Below, one piece after another: positions 1 through 44,524 of a stretch of DNA of 44,524 nucleotides (positions are counted from its first letter, which is position 1; each line of letters begins with the position of its first letter). The stretch is from Thermoplasmata archaeon. GTDB taxonomy: Archaea; Thermoplasmatota; Thermoplasmata; Thermoplasmatales; ARK-15. The stretch is from positions 1 through 44,524 of the forward strand of contig JBAMMA010000005.1 of the NCBI GenBank assembly GCA_039794005.1, read 5' to 3'. A program made the position numbers and the translations under genes. The notes under the pieces were generated by a model, which saw only the letters and a program-made list of their open reading frames with translations, was not told the DNA's origin and ran no database searches.

Positions 1-86
1 ACAGAATAATCCCAAAGTTCTTAGATAAACATCTGCCGTGATCTTTGAACCTGCTTTTATTTAAAGTATTCGCTTATGAATGTTAG

Positions 87-159
87 CGGGCCTGCCGGGA
101 TTTGAACCCGGGTCCAGGGATCCGAAGTCCCTGAGGATCATCCACTACCCCACAGGCCC
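87..159 (-). tRNA. tRNA-Arg(UCG)
   Basis: Reverse complement folds as a cloverleaf: acceptor GGGCCTG/CAGGCCC, anticodon arm AGGGA-CTTCGGA-TCCCT, T-loop GGTTCAAATCC; no intron, no encoded CCA. Confidence 0.95.
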
Positions 160-277
160 TATGTTATCAATGAAAATCTATTTTTAAATGTTTATTTTAT
201 TCTATTTTTGATAATTAAAGGAAATTTGATTAAAATTATAAATAAATTATAAATATAATAATTTCAGTATTTTTATC

Positions 278-949
278 ATGGAAAAGGCATTTAATTTTTT
301 AACTGCAATAATAATATTTTCAGTTTTTAATATAACTTTTACAAATTTATAATTCTCTGATAAGAACTCCCATATTTTTTTATTGGTGAATGGATATACA
401 GCAAGTGAAAATGGAGATTGGGTATATGGCATAAACATATATCAACAATTGGCAGAGGCAGGATATCTTTTAGGAATAGTATCGTACTATGGGCCATTTG
501 TAATCAATTTTAGCAATGGATACCAATACATAATTGTAAATTTAACAAATCTATGGGTCAATTTTAATTTTGAAATAATATCCCACAGCATGGGCGGATT
601 AATGACGATGTACATGCTTGAAAATTATGTTCTGCCAGTAAATTTGCTGAATGTAATAACAATCGGGACGCCTTTCAAAGGATCTAACTTAGCATTGGTA
701 TTACATGTTATCGGTGAATTAGGTATAAATATAACTTTCAACGGAGCAAGCGGTTTTACGAACATGGGATACCAAGATATAGAACCTGAGCAGAATTCAG
801 CATCCCTAAATAACCTGAATGAATATCAATCAAACGTTACATCAAATTATCCAAACGCTGTAATAATTGCATATGAAGGCAAATATGACCCATGGGGAAG
901 GATATATAGCATTTCCATTTCAGAAGAAAAATGGTTTGGTATCTGTTAA
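278..949 (+). pseudogene. Degraded secreted alpha/beta-hydrolase (lipase/esterase-like)
   Basis: ATG at 278 encodes a signal-peptide-like stretch in frame with ORF 383-949 but interrupted by TAA at 350-352. Nucleophile elbow SHSMGG and ITIGTPFKGS are present; the oxyanion motif reads LLVNG instead of LLVHG; the C-terminus looks truncated. Confidence 0.65.
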
Positions 950-1123
950 ATCTGCATTCCCCATATCGGGAACAATATACCCTCTGGGGAATATGTTACT
1001 TTGAAGAGAAGAACGTTTCAAATAAAATTTTGAATAATCTATCGGGAAATTATTAATTTTCATAAAATTTCTATTTTTTAATAAAATTTATCTATCTGAA
1101 AAATATAGATAATTGAATTCGGG

Positions 1124-3367
1124 ATGAAAATAGTAATAATTGCGGAAAAATATAGTGTTGCTGAGAAAATTGCATATTATCTTTCAGATGGAAAAGCAAA
1201 AAGATTGAAAAAGAAAAATGAAACATACTTTGAATTTGAAAAAGAGGGTAATGAATATTATGTTTTAGGTTTAAAGGGGCATGTTATTGAACTTGATTAT
1301 CCAGAAGAATATAAGGATTGGAAAAAGGAAGATTTAGAGAATTTAATAACAGTAGAAACGATAAAAAAGGTAAAGCACAAAAATACAGTGGATTTGGTTA
1401 AGGAATTATTATCGGATGCGGATGAAGTTATTATAGCAACCGATTATGATAGAGAGGGAGAGTTAATTGGAAGAGAAATAATAGAGGTTGCAAATTATAA
1501 AGGAAAAATAAAAAGGGCAAAATTCAGTGCTGTTACGAAGGGTGAAATTTTAGAATCTTTTAAAAATCTCGAAAACATAAACAACAATTTAGCTGATGCT
1601 GCAGAATCCAGGCAGAAAATAGATTTGATCTGGGGAGCCACATTGACAAGATTTTTCTCTTTAGTTTCTAATCAGAGATGGAAAAACTTTATTTCTGTGG
1701 GAAGAGTCCAAAGCCCTACACTCGCTCTGATTGTAAACAGGGAAAGGGAGATCCAGAACTTCGTACCAAAGTCCTATTGGGACTTAGTTGCATATATTGG
1801 AAATGTAAAGGCAGAGCATACAAAAAACCCTTTCTGGGAAAAACCAGATGAAATATATGAAAAGGTAAAAAATGAAAAGGAAGGGCAAGTTGTGAAATAT
1901 GAAGAATTTGAAAAGGATGTCAGACCCCCTATTCCTTTCAATACAACAGAATTTCTTAGAGAGGCCACAAAGCTTGGAATTTCTGTTGGTAGAGCAATGA
2001 CTATTGCAGAAGATCTTTATTCAAATGGATATATTTCATATCCAAGGACTGACAATACCGTATATCCAAGAACCATAAATTTAATTTCAATTGTGAAGCT
2101 ATTTGAAGACAGTGAATACGGGAAATATGCAAAGAATATTCTAAAAAGGGAAAAGATAATTCCAACAAGGGGAAAAGTGGAAACAACAGACCATCCACCA
2201 ATATATCCGGTAAAATCCATAAAAAAAGGTGAATTGAAGGGAGATTATTTAAAAATATATGACTTAGTGGTGAGAAGGTTTTTGGCAACTCTTTATGATC
2301 CCGCTAAGATATTGATGAATGAGGCAGACATAAACATAAAAGGTGAGATTTTTTCAGCAAAAGGAATAAAGATTATAGATGAAGGTTGGATGGAAGTTTA
2401 TCCTTTTCTTAAAATAAAGGAAAGGCCACTCGCTAAAATTTCCGGAAATGTCAGGATAGACAAGATCGAGATGGTGGAAAATAAAACAAAGCCGCCAGAA
2501 AGGTACAACCAAGCAACGCTGATAAAAGAAATGGAAAACCTTAACCTTGGTACTAAAAGTACAAGGCATGAAATAATCGAAAAACTTTACGAAAGAAAAT
2601 ACATAGAAGGATCTACAATAAGGCCAACAAACCTTGGTATATCCCTGGTTAATGCTATGGAAAAAAATAATGTAGATGCTATTAAGCCAGAAATGACTGC
2701 AAAGCTGGAAAAAGATATGGATATGATAGAAAAGGGAAACAACACAAAGGAGAATGTTGTGAATGAATCTCGAGAAATGCTCAAAAAAATACTGAAAGAA
2801 CTGTTTAAAAATGAAAAAAACATTTCTGAAACCATTAAAAATGGAATCTCATCCGATAAAATAATAGGTAAATGCCCTAAGTGCGGTTCAGATCTATATT
2901 TGGAAAGGGGTAATGGATATAGGTATGTGGTATGTTCAAAGTATCCAGAGTGTGATTTTAGATTTTACCTTCCAAAGACCGGACAGATTGAATTAACCGA
3001 TGATAGATGTCCAGTATGCGGACTTCCACTCATACGTGTAAAAAGAAAAGGCCAAAATGTTGAAACGAGATGCATAAACCCGAAATGTGAATATAATCTC
3101 AAAAATGAAATACTGGGTGTTTGTCCGGTGGATGGAGGCAACATAGTTGTAAGGCAAGGCAGGAACGGGAAGAAGTTTGCTGGATGCTCCAACTATCCAA
3201 AATGCAAGGTAATATACCCATTACCCCAAAAAGGGAAAATAATACCAACGGGCGAAAAATGCAAGATTTGCAATTCTCCAATAGTAATTGTTGATTATGG
3301 CAAAAATAAGAAAAAGATATGTTTAAATCCAAAATGTGAAAATAACAGAGGGATCAGTGATGAATAG
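1124..3367 (+). CDS. topA: DNA topoisomerase IA with C-terminal Zn ribbons
   Basis: TOPRIM IIAEK, ATDYDREGE, GRVQSPTL, catalytic ISYPRTD, repeated C-terminal CxxC motifs. Confidence 0.97.
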   Translation: MKIVIIAEKYSVAEKIAYYLSDGKAKRLKKKNETYFEFEKEGNEYYVLGLKGHVIELDYPEEYKDWKKEDLENLITVETIKKVKHKNTVDLVKELLSDADEVIIATDYDREGELIGREIIEVANYKGKIKRAKFSAVTKGEILESFKNLENINNNLADAAESRQKIDLIWGATLTRFFSLVSNQRWKNFISVGRVQSPTLALIVNREREIQNFVPKSYWDLVAYIGNVKAEHTKNPFWEKPDEIYEKVKNEKEGQVVKYEEFEKDVRPPIPFNTTEFLREATKLGISVGRAMTIAEDLYSNGYISYPRTDNTVYPRTINLISIVKLFEDSEYGKYAKNILKREKIIPTRGKVETTDHPPIYPVKSIKKGELKGDYLKIYDLVVRRFLATLYDPAKILMNEADINIKGEIFSAKGIKIIDEGWMEVYPFLKIKERPLAKISGNVRIDKIEMVENKTKPPERYNQATLIKEMENLNLGTKSTRHEIIEKLYERKYIEGSTIRPTNLGISLVNAMEKNNVDAIKPEMTAKLEKDMDMIEKGNNTKENVVNESREMLKKILKELFKNEKNISETIKNGISSDKIIGKCPKCGSDLYLERGNGYRYVVCSKYPECDFRFYLPKTGQIELTDDRCPVCGLPLIRVKRKGQNVETRCINPKCEYNLKNEILGVCPVDGGNIVVRQGRNGKKFAGCSNYPKCKVIYPLPQKGKIIPTGEKCKICNSPIVIVDYGKNKKKICLNPKCENNRGISDE

Positions 3368-4208
3368 ATCATACATCCCATATATTATGATGATTCTTTC
3401 ATACATTTCCACCATACTTGCAGGTATTTTTTATTTTATTTTATTTGTTCCAACAAATGGGCAAAAAACACAGCAAAACAATAACAGTTTTATCGTCATT
3501 TATTATTTGATACTCATATTTGCCTTCACGGCACTGATATATTTCCTTTTCAAAAAGAAAAAAGGTAATTACGTTAAAATATTCTATTACATTGTTACAT
3601 TTTATATTCTATTCTTTGGAATTTCCACGATAATTTCACTGGCATTCTTTTTTGTTTCCAATAATCTAAATCTTGTAATTTCCATAATACTTGGCCTTCT
3701 GCTTTCATTCTTAGCAGTACATAGAATATGGAACAGGGATTGGTTCGTTTTGGACCTATCTGGGATAGTAATATCCTCATTTTCAGCCGCAATTGTGGCA
3801 ATATACCTCGGTTTAATACCGATTGTTATATTATCAATAATTCTGATATTTTACGATTTTATATCAGTAAATATCACAAAACACATGGTAACTCTTGCAC
3901 AAGAATCAACAAAAAATAATATACCTTCATTATTCATTTTTCCTGAGAATGAAAATTTCGTAATTGGTGAAGGTGAAAGGAATGGTATTCTGCTAGGCCT
4001 TGGGGATTCTACGATTCCCACAATGATTATACTTGCAACATTTTACCAATTAGGCATATATGGTTTAATATTAACATCGATTTTCACCATGTTTGGACTT
4101 TTATTGTTGATTTTTTTCAGCACCAAGAAGAGGCCTTTGCCAGGACTACCATTTCTTAACACATTTGCTTTGATTGGACTCCTTTTATCGTTTTTAATAA
4201 AATTTTAA
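3360..4208 (+). CDS. Presenilin-like intramembrane aspartyl protease (GxGD family)
   Basis: Multi-TM protein with YD, LGLGD and PAL-like LPGLPF motifs; the ATG at 3360 overlaps the topA end. Confidence 0.9.
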   Translation: MNRSYIPYIMMILSYISTILAGIFYFILFVPTNGQKTQQNNNSFIVIYYLILIFAFTALIYFLFKKKKGNYVKIFYYIVTFYILFFGISTIISLAFFFVSNNLNLVISIILGLLLSFLAVHRIWNRDWFVLDLSGIVISSFSAAIVAIYLGLIPIVILSIILIFYDFISVNITKHMVTLAQESTKNNIPSLFIFPENENFVIGEGERNGILLGLGDSTIPTMIILATFYQLGIYGLILTSIFTMFGLLLLIFFSTKKRPLPGLPFLNTFALIGLLLSFLIKF

Positions 4209-4214
4209 ATATTA

Positions 4215-4571
4215 TCAGTATTCATCTTCATCCTCATCCTCATTGTTTGTCAAAGTCTCATAATTATCATACCAGTCGGTGGTCATTTTGAATATATGCA
4301 TTATATCGTTATAATAAAAACCAATTTCTATTAAGCCAACATCGTTTCTGTATCTTCTTATGTCCAGATCATTTCCGGTCAAATAGAAAATGTATATCAT
4401 CCTTACGTTCAATTTTCTAGCAATTTCTATAAATCTTTCCCAATCTCCTTCTGGACTATAATATTCCACATATTCCGAAAATTCGCTCAAAGAATCTGTT
4501 GAAGTAAAAATTATGAATTCATTTTTAAGCATATTTTCAATATCATTCAAAATGTTTCCCAGTGATTTCAT
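4215..4571 (-). CDS. Hypothetical protein with acidic tail
   Basis: ORF re-started at ATG 4571 behind a GGTGA RBS; the longer track call overlaps tRNA-Ala. Confidence 0.7.
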   Translation of the reverse strand: MKSLGNILNDIENMLKNEFIIFTSTDSLSEFSEYVEYYSPEGDWERFIEIARKLNVRMIYIFYLTGNDLDIRRYRNDVGLIEIGFYYNDIMHIFKMTTDWYDNYETLTNNEDEDEDEY

Positions 4572-4627
4572 TTTTTCACCGCTATAACATATATTTCTAT
4601 TTAATAATATAAAACTTATTAAAAAGG

Positions 4628-4700
4628 TGGACCGGTGGGGATTTGAACCCCAGGCCTCCACATTGCAAGTGTGGCGATCTACCAGCTGATCTACCGGCCC
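4628..4700 (-). tRNA. tRNA-Ala(UGC)
   Basis: Acceptor GGGCCGG/CCGGTCC, anticodon arm CCACA-CTTGCAA-TGTGG, T-loop GGTTCAAATCC. Confidence 0.95.
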
Positions 4701-5453
4701 TTATTTCATACCTATATCATCTTCCATCTTTCTTCTCTCTTTTTCCCTTCTTTTTCTCTTTTCCTCTTCTATTGATTTTAACTCCTCTTCTGGAATTTCT
4801 ACCTCCTTTTGTTCCGGCTTTTCGAAATATCCTGGAGGTATCTCCTTTGTAATGTAAATCTTATCATTTGCTTTAAATATAGGCTTACCGTCATCTATCA
4901 ATTTTTTAGCATTTATTTCCAATACAATGGGATTATCGCTTCTATGCCTTCCCGCAATGTATGCCTCCTCATACGTTCCTGAGAGATGAACCCACTTTCT
5001 TTCACCTGGCTTTATGCCTATTTCATTAATAAATTCTTCCTCCTCAGGGACTATTGCATAATATAACCTTTCTGGTATATTATCACTCGGAAGATCGCTC
5101 AGATCTACGTTTATTGAATGACCGTATGTTGCCCTTACCTTGCCGTTAATTTTATCATATTGAAATCTGCCCTTTGGGTCTGTTAATATGAAAGCCTCAA
5201 TATGATATGGTTTTAACCATCTGAACTTCCTGTCTTTTCTTTTAATACCTTCTACAATATCATTGATCTTCGCCCATCCGTTTTGATCTAACCTTACGTT
5301 AAAATTTTCTGGAAAATGCCTTAAAATTCCTGTTATGATTCTGCTTAATGCCTCTACCTCCCAATCATTCAAAATTAATTTACCATTATCTCCACAAACT
5401 GGACACTTCTCTCCCCTGAATGGGCCATGTTTTATACAAGATTTTATTTTCAT
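4701..5453 (-). CDS. kptA: RNA 2'-phosphotransferase (Tpt1/KptA) with N-terminal Zn-ribbon
   Basis: LRH, KGRF, RATYGHS and VHLS motifs; N-terminal CxxH...CxxC. Confidence 0.93.
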   Translation of the reverse strand: MKIKSCIKHGPFRGEKCPVCGDNGKLILNDWEVEALSRIITGILRHFPENFNVRLDQNGWAKINDIVEGIKRKDRKFRWLKPYHIEAFILTDPKGRFQYDKINGKVRATYGHSINVDLSDLPSDNIPERLYYAIVPEEEEFINEIGIKPGERKWVHLSGTYEEAYIAGRHRSDNPIVLEINAKKLIDDGKPIFKANDKIYITKEIPPGYFEKPEQKEVEIPEEELKSIEEEKRKRREKERRKMEDDIGMK

Positions 5454-5627
5454 TTATACACCTAATTCTATCATTGATTATTATAATAAAAATTTTTTTC
5501 TACAATCTAATCAACATATGTTTAATATTTTCTGAATTTTTTAAAGATTTTTATTTTGATTTTATATATTTCATTTATGCCCAAAATATGAAGATTTCAT
5601 TATAGCATTAAGAAAAATAAAATTATG

Positions 5628-5643
5628 GAAAAATATTTAATAT
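5628..5643 (+). promoter_or_regulatory. Putative BRE/TATA promoter of the H/ACA-like RNA
   Basis: GAAAAA followed by TATTTAATAT, about 20-25 nt upstream of the first hairpin; AT-rich background limits certainty. Confidence 0.4.
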
Positions 5644-5660
5644 TAATTGTAAATAAAATG

Positions 5661-5852
5661 ATGTTTCCGTTGAGGAAGCGGTATATATCGGTGATATACC
5701 GTGACGGCGGAAACGTATAGGATGGCCCTGGGCAACGCAGGGATTGTGGTGTGTCACCACGTACGTGAACATGTGTCCAGCAGGGCTATCCATAACCCCG
5801 GCATGGGTCAGACTTCCGGAAAATGATGGATAGTTGTTAATGCCGGGGTATA
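5661..5852 (+). ncRNA. Three-hairpin box H/ACA-type pseudouridylation guide RNA
   Basis: GC-rich island in an AT-rich intergenic region. Hairpins at 5661-5716, 5720-5791 and 5795-5849 are each followed by ATA (ANA box). G-U pairs favour the + strand. Hairpins 1 and 3 have internal pockets 14 nt from the ANA box. Hairpin 3 has a K-loop (TCC-G-GA-AAAT-GA-T-GGA). Confidence 0.82.
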
Positions 5853-5948
5853 ATATATTAAAATTTTATTTTAATAACAAAAAAGAAAAACTATTAATCT
5901 CAATTTTGATAATTATTTTACATTGGTAAATTCATTGGAGGGTATTTA

Positions 5949-6149
5949 ATGAACAGATGCATAATATGTGGAGCTCCGATTAGGGAGGGAACATCTATGT
6001 ATTGTATAGATTGTTTGTACGAAATGAAAAGGGTAAGATTGAAGGATGATGAACCCTTGGAAGAATTTATAGAAAGAAAGAGGGAAAATAACGTTGAGTT
6101 GAAAAATCATGAAAATGTTGCAAAATTAGAGAGGTGGTTTGAAATATGA
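5949..6149 (+). CDS. Small CxxC-x10-CxxC zinc-finger protein
   Basis: CIIC...CIDC; GGAGG RBS; ATGA overlap with the next gene. Confidence 0.75.
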   Translation: MNRCIICGAPIREGTSMYCIDCLYEMKRVRLKDDEPLEEFIERKRENNVELKNHENVAKLERWFEI

Positions 6150-7291
6150 AAATCGAAGATATGTATGTGAAGGATGTAATGAATCCAAATCCCATTTATG
6201 TGGAAGAGAATGAGGTTTTGTCTAAGGTAATATCCAAAATGAAAGAACACCAGATACACGAACTACCAATAGTGGATTCAAAGAAAAAGGTAGTTGGATA
6301 TATAGACTTTGAACATCTCATGAAGAGAAGAAGCATACCCATAACTTCAAAGGTTTCTACCGTCATGATAAAGCCACCAAAGGTAATGGACAGTACGCAT
6401 GTAATAGATGCAATAAAAATAATGGCAAACAACGGTTTGAGAGCAATTCCCGTTACGGATGAGAGTGATACTTTGGTGGGTTTAACTACAAGAACAGATT
6501 TTACAAAGGCATTGCTTAATGCAGAATCATTCACATCAAAACCCGTTGAGGAAATTATGGTCGAAAATCCGGTGGCTGTCCTGGAAGATTCAACGATATA
6601 TGAAGCCTTAGAAAAAATGAGAAAATTGGATGAGATGAGCATACCCGTTGTAAACGAACATAACCATCTCAAAGGAATGGTTCATATTAAAGACATTTCA
6701 AATGCATTGTGGAGGGATAAGGAAAGACCAACCCTGGGAGACATGCATGGTGAAAAGGTAAGGCAGACATTTTTAGTAAAGGATTTTCTATCTCCACCAG
6801 TGAATGTTTTAAAAAATGATAAAATAAAAGACGCGATAAAGGCAATGCTAGATTTAAAGTCACATGTCGTTGCAGTAACCGACAACGAGGGAAAGCTCAT
6901 TGGAATATTGACACAAAAGGATATAATTGAACATTATGCAAGTTCAAAGGCGGAAGAAATGGCGGTAGTCCAGATAACAGGTCTATCTGAGGGGGATGCA
7001 ATACTATTGGATTCCATTTATTCAATTATTGAAAGAGACCTTAAGAAAATGGCAAAGTTTGAAAATTACAAACCATTGTCATTGACTCTTCATGTTGAAG
7101 AGCACGTATCAAAGACATCTGAAATTGTTTACGTTGTAAGGGCAAAGCTGATTACAGAAAAGAAGGTGTTTTATTACACAGACCAGGATGCAAATCTTTT
7201 AGCACTCGTTGACAGGGTCATGGATTCATTGCATAGGATGGTAAGAAAGGAGAAGGAAAAGGAAAAAGAATTGAGGAGATTTATGCCATGA
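6146..7291 (+). CDS. Four-CBS-domain protein with C-terminal HPF/RaiA-like domain (Hib-like ribosome hibernation factor)
   Basis: Four CBS repeats (VKDVM, VSTVM, VEEIM, VKDFL), then about 110 aa with an HPF-like beta-alpha-beta-beta-beta-alpha pattern ending DANLLALVDRVMDSLHRMVRKEK. Confidence 0.8.
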   Translation: MKIEDMYVKDVMNPNPIYVEENEVLSKVISKMKEHQIHELPIVDSKKKVVGYIDFEHLMKRRSIPITSKVSTVMIKPPKVMDSTHVIDAIKIMANNGLRAIPVTDESDTLVGLTTRTDFTKALLNAESFTSKPVEEIMVENPVAVLEDSTIYEALEKMRKLDEMSIPVVNEHNHLKGMVHIKDISNALWRDKERPTLGDMHGEKVRQTFLVKDFLSPPVNVLKNDKIKDAIKAMLDLKSHVVAVTDNEGKLIGILTQKDIIEHYASSKAEEMAVVQITGLSEGDAILLDSIYSIIERDLKKMAKFENYKPLSLTLHVEEHVSKTSEIVYVVRAKLITEKKVFYYTDQDANLLALVDRVMDSLHRMVRKEKEKEKELRRFMP

Positions 7292-7300
7292 GTGATTCCT

Positions 7301-8683
7301 ATGGATATTGAAAAATATATATCAATATTGGAAAAGGAATCAAAGTATGCAGAGATCAGATTGATGAAGATTAAAACAAATTCGATCACTTACAAAAATG
7401 GTACCATTGTGGGTATAGAATCCTCTGAAGTCGAAGGTCTTGCAATGAGGGTTTTAAACAACAACTTTGCATTTGTTTCAACAAACAGTTTTCAGGAATC
7501 TGACATAAAAAGGTCTATAGAAAGGGTTATAAAAATTTCAAAAATGAAAGAAAAAAGGGATGTACTGCTATCAAATGAAAAGGCTATAAAAGATAGTTAT
7601 GTCGTAGAAGAAAAGAAGAAGATTGAGGATTTTCCATTGGAAGAAAAGATATCAATTCTATCGGACATTGATAAAAGCCTGAATGAAAATAATTTGCCCA
7701 TGAGAATTTTGCATTTGAGGGATAAAATACAGGATATTGAGTATATTAACACAGAAGGTACATGGATACACGGGATAATACCTAACATTTATTATTTTTT
7801 CTATGTAGGAGCGTTGGAAAATGGTAACTTTGAACAGGTTTCAAGGGAATATGGTATGAGCGGTGGATATGAATTTGTTAAGGATATGGACATTATGGGG
7901 AAAAGCGTGGAGGAGTCCAAAAAGCTTTTAAAGATTTTAAAGGCCAAAAAATTACCTGAGGGAAAAATGGATATAATAATAGGACCTGAGGTATCCGGGA
8001 TCGTGGCACACGAATCATCAGGCCATCCAATGGAGGCGGACAGAGTAATTGGAAGGGAGGCAGCACAAGCAGGTGAATCATTCGTTAAGGTTGATAGCAT
8101 AGGACAAAGGATTGGAACGGATTTAGTTAACGTTGTTGATGACCCGACAATAGAGAGAAGTTTTGGATACATGAAATATGATTTTGAGGGCGTAAAAACG
8201 AGAAAAAAGTATCTATATAAAAACGGGATTATAAACGAATTCCTACTAAATAGGGAGTATGCAGGCCTACTCGGAAAGGAGAGCAATGGATCAGCAAGAT
8301 CTTCATCATGGGATGTGGAGCCAATTGTGAGGATGAGCAATACATATATAGAGCCAGGAAACTTCACCTTGGAAGAGATGGTAAAAGATGTGAAGTATGG
8401 AATACTCATGAATTCATTTACAGAATGGAATATTGATGACATCAGATTCAATGAGAAGTATGTAGGCAGGGAGGCTTATCTTATTGAAAATGGTGAAATC
8501 AAAGATCCCGTCAGGAGACCCGTATTGGAAACCACAACATTAAAATTCTTCTCAAGTGTAGATGCCGTTTCCAAAGACCTAGAATTCTTTGCCGGAACAT
8601 GTGGAAAAGGTGATCCAATGCAGGGCGTGGATGTCTGGATGGGTGGACCTTACGTTAGATTGAGGGACATTTACATAAGGTGA
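7301..8683 (+). CDS. tldD: TldD metalloprotease subunit
   Basis: HESSGHPMEAD (HExxxH), VRMSNTY, GTCGKG motifs. Confidence 0.93.
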   Translation: MDIEKYISILEKESKYAEIRLMKIKTNSITYKNGTIVGIESSEVEGLAMRVLNNNFAFVSTNSFQESDIKRSIERVIKISKMKEKRDVLLSNEKAIKDSYVVEEKKKIEDFPLEEKISILSDIDKSLNENNLPMRILHLRDKIQDIEYINTEGTWIHGIIPNIYYFFYVGALENGNFEQVSREYGMSGGYEFVKDMDIMGKSVEESKKLLKILKAKKLPEGKMDIIIGPEVSGIVAHESSGHPMEADRVIGREAAQAGESFVKVDSIGQRIGTDLVNVVDDPTIERSFGYMKYDFEGVKTRKKYLYKNGIINEFLLNREYAGLLGKESNGSARSSSWDVEPIVRMSNTYIEPGNFTLEEMVKDVKYGILMNSFTEWNIDDIRFNEKYVGREAYLIENGEIKDPVRRPVLETTTLKFFSSVDAVSKDLEFFAGTCGKGDPMQGVDVWMGGPYVRLRDIYIR

Positions 8684-10002
8684 TTTATATGATAGACACT
8701 GAAAATATTGTTAATTTAGCATTGAGGAAGGGTGTTGATGAGGTAGTTGTCTCATATATTGAATCCGATACAAAACAGGTAAGGTTTTCGAACAACAGGA
8801 TAGATGCTGAATTGAATTATTTGAAAAAGAATATATACATATTCCTTGCAAAAAATAAAAAGGTTCTCTTTTCCGAAATAAACCGTGAAAAGGACATATC
8901 ATCAACTCTAGACAAATTGTTATTAATACTGGAAAAGATGCCTATAAACCAGGATTTCAATGGCATTAATCCAAAAAAACAGGTATATGGTGAACATTTA
9001 TACGATGGTAACTTGGAAAACATAGGAGACCTATCATTTTATGCTAAAATAGCAATAGATTCTGCCATGGAAAGGGGAGTTAAAAGAGTATCTGGAACAA
9101 TTTATCATACTACCAACGACATAATATTATCAACAAACTATAACACTGCAATAGACAAACACATATTCATGAACTATTCGGTAAGGGCCTTCAACGAATA
9201 TGGTTATGCCGGGCAGGCTGCATATCACACGGCAGACCATAGAGACCTTTCAAACAGAGGCCCTGAATCGATAGCCGAGGATGCAGCTGACTTTGCAATG
9301 TTGGTGGGCAAGGCGGCGGAAGGAAAAGACGGCAAATTTGATGTTCTGTTCCATCCACTTTGCTTTGGGTCCTTAATTACATACAGTATATCAATGGCAA
9401 ATGCATGGATTGCATCTACTGGGATGAGTATATTTGCAGATAGGTTAAATGAAAAGGTGGGTTCAGAAAAGTTCACGCTTATGGATGATCCAACATACCA
9501 GGGAGGTGCCGGATTTAGACTATTTGACGATGAGGCCACATCAACCAAAAAGACTACTGTTATAGAAAATGGTGTATTAAAAAGCTATTTGCACAACTAT
9601 TCGACGGCAAAGAAATATGGTACTGAAACAACTGGAAATGCCGGATTAGTAATACCCAGGGCATTCCAGCCCGTAATGAAAAATGGGAATAAGTCCTTTG
9701 CAGACATTTTATCCGACATGAAAAAAGGTTTATTTATAATAAACACGTGGTATACGAGGTTCCAGGATTCCAGGAATGGAGATTTCTCCACAATACCCAG
9801 GGACGGTATATTTTATATAGAAAATGGAGAAATAGTGGAAGGCTGGAGCGGAATAAGAATTTCAGACAACATGCTAAGGATATTCTCTAACATTGAAGAG
9901 GTAAGCGCCGAAACGGAAAAGGTATCATGGTGGGACGAAGTGATGCCATCCGTTATACCTTACGTTCTTGTAAGGGATGTAAATATAACAAAAAGTCGTT
10001 AA
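8680..10002 (+). CDS. tldE: TldE/PmbA subunit
   Basis: TldD/PmbA family features (FDDE, TTGNA), no HExxxH; overlaps the tldD stop. Confidence 0.88.
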   Translation: MIYMIDTENIVNLALRKGVDEVVVSYIESDTKQVRFSNNRIDAELNYLKKNIYIFLAKNKKVLFSEINREKDISSTLDKLLLILEKMPINQDFNGINPKKQVYGEHLYDGNLENIGDLSFYAKIAIDSAMERGVKRVSGTIYHTTNDIILSTNYNTAIDKHIFMNYSVRAFNEYGYAGQAAYHTADHRDLSNRGPESIAEDAADFAMLVGKAAEGKDGKFDVLFHPLCFGSLITYSISMANAWIASTGMSIFADRLNEKVGSEKFTLMDDPTYQGGAGFRLFDDEATSTKKTTVIENGVLKSYLHNYSTAKKYGTETTGNAGLVIPRAFQPVMKNGNKSFADILSDMKKGLFIINTWYTRFQDSRNGDFSTIPRDGIFYIENGEIVEGWSGIRISDNMLRIFSNIEEVSAETEKVSWWDEVMPSVIPYVLVRDVNITKSR

Positions 10003-10016
10003 AAATTTTTTAAATT

Positions 10017-10610
10017 TCATTGAATATTTTTAAACCTTTTACAAACAAGATATGTTTCCCTGCTTCCCCTCCTTGAGGCTGGTGGAGTTGTAAAAACACA
10101 AAAATCAAAAAATTTTTCAACATTTCTTTTGAATTCCTCGAGATCCTGTCCCTTAAAAATCTTTATTATAAGGCTTCCGCCCTCGTCCAGATATTTTTTT
10201 GAAATTTCAAAAACCCTTTTCGCAAGGTCCATGGATTTCATGTGATCTATTTCCTTAATTCCGGATATTTTAGGCGACATATCTGACATTATGATATCGA
10301 ACTTTTTTATCCCTGATCTGGCCATTTCATTTTCTATTTCTTTTAAAGTATTTTCTTCAAATATATCCCCTTTTATTTTTATTATTTCATCAACCCTGAT
10401 ATTGTTAAGATCCACAGATATAACTTTTCCGTTTATCACTTTTTCCTTTGCATACTGAGACCAGCTTCCCGGAGAAGCTCCCAGGTCCAAAACGTTCATG
10501 TCCTTTTTAAATATGTAAAATTTCTCGTCTATATATTTTAATTTATATACGGCCCTCGATCTATAATTCTCACCCTTCGCCTTTCGATAGTAATAATCCT
10601 GCCTTTTCAT
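10017..10610 (-). CDS. rlmE: 23S rRNA U2552 2'-O-methyltransferase
   Basis: YRSRAVYKL, DLGASPGSWSQ, SDMSP, SRETY motifs. Confidence 0.95.
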   Translation of the reverse strand: MKRQDYYYRKAKGENYRSRAVYKLKYIDEKFYIFKKDMNVLDLGASPGSWSQYAKEKVINGKVISVDLNNIRVDEIIKIKGDIFEENTLKEIENEMARSGIKKFDIIMSDMSPKISGIKEIDHMKSMDLAKRVFEISKKYLDEGGSLIIKIFKGQDLEEFKRNVEKFFDFCVFTTPPASRRGSRETYLVCKRFKNIQ

Positions 10611-10616
10611 TTTTAT

Positions 10617-11009
10617 TTACCATCTTCCTCCTTCTGTTTCAAGGTATTTTTTATACTGTTCAGGGGTCATGAGTTCCTTCAATTCTTCGGGATTCTCCAT
10701 TTCCACTTCAACAAGCCAGGCATTATATGGATCGTTATTTATAGTTTCTGGTTTATCTATCACCTGCTGATTAATATTTATTACCTTTCCAGATATTGGT
10801 GCATAGACATCTTCAACGGCTTTAACGCTCTCAATGACTCCAAAACTTTTACCTTTTACCAAACGTGTTCCCACATGGGGTAATTCCACATAAACAATAT
10901 CAGTCAACTGTTTTTGAGCATAATCTGAAACTCCTATTTTTGCCTTATTTCCCTCTACCAAAACCCATTCGTGTGTTTGTGAATATAACATTCTATTATC
11001 AATTTCCAT
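10617..11009 (-). CDS. gcvH: Glycine cleavage system H protein
   Basis: YSQTHEWV, lipoyl-lysine ESVKAV, INNDPY; start placed at ATG 11009. Confidence 0.95.
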   Translation of the reverse strand: MEIDNRMLYSQTHEWVLVEGNKAKIGVSDYAQKQLTDIVYVELPHVGTRLVKGKSFGVIESVKAVEDVYAPISGKVININQQVIDKPETINNDPYNAWLVEVEMENPEELKELMTPEQYKKYLETEGGRW

Positions 11010-11075
11010 AAATATCACTTGGTACAATAATGGAATTTAACAAAAAAAGTTTATGGTCAAATTTCCATATTTGTA

Positions 11076-11597
11076 TTGATGAGAACCTTTATAGCAATAA
11101 AATTTGACCCAAATCAGAAGATATTGGATCTGATGAACGATATAAAAAGTAGATATAAAATAAAAACCGTTGAACCTGAAAACCTTCATGCAACAATAAA
11201 ATTTTTAGGTGAGATAGATGAAAAATCTGCAGATAAAATATTGAAAGATTTGGAAAAAATAAATTTTAAGAAGTTTAAGGTGACATTGGTAGGTCTGGGA
11301 GCATTCCCAAACGAGAAAAGGGCAAGAGTATTGTGGATAGGAATAAAATCCGATGAATTTATGGAGTTGGGGAAAAAAATAAATGATCTATTAAAAGGTA
11401 TTGGTGAAGATAATTTTTCACCGCACCTTACCTTGGGAAGATTAAAAGAAACTGCAGACGTATCAGAATTTGTTAAAAATTTTAAAGATACAGTTTTTAA
11501 AGAATGTGAAATAACATATTTTTCATTTTACAGAAGCACATTGACGGAAAAAGGGCCAATATATACGGAAATAAAAAGGTTTAATTTATTAGATTAG
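11076..11597 (+). CDS. thpR: RNA 2',3'-cyclic phosphodiesterase / 2'-5' RNA ligase (2H family)
   Basis: MRTFIAI, two HxT motifs (HAT, HLT), GPIY. Confidence 0.93.
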   Translation: MMRTFIAIKFDPNQKILDLMNDIKSRYKIKTVEPENLHATIKFLGEIDEKSADKILKDLEKINFKKFKVTLVGLGAFPNEKRARVLWIGIKSDEFMELGKKINDLLKGIGEDNFSPHLTLGRLKETADVSEFVKNFKDTVFKECEITYFSFYRSTLTEKGPIYTEIKRFNLLD

Positions 11598-11875
11598 GCC
11601 TTCTTTTCTTCTGGCTTTTCAGGTTTTGATGTCGATAATGATACATAATCGGGGAATTTTTTCAGTATTACTATTGTTCCTACCGCCTTCACCCATCTGT
11701 ATGGTACAAGTATTGATACACCGTCTTCTACCAATAGAGGGTTTGGCTTAGGAATGTATAAACCGTATGCTGTCTGGTTATCTATATCCAATGATACGTC
11801 CTCAATTTTACCCAAATAATATCCTTTATTTGTATAAACATCAAGGCCTATAAGTTCGGTTATTTCTGTTAACAT
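11594..11875 (-). CDS. PRC-barrel domain protein (CdpB-like)
   Basis: LIGLDVYTNKGYYLGKIEDV...VPYRWVKAVGTIVIL pattern. Confidence 0.85.
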   Translation of the reverse strand: MLTEITELIGLDVYTNKGYYLGKIEDVSLDIDNQTAYGLYIPKPNPLLVEDGVSILVPYRWVKAVGTIVILKKFPDYVSLSTSKPEKPEEKKA

Positions 11876-11910
11876 ATCATATCCCTAACATATAATAAAT
11901 AAATCTATAT

Positions 11911-12492
11911 TTAATCTTTTTTAAATTTATTCACAACTTCAATAAAATTTTTGAATATTTGGTATCCATACTCGGTATTTTCCACTTCTGGATGGAATTG
12001 AACTCCGTATATTGGCAATTCTTTATGTTTAAATGCCTGTATTTTACAATTTTCTGAATATGCTAGGTGAATGAAATTTTCGGGCAATTCTTTAACTTCG
12101 TCATTGTGTGATTCCCATGCTATGAATTTTTCAGGAATGTTGATGAAAAGATCATCCTTCTCTATTACGGTTATTTCTGTCTTTCCAAATTCCGGTACTT
12201 TTGCCGGACCTACCTTCCCATTAAAATATAACGCTATGAACTGGGCACCAACGCATATGCCAAGAATTGGTATATTCAATTTTAAATAATCTCCTTGTCT
12301 CCCCAATTTTTCTACTTCATAGGAAATGGAAGGTGCTCCTCCAGATAAGACAAGCGCATCCACATTTTCTTCTAAAATCAATTTTGGATCGGTATCATTC
12401 GGTATTATCTTTGCTTCAACACCAAGGTATTTCAAGACCCTATATTCCCTATGCGTCCACTGGCCTCCATTATCAACCACATATATTTTCAT
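11911..12492 (-). CDS. guaAA: GMP synthase glutaminase subunit A
   Basis: DNGGQWTH, LGICVG, QFHPEV class I GATase motifs. Confidence 0.95.
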   Translation of the reverse strand: MKIYVVDNGGQWTHREYRVLKYLGVEAKIIPNDTDPKLILEENVDALVLSGGAPSISYEVEKLGRQGDYLKLNIPILGICVGAQFIALYFNGKVGPAKVPEFGKTEITVIEKDDLFINIPEKFIAWESHNDEVKELPENFIHLAYSENCKIQAFKHKELPIYGVQFHPEVENTEYGYQIFKNFIEVVNKFKKD

Positions 12493-12526
12493 TAAAAATG
12501 ATAAGGTAAAAAAGGTTTAAAAATTT

Positions 12527-14158
12527 TCAGAATAGGCCTACAATGGTTCCATCATCCAATAAATCGATCTTGTATGCGGCAGGTTCCTTGGACAAACCTG
12601 GCATTCTCATTATTTCTCCCAGTATTGGAACAACGAAGTTTGCACCTGCTGAGATTTTTATTTCCCTCACCGTTACGGTAAAGTCCCTTGGAACATTTAG
12701 AGCTTTTGAATCATCCGAAATTGATGACTGAGTTTTTGCCATGCAAACGAAGGCATTGTCCATACCGATCTTCTTAATAGTTTTTAAATCCTCTTCTGCA
12801 TCCTTTGTGAATATTACTCCCCTGGCTCCGTAAACATTTTTTGCTATCTTTTCAATCTTTATTTCCACTGGATCATTTATATCGTATGTATAGTTTATCT
12901 TCGGCTCTGGATTTGAATCGGCCCTTTGAACAACCTTCTTTGCAAGATCTTCTCCACCTTCACCACCCTTTGCAAATACCTCGGATAAAGACCATGTTGT
13001 TTTGTCCTCAGACAATAATTCTTCCAGGGCCGATATCTCCTTTTCTGTATCCTTGGGGAATCTGTTTATTGCTACTACCGGGTCTATTCCAAATTTCCTT
13101 ATGTTATTGACATGGAATCTTAAATTATCATAACCCTTTTTCATCGCTTCCACATTTTCTTCCTCAATATTTTTTGCGCCTCCGTGATATTTCATGGCCC
13201 TTATGGATGCAACTACAACAACTGCATTTGGCTTGAAATTACCCACCCTCGTTACAATGTTGAAAAACTTCTCGGCACCTAAATCTGAACCAAATCCTGC
13301 TTCTGTTACAAAATAATCTGAGAGGGCAAGACCTAACTTGTCTGCAATTATGCTATTTGTTCCATGTGCTATATTTCCAAATGGTCCAATATGTACAAAT
13401 GCTGGTGTATTTTCAGCCGTCTGGACTAAATTTGGTTTTAATGCATTTTTCAAAAGGGCTGCCATTGAACCGGTTGCCTTGATGTCCTTTGCAGTCACCG
13501 GCTTCTTATCCTTTGTGAATCCTACAATGATTTTCGACAACCTTGCCTTTAAATCAGCATAATTTTCACTGAGTGCCATTATGGCCATTATTTCACTTGC
13601 TGGAACTATGTCAAATCCATCTTCATATATAACACCGTTGCCCCTTCCCAATCCAACAATTATCTGCCTCAATGCCCTATCATTCATGTCAATCGTCCTT
13701 CTCCATATGACCTTCTTAGGATCTATGTGAGGCTCTAGATCGTAATATATGTGGTTGTTTATCATCGCAGATAATAAATTGTGTGCAGAGGAGATGGCAT
13801 GGAAATCACCCGTGAAATGTAAGTTTATTTCCTCCATGGGCTGAACCGTTGATTTCCCACCACCAGTGGCACCACCCTTAACACCAAATACAGGTCCTAG
13901 CGAGGGTTCTCTCAACGCAAGAATGCTCTTCTTACCTATCCTGTTGATGGCCATGGAAAGGCCAATGGATGTTGTTGTTTTACCTTCTCCTGCAGGAGTT
14001 GGAGTCATTGCAGTAACCAGAATCATTTTTCCTCTCCTTGATTTTAAGTCGTTCATTATACTAAGGTTTATTTTTGCCATGAAATTTCCATACTGTTCAA
14101 CATATTTTCTGTCTATTCCCGCCATATCTGCTATTTCTAAAATGTTTTTTAAGCTCAT
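12527..14158 (-). CDS. fhs: Formate--tetrahydrofolate ligase
   Basis: TPAGEGKTTT, KGGATGGG, GPFGNIAHG, TEAGFG. Confidence 0.97.
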   Translation of the reverse strand: MSLKNILEIADMAGIDRKYVEQYGNFMAKINLSIMNDLKSRRGKMILVTAMTPTPAGEGKTTTSIGLSMAINRIGKKSILALREPSLGPVFGVKGGATGGGKSTVQPMEEINLHFTGDFHAISSAHNLLSAMINNHIYYDLEPHIDPKKVIWRRTIDMNDRALRQIIVGLGRGNGVIYEDGFDIVPASEIMAIMALSENYADLKARLSKIIVGFTKDKKPVTAKDIKATGSMAALLKNALKPNLVQTAENTPAFVHIGPFGNIAHGTNSIIADKLGLALSDYFVTEAGFGSDLGAEKFFNIVTRVGNFKPNAVVVVASIRAMKYHGGAKNIEEENVEAMKKGYDNLRFHVNNIRKFGIDPVVAINRFPKDTEKEISALEELLSEDKTTWSLSEVFAKGGEGGEDLAKKVVQRADSNPEPKINYTYDINDPVEIKIEKIAKNVYGARGVIFTKDAEEDLKTIKKIGMDNAFVCMAKTQSSISDDSKALNVPRDFTVTVREIKISAGANFVVPILGEIMRMPGLSKEPAAYKIDLLDDGTIVGLF

Positions 14159-15687
14159 GAAATCACCTCTAACGATTTATTTTCAACATATTTAAGAATT
14201 TCATCACCCTCTTTTAATAAAATGTTTATTTCATTTTTCATATTATCAACAAAATTTTTGTCTTCAATATTCTTGAGATTTATTAAAACGTTCATGATTG
14301 CTCCTTTCATTGCAGAATATGCAAAATATGCAGAGCAAACACCATCAGTTATCGCATTCCTGTTTCCTTTTTCCGTTACTACTCTGGACAATCTCATAAC
14401 ATCTAAACACAATTTGGCCGTAGTTATGGGAACGATGCTCGCTCTCTTTGTTGACTCCTGAATCCTTTCCTTTCTAATTCTTTCCTCTTCCGGCGTGTTT
14501 TTAGGCAACTTTAATGCATCCATTATTTCATTAAATGCTTTTTCATCCTCTTCCATCAATTTTAACAATCTATTTTTCAATTCATTTGCCTGTTTAACTA
14601 TATTTTTCATTTCCTCCTCATATTCAGCATATTTTTTCTTACCTATTGTTAAGTTTGCAACCATTGAAGATAAAGATGCTGCAACTGCTCCCACGAGAGC
14701 ACTGGCAGCACCTCCACCGGGTGCCGGTGATGGTGATGATAGTTCATCTAAAAACTGATTTATGCCCTTATCATTGCCCAGATTTCCTTTTCTCAAAAGC
14801 TTGTACTCCAAAATCTGATCATTTTTAAAATTATTCAACCTCAAATAGAAATTTACTGTTCTCCTCAGTGCATCCAGAGGTATCATACCAACAATTTCTG
14901 AATTTGATATTAGAACACCTCTTCTCTCTGCTTCCAATCTTACCAATTCAAACGCTTTATACATTCCAGTCTGCTTGTAATTTATTAAATTCATAGATAC
15001 CTGAACCTGATTTTTATCCTTCAATTGAAAACCCAATGCTCTAACATTTTTCAAACCGCCAGATTTCTCTCTTACAGATCTGGCTATCTTTTTTGCAACA
15101 TCTAAATCATTTGTGTTTAAATTTACATTAAATGCAATCAAAAATTCTCTTGCGCCTATTATGGTAGCTCCGGCCTTCCCGATTTCTTGAGGTCCATAAT
15201 CTGGTTTCCATTTTTCTTCCTTAATATGTTCCTTCAGCTGTTCGTACTGAAAATTTTCATTTCTTATGTTTGGCAATTCTTTCCTCTCAGGAATTTTAGC
15301 TGCATGTTCATAAAGATATACAGGTATCTTTAGTTCATTACCTACCCTTTCACCCAGTCTATTTGCTAATTCCACACACTCTTCCATTGTGGTATCGAAC
15401 AATGGAACAAATGGGACAACATCAGCGGCGCCAAATCTAGGGTGCTCACCCTTATGCTGATCCATATCTATTAATTCCGAAGCCTTCTTTATTCCCCTAA
15501 AAGCTGCTTCCACAGCAAATTCAATAGGGGAAACAAATGTTATGACACTCCTATTGTGATTGGGGTCCATTTCTATATCTAAAACCATGATTTCTTGTCT
15601 GTAGGATATTGCATTAACTATTTCATCAACAATTTCCTTCCTCTTACCTTCACTAAAATTTGGCACACATTCAACTAATTTCATCAA
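14155..15687 (-). CDS. ftcd: Bifunctional glutamate formiminotransferase / formiminotetrahydrofolate cyclodeaminase
   Basis: VECVPNFSEG and HPRFGAADVVPF N-terminal domain; SPAPGGGAASA cyclodeaminase domain. Confidence 0.95.
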   Translation of the reverse strand: MMKLVECVPNFSEGKRKEIVDEIVNAISYRQEIMVLDIEMDPNHNRSVITFVSPIEFAVEAAFRGIKKASELIDMDQHKGEHPRFGAADVVPFVPLFDTTMEECVELANRLGERVGNELKIPVYLYEHAAKIPERKELPNIRNENFQYEQLKEHIKEEKWKPDYGPQEIGKAGATIIGAREFLIAFNVNLNTNDLDVAKKIARSVREKSGGLKNVRALGFQLKDKNQVQVSMNLINYKQTGMYKAFELVRLEAERRGVLISNSEIVGMIPLDALRRTVNFYLRLNNFKNDQILEYKLLRKGNLGNDKGINQFLDELSSPSPAPGGGAASALVGAVAASLSSMVANLTIGKKKYAEYEEEMKNIVKQANELKNRLLKLMEEDEKAFNEIMDALKLPKNTPEEERIRKERIQESTKRASIVPITTAKLCLDVMRLSRVVTEKGNRNAITDGVCSAYFAYSAMKGAIMNVLINLKNIEDKNFVDNMKNEINILLKEGDEILKYVENKSLEVIS

Positions 15688-15741
15688 AAACGTAAATGAT
15701 TGAGAAAATAAAAAGTTATTTTTATTTAGAATTTACAAAAT

Positions 15742-16476
15742 TTATCCTTCAATTCTTGGGGCCAGTAGAAACATTCCCTCTCCTTTGTTATTTGCAAACG
15801 TAAACTCTATTTTCACTGGATAATCTGTGCCAACATATATCTTAATGTATTCGCAAGATAGCGTTTTTACAAACCTCAGGAGATAATCCACCGGATAAAT
15901 ACTCTTAGCCTCAGAAGAAACGTTGAATTCCTTGAGATTTTCTTTTGGAATACTCAATTTTGTTTGATCCTCCTCACCCGTTGAATATAACATAAATTCA
16001 TCGGTTGTCACATGAAGAGTCACATTATCTGAAATGCTTTCAGCAACTTTTAGTCCGTCCAAAAATTCTTCGGTTGAGATTAATACATAATTTGAAAGAT
16101 TTATTTGAGGCACCTTTGGAATTGTTATACTCGATGGATCAATTGTCAACATTGTCCTTGTCAAATAATTTAAATTTATTGTTAACTTACTGTCCTCCTT
16201 TATTAATTCAACTATATCAGATGATTTTGCTGCCTTTAGGAAATCCTTTAACTTTTCCAAGTCCAAACCGACTTCTGTATCATCTGTCACATCATATTCC
16301 CTAAAATCTTCCTTTTTCATTTTTAATGTTATCATTGCGACATGAGCCGGATCTACTACCTTTACTTGTAAACCGGTTTTTGTGAACTCAAACTTAGCTT
16401 CTGAAACCATTGTTAATAAAATATCTATGATTTCCTTGAGGTCCTTTACGTCCATTTTAATGTTCATTCCCATCAC
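15742..16476 (-). CDS. pcn: DNA polymerase sliding clamp PCNA
   Basis: VDPAHVAMI, DYPVKI and C-terminal FLLAPRIE. Confidence 0.96.
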   Translation of the reverse strand: MMGMNIKMDVKDLKEIIDILLTMVSEAKFEFTKTGLQVKVVDPAHVAMITLKMKKEDFREYDVTDDTEVGLDLEKLKDFLKAAKSSDIVELIKEDSKLTINLNYLTRTMLTIDPSSITIPKVPQINLSNYVLISTEEFLDGLKVAESISDNVTLHVTTDEFMLYSTGEEDQTKLSIPKENLKEFNVSSEAKSIYPVDYLLRFVKTLSCEYIKIYVGTDYPVKIEFTFANNKGEGMFLLAPRIEG

Positions 16477-17118
16477 TTTTTTAATAATCTAAAAACAATA
16501 TATAAAACCTTTTTTGATTTTAAATTTCTAAACACATAACAGTGAAAAGAGATCATTTCTATTTTTTATTAAGTGTATTTATTTTTCAATATTGTTTTTA
16601 ACATTTTTATAATTTATGAGAAATTTTTTGTATTTTTTAATTTTATTTTATAAATAAAATATTATTTCACATCATCATAAATTTAATACATCATGTTTTT
16701 AAATTACTTGAATAATTTTTTAATTATAACTTTAAAATTATTTATTATTAAACAAAAATATTGCATCTCATAAATAATGCAATTTATTTCTATTGTTTGA
16801 ATATCATCATATATGGAAAATTAAAATTTATAGTAAAATATTTGAAGTAAATAATTTGCCTAATGTTACATAAAAATTTGTAATTGATTTAATAAAAAAT
16901 TATATGACATATCATTCAAGCAAGGATTTTGAAAGCTGGAAAAAAATGACGATTTCAATAACTTTAAATACAAATAACAATCCATTAAAATCAAAATATG
17001 ATAAAAATCAAAGAATTTCCATGAAATCACATTTAAATTTATGTGATAATTGAAACAATAATCCTTTTAATATTATTTTTACGTATCAGAAAAATCACAT
17101 ATAAAAAATTTAATGATA

Positions 17119-17397
17119 TTATTGCAAATCTTTCCATTTCTCTTTCAATTTTTCTGGATTTTCAAGATATTTTTTTATCAATATATTTTCTGGATTAACA
17201 TTAAAAAGATTTGATATGGATAATGTAATAAATAGAACGTCCGCTATTTCCTCATCCACATTTGTTTTATTCCTCACAGCTTTGTTTAATTCGCCCACCT
17301 CTTCTGTCAGTACGGATAGCAAAAACAAAGGACCTGATTTTTTATCTTGTTCCAAATAAAACATTTTCATCTTTTCTAAAATATCAGAGATCTCCAT
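17119..17397 (-). CDS. MazG-like nucleotide pyrophosphohydrolase
   Basis: EEVGEL...EEIADV motifs. Confidence 0.88.
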   Translation of the reverse strand: MEISDILEKMKMFYLEQDKKSGPLFLLSVLTEEVGELNKAVRNKTNVDEEIADVLFITLSISNLFNVNPENILIKKYLENPEKLKEKWKDLQ

Positions 17398-17454
17398 AAT
17401 TTCATAAATTTGAACAGATTAATTTTATTTTCTATTCCCAAATTAAAAATGGTT

Positions 17455-18570
17455 TCAACTTTTAATATCATTCTCTAAAATTTCCGAAACGTATTTTCCA
17501 ATCGCTGGAGACGCTGTTAAACCGGGTGATTCTATGCCTATCAGGTTGATAAAACCAAATAGTTCTTTGTCCTTTTCATGTCTAATTATGAAATCTTTGA
17601 ACCCATCATTAGGTCCTTGGAGTTTTGGCCTGATTCCTGAAAAATCCTCTTCGATTGTGTAATTAACTATGGATGGAAAATATTTTTTCACGGAATTCAC
17701 AAATATCTCTTTTTTTGTTTCAACATTGTAATTCAAATTATCAACATAGTATGCATTTGGTCCAAGCCTTATTGTAGAATAAACATCCGGTGTGATATGA
17801 ATCCCCAGGCCATACTTATCTGGAATTGGATATACAGGTAATTTTATTGATGCATTTCCTAAAATTCTGTAATAATCCCCCTTACAATAATGTATCTTAT
17901 ATCCATGTTTTAAAATGTCAATTCCCACCATACTAGCTATTTTATCTGAATATAGGCCTGCTGCATTTATAACATATCTTGCTCTAATAGAAAATCTTTC
18001 ATTCACACTAATACCATTTAAAAAATAATGATCATCCCTCTTTTCAATATTTAAGACCTCAGTTTTCAATGCTATATTGACATTATTTTTCAAGGACTTG
18101 GAATAAAAATAGTTTAAAAGATCTACAGGATCAATTATTCCGGTTGAAGGAACATAAATGCCCATCTTTGCATTTATTCTTTTATCAATCTTTTTAATTT
18201 CATCGCTTTCTATCAGATTAATACCTTCAATACCATTCTCCTCTCCATTTTTATATATTTTTTCCAACTCTTCAATTTCATAATCATCCGTTGCAACAAT
18301 TAATTTTCCAGTTTTTTTTGCATTCAATCCATATTTCTCAGATATTTCATATATTAATTTATTTCCCTCCTTTGACAATATTGATTTTAATGTGTTTTTT
18401 GGATAATATATCCCAGAGTGTATAATACCGCTATTTCTGGAAGAAGTTTCAAGACCTATATTCCAATTTTTTTCAAGCAAGTATACATTTTCATTTTTTT
18501 GGGATATTTCTGAGGCAATAGATAACCCGACAATGCCTCCGCCAATGATTACAATGTTTGCCCCATCCAT
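17455..18570 (-). CDS. FAD-dependent oxidoreductase, L-2-hydroxyglutarate oxidase-like family
   Basis: GGGIVG, TSSRNSGIIHSGIYY, GIRPK, GIESPGLTASPAI. Confidence 0.88.
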   Translation of the reverse strand: MDGANIVIIGGGIVGLSIASEISQKNENVYLLEKNWNIGLETSSRNSGIIHSGIYYPKNTLKSILSKEGNKLIYEISEKYGLNAKKTGKLIVATDDYEIEELEKIYKNGEENGIEGINLIESDEIKKIDKRINAKMGIYVPSTGIIDPVDLLNYFYSKSLKNNVNIALKTEVLNIEKRDDHYFLNGISVNERFSIRARYVINAAGLYSDKIASMVGIDILKHGYKIHYCKGDYYRILGNASIKLPVYPIPDKYGLGIHITPDVYSTIRLGPNAYYVDNLNYNVETKKEIFVNSVKKYFPSIVNYTIEEDFSGIRPKLQGPNDGFKDFIIRHEKDKELFGFINLIGIESPGLTASPAIGKYVSEILENDIKS

Positions 18571-18694
18571 TATAACAATAATAAACTTTTGTTATTTAAA
18601 ATTAAAATAATATAAAAATTAAATTCTTGTTTTAAAAGGATAATTGTATTTTTTTAAATAAATATGGAGAGATTTACAATATAAAATTTTTAAA

Positions 18695-19258
18695 TTAAAA
18701 GATTTTATTTTTCATCATTTGAATTGCTATTATGAGAAATCCGATACCTATAAGAAAATTTGATATTAATATAACGATAGATGGCAAGGATATAGTTAAA
18801 TTATACCCGGCCGGGGTAATAAATTTACCAGAATATTGTGAATAATTTTCAAAATCAAGATATATTTTGTAACCCATATAAGGATAAATTATAACATCAA
18901 TCATTTGAAGAATTATTCCATAGAATGAAATGTTTGTGATCAATCTGAAATTATGTCTTTTGGAATATGATTTCAAATTGTATATAAAATAGAGGAATGA
19001 TAAATAAAATATTATGTAATATATTAAAAATAATATAAAATTATAAAAAAATTGTATCAGTGTGCTTAAAATTATTATCAGTAATAAAATAATTCCTGAA
19101 TATATAAAATCATTTTCATAAAGGATTATCAGTGTCAATGAAATTATTGCTAAAGACAAATAAAACATTAATATAAAAATATATGAATTTAAAAAAATTG
19201 AAAACATGAATGATAGTGAAAGAATAATTAATCCTGTAGCAAGTATCAAATTTCTCAT
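18695..19258 (-). CDS. Hypothetical membrane protein
   Basis: 187-aa ORF with several hydrophobic segments. Confidence 0.65.
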   Translation of the reverse strand: MRNLILATGLIILSLSFMFSIFLNSYIFILMFYLSLAIISLTLIILYENDFIYSGIILLLIIILSTLIQFFYNFILFLIYYIIFYLSFLYFIYNLKSYSKRHNFRLITNISFYGIILQMIDVIIYPYMGYKIYLDFENYSQYSGKFITPAGYNLTISLPSIVILISNFLIGIGFLIIAIQMMKNKIF

Positions 19259-19466
19259 AGTTTATCTTACATAGGTTATTCAAATTTAACTGTTAAATTT
19301 TTCTTATGTATAAAAAATAAATATTATATATTCAATTTTGGAACAAAACACTCAATTTAAAAAATAGATAATGTAAATTCAAAGAAAAGATAAAATTAAT
19401 AAAAATTATAAAAATTATGAAAAATCGATGAAAAAATTTATTCTTTAAATTTAAATATAATAATTT

Positions 19467-21242
19467 ATGGATTATATTATACTCGCTGAAACCTTTCAAA
19501 GGATAGAAAGCACCACAAAAAGGTTGGAAATAACTGATTATATTGTGGATCTTCTGAAAAAAACAGATGAAAATAACATTGAAAAAGTTGTATTATTGAT
19601 GCAGGGGAGGATTGCACCTGACTATCTTGGTATTGAGTTGGGTATGGCCGATAAACTTGCGATTAAGGCCATCTCCCAAATATATGGTATAACGGAAAAA
19701 GCAATAGAAGAAGAATATCAGAAGAGCGGAGACCTTGGAATTGCAACTGAAAATCTCGCAAAAAATAAAAGACAAAAAACATTGTTTGAATTAGAAGAAC
19801 AGGTTTTAACCGTGGAGAAAGTATTTGAAAATTTTAAGAAAATAGCAGAGCTATCTGGAGAAAAGAGCCAGGATAAAAAAGTATCTCTTTTGGGAGAATT
19901 ACTTAATTATGCAAAACCAATTGAGGCAAGATATATCATCAGGACCGTAACTGGAAAACTCAGGCTTGGTGTTGCCGATGCAACGATATTGGATGCATTG
20001 GCAATAGCTTTTGGTGAGACAAAGGAGATGAGAGATGTTGTAGAAAGGGCATATAACATACATCCTGACCTTGGATTTATAGCAAAAACATTATTAAAAG
20101 AGGGCATTGAAGGTGTAAATAAAATAAAAGTTGAACCGGGCATTCCAATAAAAGTGATGCTGGCTGAAAGATTGCCATCCCTGGAAGAAATTCTGGAGAA
20201 GATGGGCGGAAGGGCGGCTTTTGAATACAAATATGACGGCATTAGAATGCAACCACATGTAACTAAGAATTTTGTCAAGATTTATTCTAGGAGAATGGAA
20301 AATTTGACCGAACAATTTCCGGACATAACCAGGGCAATTAAAATTGCAGCAGGAGACCATGAAGTAATATTGGATGGGGAGGGTGTGCCAGTAAACATTG
20401 AAACAGGAGAATTACTGCCATTTCAGGCAGTTTCTCATAGAAGGGGTAGAAAATATGAGATAGAAAGGGTTGCAGAGGAAGTACCCGTAGTATTATTCCT
20501 GTTTGATATCCTATACCTAGATGGAAATGAATTGCTGACCTTGCCATACCTAAAAAGAAAAGAAATTTTGGAAAGTGTTGTTAAAGAAAATGATAGAATA
20601 AAGTTTGCAAATAGAATTATAAGTGGTGATAAAAACGAGATTAGGAAATTCTTTGAAAAATCTATAGAAGATGGGTGCGAGGGATTGGTTGCAAAAAACA
20701 TATCTGAACAATCCATATACAGGGCAGGAGCTAGGGAATTTTTGTGGATTAAATTTAAAAGGGATTATGAAGCAATCGTTGAAGATACATTTGATCTCGT
20801 CGTTGTTGGAGCATTTGCAGGACACGGGCAGAGGGCAGGAACATACGGTGCTCTTTTAATGGCAGCCTATGATCCTGAAAAAGATCTGTTTGTAACTGTT
20901 TGTAAATTAGGTTCTGGATTTACAGAAGATAATTTAAATTCTATAAGAAAAATATTGGATAATTATAAAATAGAACATAGGCATGGAAGAGTTTTATCAT
21001 TGATAGAGCCAGATTATTGGTTTATTCCTTCCTTAGTTTTGGAAGTAAAAGGGGCTGAGCTTACACTTAGTCCTTTGCATACGTGCTGCATGGATTCAAT
21101 TGAAAAGGGATCTGGAATATCAATAAGGTTTCCAAGATTTACCGGAAATTTTAGGTTTGACAAAAAGCCAGAAGATGCCACAACAACGAATGAAATAATT
21201 GAGGAATACAAAAATCAAAAGAAAAAACTTTTAGAAGAATGA
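19467..21242 (+). CDS. lig: ATP-dependent DNA ligase
   Basis: EYKYDG, LDGE, EGLVAK, WIKFK, SIRFPRF. Confidence 0.97.
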   Translation: MDYIILAETFQRIESTTKRLEITDYIVDLLKKTDENNIEKVVLLMQGRIAPDYLGIELGMADKLAIKAISQIYGITEKAIEEEYQKSGDLGIATENLAKNKRQKTLFELEEQVLTVEKVFENFKKIAELSGEKSQDKKVSLLGELLNYAKPIEARYIIRTVTGKLRLGVADATILDALAIAFGETKEMRDVVERAYNIHPDLGFIAKTLLKEGIEGVNKIKVEPGIPIKVMLAERLPSLEEILEKMGGRAAFEYKYDGIRMQPHVTKNFVKIYSRRMENLTEQFPDITRAIKIAAGDHEVILDGEGVPVNIETGELLPFQAVSHRRGRKYEIERVAEEVPVVLFLFDILYLDGNELLTLPYLKRKEILESVVKENDRIKFANRIISGDKNEIRKFFEKSIEDGCEGLVAKNISEQSIYRAGAREFLWIKFKRDYEAIVEDTFDLVVVGAFAGHGQRAGTYGALLMAAYDPEKDLFVTVCKLGSGFTEDNLNSIRKILDNYKIEHRHGRVLSLIEPDYWFIPSLVLEVKGAELTLSPLHTCCMDSIEKGSGISIRFPRFTGNFRFDKKPEDATTTNEIIEEYKNQKKKLLEE

Positions 21243-21467
21243 TCACAAAATTTCGTATTCTAAAAATTCTTTGTAATATTTGCAACTTTTATTTTTACCA
21301 TCGCAATCAAATATACCCCTCTTTTTACAATATCCGTTATAAAAATATACACATTTTCCTTCAAAGACTGGAAATTTACCATACCATTCGCAATTTTCCT
21401 TTATACATTTATATCCCCTATACCTTCCGTGACAAATACCATCTAAATCCTCAAATGCGCATTTCAT
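21243..21467 (-). CDS. Small Cys-rich protein (two tandem 4-Cys modules)
   Basis: 8 Cys in 74 aa; stop codon abuts the lig stop. Confidence 0.7.
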   Translation of the reverse strand: MKCAFEDLDGICHGRYRGYKCIKENCEWYGKFPVFEGKCVYFYNGYCKKRGIFDCDGKNKSCKYYKEFLEYEIL

Positions 21468-21549
21468 TCAAAACATTTAGGTCCTGTAAATTTATAAAAA
21501 TTTTGTAGTAAAAAATTTGATTTAAAAAATAATAAAAAAATTTATATTT

Positions 21550-21951
21550 TTATTGAGGTGGCTGCTGAGGTGGCTGTGGTAAAACGTAGGGCTGAGGTGA
21601 TGGATTATATATTATGGCCATTATTCCTCCTATAAGTGTAAGAATGAAACCTATGACAAATCCGCCAATTGCTCCGAAGAAACTCAATATTGAAAACATT
21701 ATTAATAGAATTCCGTAGGTCATATGGTTTGAAGGATCGCTCTTTAGTCTAATTGCGATTATTATTATAAATATTCCCCAGATAATTCCAATAATACCAG
21801 CCAGAAATCCCAGGAATCCTAATCCAAAAGTGAACATTGAGAGTACTGTCCCCAATGCTAATAGGATTATTCCACCCGATAAAACGAAAATTCCACCAAT
21901 TAAGGACAAAATATAGGCTGCATTCAAATGGCCAAGATCCTGATTATACAT
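21550..21951 (-). CDS. Four-TM Gly-rich membrane protein with Pro/Gln tail
   Basis: LSLIGG...GGFVIGFILTLIGG pattern typical of a widespread archaeal DUF membrane family. Confidence 0.75.
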   Translation of the reverse strand: MYNQDLGHLNAAYILSLIGGIFVLSGGIILLALGTVLSMFTFGLGFLGFLAGIIGIIWGIFIIIIAIRLKSDPSNHMTYGILLIMFSILSFFGAIGGFVIGFILTLIGGIMAIIYNPSPQPYVLPQPPQQPPQ

Positions 21952-22140
21952 GAATTTAAATAAAAATATAAATATTTAAATTTATCTAATTTTTTTATTA
22001 ATTATTGAAAATCTATTGATTCGATATTTTATGAAAATTAAATTTTCAATTATGTAAATTTTTGATTATTATTCATGAACGTAATTTTTTTAATCTTTTA
22101 AATAAATATAAAAAATTTTTAAAAATAGATTTATTAAATT

Positions 22141-22881
22141 TTATTTTTCCCTCCACTTTATACCACCAAAACCAATTAAAGAATATATTACATCCAGTAA
22201 TACCAGCAAAATCAATAGGATATTAATTTCGCTCTGAAAATAAAGATTTTTGATTATAAGGGAAGCTTCTGTTGTAGGCAAAACGTAAAGTATTGGTTGT
22301 AATTCTTTAGGAATAATGTTTATTGAATAATAGGCAGGTGTTGCAAAAACTATGATAAACGAAATCAAATTTGTAATCGCGCTTGCCATCTGAATGTTCT
22401 TGGATCTTGTTCCAATAATGGCACCTATACCGATTAATGCAATGCTCTCCAATAAAATAACAAAAATTAAGGTGATAAAATAAATGATATTTATGGGAAG
22501 GGACCAGAGAATGCTTGCAATGGGTATAAGTATCAAACATTCTATGAGTATTGAAATCATGTATGTTGATGTAACCCCAAATATATATGAAAATGGATGA
22601 ATCGGTGATGTTCGGTACCATGAAATCACACCTCTTATTCTATCCATTGTTATGAATTGTCCAACCCCATTTATTACAGTAAGAGAAGATGAGAGAACAA
22701 GCATACCGGTTAAATAATTTATTTTGGTATCTAAATTCCAATCAGGTGTAGCCAATGAAATAAGATAAGTCATACCTAGTGGGATAAACAGAGAAATTAC
22801 GATAAAACCTGCTGCACTTTCTCTCAAATTTAGAAGATTAATCTTAGATATTATTATTATATCATCTAGTGTTTTTTTCAT
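22141..22881 (-). CDS. ABC-2 type transporter permease
   Basis: Six TM segments; overlaps the ATPase gene. Confidence 0.85.
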   Translation of the reverse strand: MKKTLDDIIIISKINLLNLRESAAGFIVISLFIPLGMTYLISLATPDWNLDTKINYLTGMLVLSSSLTVINGVGQFITMDRIRGVISWYRTSPIHPFSYIFGVTSTYMISILIECLILIPIASILWSLPINIIYFITLIFVILLESIALIGIGAIIGTRSKNIQMASAITNLISFIIVFATPAYYSINIIPKELQPILYVLPTTEASLIIKNLYFQSEINILLILLVLLDVIYSLIGFGGIKWREK

Positions 22882-23800
22882 TTTCCATCACCTTCATAAA
22901 AACTTCATCCAACGTAGGGGAGGATATTATAATATCATTTGTGTATTGAAGTAATATTGGCATTATTTTTGAAATATCTTTTTTTAAAAGTAATACGTTT
23001 AAGAACCCGTGTTCTTCCTTTGTTTGAAAATTGATGCCCTCTTTTATTAAAACATCTGTTAAAGCATCCTTAAATTTTAAAGGAAAAGATATTTTTATAT
23101 CATAGTCCAGAATTAAATCCCTTACCTTTAATCTATCCCCATCCAGTAATACTTTACCCTTATTTATAAAAATTAACCTGTTGGAGATCTTTTCCAATTC
23201 TTCAAGGTAATGTGTAGTTATTATGATTGTTCTATCTGGATTTTCATCAATGATTGTCTGCAATGTATTCCAGAAATCAATACGGGCCATGGGATCTAAA
23301 CCGGTTGTGGGCTCATCCAGAAATATTAGATCAGGGTCGTTAACCAGCGCTATTGAGACAAATACACGTCTTTTAAGCCCTCCTGAGAGTTCGTCAATCC
23401 TTTTTTTCGTATGAGATTTTAAATTCAAAAGATCTAATATTTTTCTGGTATTTTCAATGGCCTTTTCTTTTGAAAGTCCTTTTAATCTGGCAAAATAATA
23501 TATATGTTCTTCAACAGTAAGATAGTTTATCAGACCTCCTTCTTGAGGCGATACGCCCATTAAATATTTTATTGGATTTGGATTTTTGACCATATCATTA
23601 TCCATAATATATATGTTCCCACTGGTCGGAATTAACTCTCCTGTTAACTGTTTTATTAATGTTGTTTTTCCTGCACCGTTTGGACCTATTATACCTATGA
23701 TTTCACCTTTTTTCACTTTTAAATTGATATGATCATTTGCAAGGATACCATTTGGGTATATTTTAACGAGATCTTCAACAGTAATAATTTCATTGTTCAT
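22862..23800 (-). CDS. ABC transporter ATP-binding protein (DrrA-like exporter)
   Basis: GPNGAGKTT, LSGGLKRR, FLDEPT, TTH. Confidence 0.95.
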   Translation of the reverse strand: MNNEIITVEDLVKIYPNGILANDHINLKVKKGEIIGIIGPNGAGKTTLIKQLTGELIPTSGNIYIMDNDMVKNPNPIKYLMGVSPQEGGLINYLTVEEHIYYFARLKGLSKEKAIENTRKILDLLNLKSHTKKRIDELSGGLKRRVFVSIALVNDPDLIFLDEPTTGLDPMARIDFWNTLQTIIDENPDRTIIITTHYLEELEKISNRLIFINKGKVLLDGDRLKVRDLILDYDIKISFPLKFKDALTDVLIKEGINFQTKEEHGFLNVLLLKKDISKIMPILLQYTNDIIISSPTLDEVFMKVMENEKNTR

Positions 23801-24074
23801 AATTCAAGTATCACCCCAAATTTTCTTTTCGAAACATTTTATGATATGCCTGAATTTATATTATTATATTCTTTAACAATATTTTAAATTTACCATAATC
23901 ACATTTTAATATTTCTTAAAGTAAATATTATCCATATTCACCATAAATAAAGGATAATATTTTTAAAATGTATACTTATTTATTTTTAATGAATTTTAAA
24001 ATTTCAGATCTTTTATATACATATTTACTTTATTAAAATTATATTTTCTTTGCTTAATTCATAAAAAAATTATA

Positions 24075-24365
24075 TCAGTCAAAAAGGTTATTAAATTCCT
24101 TTGAGGAAAATAGTATTTCCTTGAGTTCTTTGTCAAATTCAGGATCGTTTCTTCTCAGATATTCTATTAATAGAGCTGCATGCTCCTTTTCATCATCCCT
24201 GTTATGTATCATGATCTCCCTTAAAATCTGGTCTTTGGTTGCACTTGCCCTCTCATCGTAGAACATCATTGCTTCAATTTCCTCAATCAATGATTGTCTT
24301 GCCCTAGTCAGATCGGCAGTCTTTGAATCTATATCCTCTATTCTCTCATACCTGGGCATGGTCAT
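24075..24365 (-). CDS. Encapsulated-ferritin-like protein (two-helix Flp/EncFtn family)
   Basis: ARQSLIEEIEAMMFYDER...HNRDDEKEHAALLIEYLRRND; start probably 24365 or 24359. Confidence 0.88.
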   Translation of the reverse strand: MTMPRYERIEDIDSKTADLTRARQSLIEEIEAMMFYDERASATKDQILREIMIHNRDDEKEHAALLIEYLRRNDPEFDKELKEILFSSKEFNNLFD

Positions 24366-24889
24366 ACATGCAAAATTAATAATATATTTCTTTCCATTCA
24401 TTCATTAAGATTTATCCAAAATCCGTTATGACATTTCTATCCTCTAAATGTTTTCATAGAGAAATATGACCTTGGGATTTCAATTCATCTGTTTTAATCA
24501 TTATGTCTCTATTTTTTTCTTATATCTTGTATTAATTGAATTTGCATTATCGATCCTTAAGTTAAAAAAAATTAATGAAACACATCAATATTCATTTTAT
24601 ACTACTCAGGAATTTGGATATCTCTTTCCTGAATATTCAGGGAGGGATAAAAGAGAAACTATTGTTTAAAAGATTATCTCCCATCTTTTTATTATTTTGC
24701 AGCAAACCTGATGTTTATGAGGGTTTGAATCTCATATTTTATTTTATTACTATGGAAAATGCCTTTGGAAAATGTAAAGTTTTTTGTAATATAATAAAGT
24801 ATTCTGTTTTGCTTTTAATATCATGATCTTATTATTTAAGTTATGTAAATTATGAAAATTTATGGAAGTTATATAAAAATGAATATCAA

Positions 24890-24963
<74 letters not shown>

Positions 24964-24990
24964 TAATTTCAAGATTACAATTATAAATAT

Positions 24991-25442
24991 TTATTTTTCT
25001 ATGAATTTTTTTATTTTATCATATACTTGAATTTTAATATCTTCTGGCATTAAAATATCTATCTGATTAAATATTCCGTTTTCTTCCTTATACACATGTT
25101 GTAACAATAGATTGGCTATATCTGATAGATAGTCATGTTCTTCATGAAAATTATTGTATTTATTTAAAAATTTACAACTCCTCTATGTTCTGCGATGACC
25201 ATTTTAAAAGGTTCCATATATGGTAAATATTTTTGAAGGATAGGCAAAAATGCTGGGTACACTATATCTTCCCCAATTTTAAAATGTATGTATAAAAGAA
25301 ATTCAATATGTTTTAAAAATTCCTCATCATTCAATTTTTTGTCTAGGAATTTTTCGCACAATTCAACTGTATTTTTATGTTGATCCCTCAGGATCTGTGT
25401 CAAAAAGGATCCTTTAAATTTTAATACATCAAGAAGGCTCAT
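24991..25442 (-). pseudogene. Frameshifted hemerythrin-like (HHE) protein
   Basis: ORF 25442-25164 continues in the -1 frame as NKYNNFHEEHDYLSDIANLLLQHVYKEENGIF...KFIEK, stop at 24991; this matches the neighbouring paralog's C-terminus. Confidence 0.8.
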
Positions 25443-25478
25443 TAAAAATATAAATTTAAAAAAAGATCTAAATATTTA

Positions 25479-25928
25479 TCAATAATCCAAAAAATTTTTT
25501 ATTTTTTCATATATTATTTCTTTTGCATCATCAGGCACATGCTCGTCCAAGATATTGTATATTCCATTTTCCTCTTTATATATATGGTTTAGTAAAACAT
25601 TTGCCATATCTTTGAGGAATTCTTTATTTTTGTATTTCCTGTATTTTTCAAGATATCTTTTAATATTTTCATGTTCATTTTTTAATAATAATACCATTTC
25701 GTTATATCTAGGAACATCATCCAAATAATTTTTAGATTCATTGAAGAGTATGTTTTCCTCTATTTTAAAATGGTAGTTTATAATATAATTCATCTGATCA
25801 ATGAATTCATCAACATCGAAATTTCCATGTATGAATAAGTTGCATATATTGGCAATTTCCTTATGGTCATTCCTTAAGTCCTGTGTCAAAATTGTCCCTT
25901 TGAAAGGCAAATCTGCACCTCTAACCAT
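25479..25928 (-). CDS. Hemerythrin-like (HHE) domain protein
   Basis: DH...HFKIEE...EH...HIYKEE ligand pattern. Confidence 0.88.
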   Translation of the reverse strand: MVRGADLPFKGTILTQDLRNDHKEIANICNLFIHGNFDVDEFIDQMNYIINYHFKIEENILFNESKNYLDDVPRYNEMVLLLKNEHENIKRYLEKYRKYKNKEFLKDMANVLLNHIYKEENGIYNILDEHVPDDAKEIIYEKIKNFLDY

Positions 25929-26006
25929 AAATTAAATATTAAAATTGGGTTATAAATCTTTATCATTTTAATCAAAATAATATATCAAGAAGTATTATAT
26001 CACAAC

Positions 26007-27680
26007 ATGGAAGGAATCGAAAAATATATAGATGAAATAAAAAAATATCTACAAGAGAAAATAAAAGAATCATATGGATTCGAAACAAAAATAAATATTG
26101 AAATACCTCCTGAAAACATGGGGGATTTAGCATTTCCAGTTTTTGAATTATCAAGGGCCTTAAAAAAGAATCCAGTTGAAATAGGAAAAGATTTGTATGA
26201 TGTTAAATTAAATTTTATAAAAGAAGTTAAATTATTAAACGGGTATATGAATTTTTATGTTGATTTTGAGCCTTTGATAAATGAATTTATGATAGATTTG
26301 AAGAATAAAGGCAAAGATGTGCTTTCATTTGAAAAATTAAATAAAAAGATAATAATTGAACACACAAGTGCAAATCCCACGGGCCCGTTACATGTGGGAA
26401 GGGCAAGAAATCCAATAATAGGGGATACCTTGGCAAGGATATACAGAAAGTTAGGCTATGATGTGATGACGCATTATTATGTAAATGATGCCGGAAGGCA
26501 GGCAGCCATATTAATAAAAGGTTACCAAGATTACTACAGAGATGAAGAAGGCAAAGAGGATCATGTTCTTGTTAAATATTATCAAATGGCATCAAGGGAT
26601 TTAGAAAATGGAAAAATAAAAGAAAATGATATTTTAAATATAATCAAGGAAATTGAAATGGGAAACAGAGAATATATAATGCAAATCAGAGGCATACTAA
26701 AAAAGGTCTTGGATGGAATCAGGGATACATTGTTAAAGATCAATGTTGCCCACGATTATTATTTTTGGGAAACAGACCTGATATTGAATGGGATGGTAAA
26801 AGATGTTGAAAATATTTTAAGGGATAGAATAAAAGAGGACCAGGATGGATCAAAGTATATTGAAGTTGAAAATCCATCGGGGAAGGAGAAGATATATTTA
26901 TTCAGGAAAGATGGGACATCATTATACTTTACAAGAGACATAGCCTACCATATTTATAAATACAATATAACAAAAGATATGATAAATGTGCTCGGCGAAG
27001 ACCATAAAATGCACGGAGAGGCATTGAAAAATATATTGAAAATCATATATGATGACATAAATCTGGAGAATGTTTACTACGCTTTTGTCAATCTTCCAGA
27101 GGGTAGAATGAGTACGAGGTCTGGTAATGTAATATTTCTTGATGATCTTCTCGAAGAATCTAAGAGGAGGGCATTAGAAGAAATAAAGAGAAGGAGAAAT
27201 GAGGAAAATGAAAAATTGGCGGAAATGATTGGTTATAGTGCTGTTAGATACAACATTTTAAAAGTTCAGAATGAAAAACAGATGACATTCAGATGGGAGG
27301 ATGCACTCAATATGGAAGGAGATTCTTCAATATTTTTGCAATATTCATATTCAAGATCATTATCAATTTTAAGGAAAGAACCCTGGATGGGAAATTTTGA
27401 TTTTTCAAAAATAATTGAAGAAGAAGAGTTTAAATTGCTAAAGCACATGTTATTCTATCCATACTATTTAAAAAAGTCTGCCGGCTTAAACAAACCGCAT
27501 TACATAGCCAAATTTTCATACGACCTGGCATCATTGTTTAATTCATTTTACACTAAATGCCCAGTATTGAGGGCCCCAGATGAAATAAAGGAAAATAGAA
27601 AAGGAATAGTATATGCCTTCAACGTAATGATTGAAGATTTGATGGACATTATGGGATTGCATCATCCAGAAGAGATTTAG
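26007..27680 (+). CDS. argS: Arginine--tRNA ligase
   Basis: EHTSANPTGPLHVGR, RMSTRSG, LQYSYSR. Confidence 0.96.
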   Translation: MEGIEKYIDEIKKYLQEKIKESYGFETKINIEIPPENMGDLAFPVFELSRALKKNPVEIGKDLYDVKLNFIKEVKLLNGYMNFYVDFEPLINEFMIDLKNKGKDVLSFEKLNKKIIIEHTSANPTGPLHVGRARNPIIGDTLARIYRKLGYDVMTHYYVNDAGRQAAILIKGYQDYYRDEEGKEDHVLVKYYQMASRDLENGKIKENDILNIIKEIEMGNREYIMQIRGILKKVLDGIRDTLLKINVAHDYYFWETDLILNGMVKDVENILRDRIKEDQDGSKYIEVENPSGKEKIYLFRKDGTSLYFTRDIAYHIYKYNITKDMINVLGEDHKMHGEALKNILKIIYDDINLENVYYAFVNLPEGRMSTRSGNVIFLDDLLEESKRRALEEIKRRRNEENEKLAEMIGYSAVRYNILKVQNEKQMTFRWEDALNMEGDSSIFLQYSYSRSLSILRKEPWMGNFDFSKIIEEEEFKLLKHMLFYPYYLKKSAGLNKPHYIAKFSYDLASLFNSFYTKCPVLRAPDEIKENRKGIVYAFNVMIEDLMDIMGLHHPEEI

Positions 27681-28759
27681 AAATAGATGGCCTTCACCAT
27701 CTTTATCCTTCCATATCCAAATATTACCCTGTAATATCCAGAGAATTTTTTCTCAATTTCCTCATCGTTTAAATCGATTAAGAAATATTTCAAGGAAGAT
27801 AGTTTTGCAGGAGTGGCGACAATTATAATATCTTCTCTGTTCAATCTGCTTAAAACATATGTGGTTAATTGAAGATTTCCCCTGCCAAATATATATCCCT
27901 GGCCTCCTATCGGTGTTATTATAACCTTAATATTCCCATACTTTTCAATCAGTTCAAGGATATCCCTTTCAGTCAGATCCATTTTTATTAAAGTTTTATT
28001 CTTTATAGCGTCAAAACCAAGTAAGGTATATCTTAAATTCAATAATTCCATCACCTTTTTAGGTGTTGTACCAGGACCAATCAAATACAGAGAATTATCC
28101 ATATTATCTACGATAAACTCGGCAATACCCTGTTTATCCTCCTCATCGTCCGTTGAATATATTTCTGCCTTACTGTTCTGTATTTTATCGTCTAAGTAGG
28201 GTGTTAATGCAACTCCATATAATTTTATTTTCAATTCATTATTCCTGTATGCCTCTTCATCGACATCCAAAATCTCCCTATCTGTCAATGAACATCCCTT
28301 TTCTATATAGCATTTCAAAACATCGCTTGCAGATCTTGGTGATGTAGCAAATACTGAAGAATAAACCTTTACACCCGATGGTATGCCGAGTATTGGATAT
28401 TTTCTATCTGATACAGAATAAACATCCCTTGCTGTTCCATCCCCTCCCACAAACAATAAAATCTCTATATCTCCCATATTTTTTATGCAATTTTTTGTAT
28501 CCGTTGAAGTTGTCAAACCATCTGTTTTATATACAACATTTACATCGAAATCAAAGTATTCCCGACCCATCTCTCCTCCGCAGGTATAAATCTCATGTTC
28601 CTTTAAAAAATAACTATTTTTAACGAATTCCCTTGCCCTGATCGGGGATACCTTTTTTGCCCCTCTCCTGATTGCCTCATCCAAAACATTATCCGTACCC
28701 TTTAAACCTACACTTCCTCCCATCCCAGCAACTGGGTTCACAACAAAACCAATTTTCAT
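27677..28759 (-). CDS. ATP-NAD kinase family protein
   Basis: NPVAGMGG...LKGTD, GGDGTARD, GIPSGVK, GGQGYIFGRGN. Confidence 0.88.
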   Translation of the reverse strand: MKIGFVVNPVAGMGGSVGLKGTDNVLDEAIRRGAKKVSPIRAREFVKNSYFLKEHEIYTCGGEMGREYFDFDVNVVYKTDGLTTSTDTKNCIKNMGDIEILLFVGGDGTARDVYSVSDRKYPILGIPSGVKVYSSVFATSPRSASDVLKCYIEKGCSLTDREILDVDEEAYRNNELKIKLYGVALTPYLDDKIQNSKAEIYSTDDEEDKQGIAEFIVDNMDNSLYLIGPGTTPKKVMELLNLRYTLLGFDAIKNKTLIKMDLTERDILELIEKYGNIKVIITPIGGQGYIFGRGNLQLTTYVLSRLNREDIIIVATPAKLSSLKYFLIDLNDEEIEKKFSGYYRVIFGYGRIKMVKAIYF

Positions 28760-28764
28760 TTTAT

Positions 28765-29223
28765 TTAGTTTCCATATCCTTTTTTCAGATCGTATACCAG
28801 ATCTGACAATTTCTTTACCTGATTAATCTCCTGATCTATATATGTTTTAATCACTTCCAGGAAAGCCTTTGGATCGTCTATGATCTCCTTTATTTCATTT
28901 TCATTATAGTAAATCAATATTTCAGTATACGATCTCAGTATATGTATTTCCTCCTCCAAAAGGATTAAAATTATCTCAAGAAAGTCCTTTTTCCTAAATA
29001 AATCTTTAGAATATCCCAGATTAACTTCATTTGCATTATAAATTTGATATTTTCTCAATAATTCTTCAATGAATTCTCTGTGGTTATTGCTTTGAACATA
29101 CAGGTTAGCCAATAATGTTTTAAGATTTCTATCGTTTGTTTTTAAAAATCCTACCACGTCTGATATAACCGAATATTTCTCAAGGATGTATACATCCATT
29201 AACTTTTTTGTGAGGGGGTTCAT
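28765..29223 (-). CDS. Ferritin-like four-helix protein with degenerate ligands
   Basis: Helical pattern E...QSNNH...EE...EINQ resembling E/ExxH pairs. Confidence 0.5.
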   Translation of the reverse strand: MNPLTKKLMDVYILEKYSVISDVVGFLKTNDRNLKTLLANLYVQSNNHREFIEELLRKYQIYNANEVNLGYSKDLFRKKDFLEIILILLEEEIHILRSYTEILIYYNENEIKEIIDDPKAFLEVIKTYIDQEINQVKKLSDLVYDLKKGYGN

Positions 29224-29311
29224 TATATTAATAATACGATGTTTGAATATAAAAATATTTTCAATTTTTAAAAAACAAGTATTATCATGAAAAAGTCTAT
29301 AAACAATTGTT

Positions 29312-30373
29312 TTATGGAATTATCTCAGTAGAATCCTCAGTTGGATCGTATCTCAATAGATCAATATCCAAGGAATTTTCATCAAATAAATCTTTAATTA
29401 CATCCTTCTTTGATAATATTATATCAATTGTTTTTTTAGTCAGATAGCAAATTTTTTTGAATCCATCATCCCCCCAGAATCTCTCCTTATATGAATAAAG
29501 ACATCTTCCTCCACAATATTTGAAATATTCACATTTTTCACATTCCAATCTTTCTGAATAATATTTAAACCCATTTTCCACATTTCCCAATATGTTCCAA
29601 GATTCATTTATTCCTATAGGACAAGCAAGAATTCTCCCATCACTATTTATTGTAAATGACCTCTTACCCGCACCGCATGGAATATGGTCATAATTTCTAA
29701 AATAGTATGAATTCAGGATACCTATAATTGGTATAATTTTTAATATTTTATTTTCCCTTAAATTCTCAATGAATAAATTCAACAATTTTTCAATCCCCGG
29801 TAAATAAGAATTCTCTGCCCATGAAATCACATCCCATTCTTCATCCCATATAACATCAAGTTGCCAATGAATTTTATCAAATAGATTCGTGTTTATTAAA
29901 TGAGTTACATTTTTATATATATCGTTATCCATCGTTATGGCCATTCTGGCTATTGTTTCTATGTTCATTGATTTCAAATATTTTGCAGAAGATATTACTT
30001 TATCATAAACACCAATACCCCTATGCCTATCGGTTATTTCTTTTTCTCCATCGATAGATAAAAGGACAAAGTCAAACTTATCCCAGAATTTTTCGTCAAA
30101 CAATTTTACCAGTGTTCCATTAGTTTGTATGCCTATTCTACTAATCCCAATATCATAGCTCAAAAATTCCCTGATAAATTTGTGGTTTAATAAAGGTTCC
30201 CCTCCATAGAATACTATTGTTTTCCTTTCATATTTTTTTATTATTTCTACCAATTTTTCAACATTGTATTTAATTTCATATGGTACAAAAAATTCATCAA
30301 ATGATCCACCACAGTAATCGCATTTCAAGTTGCATTTCCCTGTTGTTGTAATGATGAACAAAATGTTATCCAT
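29312..30373 (-). CDS. Radical SAM/SPASM protein (AF0577-like archaeal family)
   Basis: CNLKCDYC, YGGEPL, C-terminal Cys cluster CxxCxxxxxCGGRC, terminal TEIIP. Confidence 0.85.
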   Translation of the reverse strand: MDNILFIITTTGKCNLKCDYCGGSFDEFFVPYEIKYNVEKLVEIIKKYERKTIVFYGGEPLLNHKFIREFLSYDIGISRIGIQTNGTLVKLFDEKFWDKFDFVLLSIDGEKEITDRHRGIGVYDKVISSAKYLKSMNIETIARMAITMDNDIYKNVTHLINTNLFDKIHWQLDVIWDEEWDVISWAENSYLPGIEKLLNLFIENLRENKILKIIPIIGILNSYYFRNYDHIPCGAGKRSFTINSDGRILACPIGINESWNILGNVENGFKYYSERLECEKCEYFKYCGGRCLYSYKERFWGDDGFKKICYLTKKTIDIILSKKDVIKDLFDENSLDIDLLRYDPTEDSTEIIP

Positions 30374-30448
30374 AGTTAAAACATATTGAAATCAATATAT
30401 AACTTTTAAAGAAAAATTAATTTATTGATTTGCATAATCTAATAATGG

Positions 30449-30530
30449 GCGGGGGTCGCCTAGTGGTATGGCGACGGCCTGCTAAGCCGTTATCCGAAAG
30501 GATGCGAGGGTTCGAATCCCTCTCCCCGCG
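30449..30530 (+). tRNA. tRNA-Ser(GCU)
   Basis: Anticodon arm ACGGC-CTGCTAA-GCCGT, long variable arm ATCC-GAAA-GGAT, T-loop GGTTCGAATCC. Confidence 0.95.
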
Positions 30531-31397
30531 CTAATCGTTCAAATCTTTTATTGTCAGATAAATTGAAGATATGTCTTTTTCTCCAAGTCCTTTTACCATA
30601 GATACCTTATACATCTCATGTATTACAGATGTTGCTGGAAGTGTAATGTTCCTTGAATTTGAGAGATCTATTGCATATCTTAAATCTTTTGTAATATGTG
30701 AAAGCTTGAAAAATGGTTCGTAATAATCGTTTATAATATTATCCTTTTTAAAGTCCAATATTTTAGACCCCGCTGAACCTGATGATACAACGCTGTACAT
30801 TGTATCCCTTGTCAATCCAAAACTTTCTCCCAAGTTAAATTTTTCCGAAATGATTTCCATTGTACCTCCAAGTATTATGTTATTGACCATTTTCATTATC
30901 AGGCCATAACCATTTTTACCCATATAGAATATATTTTTCCCCAGACATTTCAAAATTTCCAGGGCATCATTGAAATCCTTTATTTCTCCTCCTACAACTA
31001 TGTTCAATTCTCTTCTCTCCGCATGAGGAACAGAACCAATGACAGGTGCATCAACATATCTGAATCCCAATGATTTCATTTTTTCTGCAACGTTCATGGA
31101 AAAGATTGGTGAAATTGTGCTCATGTCAATTATCAATATTTTATTCTTTGAATATGAAATTCCATCCTTTCCGAACAAAACATCATTAACGGCTTCGTTG
31201 TTTGAGACCATCATAATGACGATTTCAGATTTTTCGGCCACATCCCTTGGACTTTTCTCAACATGTGCCCCAAACTCTTTGAGTCTTTCAGCCTTTTCTA
31301 TGGTTCTATTATATGCAAAAACACTGTGGCCACATTTTAATAGATTTATAGACATCGGATACCCCATTTGGCCAATACCAATAAATCCCACGTTCAT
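30531..31397 (-). CDS. NAD(P)-dependent beta-hydroxyacid dehydrogenase (3-hydroxyisobutyrate DH family)
   Basis: GFIGIGQMG, DMSTISP, DAPVIG, KMVNN, KDL; start at ATG 31397 behind GGTGA. Confidence 0.92.
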   Translation of the reverse strand: MNVGFIGIGQMGYPMSINLLKCGHSVFAYNRTIEKAERLKEFGAHVEKSPRDVAEKSEIVIMMVSNNEAVNDVLFGKDGISYSKNKILIIDMSTISPIFSMNVAEKMKSLGFRYVDAPVIGSVPHAERRELNIVVGGEIKDFNDALEILKCLGKNIFYMGKNGYGLIMKMVNNIILGGTMEIISEKFNLGESFGLTRDTMYSVVSSGSAGSKILDFKKDNIINDYYEPFFKLSHITKDLRYAIDLSNSRNITLPATSVIHEMYKVSMVKGLGEKDISSIYLTIKDLND

Positions 31398-31401
31398 ATA
31401 T

Positions 31402-32157
31402 TCACCCAATATATCCCAGATCGTCGTTTTTAGATTTTTCCTCAACTTTTTCTGTCAATTTCTGTGCCAGATCATTCAAAGCCTTAACCTTTTGCTCGAG
31501 CTCACTCAGATCAATATTTTCTCCCAAATATTTTGATAAAACCTCTAAAACTGAAAGGGCACCCTTTGGATCGCTATAAAATCCGGGTGTCTCCCCCATT
31601 ATACAAACACCCTCCATATCAAAGAAATTCATTCCCAATCCGATTAAAAGTCCAGCAGCACCGATGATTCCGTTTGATGGTTCTCCCGATCCAAATATAA
31701 CACCATATTCCTTAAATTTTTTCACCAATTCAGTATTTGTTGATGCACCGAATACCCTAGGTTTATCGGGCATCTGTCCTGTTCCATAACCACCTAATGT
31801 TATTACCTCTCTAACTCCAAAGTTTTTAACAAACCTTAAAATCTCATATGACAATTCAAACTGCCCTTCATTGGACATTCCTTGATAATCTCCAATCAAA
31901 ACTATCAGGTCCCTTTTATTTTTTCTTTTTATATAATACAATTCATTTTTGACAAGGTAAATGGTTCCGTCTTCGTTAATCAATACCTGAGGTGGAAAAT
32001 ATTTTGAATATATCTCCGCAAACTTAACGGCCTTTGATTTAAGCACAAAATAATCTGCAGCAATCTTTCCAACATTTCCTACTCCGGGTAAACCCTCAAT
32101 CAATATCGGATCTTTTAACCTGGGATTCTTTAAAATTTTTATCAAGACATTATCCAT
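31402..32157 (-). CDS. Proteasome assembly chaperone family protein (PAC2)
   Basis: EGLPGVGNVGK, FPPQV, MGETPG...DPK; conserved position after nop10. Confidence 0.92.
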   Translation of the reverse strand: MDNVLIKILKNPRLKDPILIEGLPGVGNVGKIAADYFVLKSKAVKFAEIYSKYFPPQVLINEDGTIYLVKNELYYIKRKNKRDLIVLIGDYQGMSNEGQFELSYEILRFVKNFGVREVITLGGYGTGQMPDKPRVFGASTNTELVKKFKEYGVIFGSGEPSNGIIGAAGLLIGLGMNFFDMEGVCIMGETPGFYSDPKGALSVLEVLSKYLGENIDLSELEQKVKALNDLAQKLTEKVEEKSKNDDLGYIG

Positions 32158-32320
32158 TTTCCATCACCATTTTTTTGTAAATTCTCCTATATTTTCCATA
32201 TTTATCTTCCAATGAAAATTTAGGAGGATATACATAGACAGTTTCCTCCCCACACTTTGGACATTTATCCTTTAAAGTATATATATTACATTTAAGGCAT
32301 TTTCTCATAATTGATTTCAA
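32150..32320 (-). CDS. nop10: H/ACA RNP protein Nop10 (absent from ORF track)
   Basis: Manual translation from TTG behind GGAGG: MKSIMRKCLKCNIYTLKDKCPKCGEETVYVYPPKFSLEDKYGKYRR...; canonical synteny. Confidence 0.95.
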   Translation of the reverse strand: MKSIMRKCLKCNIYTLKDKCPKCGEETVYVYPPKFSLEDKYGKYRRIYKKMVMENG

Positions 32321-32324
32321 TATA

Positions 32325-33089
32325 TTAGCCCTCCTTTCCTATAAATTCAGCCATTCCATTCTTCTTTTTTACTGTTTCAATTATTATTTCTACCGCCTTT
32401 CTTAATTTATCCTCAGCTTCCTTATAATCCTTTGCCTCAACATCGATCCTATATCTTGGAGCACCGACATAGTGTATGTATACTCCATTATTTGGATCAT
32501 GAGCTTTTAATAGAGCCTCCTTTATATGGTCTATGGCATTTCTATCATATGATATAATTTCAACGTATCCGCTCACCTTAACTTTTACAGGCTCTATATT
32601 TTCTTTTGCAACCTCTATAAATTTCTCAACCCATTCACCAGAATGGTTCTCTCTGAATTTATCCTCAAAATTTACAGCATATTCAAATGCTCCATATAAA
32701 GTTTCATATTCTTCCTCAAGTTCATTTACTATCTTCTCAATATTTGTTTTCTTTTTAATCCTTTCTTTAAATATTTCAAGCAATTTCATTGCCTTCTGTT
32801 CATTCTTCCACTCTTGTATCTTTTCCCTCTTTTGGTGTTCATTTACCTTTTTCAATGATAGATCTATATGCCCCTTTTCTTTATTTACATCGATTACTTG
32901 GCAAACTATTTTTTGTCCTTCTCTAACATAATCCCTAATATACTTTACCCAACCTGAGGCTATTTCGCTAATATGTATAAAACCCTTTTTACCAGGGTAT
33001 TCATCCAGGCTGACCGTTACCCCATAATCATGCACAATTTCGACTGTACAAACGACGAGATCCCCAACTTCAGGATAATCTCTCCTCAT
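32325..33089 (-). CDS. eif2a: Translation initiation factor 2 alpha subunit
   Basis: S1 domain FIHISEIASGWVK, IDLSLK, YVGAPRYRI. Confidence 0.96.
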   Translation of the reverse strand: MRRDYPEVGDLVVCTVEIVHDYGVTVSLDEYPGKKGFIHISEIASGWVKYIRDYVREGQKIVCQVIDVNKEKGHIDLSLKKVNEHQKREKIQEWKNEQKAMKLLEIFKERIKKKTNIEKIVNELEEEYETLYGAFEYAVNFEDKFRENHSGEWVEKFIEVAKENIEPVKVKVSGYVEIISYDRNAIDHIKEALLKAHDPNNGVYIHYVGAPRYRIDVEAKDYKEAEDKLRKAVEIIIETVKKKNGMAEFIGKEG

Positions 33090-33283
33090 TCAAAAGTCCC
33101 CGTGATCTCTCCTCTTATTAAATATTTTCCTCCGGTTGGTATTGCAAGCGTAGAGCCACATACACTGCATTTTACTTCGGTTGATCCTCTTACATATGTT
33201 ATTTCCTCATTCCCACAATCTGGGCATTTTATCTTTATGAATTTCTTTTCATTTCCCTTTATGGGTTTAAAATCTTTATTCAT
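33086..33283 (-). CDS. rps27e: 30S ribosomal protein S27e
   Basis: [12 protein letters not shown]...CSVCG...PTGGK. Confidence 0.95.
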
Positions 33284-33567
33284 TTCTCCACCTCCACGAG
33301 TTCAAACTTTTTAGCGCGCCACATTGGAACTGTGTGTGCCCTCTTACAAACTGTGCACCTGTACCTTATATTAATCCTCTTTGTTGGCTTTTCCCTACCT
33401 TCAAATTTTGGCCTTGGGAAACCTCCATATCCGGCAGTTGCCCTTCTAAACCTTCTCTGACCCCATTTTAGTTCGCTTGCTTTTCTTTTCTTTACCCTTT
33501 CTATCTCGTGTATTGTGTGCCTTTTACAATATGGACAATATCTTTTAACCTTTGTAGGCATTTTCAT
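33280..33567 (-). CDS. rpl44e: 50S ribosomal protein L44e
   Basis: [18 protein letters not shown]...CTVC. Confidence 0.95.
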
Positions 33568-33672
33568 ATCTAACACACCTTTTTAATGCAATTTTAATTA
33601 GTTAATAATTCTTTTTATTTAAAATTTTATTAAAAACGAATTTTTATATATATAAATTTAGATTCATACAAT

Positions 33673-33981
33673 ATGGAATCAGGATCTTCCAATACTCCTG
33701 GAATGTTTGAATTGATATTTTCAGGGACAAGACCTATCACATATATATTCATATCATTTATAATAATGTGGCTTGGAATAATCTTTGAAAACATATCCAT
33801 GTTGACTCAAAATAACCAGGTAATCCTTTCAATAGGATATATATTCTATACATTTGGGATTATGATATTTTCATTCTTTTTAATTGGTCTGGCATTGCTG
33901 AGGAACGATCTAGACAAGCTAATAAGGGTATTCCTGATAATAGCAATGATATCATTGATATACATAGGTTTTAAAATATAA
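33673..33981 (+). CDS. Small membrane protein
   Basis: Three hydrophobic segments. Confidence 0.7.
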   Translation: MESGSSNTPGMFELIFSGTRPITYIFISFIIMWLGIIFENISMLTQNNQVILSIGYIFYTFGIMIFSFFLIGLALLRNDLDKLIRVFLIIAMISLIYIGFKI

Positions 33982-33990
33982 AATAAAAAT

Positions 33991-34317
33991 TTATATTGTA
34001 TTTATTTTTATATTATTTTCAGAAAAAATAAATTCATACATTTTTCCAACGTCGAAATTTATACCCAGTTCTAAATATTCATACTGATATATAATCCAAG
34101 TAAAAGTATATTGCATATTTGCAATCTGCTGAATATTCTGGAACATCTGTGTAACAAAGTTATCAGGCATACCCATCATGTTGAAGGCATTTTTTATCTC
34201 GGGACTAAGTATTACCTTTGAATCTCCAGCTTGATTGTTTACAATTTGGAATGTAAGCATTCTTGCTTCATTTCCAAAAACGTTGATCAGAGACATACCT
34301 ACAAGTTTAACAATCAT
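33991..34317 (-). CDS. Hypothetical protein, arcadin-1-like
   Basis: Start re-placed to ATG 34317; C-terminal TWIIYQYEYLELGINFDVGKMYEFIFSENNIKI pattern recalled from arcadin-1. Confidence 0.55.
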   Translation of the reverse strand: MIVKLVGMSLINVFGNEARMLTFQIVNNQAGDSKVILSPEIKNAFNMMGMPDNFVTQMFQNIQQIANMQYTFTWIIYQYEYLELGINFDVGKMYEFIFSENNIKINTI

Positions 34318-34403
34318 AATTTTTAATATGAATATGTAGATAAATAATTTTTCAATATTTTTGGAAAATTTTATATTTAATGAAAATTTAAAATTAAAAC
34401 AAA

Positions 34404-35459
34404 ATGATATATTTAGAAAAGGATTCAATTTCTAACAAAGAGTTGCCCGAAGGATGTAAACTGTGTAGGGAGGGTGCCAAGCTTGTATTATTTGTTACAG
34501 GTCTGTGTAATTTTAGATGCTTTTATTGTCCTTTAAGCAGTGCCAAAAAGAATAAGGATGTCATATATGCCGATGAGAGGCCTGTAATTAATGAGATGGA
34601 TGTAATTGAAGAAGCGATCTTAATAGATTCAAAGGGTGCTGGAATTACAGGAGGAGATCCATTGAATGTTATTGAAAGAACAGCTCATTACATAAAATTT
34701 TTAAAAGAATACTTTGGAGATAATTACCATATACATCTATACACGGCTACTGCAGATATAAATAAAGTTAAGGTTCTTTCTGATGCGGGTCTTGATGAGA
34801 TTAGATTTCACATTCCCGTGAGTTTATGGAAAAAATTGAAAGGATCGAAGTATGAGGATGTTATAAAATTTTCAAAAGACTATATGAAAACAGGTATAGA
34901 AGTTCCTGTCCTTCCGGATAAAAGGGATGAATTGTTGAAGTTGATCAGGGATTCAGAGGAATTGGGTGTTGATTTTATCAACTTAAATGAATTGGAATTT
35001 TCAGAGACAAATTATGAAAGCTTAAGGATACATAAATACAGGCCAAAGTCATACATTAGCAGTGGTGTGTTTGGAAGTCAATCATTAGCGAGGAAAATCA
35101 TAACCGAGAATGAATTTTCTATAACAGTTCATTACTGTTCAGCGGCATTTAAAGATGCGGTTCAATTGAAAAATAGAATAAAAAGGAGAGCAAAAAACGT
35201 TGCCAAAAAGTATGAGATTATAACGAAAGATGGAACATTGTTCTTTGGAACATTGGAATGTGAGGATATAGAGAGCGTAATTGAAATATTGAATGATTTA
35301 GGAGTACCTGAAGATCTCTATGAATATGATGATGCAAAGCACAGGATAAACATAGCTCCGTGGTTGATAGAAGATCTAGAATTGAAAGGATGTAAAAAGT
35401 ATTTAATAGAGGAATACCCAACATATGATCGACTCGAAGTGGAGAGAACACCTATATAA
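34404..35459 (+). CDS. Radical SAM protein (uncharacterised conserved archaeal family)
   Basis: LPEGCKLC, CNFRCFYC, ITGGDP, LDEIRFH, NLNELE. Confidence 0.88.
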   Translation: MIYLEKDSISNKELPEGCKLCREGAKLVLFVTGLCNFRCFYCPLSSAKKNKDVIYADERPVINEMDVIEEAILIDSKGAGITGGDPLNVIERTAHYIKFLKEYFGDNYHIHLYTATADINKVKVLSDAGLDEIRFHIPVSLWKKLKGSKYEDVIKFSKDYMKTGIEVPVLPDKRDELLKLIRDSEELGVDFINLNELEFSETNYESLRIHKYRPKSYISSGVFGSQSLARKIITENEFSITVHYCSAAFKDAVQLKNRIKRRAKNVAKKYEIITKDGTLFFGTLECEDIESVIEILNDLGVPEDLYEYDDAKHRINIAPWLIEDLELKGCKKYLIEEYPTYDRLEVERTPI

Positions 35460-35490
35460 AAATAATAAATATTTCATGTTTTTATCTTAA

Positions 35491-36918
35491 TTGATGAAAG
35501 ATTTAAGGGATGCAATAAAGGAATTGAGATCGAATGGAAAATTAATTGAAATCAATGATGAATTATCTGTTGAATTAGAGATTTCAAATTTTACAAATGA
35601 GGTTCAAAAAAGAAACGGTCCAGCACTGTTGTTCACTAATCCAAAAGGATATAAAAATCCAGTTTTAATGAATATATTTGGAAACATGGAATTGCTTGAA
35701 ATTTCCCTCGGCAAAACCGTAGATGAGATTATAAGTATTTTCAATGAAATCACAGGCATTTTGAATGAAAGACCATCCATTTTCAAGGGTCTTGAAACAT
35801 TTAAAAGATTCAAAAACATGGAATTGGATATAAAAAGCAATGGCCCGGTTAAGGAATTTTACAATGATATATCTCTGGATGATATACCAATATTAAAAAC
35901 CTGGCCGGGAGATGCCGGTAAATACATAACTTTCCCCGTTGTGATTACAAAGGATCCTGAAACTGGAAAATATAATGCCGGAGTATACAGGATGCAGGTA
36001 TTCGATGGTGAAACTACTGCCATACATTGGCAAACGCAAAAAACGGGCATGTCACATATGATGAAAGCAAAAAAGATGAATGAGAATCTAGATGTTGCGG
36101 TCGCGATAGGTGTTCATCCTGCAATTTTATTCTCATCCATATTACCGTTGCCAGAAAATATCTATGAATTGAACTTCGCTGGATTGTTGATGGATCAAAA
36201 CGTTCAAGTCGTAAAAGGCGAAACTGTGGATTTATACTATCCTTCAAATGCAGAAATAGTACTGGAAGGTTATGTTGATCCATCTGAATCAAGGGATGAA
36301 GGTCCATTTGGAGATCATACGGGATATTATACTCCTGTTGAAAAATTCCCAGTATTACATATTAAAAGGATATATCATAGAAAGGATTACATTTACCATG
36401 CAACGGTTGTAGGAAAATTATGGAATGAAGACGTTGTTATAGGTAACGTAATAAATGAAATGTTTAAGCCCATAATAAAAATGATCTTTCCTGAAATTGT
36501 AGACATATATCTTCCAGAGGAAGGATTATTTAATTTCATGGTAGCAGTTTCCATAAGGAAAAGTTATCCGGGTCAAGGCAGAAAGGTAGGTTATGGAATA
36601 TTGTCTTTAGGGCAAATGATGTTTACAAAATATGTAATTGTAGTGGATGATGATATAAACATAAGGGACAGGAAAGAATTGATATGGGCAATAATGACCA
36701 GGACGGATCCATACAGGGATGTGGAAATAATAAAAAACGGACCCAGTGATTCATTGGACCACGCTTCAATGTACAGAGATTCCGGTGGAAAGATGATTAT
36801 TGATGCAACAAAAAAGCTAGAAAATGAAGGTTACAATAGAACATGGCCAGAAAAGATTGAGTATACCGAAAATGAAAATATTATTAATATGATTAAAAAA
36901 TATGGTATTTTGAAATGA
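35491..36918 (+). CDS. ubiD: UbiD-family decarboxylase (menaquinone biosynthesis-type)
   Basis: NAGVYRMQ, EIVLEG, EGPFGDHTGYY, DATKK. Confidence 0.92.
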   Translation: MMKDLRDAIKELRSNGKLIEINDELSVELEISNFTNEVQKRNGPALLFTNPKGYKNPVLMNIFGNMELLEISLGKTVDEIISIFNEITGILNERPSIFKGLETFKRFKNMELDIKSNGPVKEFYNDISLDDIPILKTWPGDAGKYITFPVVITKDPETGKYNAGVYRMQVFDGETTAIHWQTQKTGMSHMMKAKKMNENLDVAVAIGVHPAILFSSILPLPENIYELNFAGLLMDQNVQVVKGETVDLYYPSNAEIVLEGYVDPSESRDEGPFGDHTGYYTPVEKFPVLHIKRIYHRKDYIYHATVVGKLWNEDVVIGNVINEMFKPIIKMIFPEIVDIYLPEEGLFNFMVAVSIRKSYPGQGRKVGYGILSLGQMMFTKYVIVVDDDINIRDRKELIWAIMTRTDPYRDVEIIKNGPSDSLDHASMYRDSGGKMIIDATKKLENEGYNRTWPEKIEYTENENIINMIKKYGILK

Positions 36919-37736
36919 ACGTAAAAAAATATTTAAATTTCATAAAGATAGAACATACGGTATTTGATCTTCCATTTGCATATGCCGGAATGTTACTTGC
37001 GAATTATTTTAATCTGAAGATAATAATATTATTGGGAATTGCTTCCACTGCAGCCAGAATATCTGGAATGGTAATTAACAGAATCGTTGATCTCCCACTT
37101 GACAGAGAAAATCCCAGGACTCAGAAGAGGGAGTTAGTAACAGGAGAAATATCACCAAGGAAGGCATGGTCGATTTTTTTTATATCAACAACAATTTTTA
37201 TAATTTCATCATTTTTACTTAATTTTTTGGCCTTTATATTTTCTCCAATCTTAATATTGTTATTTTATTTATACCCAATTACAAAGAGGCATAAAATCAT
37301 ATCCCATATTTTCCTGGGATTTTCGATAGGTATTATTGTTATAGGTGGTTATATAGGCACAAAGGGAATATTTCCAACAAACATTTTAGTATGGTTATTG
37401 ACGATTTCAGTATCATTTTGGATATCTTCATTTGACATAATATATCAAAACCAGGACAGGGATTTTGATAAATATCACGGGATTAAATCAATTCCAGTAT
37501 TGTACCCAAATAGGGTGAAAGAATTTGTATTTCTTTTCTATTTAATTTCACTTTTATTTTTGTCTGTTTTTTATTATTTAATTGGTCTCCCATATTTATT
37601 ATTCATAATACCCATAGCCTTTTTATATTTTTACAGAATAAAATACATAGATAAAAGGGATGTTGATTTTATTTTCAGATTTGACATTCCAATACCCTTT
37701 ATTATTTTATTATCTCTCATTATCAAATTCATATAA
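36915..37736 (+). CDS. ubiA: UbiA-family polyprenyltransferase
   Basis: IKIEHTVFDLPF, NRIVDLPLDRENPRT, FDIIYQNQD. Confidence 0.9.
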   Translation: MNVKKYLNFIKIEHTVFDLPFAYAGMLLANYFNLKIIILLGIASTAARISGMVINRIVDLPLDRENPRTQKRELVTGEISPRKAWSIFFISTTIFIISSFLLNFLAFIFSPILILLFYLYPITKRHKIISHIFLGFSIGIIVIGGYIGTKGIFPTNILVWLLTISVSFWISSFDIIYQNQDRDFDKYHGIKSIPVLYPNRVKEFVFLFYLISLLFLSVFYYLIGLPYLLFIIPIAFLYFYRIKYIDKRDVDFIFRFDIPIPFIILLSLIIKFI

Positions 37737-37805
37737 AATCATTTGGCAAAAAATAAAATATATAATCTATTTAACATTATAGTTAAAAATTGGGAGTTGA
37801 TAAAG

Positions 37806-38576
37806 ATGAAAGATGGTGAAATAATCAGGCTAGATTATACAATCTGGTACGTTGAGAATGGTAAGGAGGAGATATATGATACTACATTGGAACAGGTAGC
37901 AAAAGATAATGGTATTCATGACCCAAATAAGAGATACGCTCCAGAAGTCATTATATTGGGAAAGAATATGATACTGGAGGAATTGGAGAAAAAGATAAGG
38001 GAATCGGAAATAAATAAAGAATATGATTTGTATCTTGAACCTGCTCAAGCTTATGGAGAGAGAAAACCAGAGTTATTGAAAATACATTCATGGAAAGAAT
38101 TTGATAGAAATAAGATCGTCCCCGAGGTAGGAAAATATATAACCCTGAATGGTAATAGGGGGAAGGTAGTATCAGTTAGCCCAGGCAGGATACTTGTGGA
38201 TTATAACCATCCTCTGGCGGGAAAAAAGATTCACTACAAATATATAATAAGGGAAATAGTGGATGGGATTGAAAATAAAACAAGGGCTATGATAGAATTG
38301 GGTTATAATAAAGATATTGACAAATTCAAGATAAATATTTACGACGATAAAATGGAGATTATAGTTCCAGACTCATGCAAGTATGGTGGAGACTGGACAT
38401 TGGCCAAATTTTACATCATTGGTTTCATAAGGGACTTCTATGATAAGCCAATAAATATCGTAGAAATATACAATCCTCCTGAAAAGAAAGAGGAAAATGA
38501 AAAGAAAGAAGAAAACAAGGTCGAAAATCAAGAAGAAAAGAAACCAGAAGAAAAAGCTGAAGAAAATAAAAATTAA
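37806..38576 (+). CDS. Long-type FKBP peptidyl-prolyl isomerase
   Basis: DYT...YDTT, AYGER, VDYNHPLAGK; charged tail; start at ATG 37806. Confidence 0.92.
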   Translation: MKDGEIIRLDYTIWYVENGKEEIYDTTLEQVAKDNGIHDPNKRYAPEVIILGKNMILEELEKKIRESEINKEYDLYLEPAQAYGERKPELLKIHSWKEFDRNKIVPEVGKYITLNGNRGKVVSVSPGRILVDYNHPLAGKKIHYKYIIREIVDGIENKTRAMIELGYNKDIDKFKINIYDDKMEIIVPDSCKYGGDWTLAKFYIIGFIRDFYDKPINIVEIYNPPEKKEENEKKEENKVENQEEKKPEEKAEENKN

Positions 38577-38590
38577 AATTTTAAAAATTT

Positions 38591-41539
38591 TTATTTTTTA
38601 GTTTGCTGTTTTACATTTTGGTTTAGTTTTTTGCCCGTTGTAAATTTCCAGCCAACAATGGCAACAACGATTATTATTATGATTATTGATGATATTATAA
38701 CTGGTAATTTCCAAGACGCCTCTGAAACGGGTACTATCTTCGTTTGAACGTTGTCACCGAGGTACATCTTTGGTTCTTCTGGAGTATATGCAACGAATTT
38801 TAAGGTATAGTTTCCCGCTGATGGAGGAGTCCATGATATCTTTACCAATTGTGTGTTATTTTCCATTAAGTTTGTAAATGTTAAGTTAACAACAACCTTA
38901 TTGTTTACATATAGTGCAACGTTGTAAGTTGATGCAGGTGCATTTCCGGTATTTGTAACATTCACATAGAATATTCCCTTTGATCCTTCTGTGAAGTTTC
39001 CATGCCATGTAACATTATCAATTATCAAATCCGGTGCGACCGGTACAACGGTAAGATTTCTATATGTTGTATTGTAATTTCCAGATTTATCGCTTACATT
39101 TAATATTATCTGGTAGGTTCCGTATTCTGTGAATTTTAATGTGACAGTTGGTGAAGTCAGGTTTCCAGAAACAATCGTATAATTTGATCCTGGCATTAAT
39201 ATCTTGTTTTCAGACTTTATTGTCCAGTTATACATTACAATTGTTCCATTCTGTGGATCATATGTTCCATTTGAAGATAATGTGATATTATTATTCTGCA
39301 ATATCTGACTAACAGATTTTCCGGTTGAATTTAAGAATGTTATTAAAGGTATTGGTTTTAATATATCTTTAACGAATACAGGAATTGAAACCGTTACAGA
39401 ATTATTTACTTGGTCTGAATAGGTTACGTTTATCCAATCAAGTTTGTTCCTTGTTGGATATCCAAATGTATAGGTTATTGAATTTCCACTGTATTTTGTT
39501 CCATCTATATTCCAAATAACATATGTTGGAGAATTCGATTTTATCTGTCCATTTAAAGTATCCTGAATATCTGTTGCTTTCAGTTCAAGCTGCGTCTCCT
39601 CATCTACTTTAATCTCAGGTAAAGTAACCTTGTAATCTGTAATGGAAATTGAATTCGTACTATTTCCATATATATAATACAATGTATTGTTAATATAATA
39701 TACATTCCAGGAAATAACAGTTGAACTGTTTGACAGTATTGAAATCTGGGAATTTGATGATGGATAAGCTCCATCTGAATATATAATTATGTTTGTTGAA
39801 TTTGTGTTATTTCCAACATCAGTTACCTTTAGATAGAGCTTATGTATTCCAGGGCTGAATATATATGTTAAATTGCTGTCGCCAACGCCATTTAAAACGT
39901 TATTTCCATCGACTGTCCAGTTAAATATCATCTGTTTCCATGTGTACCACTGCCTGACCATATCAATAGGCATGTTGCTAACGTTTATTGAAACATTTTT
40001 ATTTGAAGGTATGATTATTGTGAAGTTTGTTGAAGAGGAATTTATAATATAATTTCTATCCGTAATGATATTATTCCAATAGAGATTTATGGTTGATTGA
40101 GACAATATCAATTCTGGAGATTTTCTTAATTTCAGAATCAGATTAACATAAGGAGCTTTTGAATTGTATATGCTTATTGTGTTTATATATCCTGAATATT
40201 GTGCATTTGATATATTGTTGGATAATTCATACTGTGATGGAATATTAACATAGTAATTATAAACGTTATATGAACCATAGTAATTGTTTATTGAAGTATT
40301 CAAGGTAATCGGAATTCCACCATTTGATTTATTCAAAGATGCTATATTAATAGATGAGTTATAATAAACTGCGCTCAATGTAACCGTGAATCCCTGATAG
40401 TTTATCACAAATGGCATCACCGAGGAAGATATTTTTGAATATACATAATTGTTAACTTCAATCATGTTTAGCGTATAATAATTTAAGGAATTCTCTAAAA
40501 ACTGTTGTAAATTCAATGAATTGAAATTATTTTCCATCATTTGATAATACAATATATCTGAATCTGAAAATGGTAAGGCTTTAAAAATAGTCTTATTGTT
40601 GATTGTTATTGTCTCGTTGAAATATATATATTTGAAGTCGTTAGAAAATGTGTAATAATAATTATAATATGTTTTTACAGGGTTTAATTCTATGCTTGAA
40701 TATCCTGGATTCATTATCTGTGCAACGGAATATCCATCAGATGTAACATACATCTGATAATTTCCACTAATGAAGAAATTATATATTCCTGAAGAATATT
40801 TTATTACAAAAACCAAACTGTTATTTGATACGAAATCAACATATGTATTTTGTGAAATTAAATTTCCATTTGATGCATTTTCAACAGTTCCAAAATAGTG
40901 TGTGAAGGTGGATAAATCGACACTTCCAGAATACGGTGGATTTACCATGAAATAATAATCGTTAATGGCTCCTCCACTATTATTTGTGATTTTTATCATA
41001 ATATTTGTTGGTGGTGCATTAAATGTTATGTTGCCCATGATTCCAGTATATCCTGTGAAGAATATCAACGAAGATCCGAAGTATGCAGATACCTTTGTGT
41101 GATTAATGGGCATTCCATTGTATGTTATATTAAGTTGAACTTTCTGATTTATTGGATATCTATATACATTAATGCTCGAAATATTAGCACCAGATGATGT
41201 TATTGTTACAGGTACGTTGGAGATCTCATAAATGTAATTTCCAACTTCTTGTGGATTTACCCTCAATATATAATTTCCTATGGAAATATTTGAAAATGAA
41301 ACTACTGGATTCGATGTCTGTGTACTTATAACATTACCTGAATAATCCAAAAGTTCTACATTGAGGCCATTAACATAACCACTTTCACCAGTAATTAAAT
41401 CATGATAAACTACAGCCACATTAAGCGTGCCTTTTTGCACACTCGCCTTTACATTACCGGTAGTAAGCATAAAACCTCCTACCAGTAATGAGAATACCAG
41501 AGCAAACACTATCGCTTTTTTAATAACCAATGTTTTCAA
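38591..41539 (-). CDS. Large membrane-anchored surface glycoprotein with PKD-like and CARDB-like domains
   Basis: Signal peptide, Asn/Ser/Thr-rich beta repeats, YDPQNGTIVMYNW (PKD-like), PDLII...VTNTG (CARDB-like), C-terminal TM plus basic tail. Confidence 0.85.
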   Translation of the reverse strand: MKTLVIKKAIVFALVFSLLVGGFMLTTGNVKASVQKGTLNVAVVYHDLITGESGYVNGLNVELLDYSGNVISTQTSNPVVSFSNISIGNYILRVNPQEVGNYIYEISNVPVTITSSGANISSINVYRYPINQKVQLNITYNGMPINHTKVSAYFGSSLIFFTGYTGIMGNITFNAPPTNIMIKITNNSGGAINDYYFMVNPPYSGSVDLSTFTHYFGTVENASNGNLISQNTYVDFVSNNSLVFVIKYSSGIYNFFISGNYQMYVTSDGYSVAQIMNPGYSSIELNPVKTYYNYYYTFSNDFKYIYFNETITINNKTIFKALPFSDSDILYYQMMENNFNSLNLQQFLENSLNYYTLNMIEVNNYVYSKISSSVMPFVINYQGFTVTLSAVYYNSSINIASLNKSNGGIPITLNTSINNYYGSYNVYNYYVNIPSQYELSNNISNAQYSGYINTISIYNSKAPYVNLILKLRKSPELILSQSTINLYWNNIITDRNYIINSSSTNFTIIIPSNKNVSINVSNMPIDMVRQWYTWKQMIFNWTVDGNNVLNGVGDSNLTYIFSPGIHKLYLKVTDVGNNTNSTNIIIYSDGAYPSSNSQISILSNSSTVISWNVYYINNTLYYIYGNSTNSISITDYKVTLPEIKVDEETQLELKATDIQDTLNGQIKSNSPTYVIWNIDGTKYSGNSITYTFGYPTRNKLDWINVTYSDQVNNSVTVSIPVFVKDILKPIPLITFLNSTGKSVSQILQNNNITLSSNGTYDPQNGTIVMYNWTIKSENKILMPGSNYTIVSGNLTSPTVTLKFTEYGTYQIILNVSDKSGNYNTTYRNLTVVPVAPDLIIDNVTWHGNFTEGSKGIFYVNVTNTGNAPASTYNVALYVNNKVVVNLTFTNLMENNTQLVKISWTPPSAGNYTLKFVAYTPEEPKMYLGDNVQTKIVPVSEASWKLPVIISSIIIIIIVVAIVGWKFTTGKKLNQNVKQQTKK

Positions 41540-41713
41540 ATATCATCCCTCCACTTTTATACAAGGGAATTTAAATTGGATAAATTCATCATTATTAAAT
41601 ATTTTTTGGTATTTTGATTTTTATTTCAAATTTATTTAAAATTAAAAATTGATCTTTTAGTTTAGATGAGGAAAAAATATTTAATAATAGATTAAATTAA
41701 AAAATTGATTAAA

Positions 41714-42688
41714 ATGGAGGATATTTGGGTAGAAAAATATAGGCCCGTAAAATTGGACGACATTGTAGGTCAAAACCTTATAGTTGAAAGGTTAAAGGCC
41801 TATGCTAAAGAAAAAAACATGCCACATTTACTTTTTGCCGGGCCACCCGGAACTGGTAAAACAACAAGCGCTATAGCACTCGCAATTGCATTATATGGAG
41901 AAGACTGGAAAAACAACTTTCATGAATTAAACGCTAGTGATGAAAGGGGTATAGACGTGGTAAGGACTCAAATAAAAGACTTTGCGAGAACCGCTCCTGC
42001 AGGAGATGTTCCTTTTAAGATAATATTTCTTGATGAAGCTGATCATCTTACTGCTGATGCCCAGGCTGCCCTGAGGAGAACTATGGAAAAATATTCAAAG
42101 ACTTGCAGATTTATATTGTCATGCAACTATTCATCTAAAATAATAGAGCCTATACAATCAAGAACAAGCGTTTTCAGGTTTAGAGCATTGACTGAGGATG
42201 AAGTCATTCAAAGATTGAAATACATTGCACAGAATGAAAAAATAATGGTTGATATGGATGCGTATAAGGCAATATATGCAATCACAAATGGAGACATGAG
42301 AAAAGCAATAAATTTACTCCAGGCAGCTGCATCAATGGGTAAGGAGATAACTGCAGATCTAATATACAAGGCATCAGGTCTTCCAAGCAGGGAAATGATA
42401 AGAAACCTTTTGGAAAAATCTCTGATTGAGGGGGATTTTCTTGGAGCAAGGGATTTTCTGACAAAAATGGTAACAGAGAATGGATTTTCATCTGAGGATA
42501 TAGTCAAGCAGATACACTCAGAATTGTTCAGGATGAACATTCCCGAGGACATCTTGATAGAAATAATTGACAAGTTGGCCGAAGTGAATTTTATGATATC
42601 TGAGGGTGCAGATGATAGAATAAACATGGATGCTCTCATTGCAAAGCTTGTTTTATATTCAAGAAGATTGAACAATAAAAATGTTTAA
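41714..42688 (+). CDS. rfcS: Replication factor C small subunit (no intein)
   Basis: WVEKYRP, GPPGTGKT, ELNASDERG, LDEAD, GDMRKAIN. Confidence 0.97.
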   Translation: MEDIWVEKYRPVKLDDIVGQNLIVERLKAYAKEKNMPHLLFAGPPGTGKTTSAIALAIALYGEDWKNNFHELNASDERGIDVVRTQIKDFARTAPAGDVPFKIIFLDEADHLTADAQAALRRTMEKYSKTCRFILSCNYSSKIIEPIQSRTSVFRFRALTEDEVIQRLKYIAQNEKIMVDMDAYKAIYAITNGDMRKAINLLQAAASMGKEITADLIYKASGLPSREMIRNLLEKSLIEGDFLGARDFLTKMVTENGFSSEDIVKQIHSELFRMNIPEDILIEIIDKLAEVNFMISEGADDRINMDALIAKLVLYSRRLNNKNV

Positions 42689-42744
42689 ATTTAAAATTCA
42701 AAATCTATAAATATAGAATCTCCATAATGATATAATAGTATAAA

Positions 42745-42817
42745 GCCGCCGTAGCTTAGCCGGTGGAGCGCCCGGCTGTTAACCGGGAGGTCGTCGGTTC
42801 GAACCCGACCGGCGGCG
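42745..42817 (+). tRNA. tRNA-Asn(GUU)
   Basis: Acceptor GCCGCCG/CGGCGGC, anticodon arm CCCGG-CTGTTAA-CCGGG; followed by a T-run. Confidence 0.95.
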
Positions 42818-44257
42818 CCTTTTTCCAATTATTTTGAAGATATTTGGGGTATCTCTGTCTATTAATTTTTATTATTTCCAATATCATCTCAAAAAATTGC
42901 CATTTCAGATCACGGTGTTCATGTAACCTTTATAAATGACATTACAGACATCTTCAGCCTATGAATCCATATGCACATATTTTATACAAGTTTTAAAAAT
43001 TTTTTAAAGAAATTTAATTGTTTGTATTATCTGCGAGATATTCTATTTCAAAAACTATTATCATCAATTACGGGAAGAAAATTGAATTTTATGAATGTTC
43101 ATAATGGTTTGTGTCTCTCTGACATTTTCATTTATGTTTATTTTTATACCTCTTAAAGCTATTTCTTTAACCTTCATATCTGCAAAAATTGGTGTATTGA
43201 ATTACAATATGTTTTCTTAGACATTTTTCTTTTTGGAATCCGAAACTGTAAATGGAATAATCCTGGAAATGAAATATGATGTGGCCAATATTTTCTCTGT
43301 GGTAAAAATATAAGTATAATGATGATTGTAAGAGCAAATATAAGAATCATATAAATATTATTGGATATGAATATCTGAACACATCCATATTTAATTCCAA
43401 GAAATTTATGAAATAAAGGTGCAATTATCTCTATTTTGTTGTTTAGAATAGAATATGATGTAATTCAGAATGGATCGAATGATCCCTTATAATATCAAAA
43501 GATTGGACCAAAGACAACAAAAAACTCGATTATTAATATCCTATGGCCAATGTTATTAAACTGAAATTTATTTTTTCTAAATAAATATTTATCTTATAAG
43601 GGATTTTATTACAAAAAATTGTTTTTCTTATATGGCATTGAATATTGTAGCTATTTTCCATAACGATCTACTGGTTAATCATTATGAATAACAACTTTTT
43701 ATTTTTTCACAAAGAGATGTTATATAGAATTACATTATCTTTGAATTTACCTTACATACAAATTTTTTGCCTTAAATGCTTAATATGCTTTATCTCTTCT
43801 GGTTTTAAAAATTTCTTATTTTAATGTAAGTATTCTTTCTGTATGTACATTTATTTATTCGATTTATTATAACTTATATTCTCAAAACATTAGTCTAGAA
43901 TTCTCTTCTATCCTCCATGAATTGTTTTGAAGTTCTAATTGGCTATCTATCATAGAAAGCTTAAGCTAAATATTCCTGAGCATTAGCTATTATAGAAAAA
44001 CATATTAACAAATCTTTTCTATGGAGAATTTCTTTTATCTTTTCTCTAAAAGTCTGATTATCATAATTTCTTTAAATTTCTAACATTACTATAGATTAAA
44101 ATAATTTATGAATTATATGAATTACGAAATTCGTAACATAAAAATTATATATTTTTAATTATATATAATATTTTTTTTATTTCAATATTTATATTTACTA
44201 ATAGCTTGAAACTAAGAAATAATGCAGAATGTAACAAACGTTATTAAAATTTCCTTT

Positions 44258-44524
44258 TCTACATACTCACTAGTACTTCGGAACCTACACTAATATAGAG
44301 GATTTACTTACTGCTGTATATAAGCTTCCATACTCACTAGTACTTCGGAACCTTTTTTATATTTATTTTTTGATAAAAATGGATTAATAGATGTTAGCTT
44401 CCATACTCACTAGTACTTCGGAACCCTGAATCAGAATTCATCATTAAAAACTATTATTGGTTTTATCACTTACTTCCATACTCACTAGTACTTCGGAACC
44501 CGTTTTTCAAAATTAAATGGAAAA
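44258..44524 (-). CRISPR. CRISPR array, trailer end (truncated by window edge)
   Basis: 28-bp repeat CTTCCATACTCACTAGTACTTCGGAACC at 44325, 44398 and 44473, plus a degenerate copy at 44258. Spacers are 39, 45 and 47 bp, with a partial fourth. The minus-strand repeat begins GGTT and ends ATGGAAG, which gives the orientation. Confidence 0.95.

Follow-up and report, generated by a model that had tools for sequence, protein, structure and literature searches.

A putative three-motif box H/ACA guide RNA related to HgcG/Pab40 in a Thermoplasmata archaeon

Results

Locus and composition

The window analysed here, that is, the whole stretch of 44,524 nucleotides (contig JBAMMA010000005.1 of a Thermoplasmata archaeon), carries a KptA/Tpt1 gene and the gene of a four-CBS protein, and between these lies an island of 192 nt (5661-5852) with a GC content of 0.48-0.58, against 0.15-0.29 in the flanks (Table 1). 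The initial annotation, made from the sequence alone, had described this island as three stems that are each followed by ATA, and direct reading of the sequence agreed exactly. Its placement between kptA and a CBS-HPF gene was right as to both neighbours, the C-terminal S30AE/HPF-like match of the four-CBS protein being weak and sub-threshold. nop10, said to lie in the same window, was located there, and the genes for Cbf5, Nop10, Gar1 and L7Ae are all present in this genome. Related loci sought with the four-CBS protein were distant bacterial ones only, and Cbf5 grouped with proteins from a mixture of archaeal phyla.

A census of GC islands in the genome gave 873 islands and is therefore much too unspecific. 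Folding of the island as + strand yielded −88.6 kcal/mol (z = −6.38), and none of 200 dinucleotide shuffles folded as well; the minus-strand fold is weaker (−66.4 kcal/mol, z = −4.83). The locus occurs in four sequencing runs, all of hot-spring metagenome DNA and one of them perhaps the source sample, and in 0 RNA sequencing runs.

Table 1. Features of the sRNA locus and of its surroundings (positions in the window).
Feature	Position	Strand	Remarks
KptA/Tpt1 gene	4701-5453	minus	Neighbour of sRNA
BRE-like purine run	5627-5633	+	Putative sRNA promoter
TATA-like box	5634-5644	+	Putative sRNA promoter
Hairpin 1 lower stem	ATGTTTCCG 5661-5669 / CGGAAACGT 5708-5716	+	Direct reading; stem covaries
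Hairpin 1 5′ guide arm	5670-5677 (UUGAGGAA)	+	Core GGAA conserved
Hairpin 1 upper stem	5678-5685/5695-5702	+	Closing G·U 5678/5702; covaries
Hairpin 1 K-loop	5686-5694	+	UA-UCGGU-GA; variant, U replaces usual first G
Hairpin 1 3′ guide arm	5703-5707	+	GACGG; core GAC conserved
ANA box 1	5717-5719	+	AUA; 14 nt from top of 3′ arm
Hairpin 2, whole	5720-5791	+	Paired strands GGATGGCCCTG 5720-5730 / CAGGGCTATCC 5781-5791
Hairpin 2 lower stem	5720-5728/5783-5791	+	Covaries
Hairpin 2 5′ pocket strand	5729-5734	+	UGGGCA; UGGGCC in relatives
Hairpin 2 5-bp helix	5735-5739/5772-5776	+	Covaries
Hairpin 2 K-turn	5742-5743, 5764-5766, 5767-5768	+	GA, bulge CGU and GA, respectively
Hairpin 2 apical stem-loop	5746-5760	+	
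Hairpin 2 3′ pocket strand	5777-5782	+	CCAGCA
ANA box 2	5792-5794	+	AUA; 15 nt from top of 3′ pocket strand
Hairpin 3 lower stem	ACCCCGGCAT 5795-5804 / ATGCCGGGGT 5840-5849	+	Direct reading
Hairpin 3 5′ guide arm	5805-5810	+	GGGUCA
Hairpin 3 upper stem	5811-5818/5827-5835	+	Bulged U5831
Hairpin 3 K-loop	5819-5826	+	GA-AAAU-GA
Hairpin 3 3′ guide arm	5836-5839	+	GUUA
ANA box 3	5850-5852	+	AUA; 14 nt from top of 3′ arm
T-rich tract	5864-5872 (TTTTATTTT)	+	Likely transcription stop
Four-CBS protein gene	6146-7291	plus	Other neighbour of sRNA
nop10	32171-32320	minus	Within window

Hairpin architecture, homologs and covariation

In each of the three hairpins an internal loop separates a lower from an upper helix, and the closing G·U pairs belong to the upper stems and not to the pockets. 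The K-loop or K-turn lies 10, 9 (plus one bulge) and 10 layers above the pocket in hairpins 1, 2 and 3, respectively; for archaeal H/ACA RNAs, 9-10 layers are given in the account of PMC7075261, and a distance of 14-15 nt between the ANA box and the target position is given by Muller (2008, PMC2377435).

Homologs were searched using a covariance model that was seeded with this copy and with the copy from a genome of the same genus (G001). One copy per genome was obtained in 54 of the 121 genomes of the order, the present genome (G000) included, with a distribution over families of 15/15 (f1), 16/26 (f3), 18/21 (f5), 1/1 (f4), 1/1 (f6), 2/55 (f7) and 0/1 (f2). BLAST of the RNA retrieved the same-genus copy only (two of 41 genomes, G000 being one of them).

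Covariation was analysed in an alignment of 50 homologs that was fitted to our own covariance model. For 49 pairs in seven helices, 91.5% of the cells were paired, versus 38.8-50.5% in controls in which partners were slid by 1-3 columns; both sides change in 45 of the 49 base pairs, and the observed values were reached by none of 500 shuffles. In hairpin 2, 92.0% of the cells were paired in the lower stem (helix 3) and 94.4% in the 5-bp helix (helix 4); for the helices of hairpin 3 (5 to 7) the values were 96.5%, 96.0% and 78.5%. When 20 of the 50 sequences were aligned independently using MAFFT, RNAalifold called 33 pairs, 23 of them with compensatory changes; the lower stem of hairpin 1 and the 5-bp helix of hairpin 2 were not called in this run.

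Hairpin 1 is present in 36 homologs, and family f5 represents a two-hairpin form without it. Its K-loop takes the form GA(A)...NUGA in 31 of these 36, and UA...GUGA occurs among them in this genome and in G001 only. In the K-turn of hairpin 2, the 3′ side has NUGA in 50/50 homologs and the 5′ side, from a crude reading of alignment columns, has GA in 40/50, and the GA/UGA K-loop of hairpin 3 is found in 46/50.

The ANA boxes have A fixed at positions 1 and 3, and N takes all four bases. Tallies were as follows: box 1, AUA 22, ACA 10, AGA 2 and none found in 2 (36 homologs); box 2, AUA 20, ACA 12, AAA 7, AGA 4 and no match to the regular expression in 7 (50 homologs); box 3, AUA 34, ACA 8, AAA 6 and AGA 2 (50 homologs). 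The earlier claim that only AUA boxes are used is accurate for this genome and fails as a rule for the lineage, as G001 has ACA after hairpin 1 and N varies. Spacing to box 1 is 14 nt in 33/36 copies and 15 nt in one; to box 2, 14 or 15 nt in 38/50 and 16 nt in five; and to box 3, 14 nt in 50/50. Conservation of pockets and ANA spacing, which had been named in advance as a test of the H/ACA reading, was found across the 50 homologs.

Strand and promoter

A TATA-like element had been claimed upstream of the island; it is present and conserved among homologous loci. The motif A[AG]A-N1-4-T[TA][TA]A[ATG] was detected between −36 and −13 on the + strand in 27 of 30 homologous loci, versus six of 30 at the equivalent minus-strand position, and 70 motif starts fell in the −40 to −21 bins, against at most seven in any other 10-nt bin. 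The BRE/TATA element probably functions as a promoter. The helices are 91.5% paired when read on the + strand and 85.4% when read on the minus strand, an asymmetry of G·U pairs. Transcription from the minus strand only, listed beforehand as an outcome against the H/ACA reading, is not supported, promoter position and G·U asymmetry both favouring the + strand. Downstream of the RNA, T-runs are also seen at many of the homologous loci.

The minus-strand ORF of 56 aa (5623-5793) was considered as a gene and rejected, since no protein similarity to its counterpart in G001 was detectable.

Relation to known RNA families

The only credible Rfam match was HgcG/Pab40 (RF00064), which was aligned over the full model (1-276) on the + strand with 54.2 bits and E = 5e-14. 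This score lies below the HgcG gathering cut-off of 77 bits and the RNA is for this reason unannotated. Relatives gave a similar picture: none of 23 loci reached the cut-off, and 14 matched RF00064 with E ≤ 0.001 at 32-65 bits. A match to another RNA class, which the initial annotation had named as evidence against its reading, was not obtained, the sole credible Rfam match being an H/ACA family, and the reading as an H/ACA guide RNA draws support from this match, from covariation, from the motifs and from ANA spacing.

The suggestion that the RNA is possibly undescribed holds in part. As a homolog of HgcG/Pab40 it is not of a wholly undescribed type; it is sub-threshold and unannotated, and it was not found described in a limited set of literature on H/ACA sRNAs with Thermoplasma, the ANA box or the K-loop. 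We propose that it is a diverged HgcG/Pab40 homolog whose pockets 1 and 2 were re-specified.

Predicted target of hairpin 3

No assembled rRNA was found in this genome or in G001, so that target prediction made use of the rRNAs of other genera. In the target scan the arms were fixed by structure, and U-N was left unpaired between them.

The arms of hairpin 3 match UAAC-UA-UGACCC in helix 69 of the relatives' 23S rRNA with 4+6 Watson-Crick pairs. In the two same-family 23S rRNAs, this site is the sole match in one and ranks first among three matches in the other. Both these arms and the motif-3 arms of the Rfam consensus lead to the same helix-69 U in 4/4 23S rRNAs of the order. GGGUCA/GUUA is the commonest form of the arms and is kept even outside the order. 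When guides were paired with the rRNA of their own genome, the same sites were recovered in 4/4 genomes for hairpin 3 and in 3/3 for hairpin 1. Shuffled arms reached 10 pairs in 14/300 trials (hairpin 3) and in 15/300 (hairpin 1), each match taken alone having p ~0.05. Hairpin 3 is predicted to act on the helix-69 loop of 23S rRNA and to guide pseudouridylation of its first U, the site of Ψ2016 in P. abyssi.

Hairpin 2

The pocket strands of hairpin 2 are nearly invariant throughout the order. Its canonical target was searched without success in six 23S and five 16S rRNAs and in the genome. Consensus regular expressions on nine rRNAs, hairpin 2 patterns across the G000 genome, and hairpin 2 arms paired with the rRNA of their own genome were all negative or at chance level. 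In five genomes a 12-nt pattern matched in unrelated coding contexts at a frequency near that of a reversed-pattern control, and a whole-genome scan for GC-rich or tRNA contexts returned 2+2+0 matches. One of these, in a tRNA-Arg, was rejected, as it needs the consensus arm, not that of G000. Two weak leads were obtained: UUGG-UGU-GGCCUG in 16S rRNA, in family f1 only, and GCUG-UUC-GCCCA in the A-loop of 23S rRNA, in 4/4 23S rRNAs of the order. The latter is non-canonical (UNN) and comes from one of six patterns tried, for which roughly 0.5 matches per rRNA set are to be expected.

The AACCC arm of motif 2 is absent from this RNA. The ancestral motif-2 target position (equivalent to Pab 2678; in P. 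abyssi itself, motif 2 is directed at 1932) is C in 4/4 23S rRNAs of the order, whereas two 23S rRNAs of sister lineages have U there; hairpin 2 of one of these two sister genomes (G186, family f15) carries a matching AACCCAG arm. Loss of the ancestral target U may have left hairpin 2 as a module that binds L7Ae/Cbf5 or acts as a scaffold and no longer guides, the two strands of its pocket pairing with each other (GGGC with G[U/G][C/U]C). We regard this as a serious contender, somewhat short of an even chance. The empty target searches agree with it, as do the C in the order beside the U and retained AACCCAG arm outside it, and the pocket strands are paired both by RNAalifold and in the single-sequence fold. 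Against this, the strands stay almost invariant while true helices covary freely, which is the behaviour of guide arms and is seen in hairpin 3; the ANA spacing is held at 14-15 nt in 38/50 copies; and the A-loop match, weak and non-canonical as it is, recurs in all four 23S rRNAs.

Hairpin 1

The arms of hairpin 1 match UCGUC-UC-UUCCU with 5+5 pairs, as the sole match in same-family rRNAs. Consensus motif-1 pockets and those of the sister family f16, which keeps the classical pocket, point to L004 U2547, versus U2562 for hairpin 1 here. Pairing of hairpin 1 with the classical site of Pab40 motif 1 is weak and non-canonical, and a hand check against the alignment found it broken in G001. According to Muller (2008, PMC2377435), Pab40 targets 2588 and 2016, and no guide was found for Ψ2603 in P. 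abyssi; Cbf5-Gar1 alone is reported to modify U2603 in P. abyssi and U2607 in T. kodakarensis (PMC2377435; Fujikane 2018, PMC6138745). Hairpin 1 would be predicted to guide pseudouridylation of the U of the peptidyl-transferase centre that is equivalent to P. abyssi U2603.

The H/ACA RNA could be real and its hairpin 1 nevertheless be without this role, the 5+5 match being fortuitous, the hairpin inactive or aimed elsewhere, and the pseudouridine, if present, made by guide-free Cbf5-Gar1. Shuffled arms did match as well in 15/300 trials, and the 3′ arm, whose duplex is the most important one according to Muller (2008, PMC2377435), reads GACAC or GACAU in 8/16 f1 copies, leaving three contiguous pairs at the proposed site. 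Hairpin 1 is furthermore missing altogether in family f5, and its K-loop is non-canonical in this genus. We nonetheless hold such a coincidence to be rather unlikely: the cores GGAA and GAC, whose pairing partners are invariant rRNA bases, are kept in 32/36 copies while flanking arm positions vary, the site is the sole match of at least 8 pairs in each of three genomes whose own guide and rRNA were compared, the ANA box stands at the canonical distance of 14 nt in 33/36 copies, and the site is a documented pseudouridine in Pyrococcus and Thermococcus that is conserved in eukaryotes, as described by Muller (2008, PMC2377435).

Finally, it is highly improbable that the locus is instead a structured non-coding RNA of another kind, a transcript of the minus strand or a gene for the 56-aa ORF. 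The Rfam score is under the cut-off, shuffles of the minus strand fold less well than the minus strand itself and an ORF of 56 aa recurs at the same place in G001, but the two ORFs lack detectable protein similarity despite 83% identical DNA, no other Rfam family scores credibly, the H/ACA hallmarks are present and conserved, and promoter position and G·U pairs point to the + strand.

Discussion

Working model

A box H/ACA guide sRNA with three motifs in tandem is very probably encoded by the + strand of this region. The model builds on observed structure, covariation, motifs, spacing, conservation and promoter signal, on the protein genes of the genome, and on complementarity to the rRNA of relatives. 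A + strand sRNA of ~190-210 nt would start near 5661-5665 under control of its own BRE/TATA promoter and end near the T-tract. If this RNA behaves like the archaeal H/ACA RNPs that have been solved or reconstituted, L7Ae would bind the K-loop or K-turn of each hairpin, and Cbf5-Nop10-Gar1 the lower stem and ANA box. The strands of the internal loop would pair with rRNA on both sides of an unpaired U-N, placing the U in the active site of Cbf5. That the RNA is transcribed, assembles into an RNP and brings about these modifications is inferred.

Implications

Whether hairpin 1 has been re-aimed by 15 nt to become a guide for the U2603-equivalent, and hairpin 2 re-pocketed for a new target after loss of the ancestral U, stands at about even odds in our judgement. 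If true, the same conserved pseudouridine would be made in different archaea by an RNA-guided and an RNA-independent mode of one enzyme, and the target of hairpin 2 may lie outside the canonical rRNA sites. Such re-specification of guides is testable, with the helix-69 pocket kept, one pocket shifted by 15 nt and one orphaned by a U to C change in its target, and it bears on evolutionary exchange between RNA-guided and stand-alone Cbf5 activities.

A conserved, currently unannotated guide RNA gene is added for a whole order of hot-spring archaea, a clade that is missed by the HgcG threshold of Rfam. The covariance model and the 50-sequence alignment could seed a broader family model. The known working of H/ACA RNPs is unchanged by this RNA, which is a further member of a described class and a relative of a described RNA.

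Comparison with known H/ACA RNAs

HgcG/Pab40/Pf7 of Methanocaldococcus and Thermococcales shares the arrangement of three H/ACA motifs in tandem, all of which carry an ANA box and a K-loop or K-turn. The helix-69 U of Pab40 motif 3 is matched by hairpin 3 as well, with a 5′ arm GGGUCA where the consensus has GGUUA and a 3′ arm GUUA. In contrast, the predicted site of hairpin 1 is displaced downstream by 15 nt from that of Pab40 motif 1, hairpin 2 is without the AACCC arm of the HgcG consensus and of sister lineages, and the boxes are AUA where the consensus has ACA. Afu4 of Archaeoglobus fulgidus, compared here by description only (Muller 2008, PMC2377435), also has three H/ACA motifs, of which motifs 1 and 3 share the Pab40 targets; its motif 1 is thus directed to the classical site, unlike hairpin 1.

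In sR-h45 of Haloferax volcanii, as described by Majumder and Gupta (2020, PMC7075261), the 3′ hairpin guides helix-69 uridines, as predicted for hairpin 3, and the 5′ hairpin, which parallels hairpin 2, guides the classical site equivalent to that of motif 2. This two-hairpin layout is that of the family f5 form. The internal box of sR-h45 reads AUA, and this two-hairpin RNA needs it for function; AUA boxes are therefore no novelty of the present RNA. sR-h45 differs in the 56-nt linker between its two hairpins, in the established target of its 5′ hairpin, where none was found for hairpin 2, and in its helix-69 pocket, which leaves UNUN unpaired and yields two pseudouridines, whereas here the second U pairs with the 5′ arm.

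The predicted target of hairpin 1 is the same rRNA position as Thermococcales U2603/U2607, as anchored by the classical pockets 15 nt upstream. Guide-free Cbf5-Gar1 acts on this position in Thermococcales, whereas the present RNA offers a complementary, canonical pocket with 14-nt ANA spacing, and this complementarity suggests an RNA-guided route to the same modification.

The predicted RNA gene and its neighbourhood

Direct reading of the + strand agreed with the initial annotation in giving three stems at 5661-5852, each followed by ATA (see table). GC content was 0.48-0.58 within this island versus 0.15-0.29 in the surrounding spacer, for a genome GC of 31.3%. The + strand folded at -88.6 kcal/mol (z = -6.38; 0/200 shuffles equalled it), the minus strand more weakly at -66.4 kcal/mol (z = -4.83).

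Regarding the neighbours claimed, the KptA/Tpt1 and CBS assignments stood, but the HPF part came down to a weak, sub-threshold match. KptA is an RNA 2'-phosphotransferase associated with tRNA splicing; a tRNA gene lies directly downstream of it on the same strand (gap 0 nt by ORF coordinates). The stop of a 66-aa ORF overlaps the CBS gene start (ATGA), and in the same-genus genome G001 the corresponding site is occupied by an ORF of 71 aa (locus L002, 590-805).

Features at and around the RNA locus (window positions)
Feature	Position	Strand	Remark
tRNA gene	4628-4700	minus	
KptA/Tpt1 gene	4701-5453	minus	island neighbour
RF00064 (HgcG) match	5607-5857	plus	model 1-276 (full)
BRE/TATA-like element	5627-5644	plus	
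Inverted repeat 1	5661-5669/5708-5716	plus	then ATA at 5717; direct reading
Inverted repeat 2	5720-5730/5781-5791	plus	then ATA at 5792; direct reading
K-turn, hairpin 2	5742-5743; 5767-5768	plus	GA at both positions; bulge CGU
Inverted repeat 3	5795-5804/5840-5849	plus	then ATA at 5850; direct reading
66-aa ORF	5949-6149	plus	two CxxC pairs (zinc-ribbon-like); no Pfam match
Four-CBS protein gene	6146-7291	plus	island neighbour; C-terminal S30AE/HPF-like match weak, sub-threshold
Nop10 gene	32171-32320	minus	within window

Rfam identity

At gathering thresholds, the window yielded five tRNAs only. With permissive filters the sole credible Rfam match was RF00064, HgcG (Pab40), at 54.2 bits (E = 5e-14; cut-off 77 bits), so that the proposed cmscan returned an H/ACA family and no other class. 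HgcG/Pab40 is described as a three-hairpin H/ACA sRNA (Toffano-Nioche 2015, PMC4652768; Muller 2008, PMC2377435). Among 23 loci of relatives, 14 matched RF00064 at 32-65 bits (E <= 0.001) and none attained the cut-off; the entire clade is therefore missed by Rfam-based annotation.

H/ACA hallmarks

The three boxes were claimed to be AUA only, which holds for this genome but not for relatives, in which A-N-A is retained 3' of each hairpin and the middle base is free: box 1 (n = 36), AUA 22, ACA 10, AGA 2, none 2; box 2 (n = 50), AUA 20, ACA 12, AAA 7, AGA 4, not found 7; box 3 (n = 50), AUA 34, ACA 8, AAA 6, AGA 2. AUA boxes are not new, since Haloferax sR-h45 has the same type and functionally requires it (PMC7075261). 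Counted from the first nucleotide past the upper stem, box spacing was 14 nt in 33/36 copies of hairpin 1, 14-15 nt in 38/50 of hairpin 2 and 14 nt in 50/50 of hairpin 3; this conserved spacing agrees with the 14-15 nt rule for archaeal H/ACA RNAs (Muller 2008, PMC2377435).

Hairpins 1 and 3 are capped by K-loops (stem-GA...NUGA-stem), conserved in 31/36 and 46/50 copies; in hairpin 2 the motif is an internal K-turn, with NUGA in 50/50. The hairpin 1 K-loop reads UA...GUGA in both this genome and G001, which keeps the loop-adjacent G.A pair and turns the second sheared pair into A-U. Natural K-turns include variants of this kind. A count by hand of the layers separating the distal G.A from the pocket (the internal loop whose two arms would pair with rRNA around an unpaired U-N) gave 10, 9 (plus one bulged base) and 10 for hairpins 1, 2 and 3, in agreement with the 9-10 quoted for archaeal H/ACA RNAs (PMC7075261).

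The Nop10 gene was located in the window as claimed, and Cbf5, Gar1 and L7Ae are also encoded by the genome. At the cbf5 locus (L073, contig C1, about 19377-22547), an upstream 179-aa P-loop kinase-like ORF overlaps cbf5 by 25 nt; a 276-aa ORF, which we take to resemble a Nop5/Nop56-type C/D-box sRNP protein, follows with a 4-nt overlap.

Homologs and covariation

A BLAST search with the RNA found it in 2/41 genomes, this one included; the sole other copy, in G001, was 83% identical. Differences between the two fell in 22/98 paired versus 11/96 unpaired columns, and of 49 proposed pairs 6 were compensatory, 3 changed on one side yet still paired and 5 were broken. A covariance model (R1) built from both copies found exactly one copy per positive genome in 54/121 genomes of the order, this one included (families f1 15/15, f2 0/1, f3 16/26, f4 1/1, f5 18/21, f6 1/1 and f7 2/55), and weak matches in 5/133 genomes of the rest of the class. 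The f5 form (L046, L050-L056, L058-L063) has two hairpins in about 150-195 nt, without hairpin 1; L060 and L061 have an apparent degenerate remnant of it.

In a 50-sequence alignment, which was fitted to the model and hence leans to the proposed structure, standard pairs occupied 91.5% of cells versus 38.8-50.5% with partners slid, and 45/49 pairs had changes on both sides (0/500 shuffles matched the observed values). Because of this leaning, 20 of the 50 sequences were also aligned with MAFFT alone and folded with RNAalifold, which predicted 33 pairs, 23 with compensatory changes. These lie in the upper stem of hairpin 1, in the lower stem and the apical stem of hairpin 2 and, in part, in the stems of hairpin 3; the hairpin 1 lower stem and the 5-bp helix of hairpin 2 were not called in this run.

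Strand and putative promoter

The TATA-like element noted initially is present, at a fixed upstream distance on the + strand in 27/30 homologous loci; where a minus-strand transcript would need it, at the mirrored position, it occurred in 6/30. Helices were 91.5% paired read on the + strand versus 85.4% on the minus strand, so that sequence favours the + strand over transcription from the minus strand only. Judged from the element, transcription would begin roughly where hairpin 1 begins, as RNA-seq has placed it for Pab40 (PMC4652768). No RNA sequencing run was found to contain the locus. A 56-aa minus-strand ORF was rejected, its versions in this genome and G001 lacking protein similarity.

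Boxes, spacing, K-motifs, covariation and the RF00064 match agree, and the unannotated RNA is firmly identified as an archaeal box H/ACA sRNA with a predicted guide function.

Predicted targets

Since neither this genome nor G001 has assembled rRNA, 23S targets were scanned in G003 and G005 (same family) and G017 and G019 (same order), and 16S targets in those four and G002. In these five genomes 16S and 23S genes are non-adjacent (L007-L010, L011-L015): 2.9-4.7 kb beside 23S lacked 16S in four flanking regions scanned, 16S being on other contigs or distant.

The hairpin 3 arms GGGUCA/GUUA, fixed by structure, form 4+6 Watson-Crick pairs with UAAC-UA-UGACCC in the loop of helix 69, a result equalled by shuffled arms in 14/300 trials. 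The Rfam-consensus motif-3 pocket matches the same U, and the predicted target is that of Pab40 motif 3, 23S 2016 (Muller 2008, PMC2377435, Table 1).

For the hairpin 1 arms UUGAGGAA/GACGG the only match in same-family rRNAs is UCGUC-UC-UUCCU, a peptidyl-transferase-region site with which they form 5+5 pairs; shuffled arms did equally well in 15/300 trials. Pairing each genome's guide with its own rRNA recovered the homologous site in 3/3 genomes for hairpin 1 and 4/4 for hairpin 3. Only 3 contiguous pairs were present on the hairpin 1 3' arm in 8/16 f1 copies, and the one available 23S of f5, which lacks hairpin 1, has UCUCCCU in place of UCUUCCU. We take the helix-69, hairpin 1 and classical motif-1 sites to be E. 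coli 1915, 2511 and 2496, the last two presumably yeast psi2880 and psi2865. The Rfam-consensus motif-1 pocket and that of hairpin 1 in sister family f16 both match a U exactly 15 nt upstream of the hairpin 1 site. Pab40 motif 1 guides psi2588; psi2603, 15 nt beyond, is reported to have no guide in Pyrococcus and to be formed RNA-free by Cbf5-Nop10-Gar1 (Muller 2008, PMC2377435), and its T. kodakarensis equivalent needs Cbf5 and Gar1, not Nop10 (Fujikane 2018, PMC6138745). The coincident 15-nt offsets suggest that hairpin 1 is aimed at the U2603 equivalent.

The hairpin 2 pocket strands, UGGGCC (here UGGGCA) and CCAG(C/A)A, hardly vary within the order, in line with the proposed pocket conservation; no canonical target was found in relatives' rRNA or in genome-wide searches. 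For motif 2 of Pf7 and Afu4, the rule-consistent target has been argued to be the Pab 2678 equivalent (Muller 2008, PMC2377435). This position is C in 4/4 of the order's 23S rRNAs and U in two sister-lineage ones, and hairpin 2 of one of these sister genomes (G186, f15) has a matching AACCCAG arm (7 bp), which points to a pocket remodelled in the order after loss of its ancestral target. The remodelled pocket may merely close upon itself, its strands being paired with each other in the single-sequence fold and by RNAalifold (MAFFT, 20 sequences), or it may guide another site, the weak leads being a 16S site restricted to one family and the A-loop of 23S, where three bases would stay unpaired.

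In the H90-H92 region (L003-L006, around locus-internal 2620-2650), the sequence is GAGAUGGGUUCACUACGUCGCGAGACAG in each of the order's four 23S rRNAs and ...GGGUUUAC... in the two sister-lineage ones; the stretch affected by this clade-specific change is normally very conserved and contains the classical motif-2 target U.

Comparison with HgcG/Pab40

Two predictions make the RNA of interest: the re-aiming of hairpin 1 and, in hairpin 2, a pocket that is conserved yet orphaned. Descent and predicted mode of action are shared with HgcG/Pab40, but the curated threshold is failed and two of three pockets differ, for which reasons the RNA is firmly filed as an HgcG homolog outside the Rfam boundary. 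Compared with Pab40 motif 1, hairpin 1 appears shifted by 15 nt, onto a site predicted to be the one modified independently of a guide in Thermococcales.
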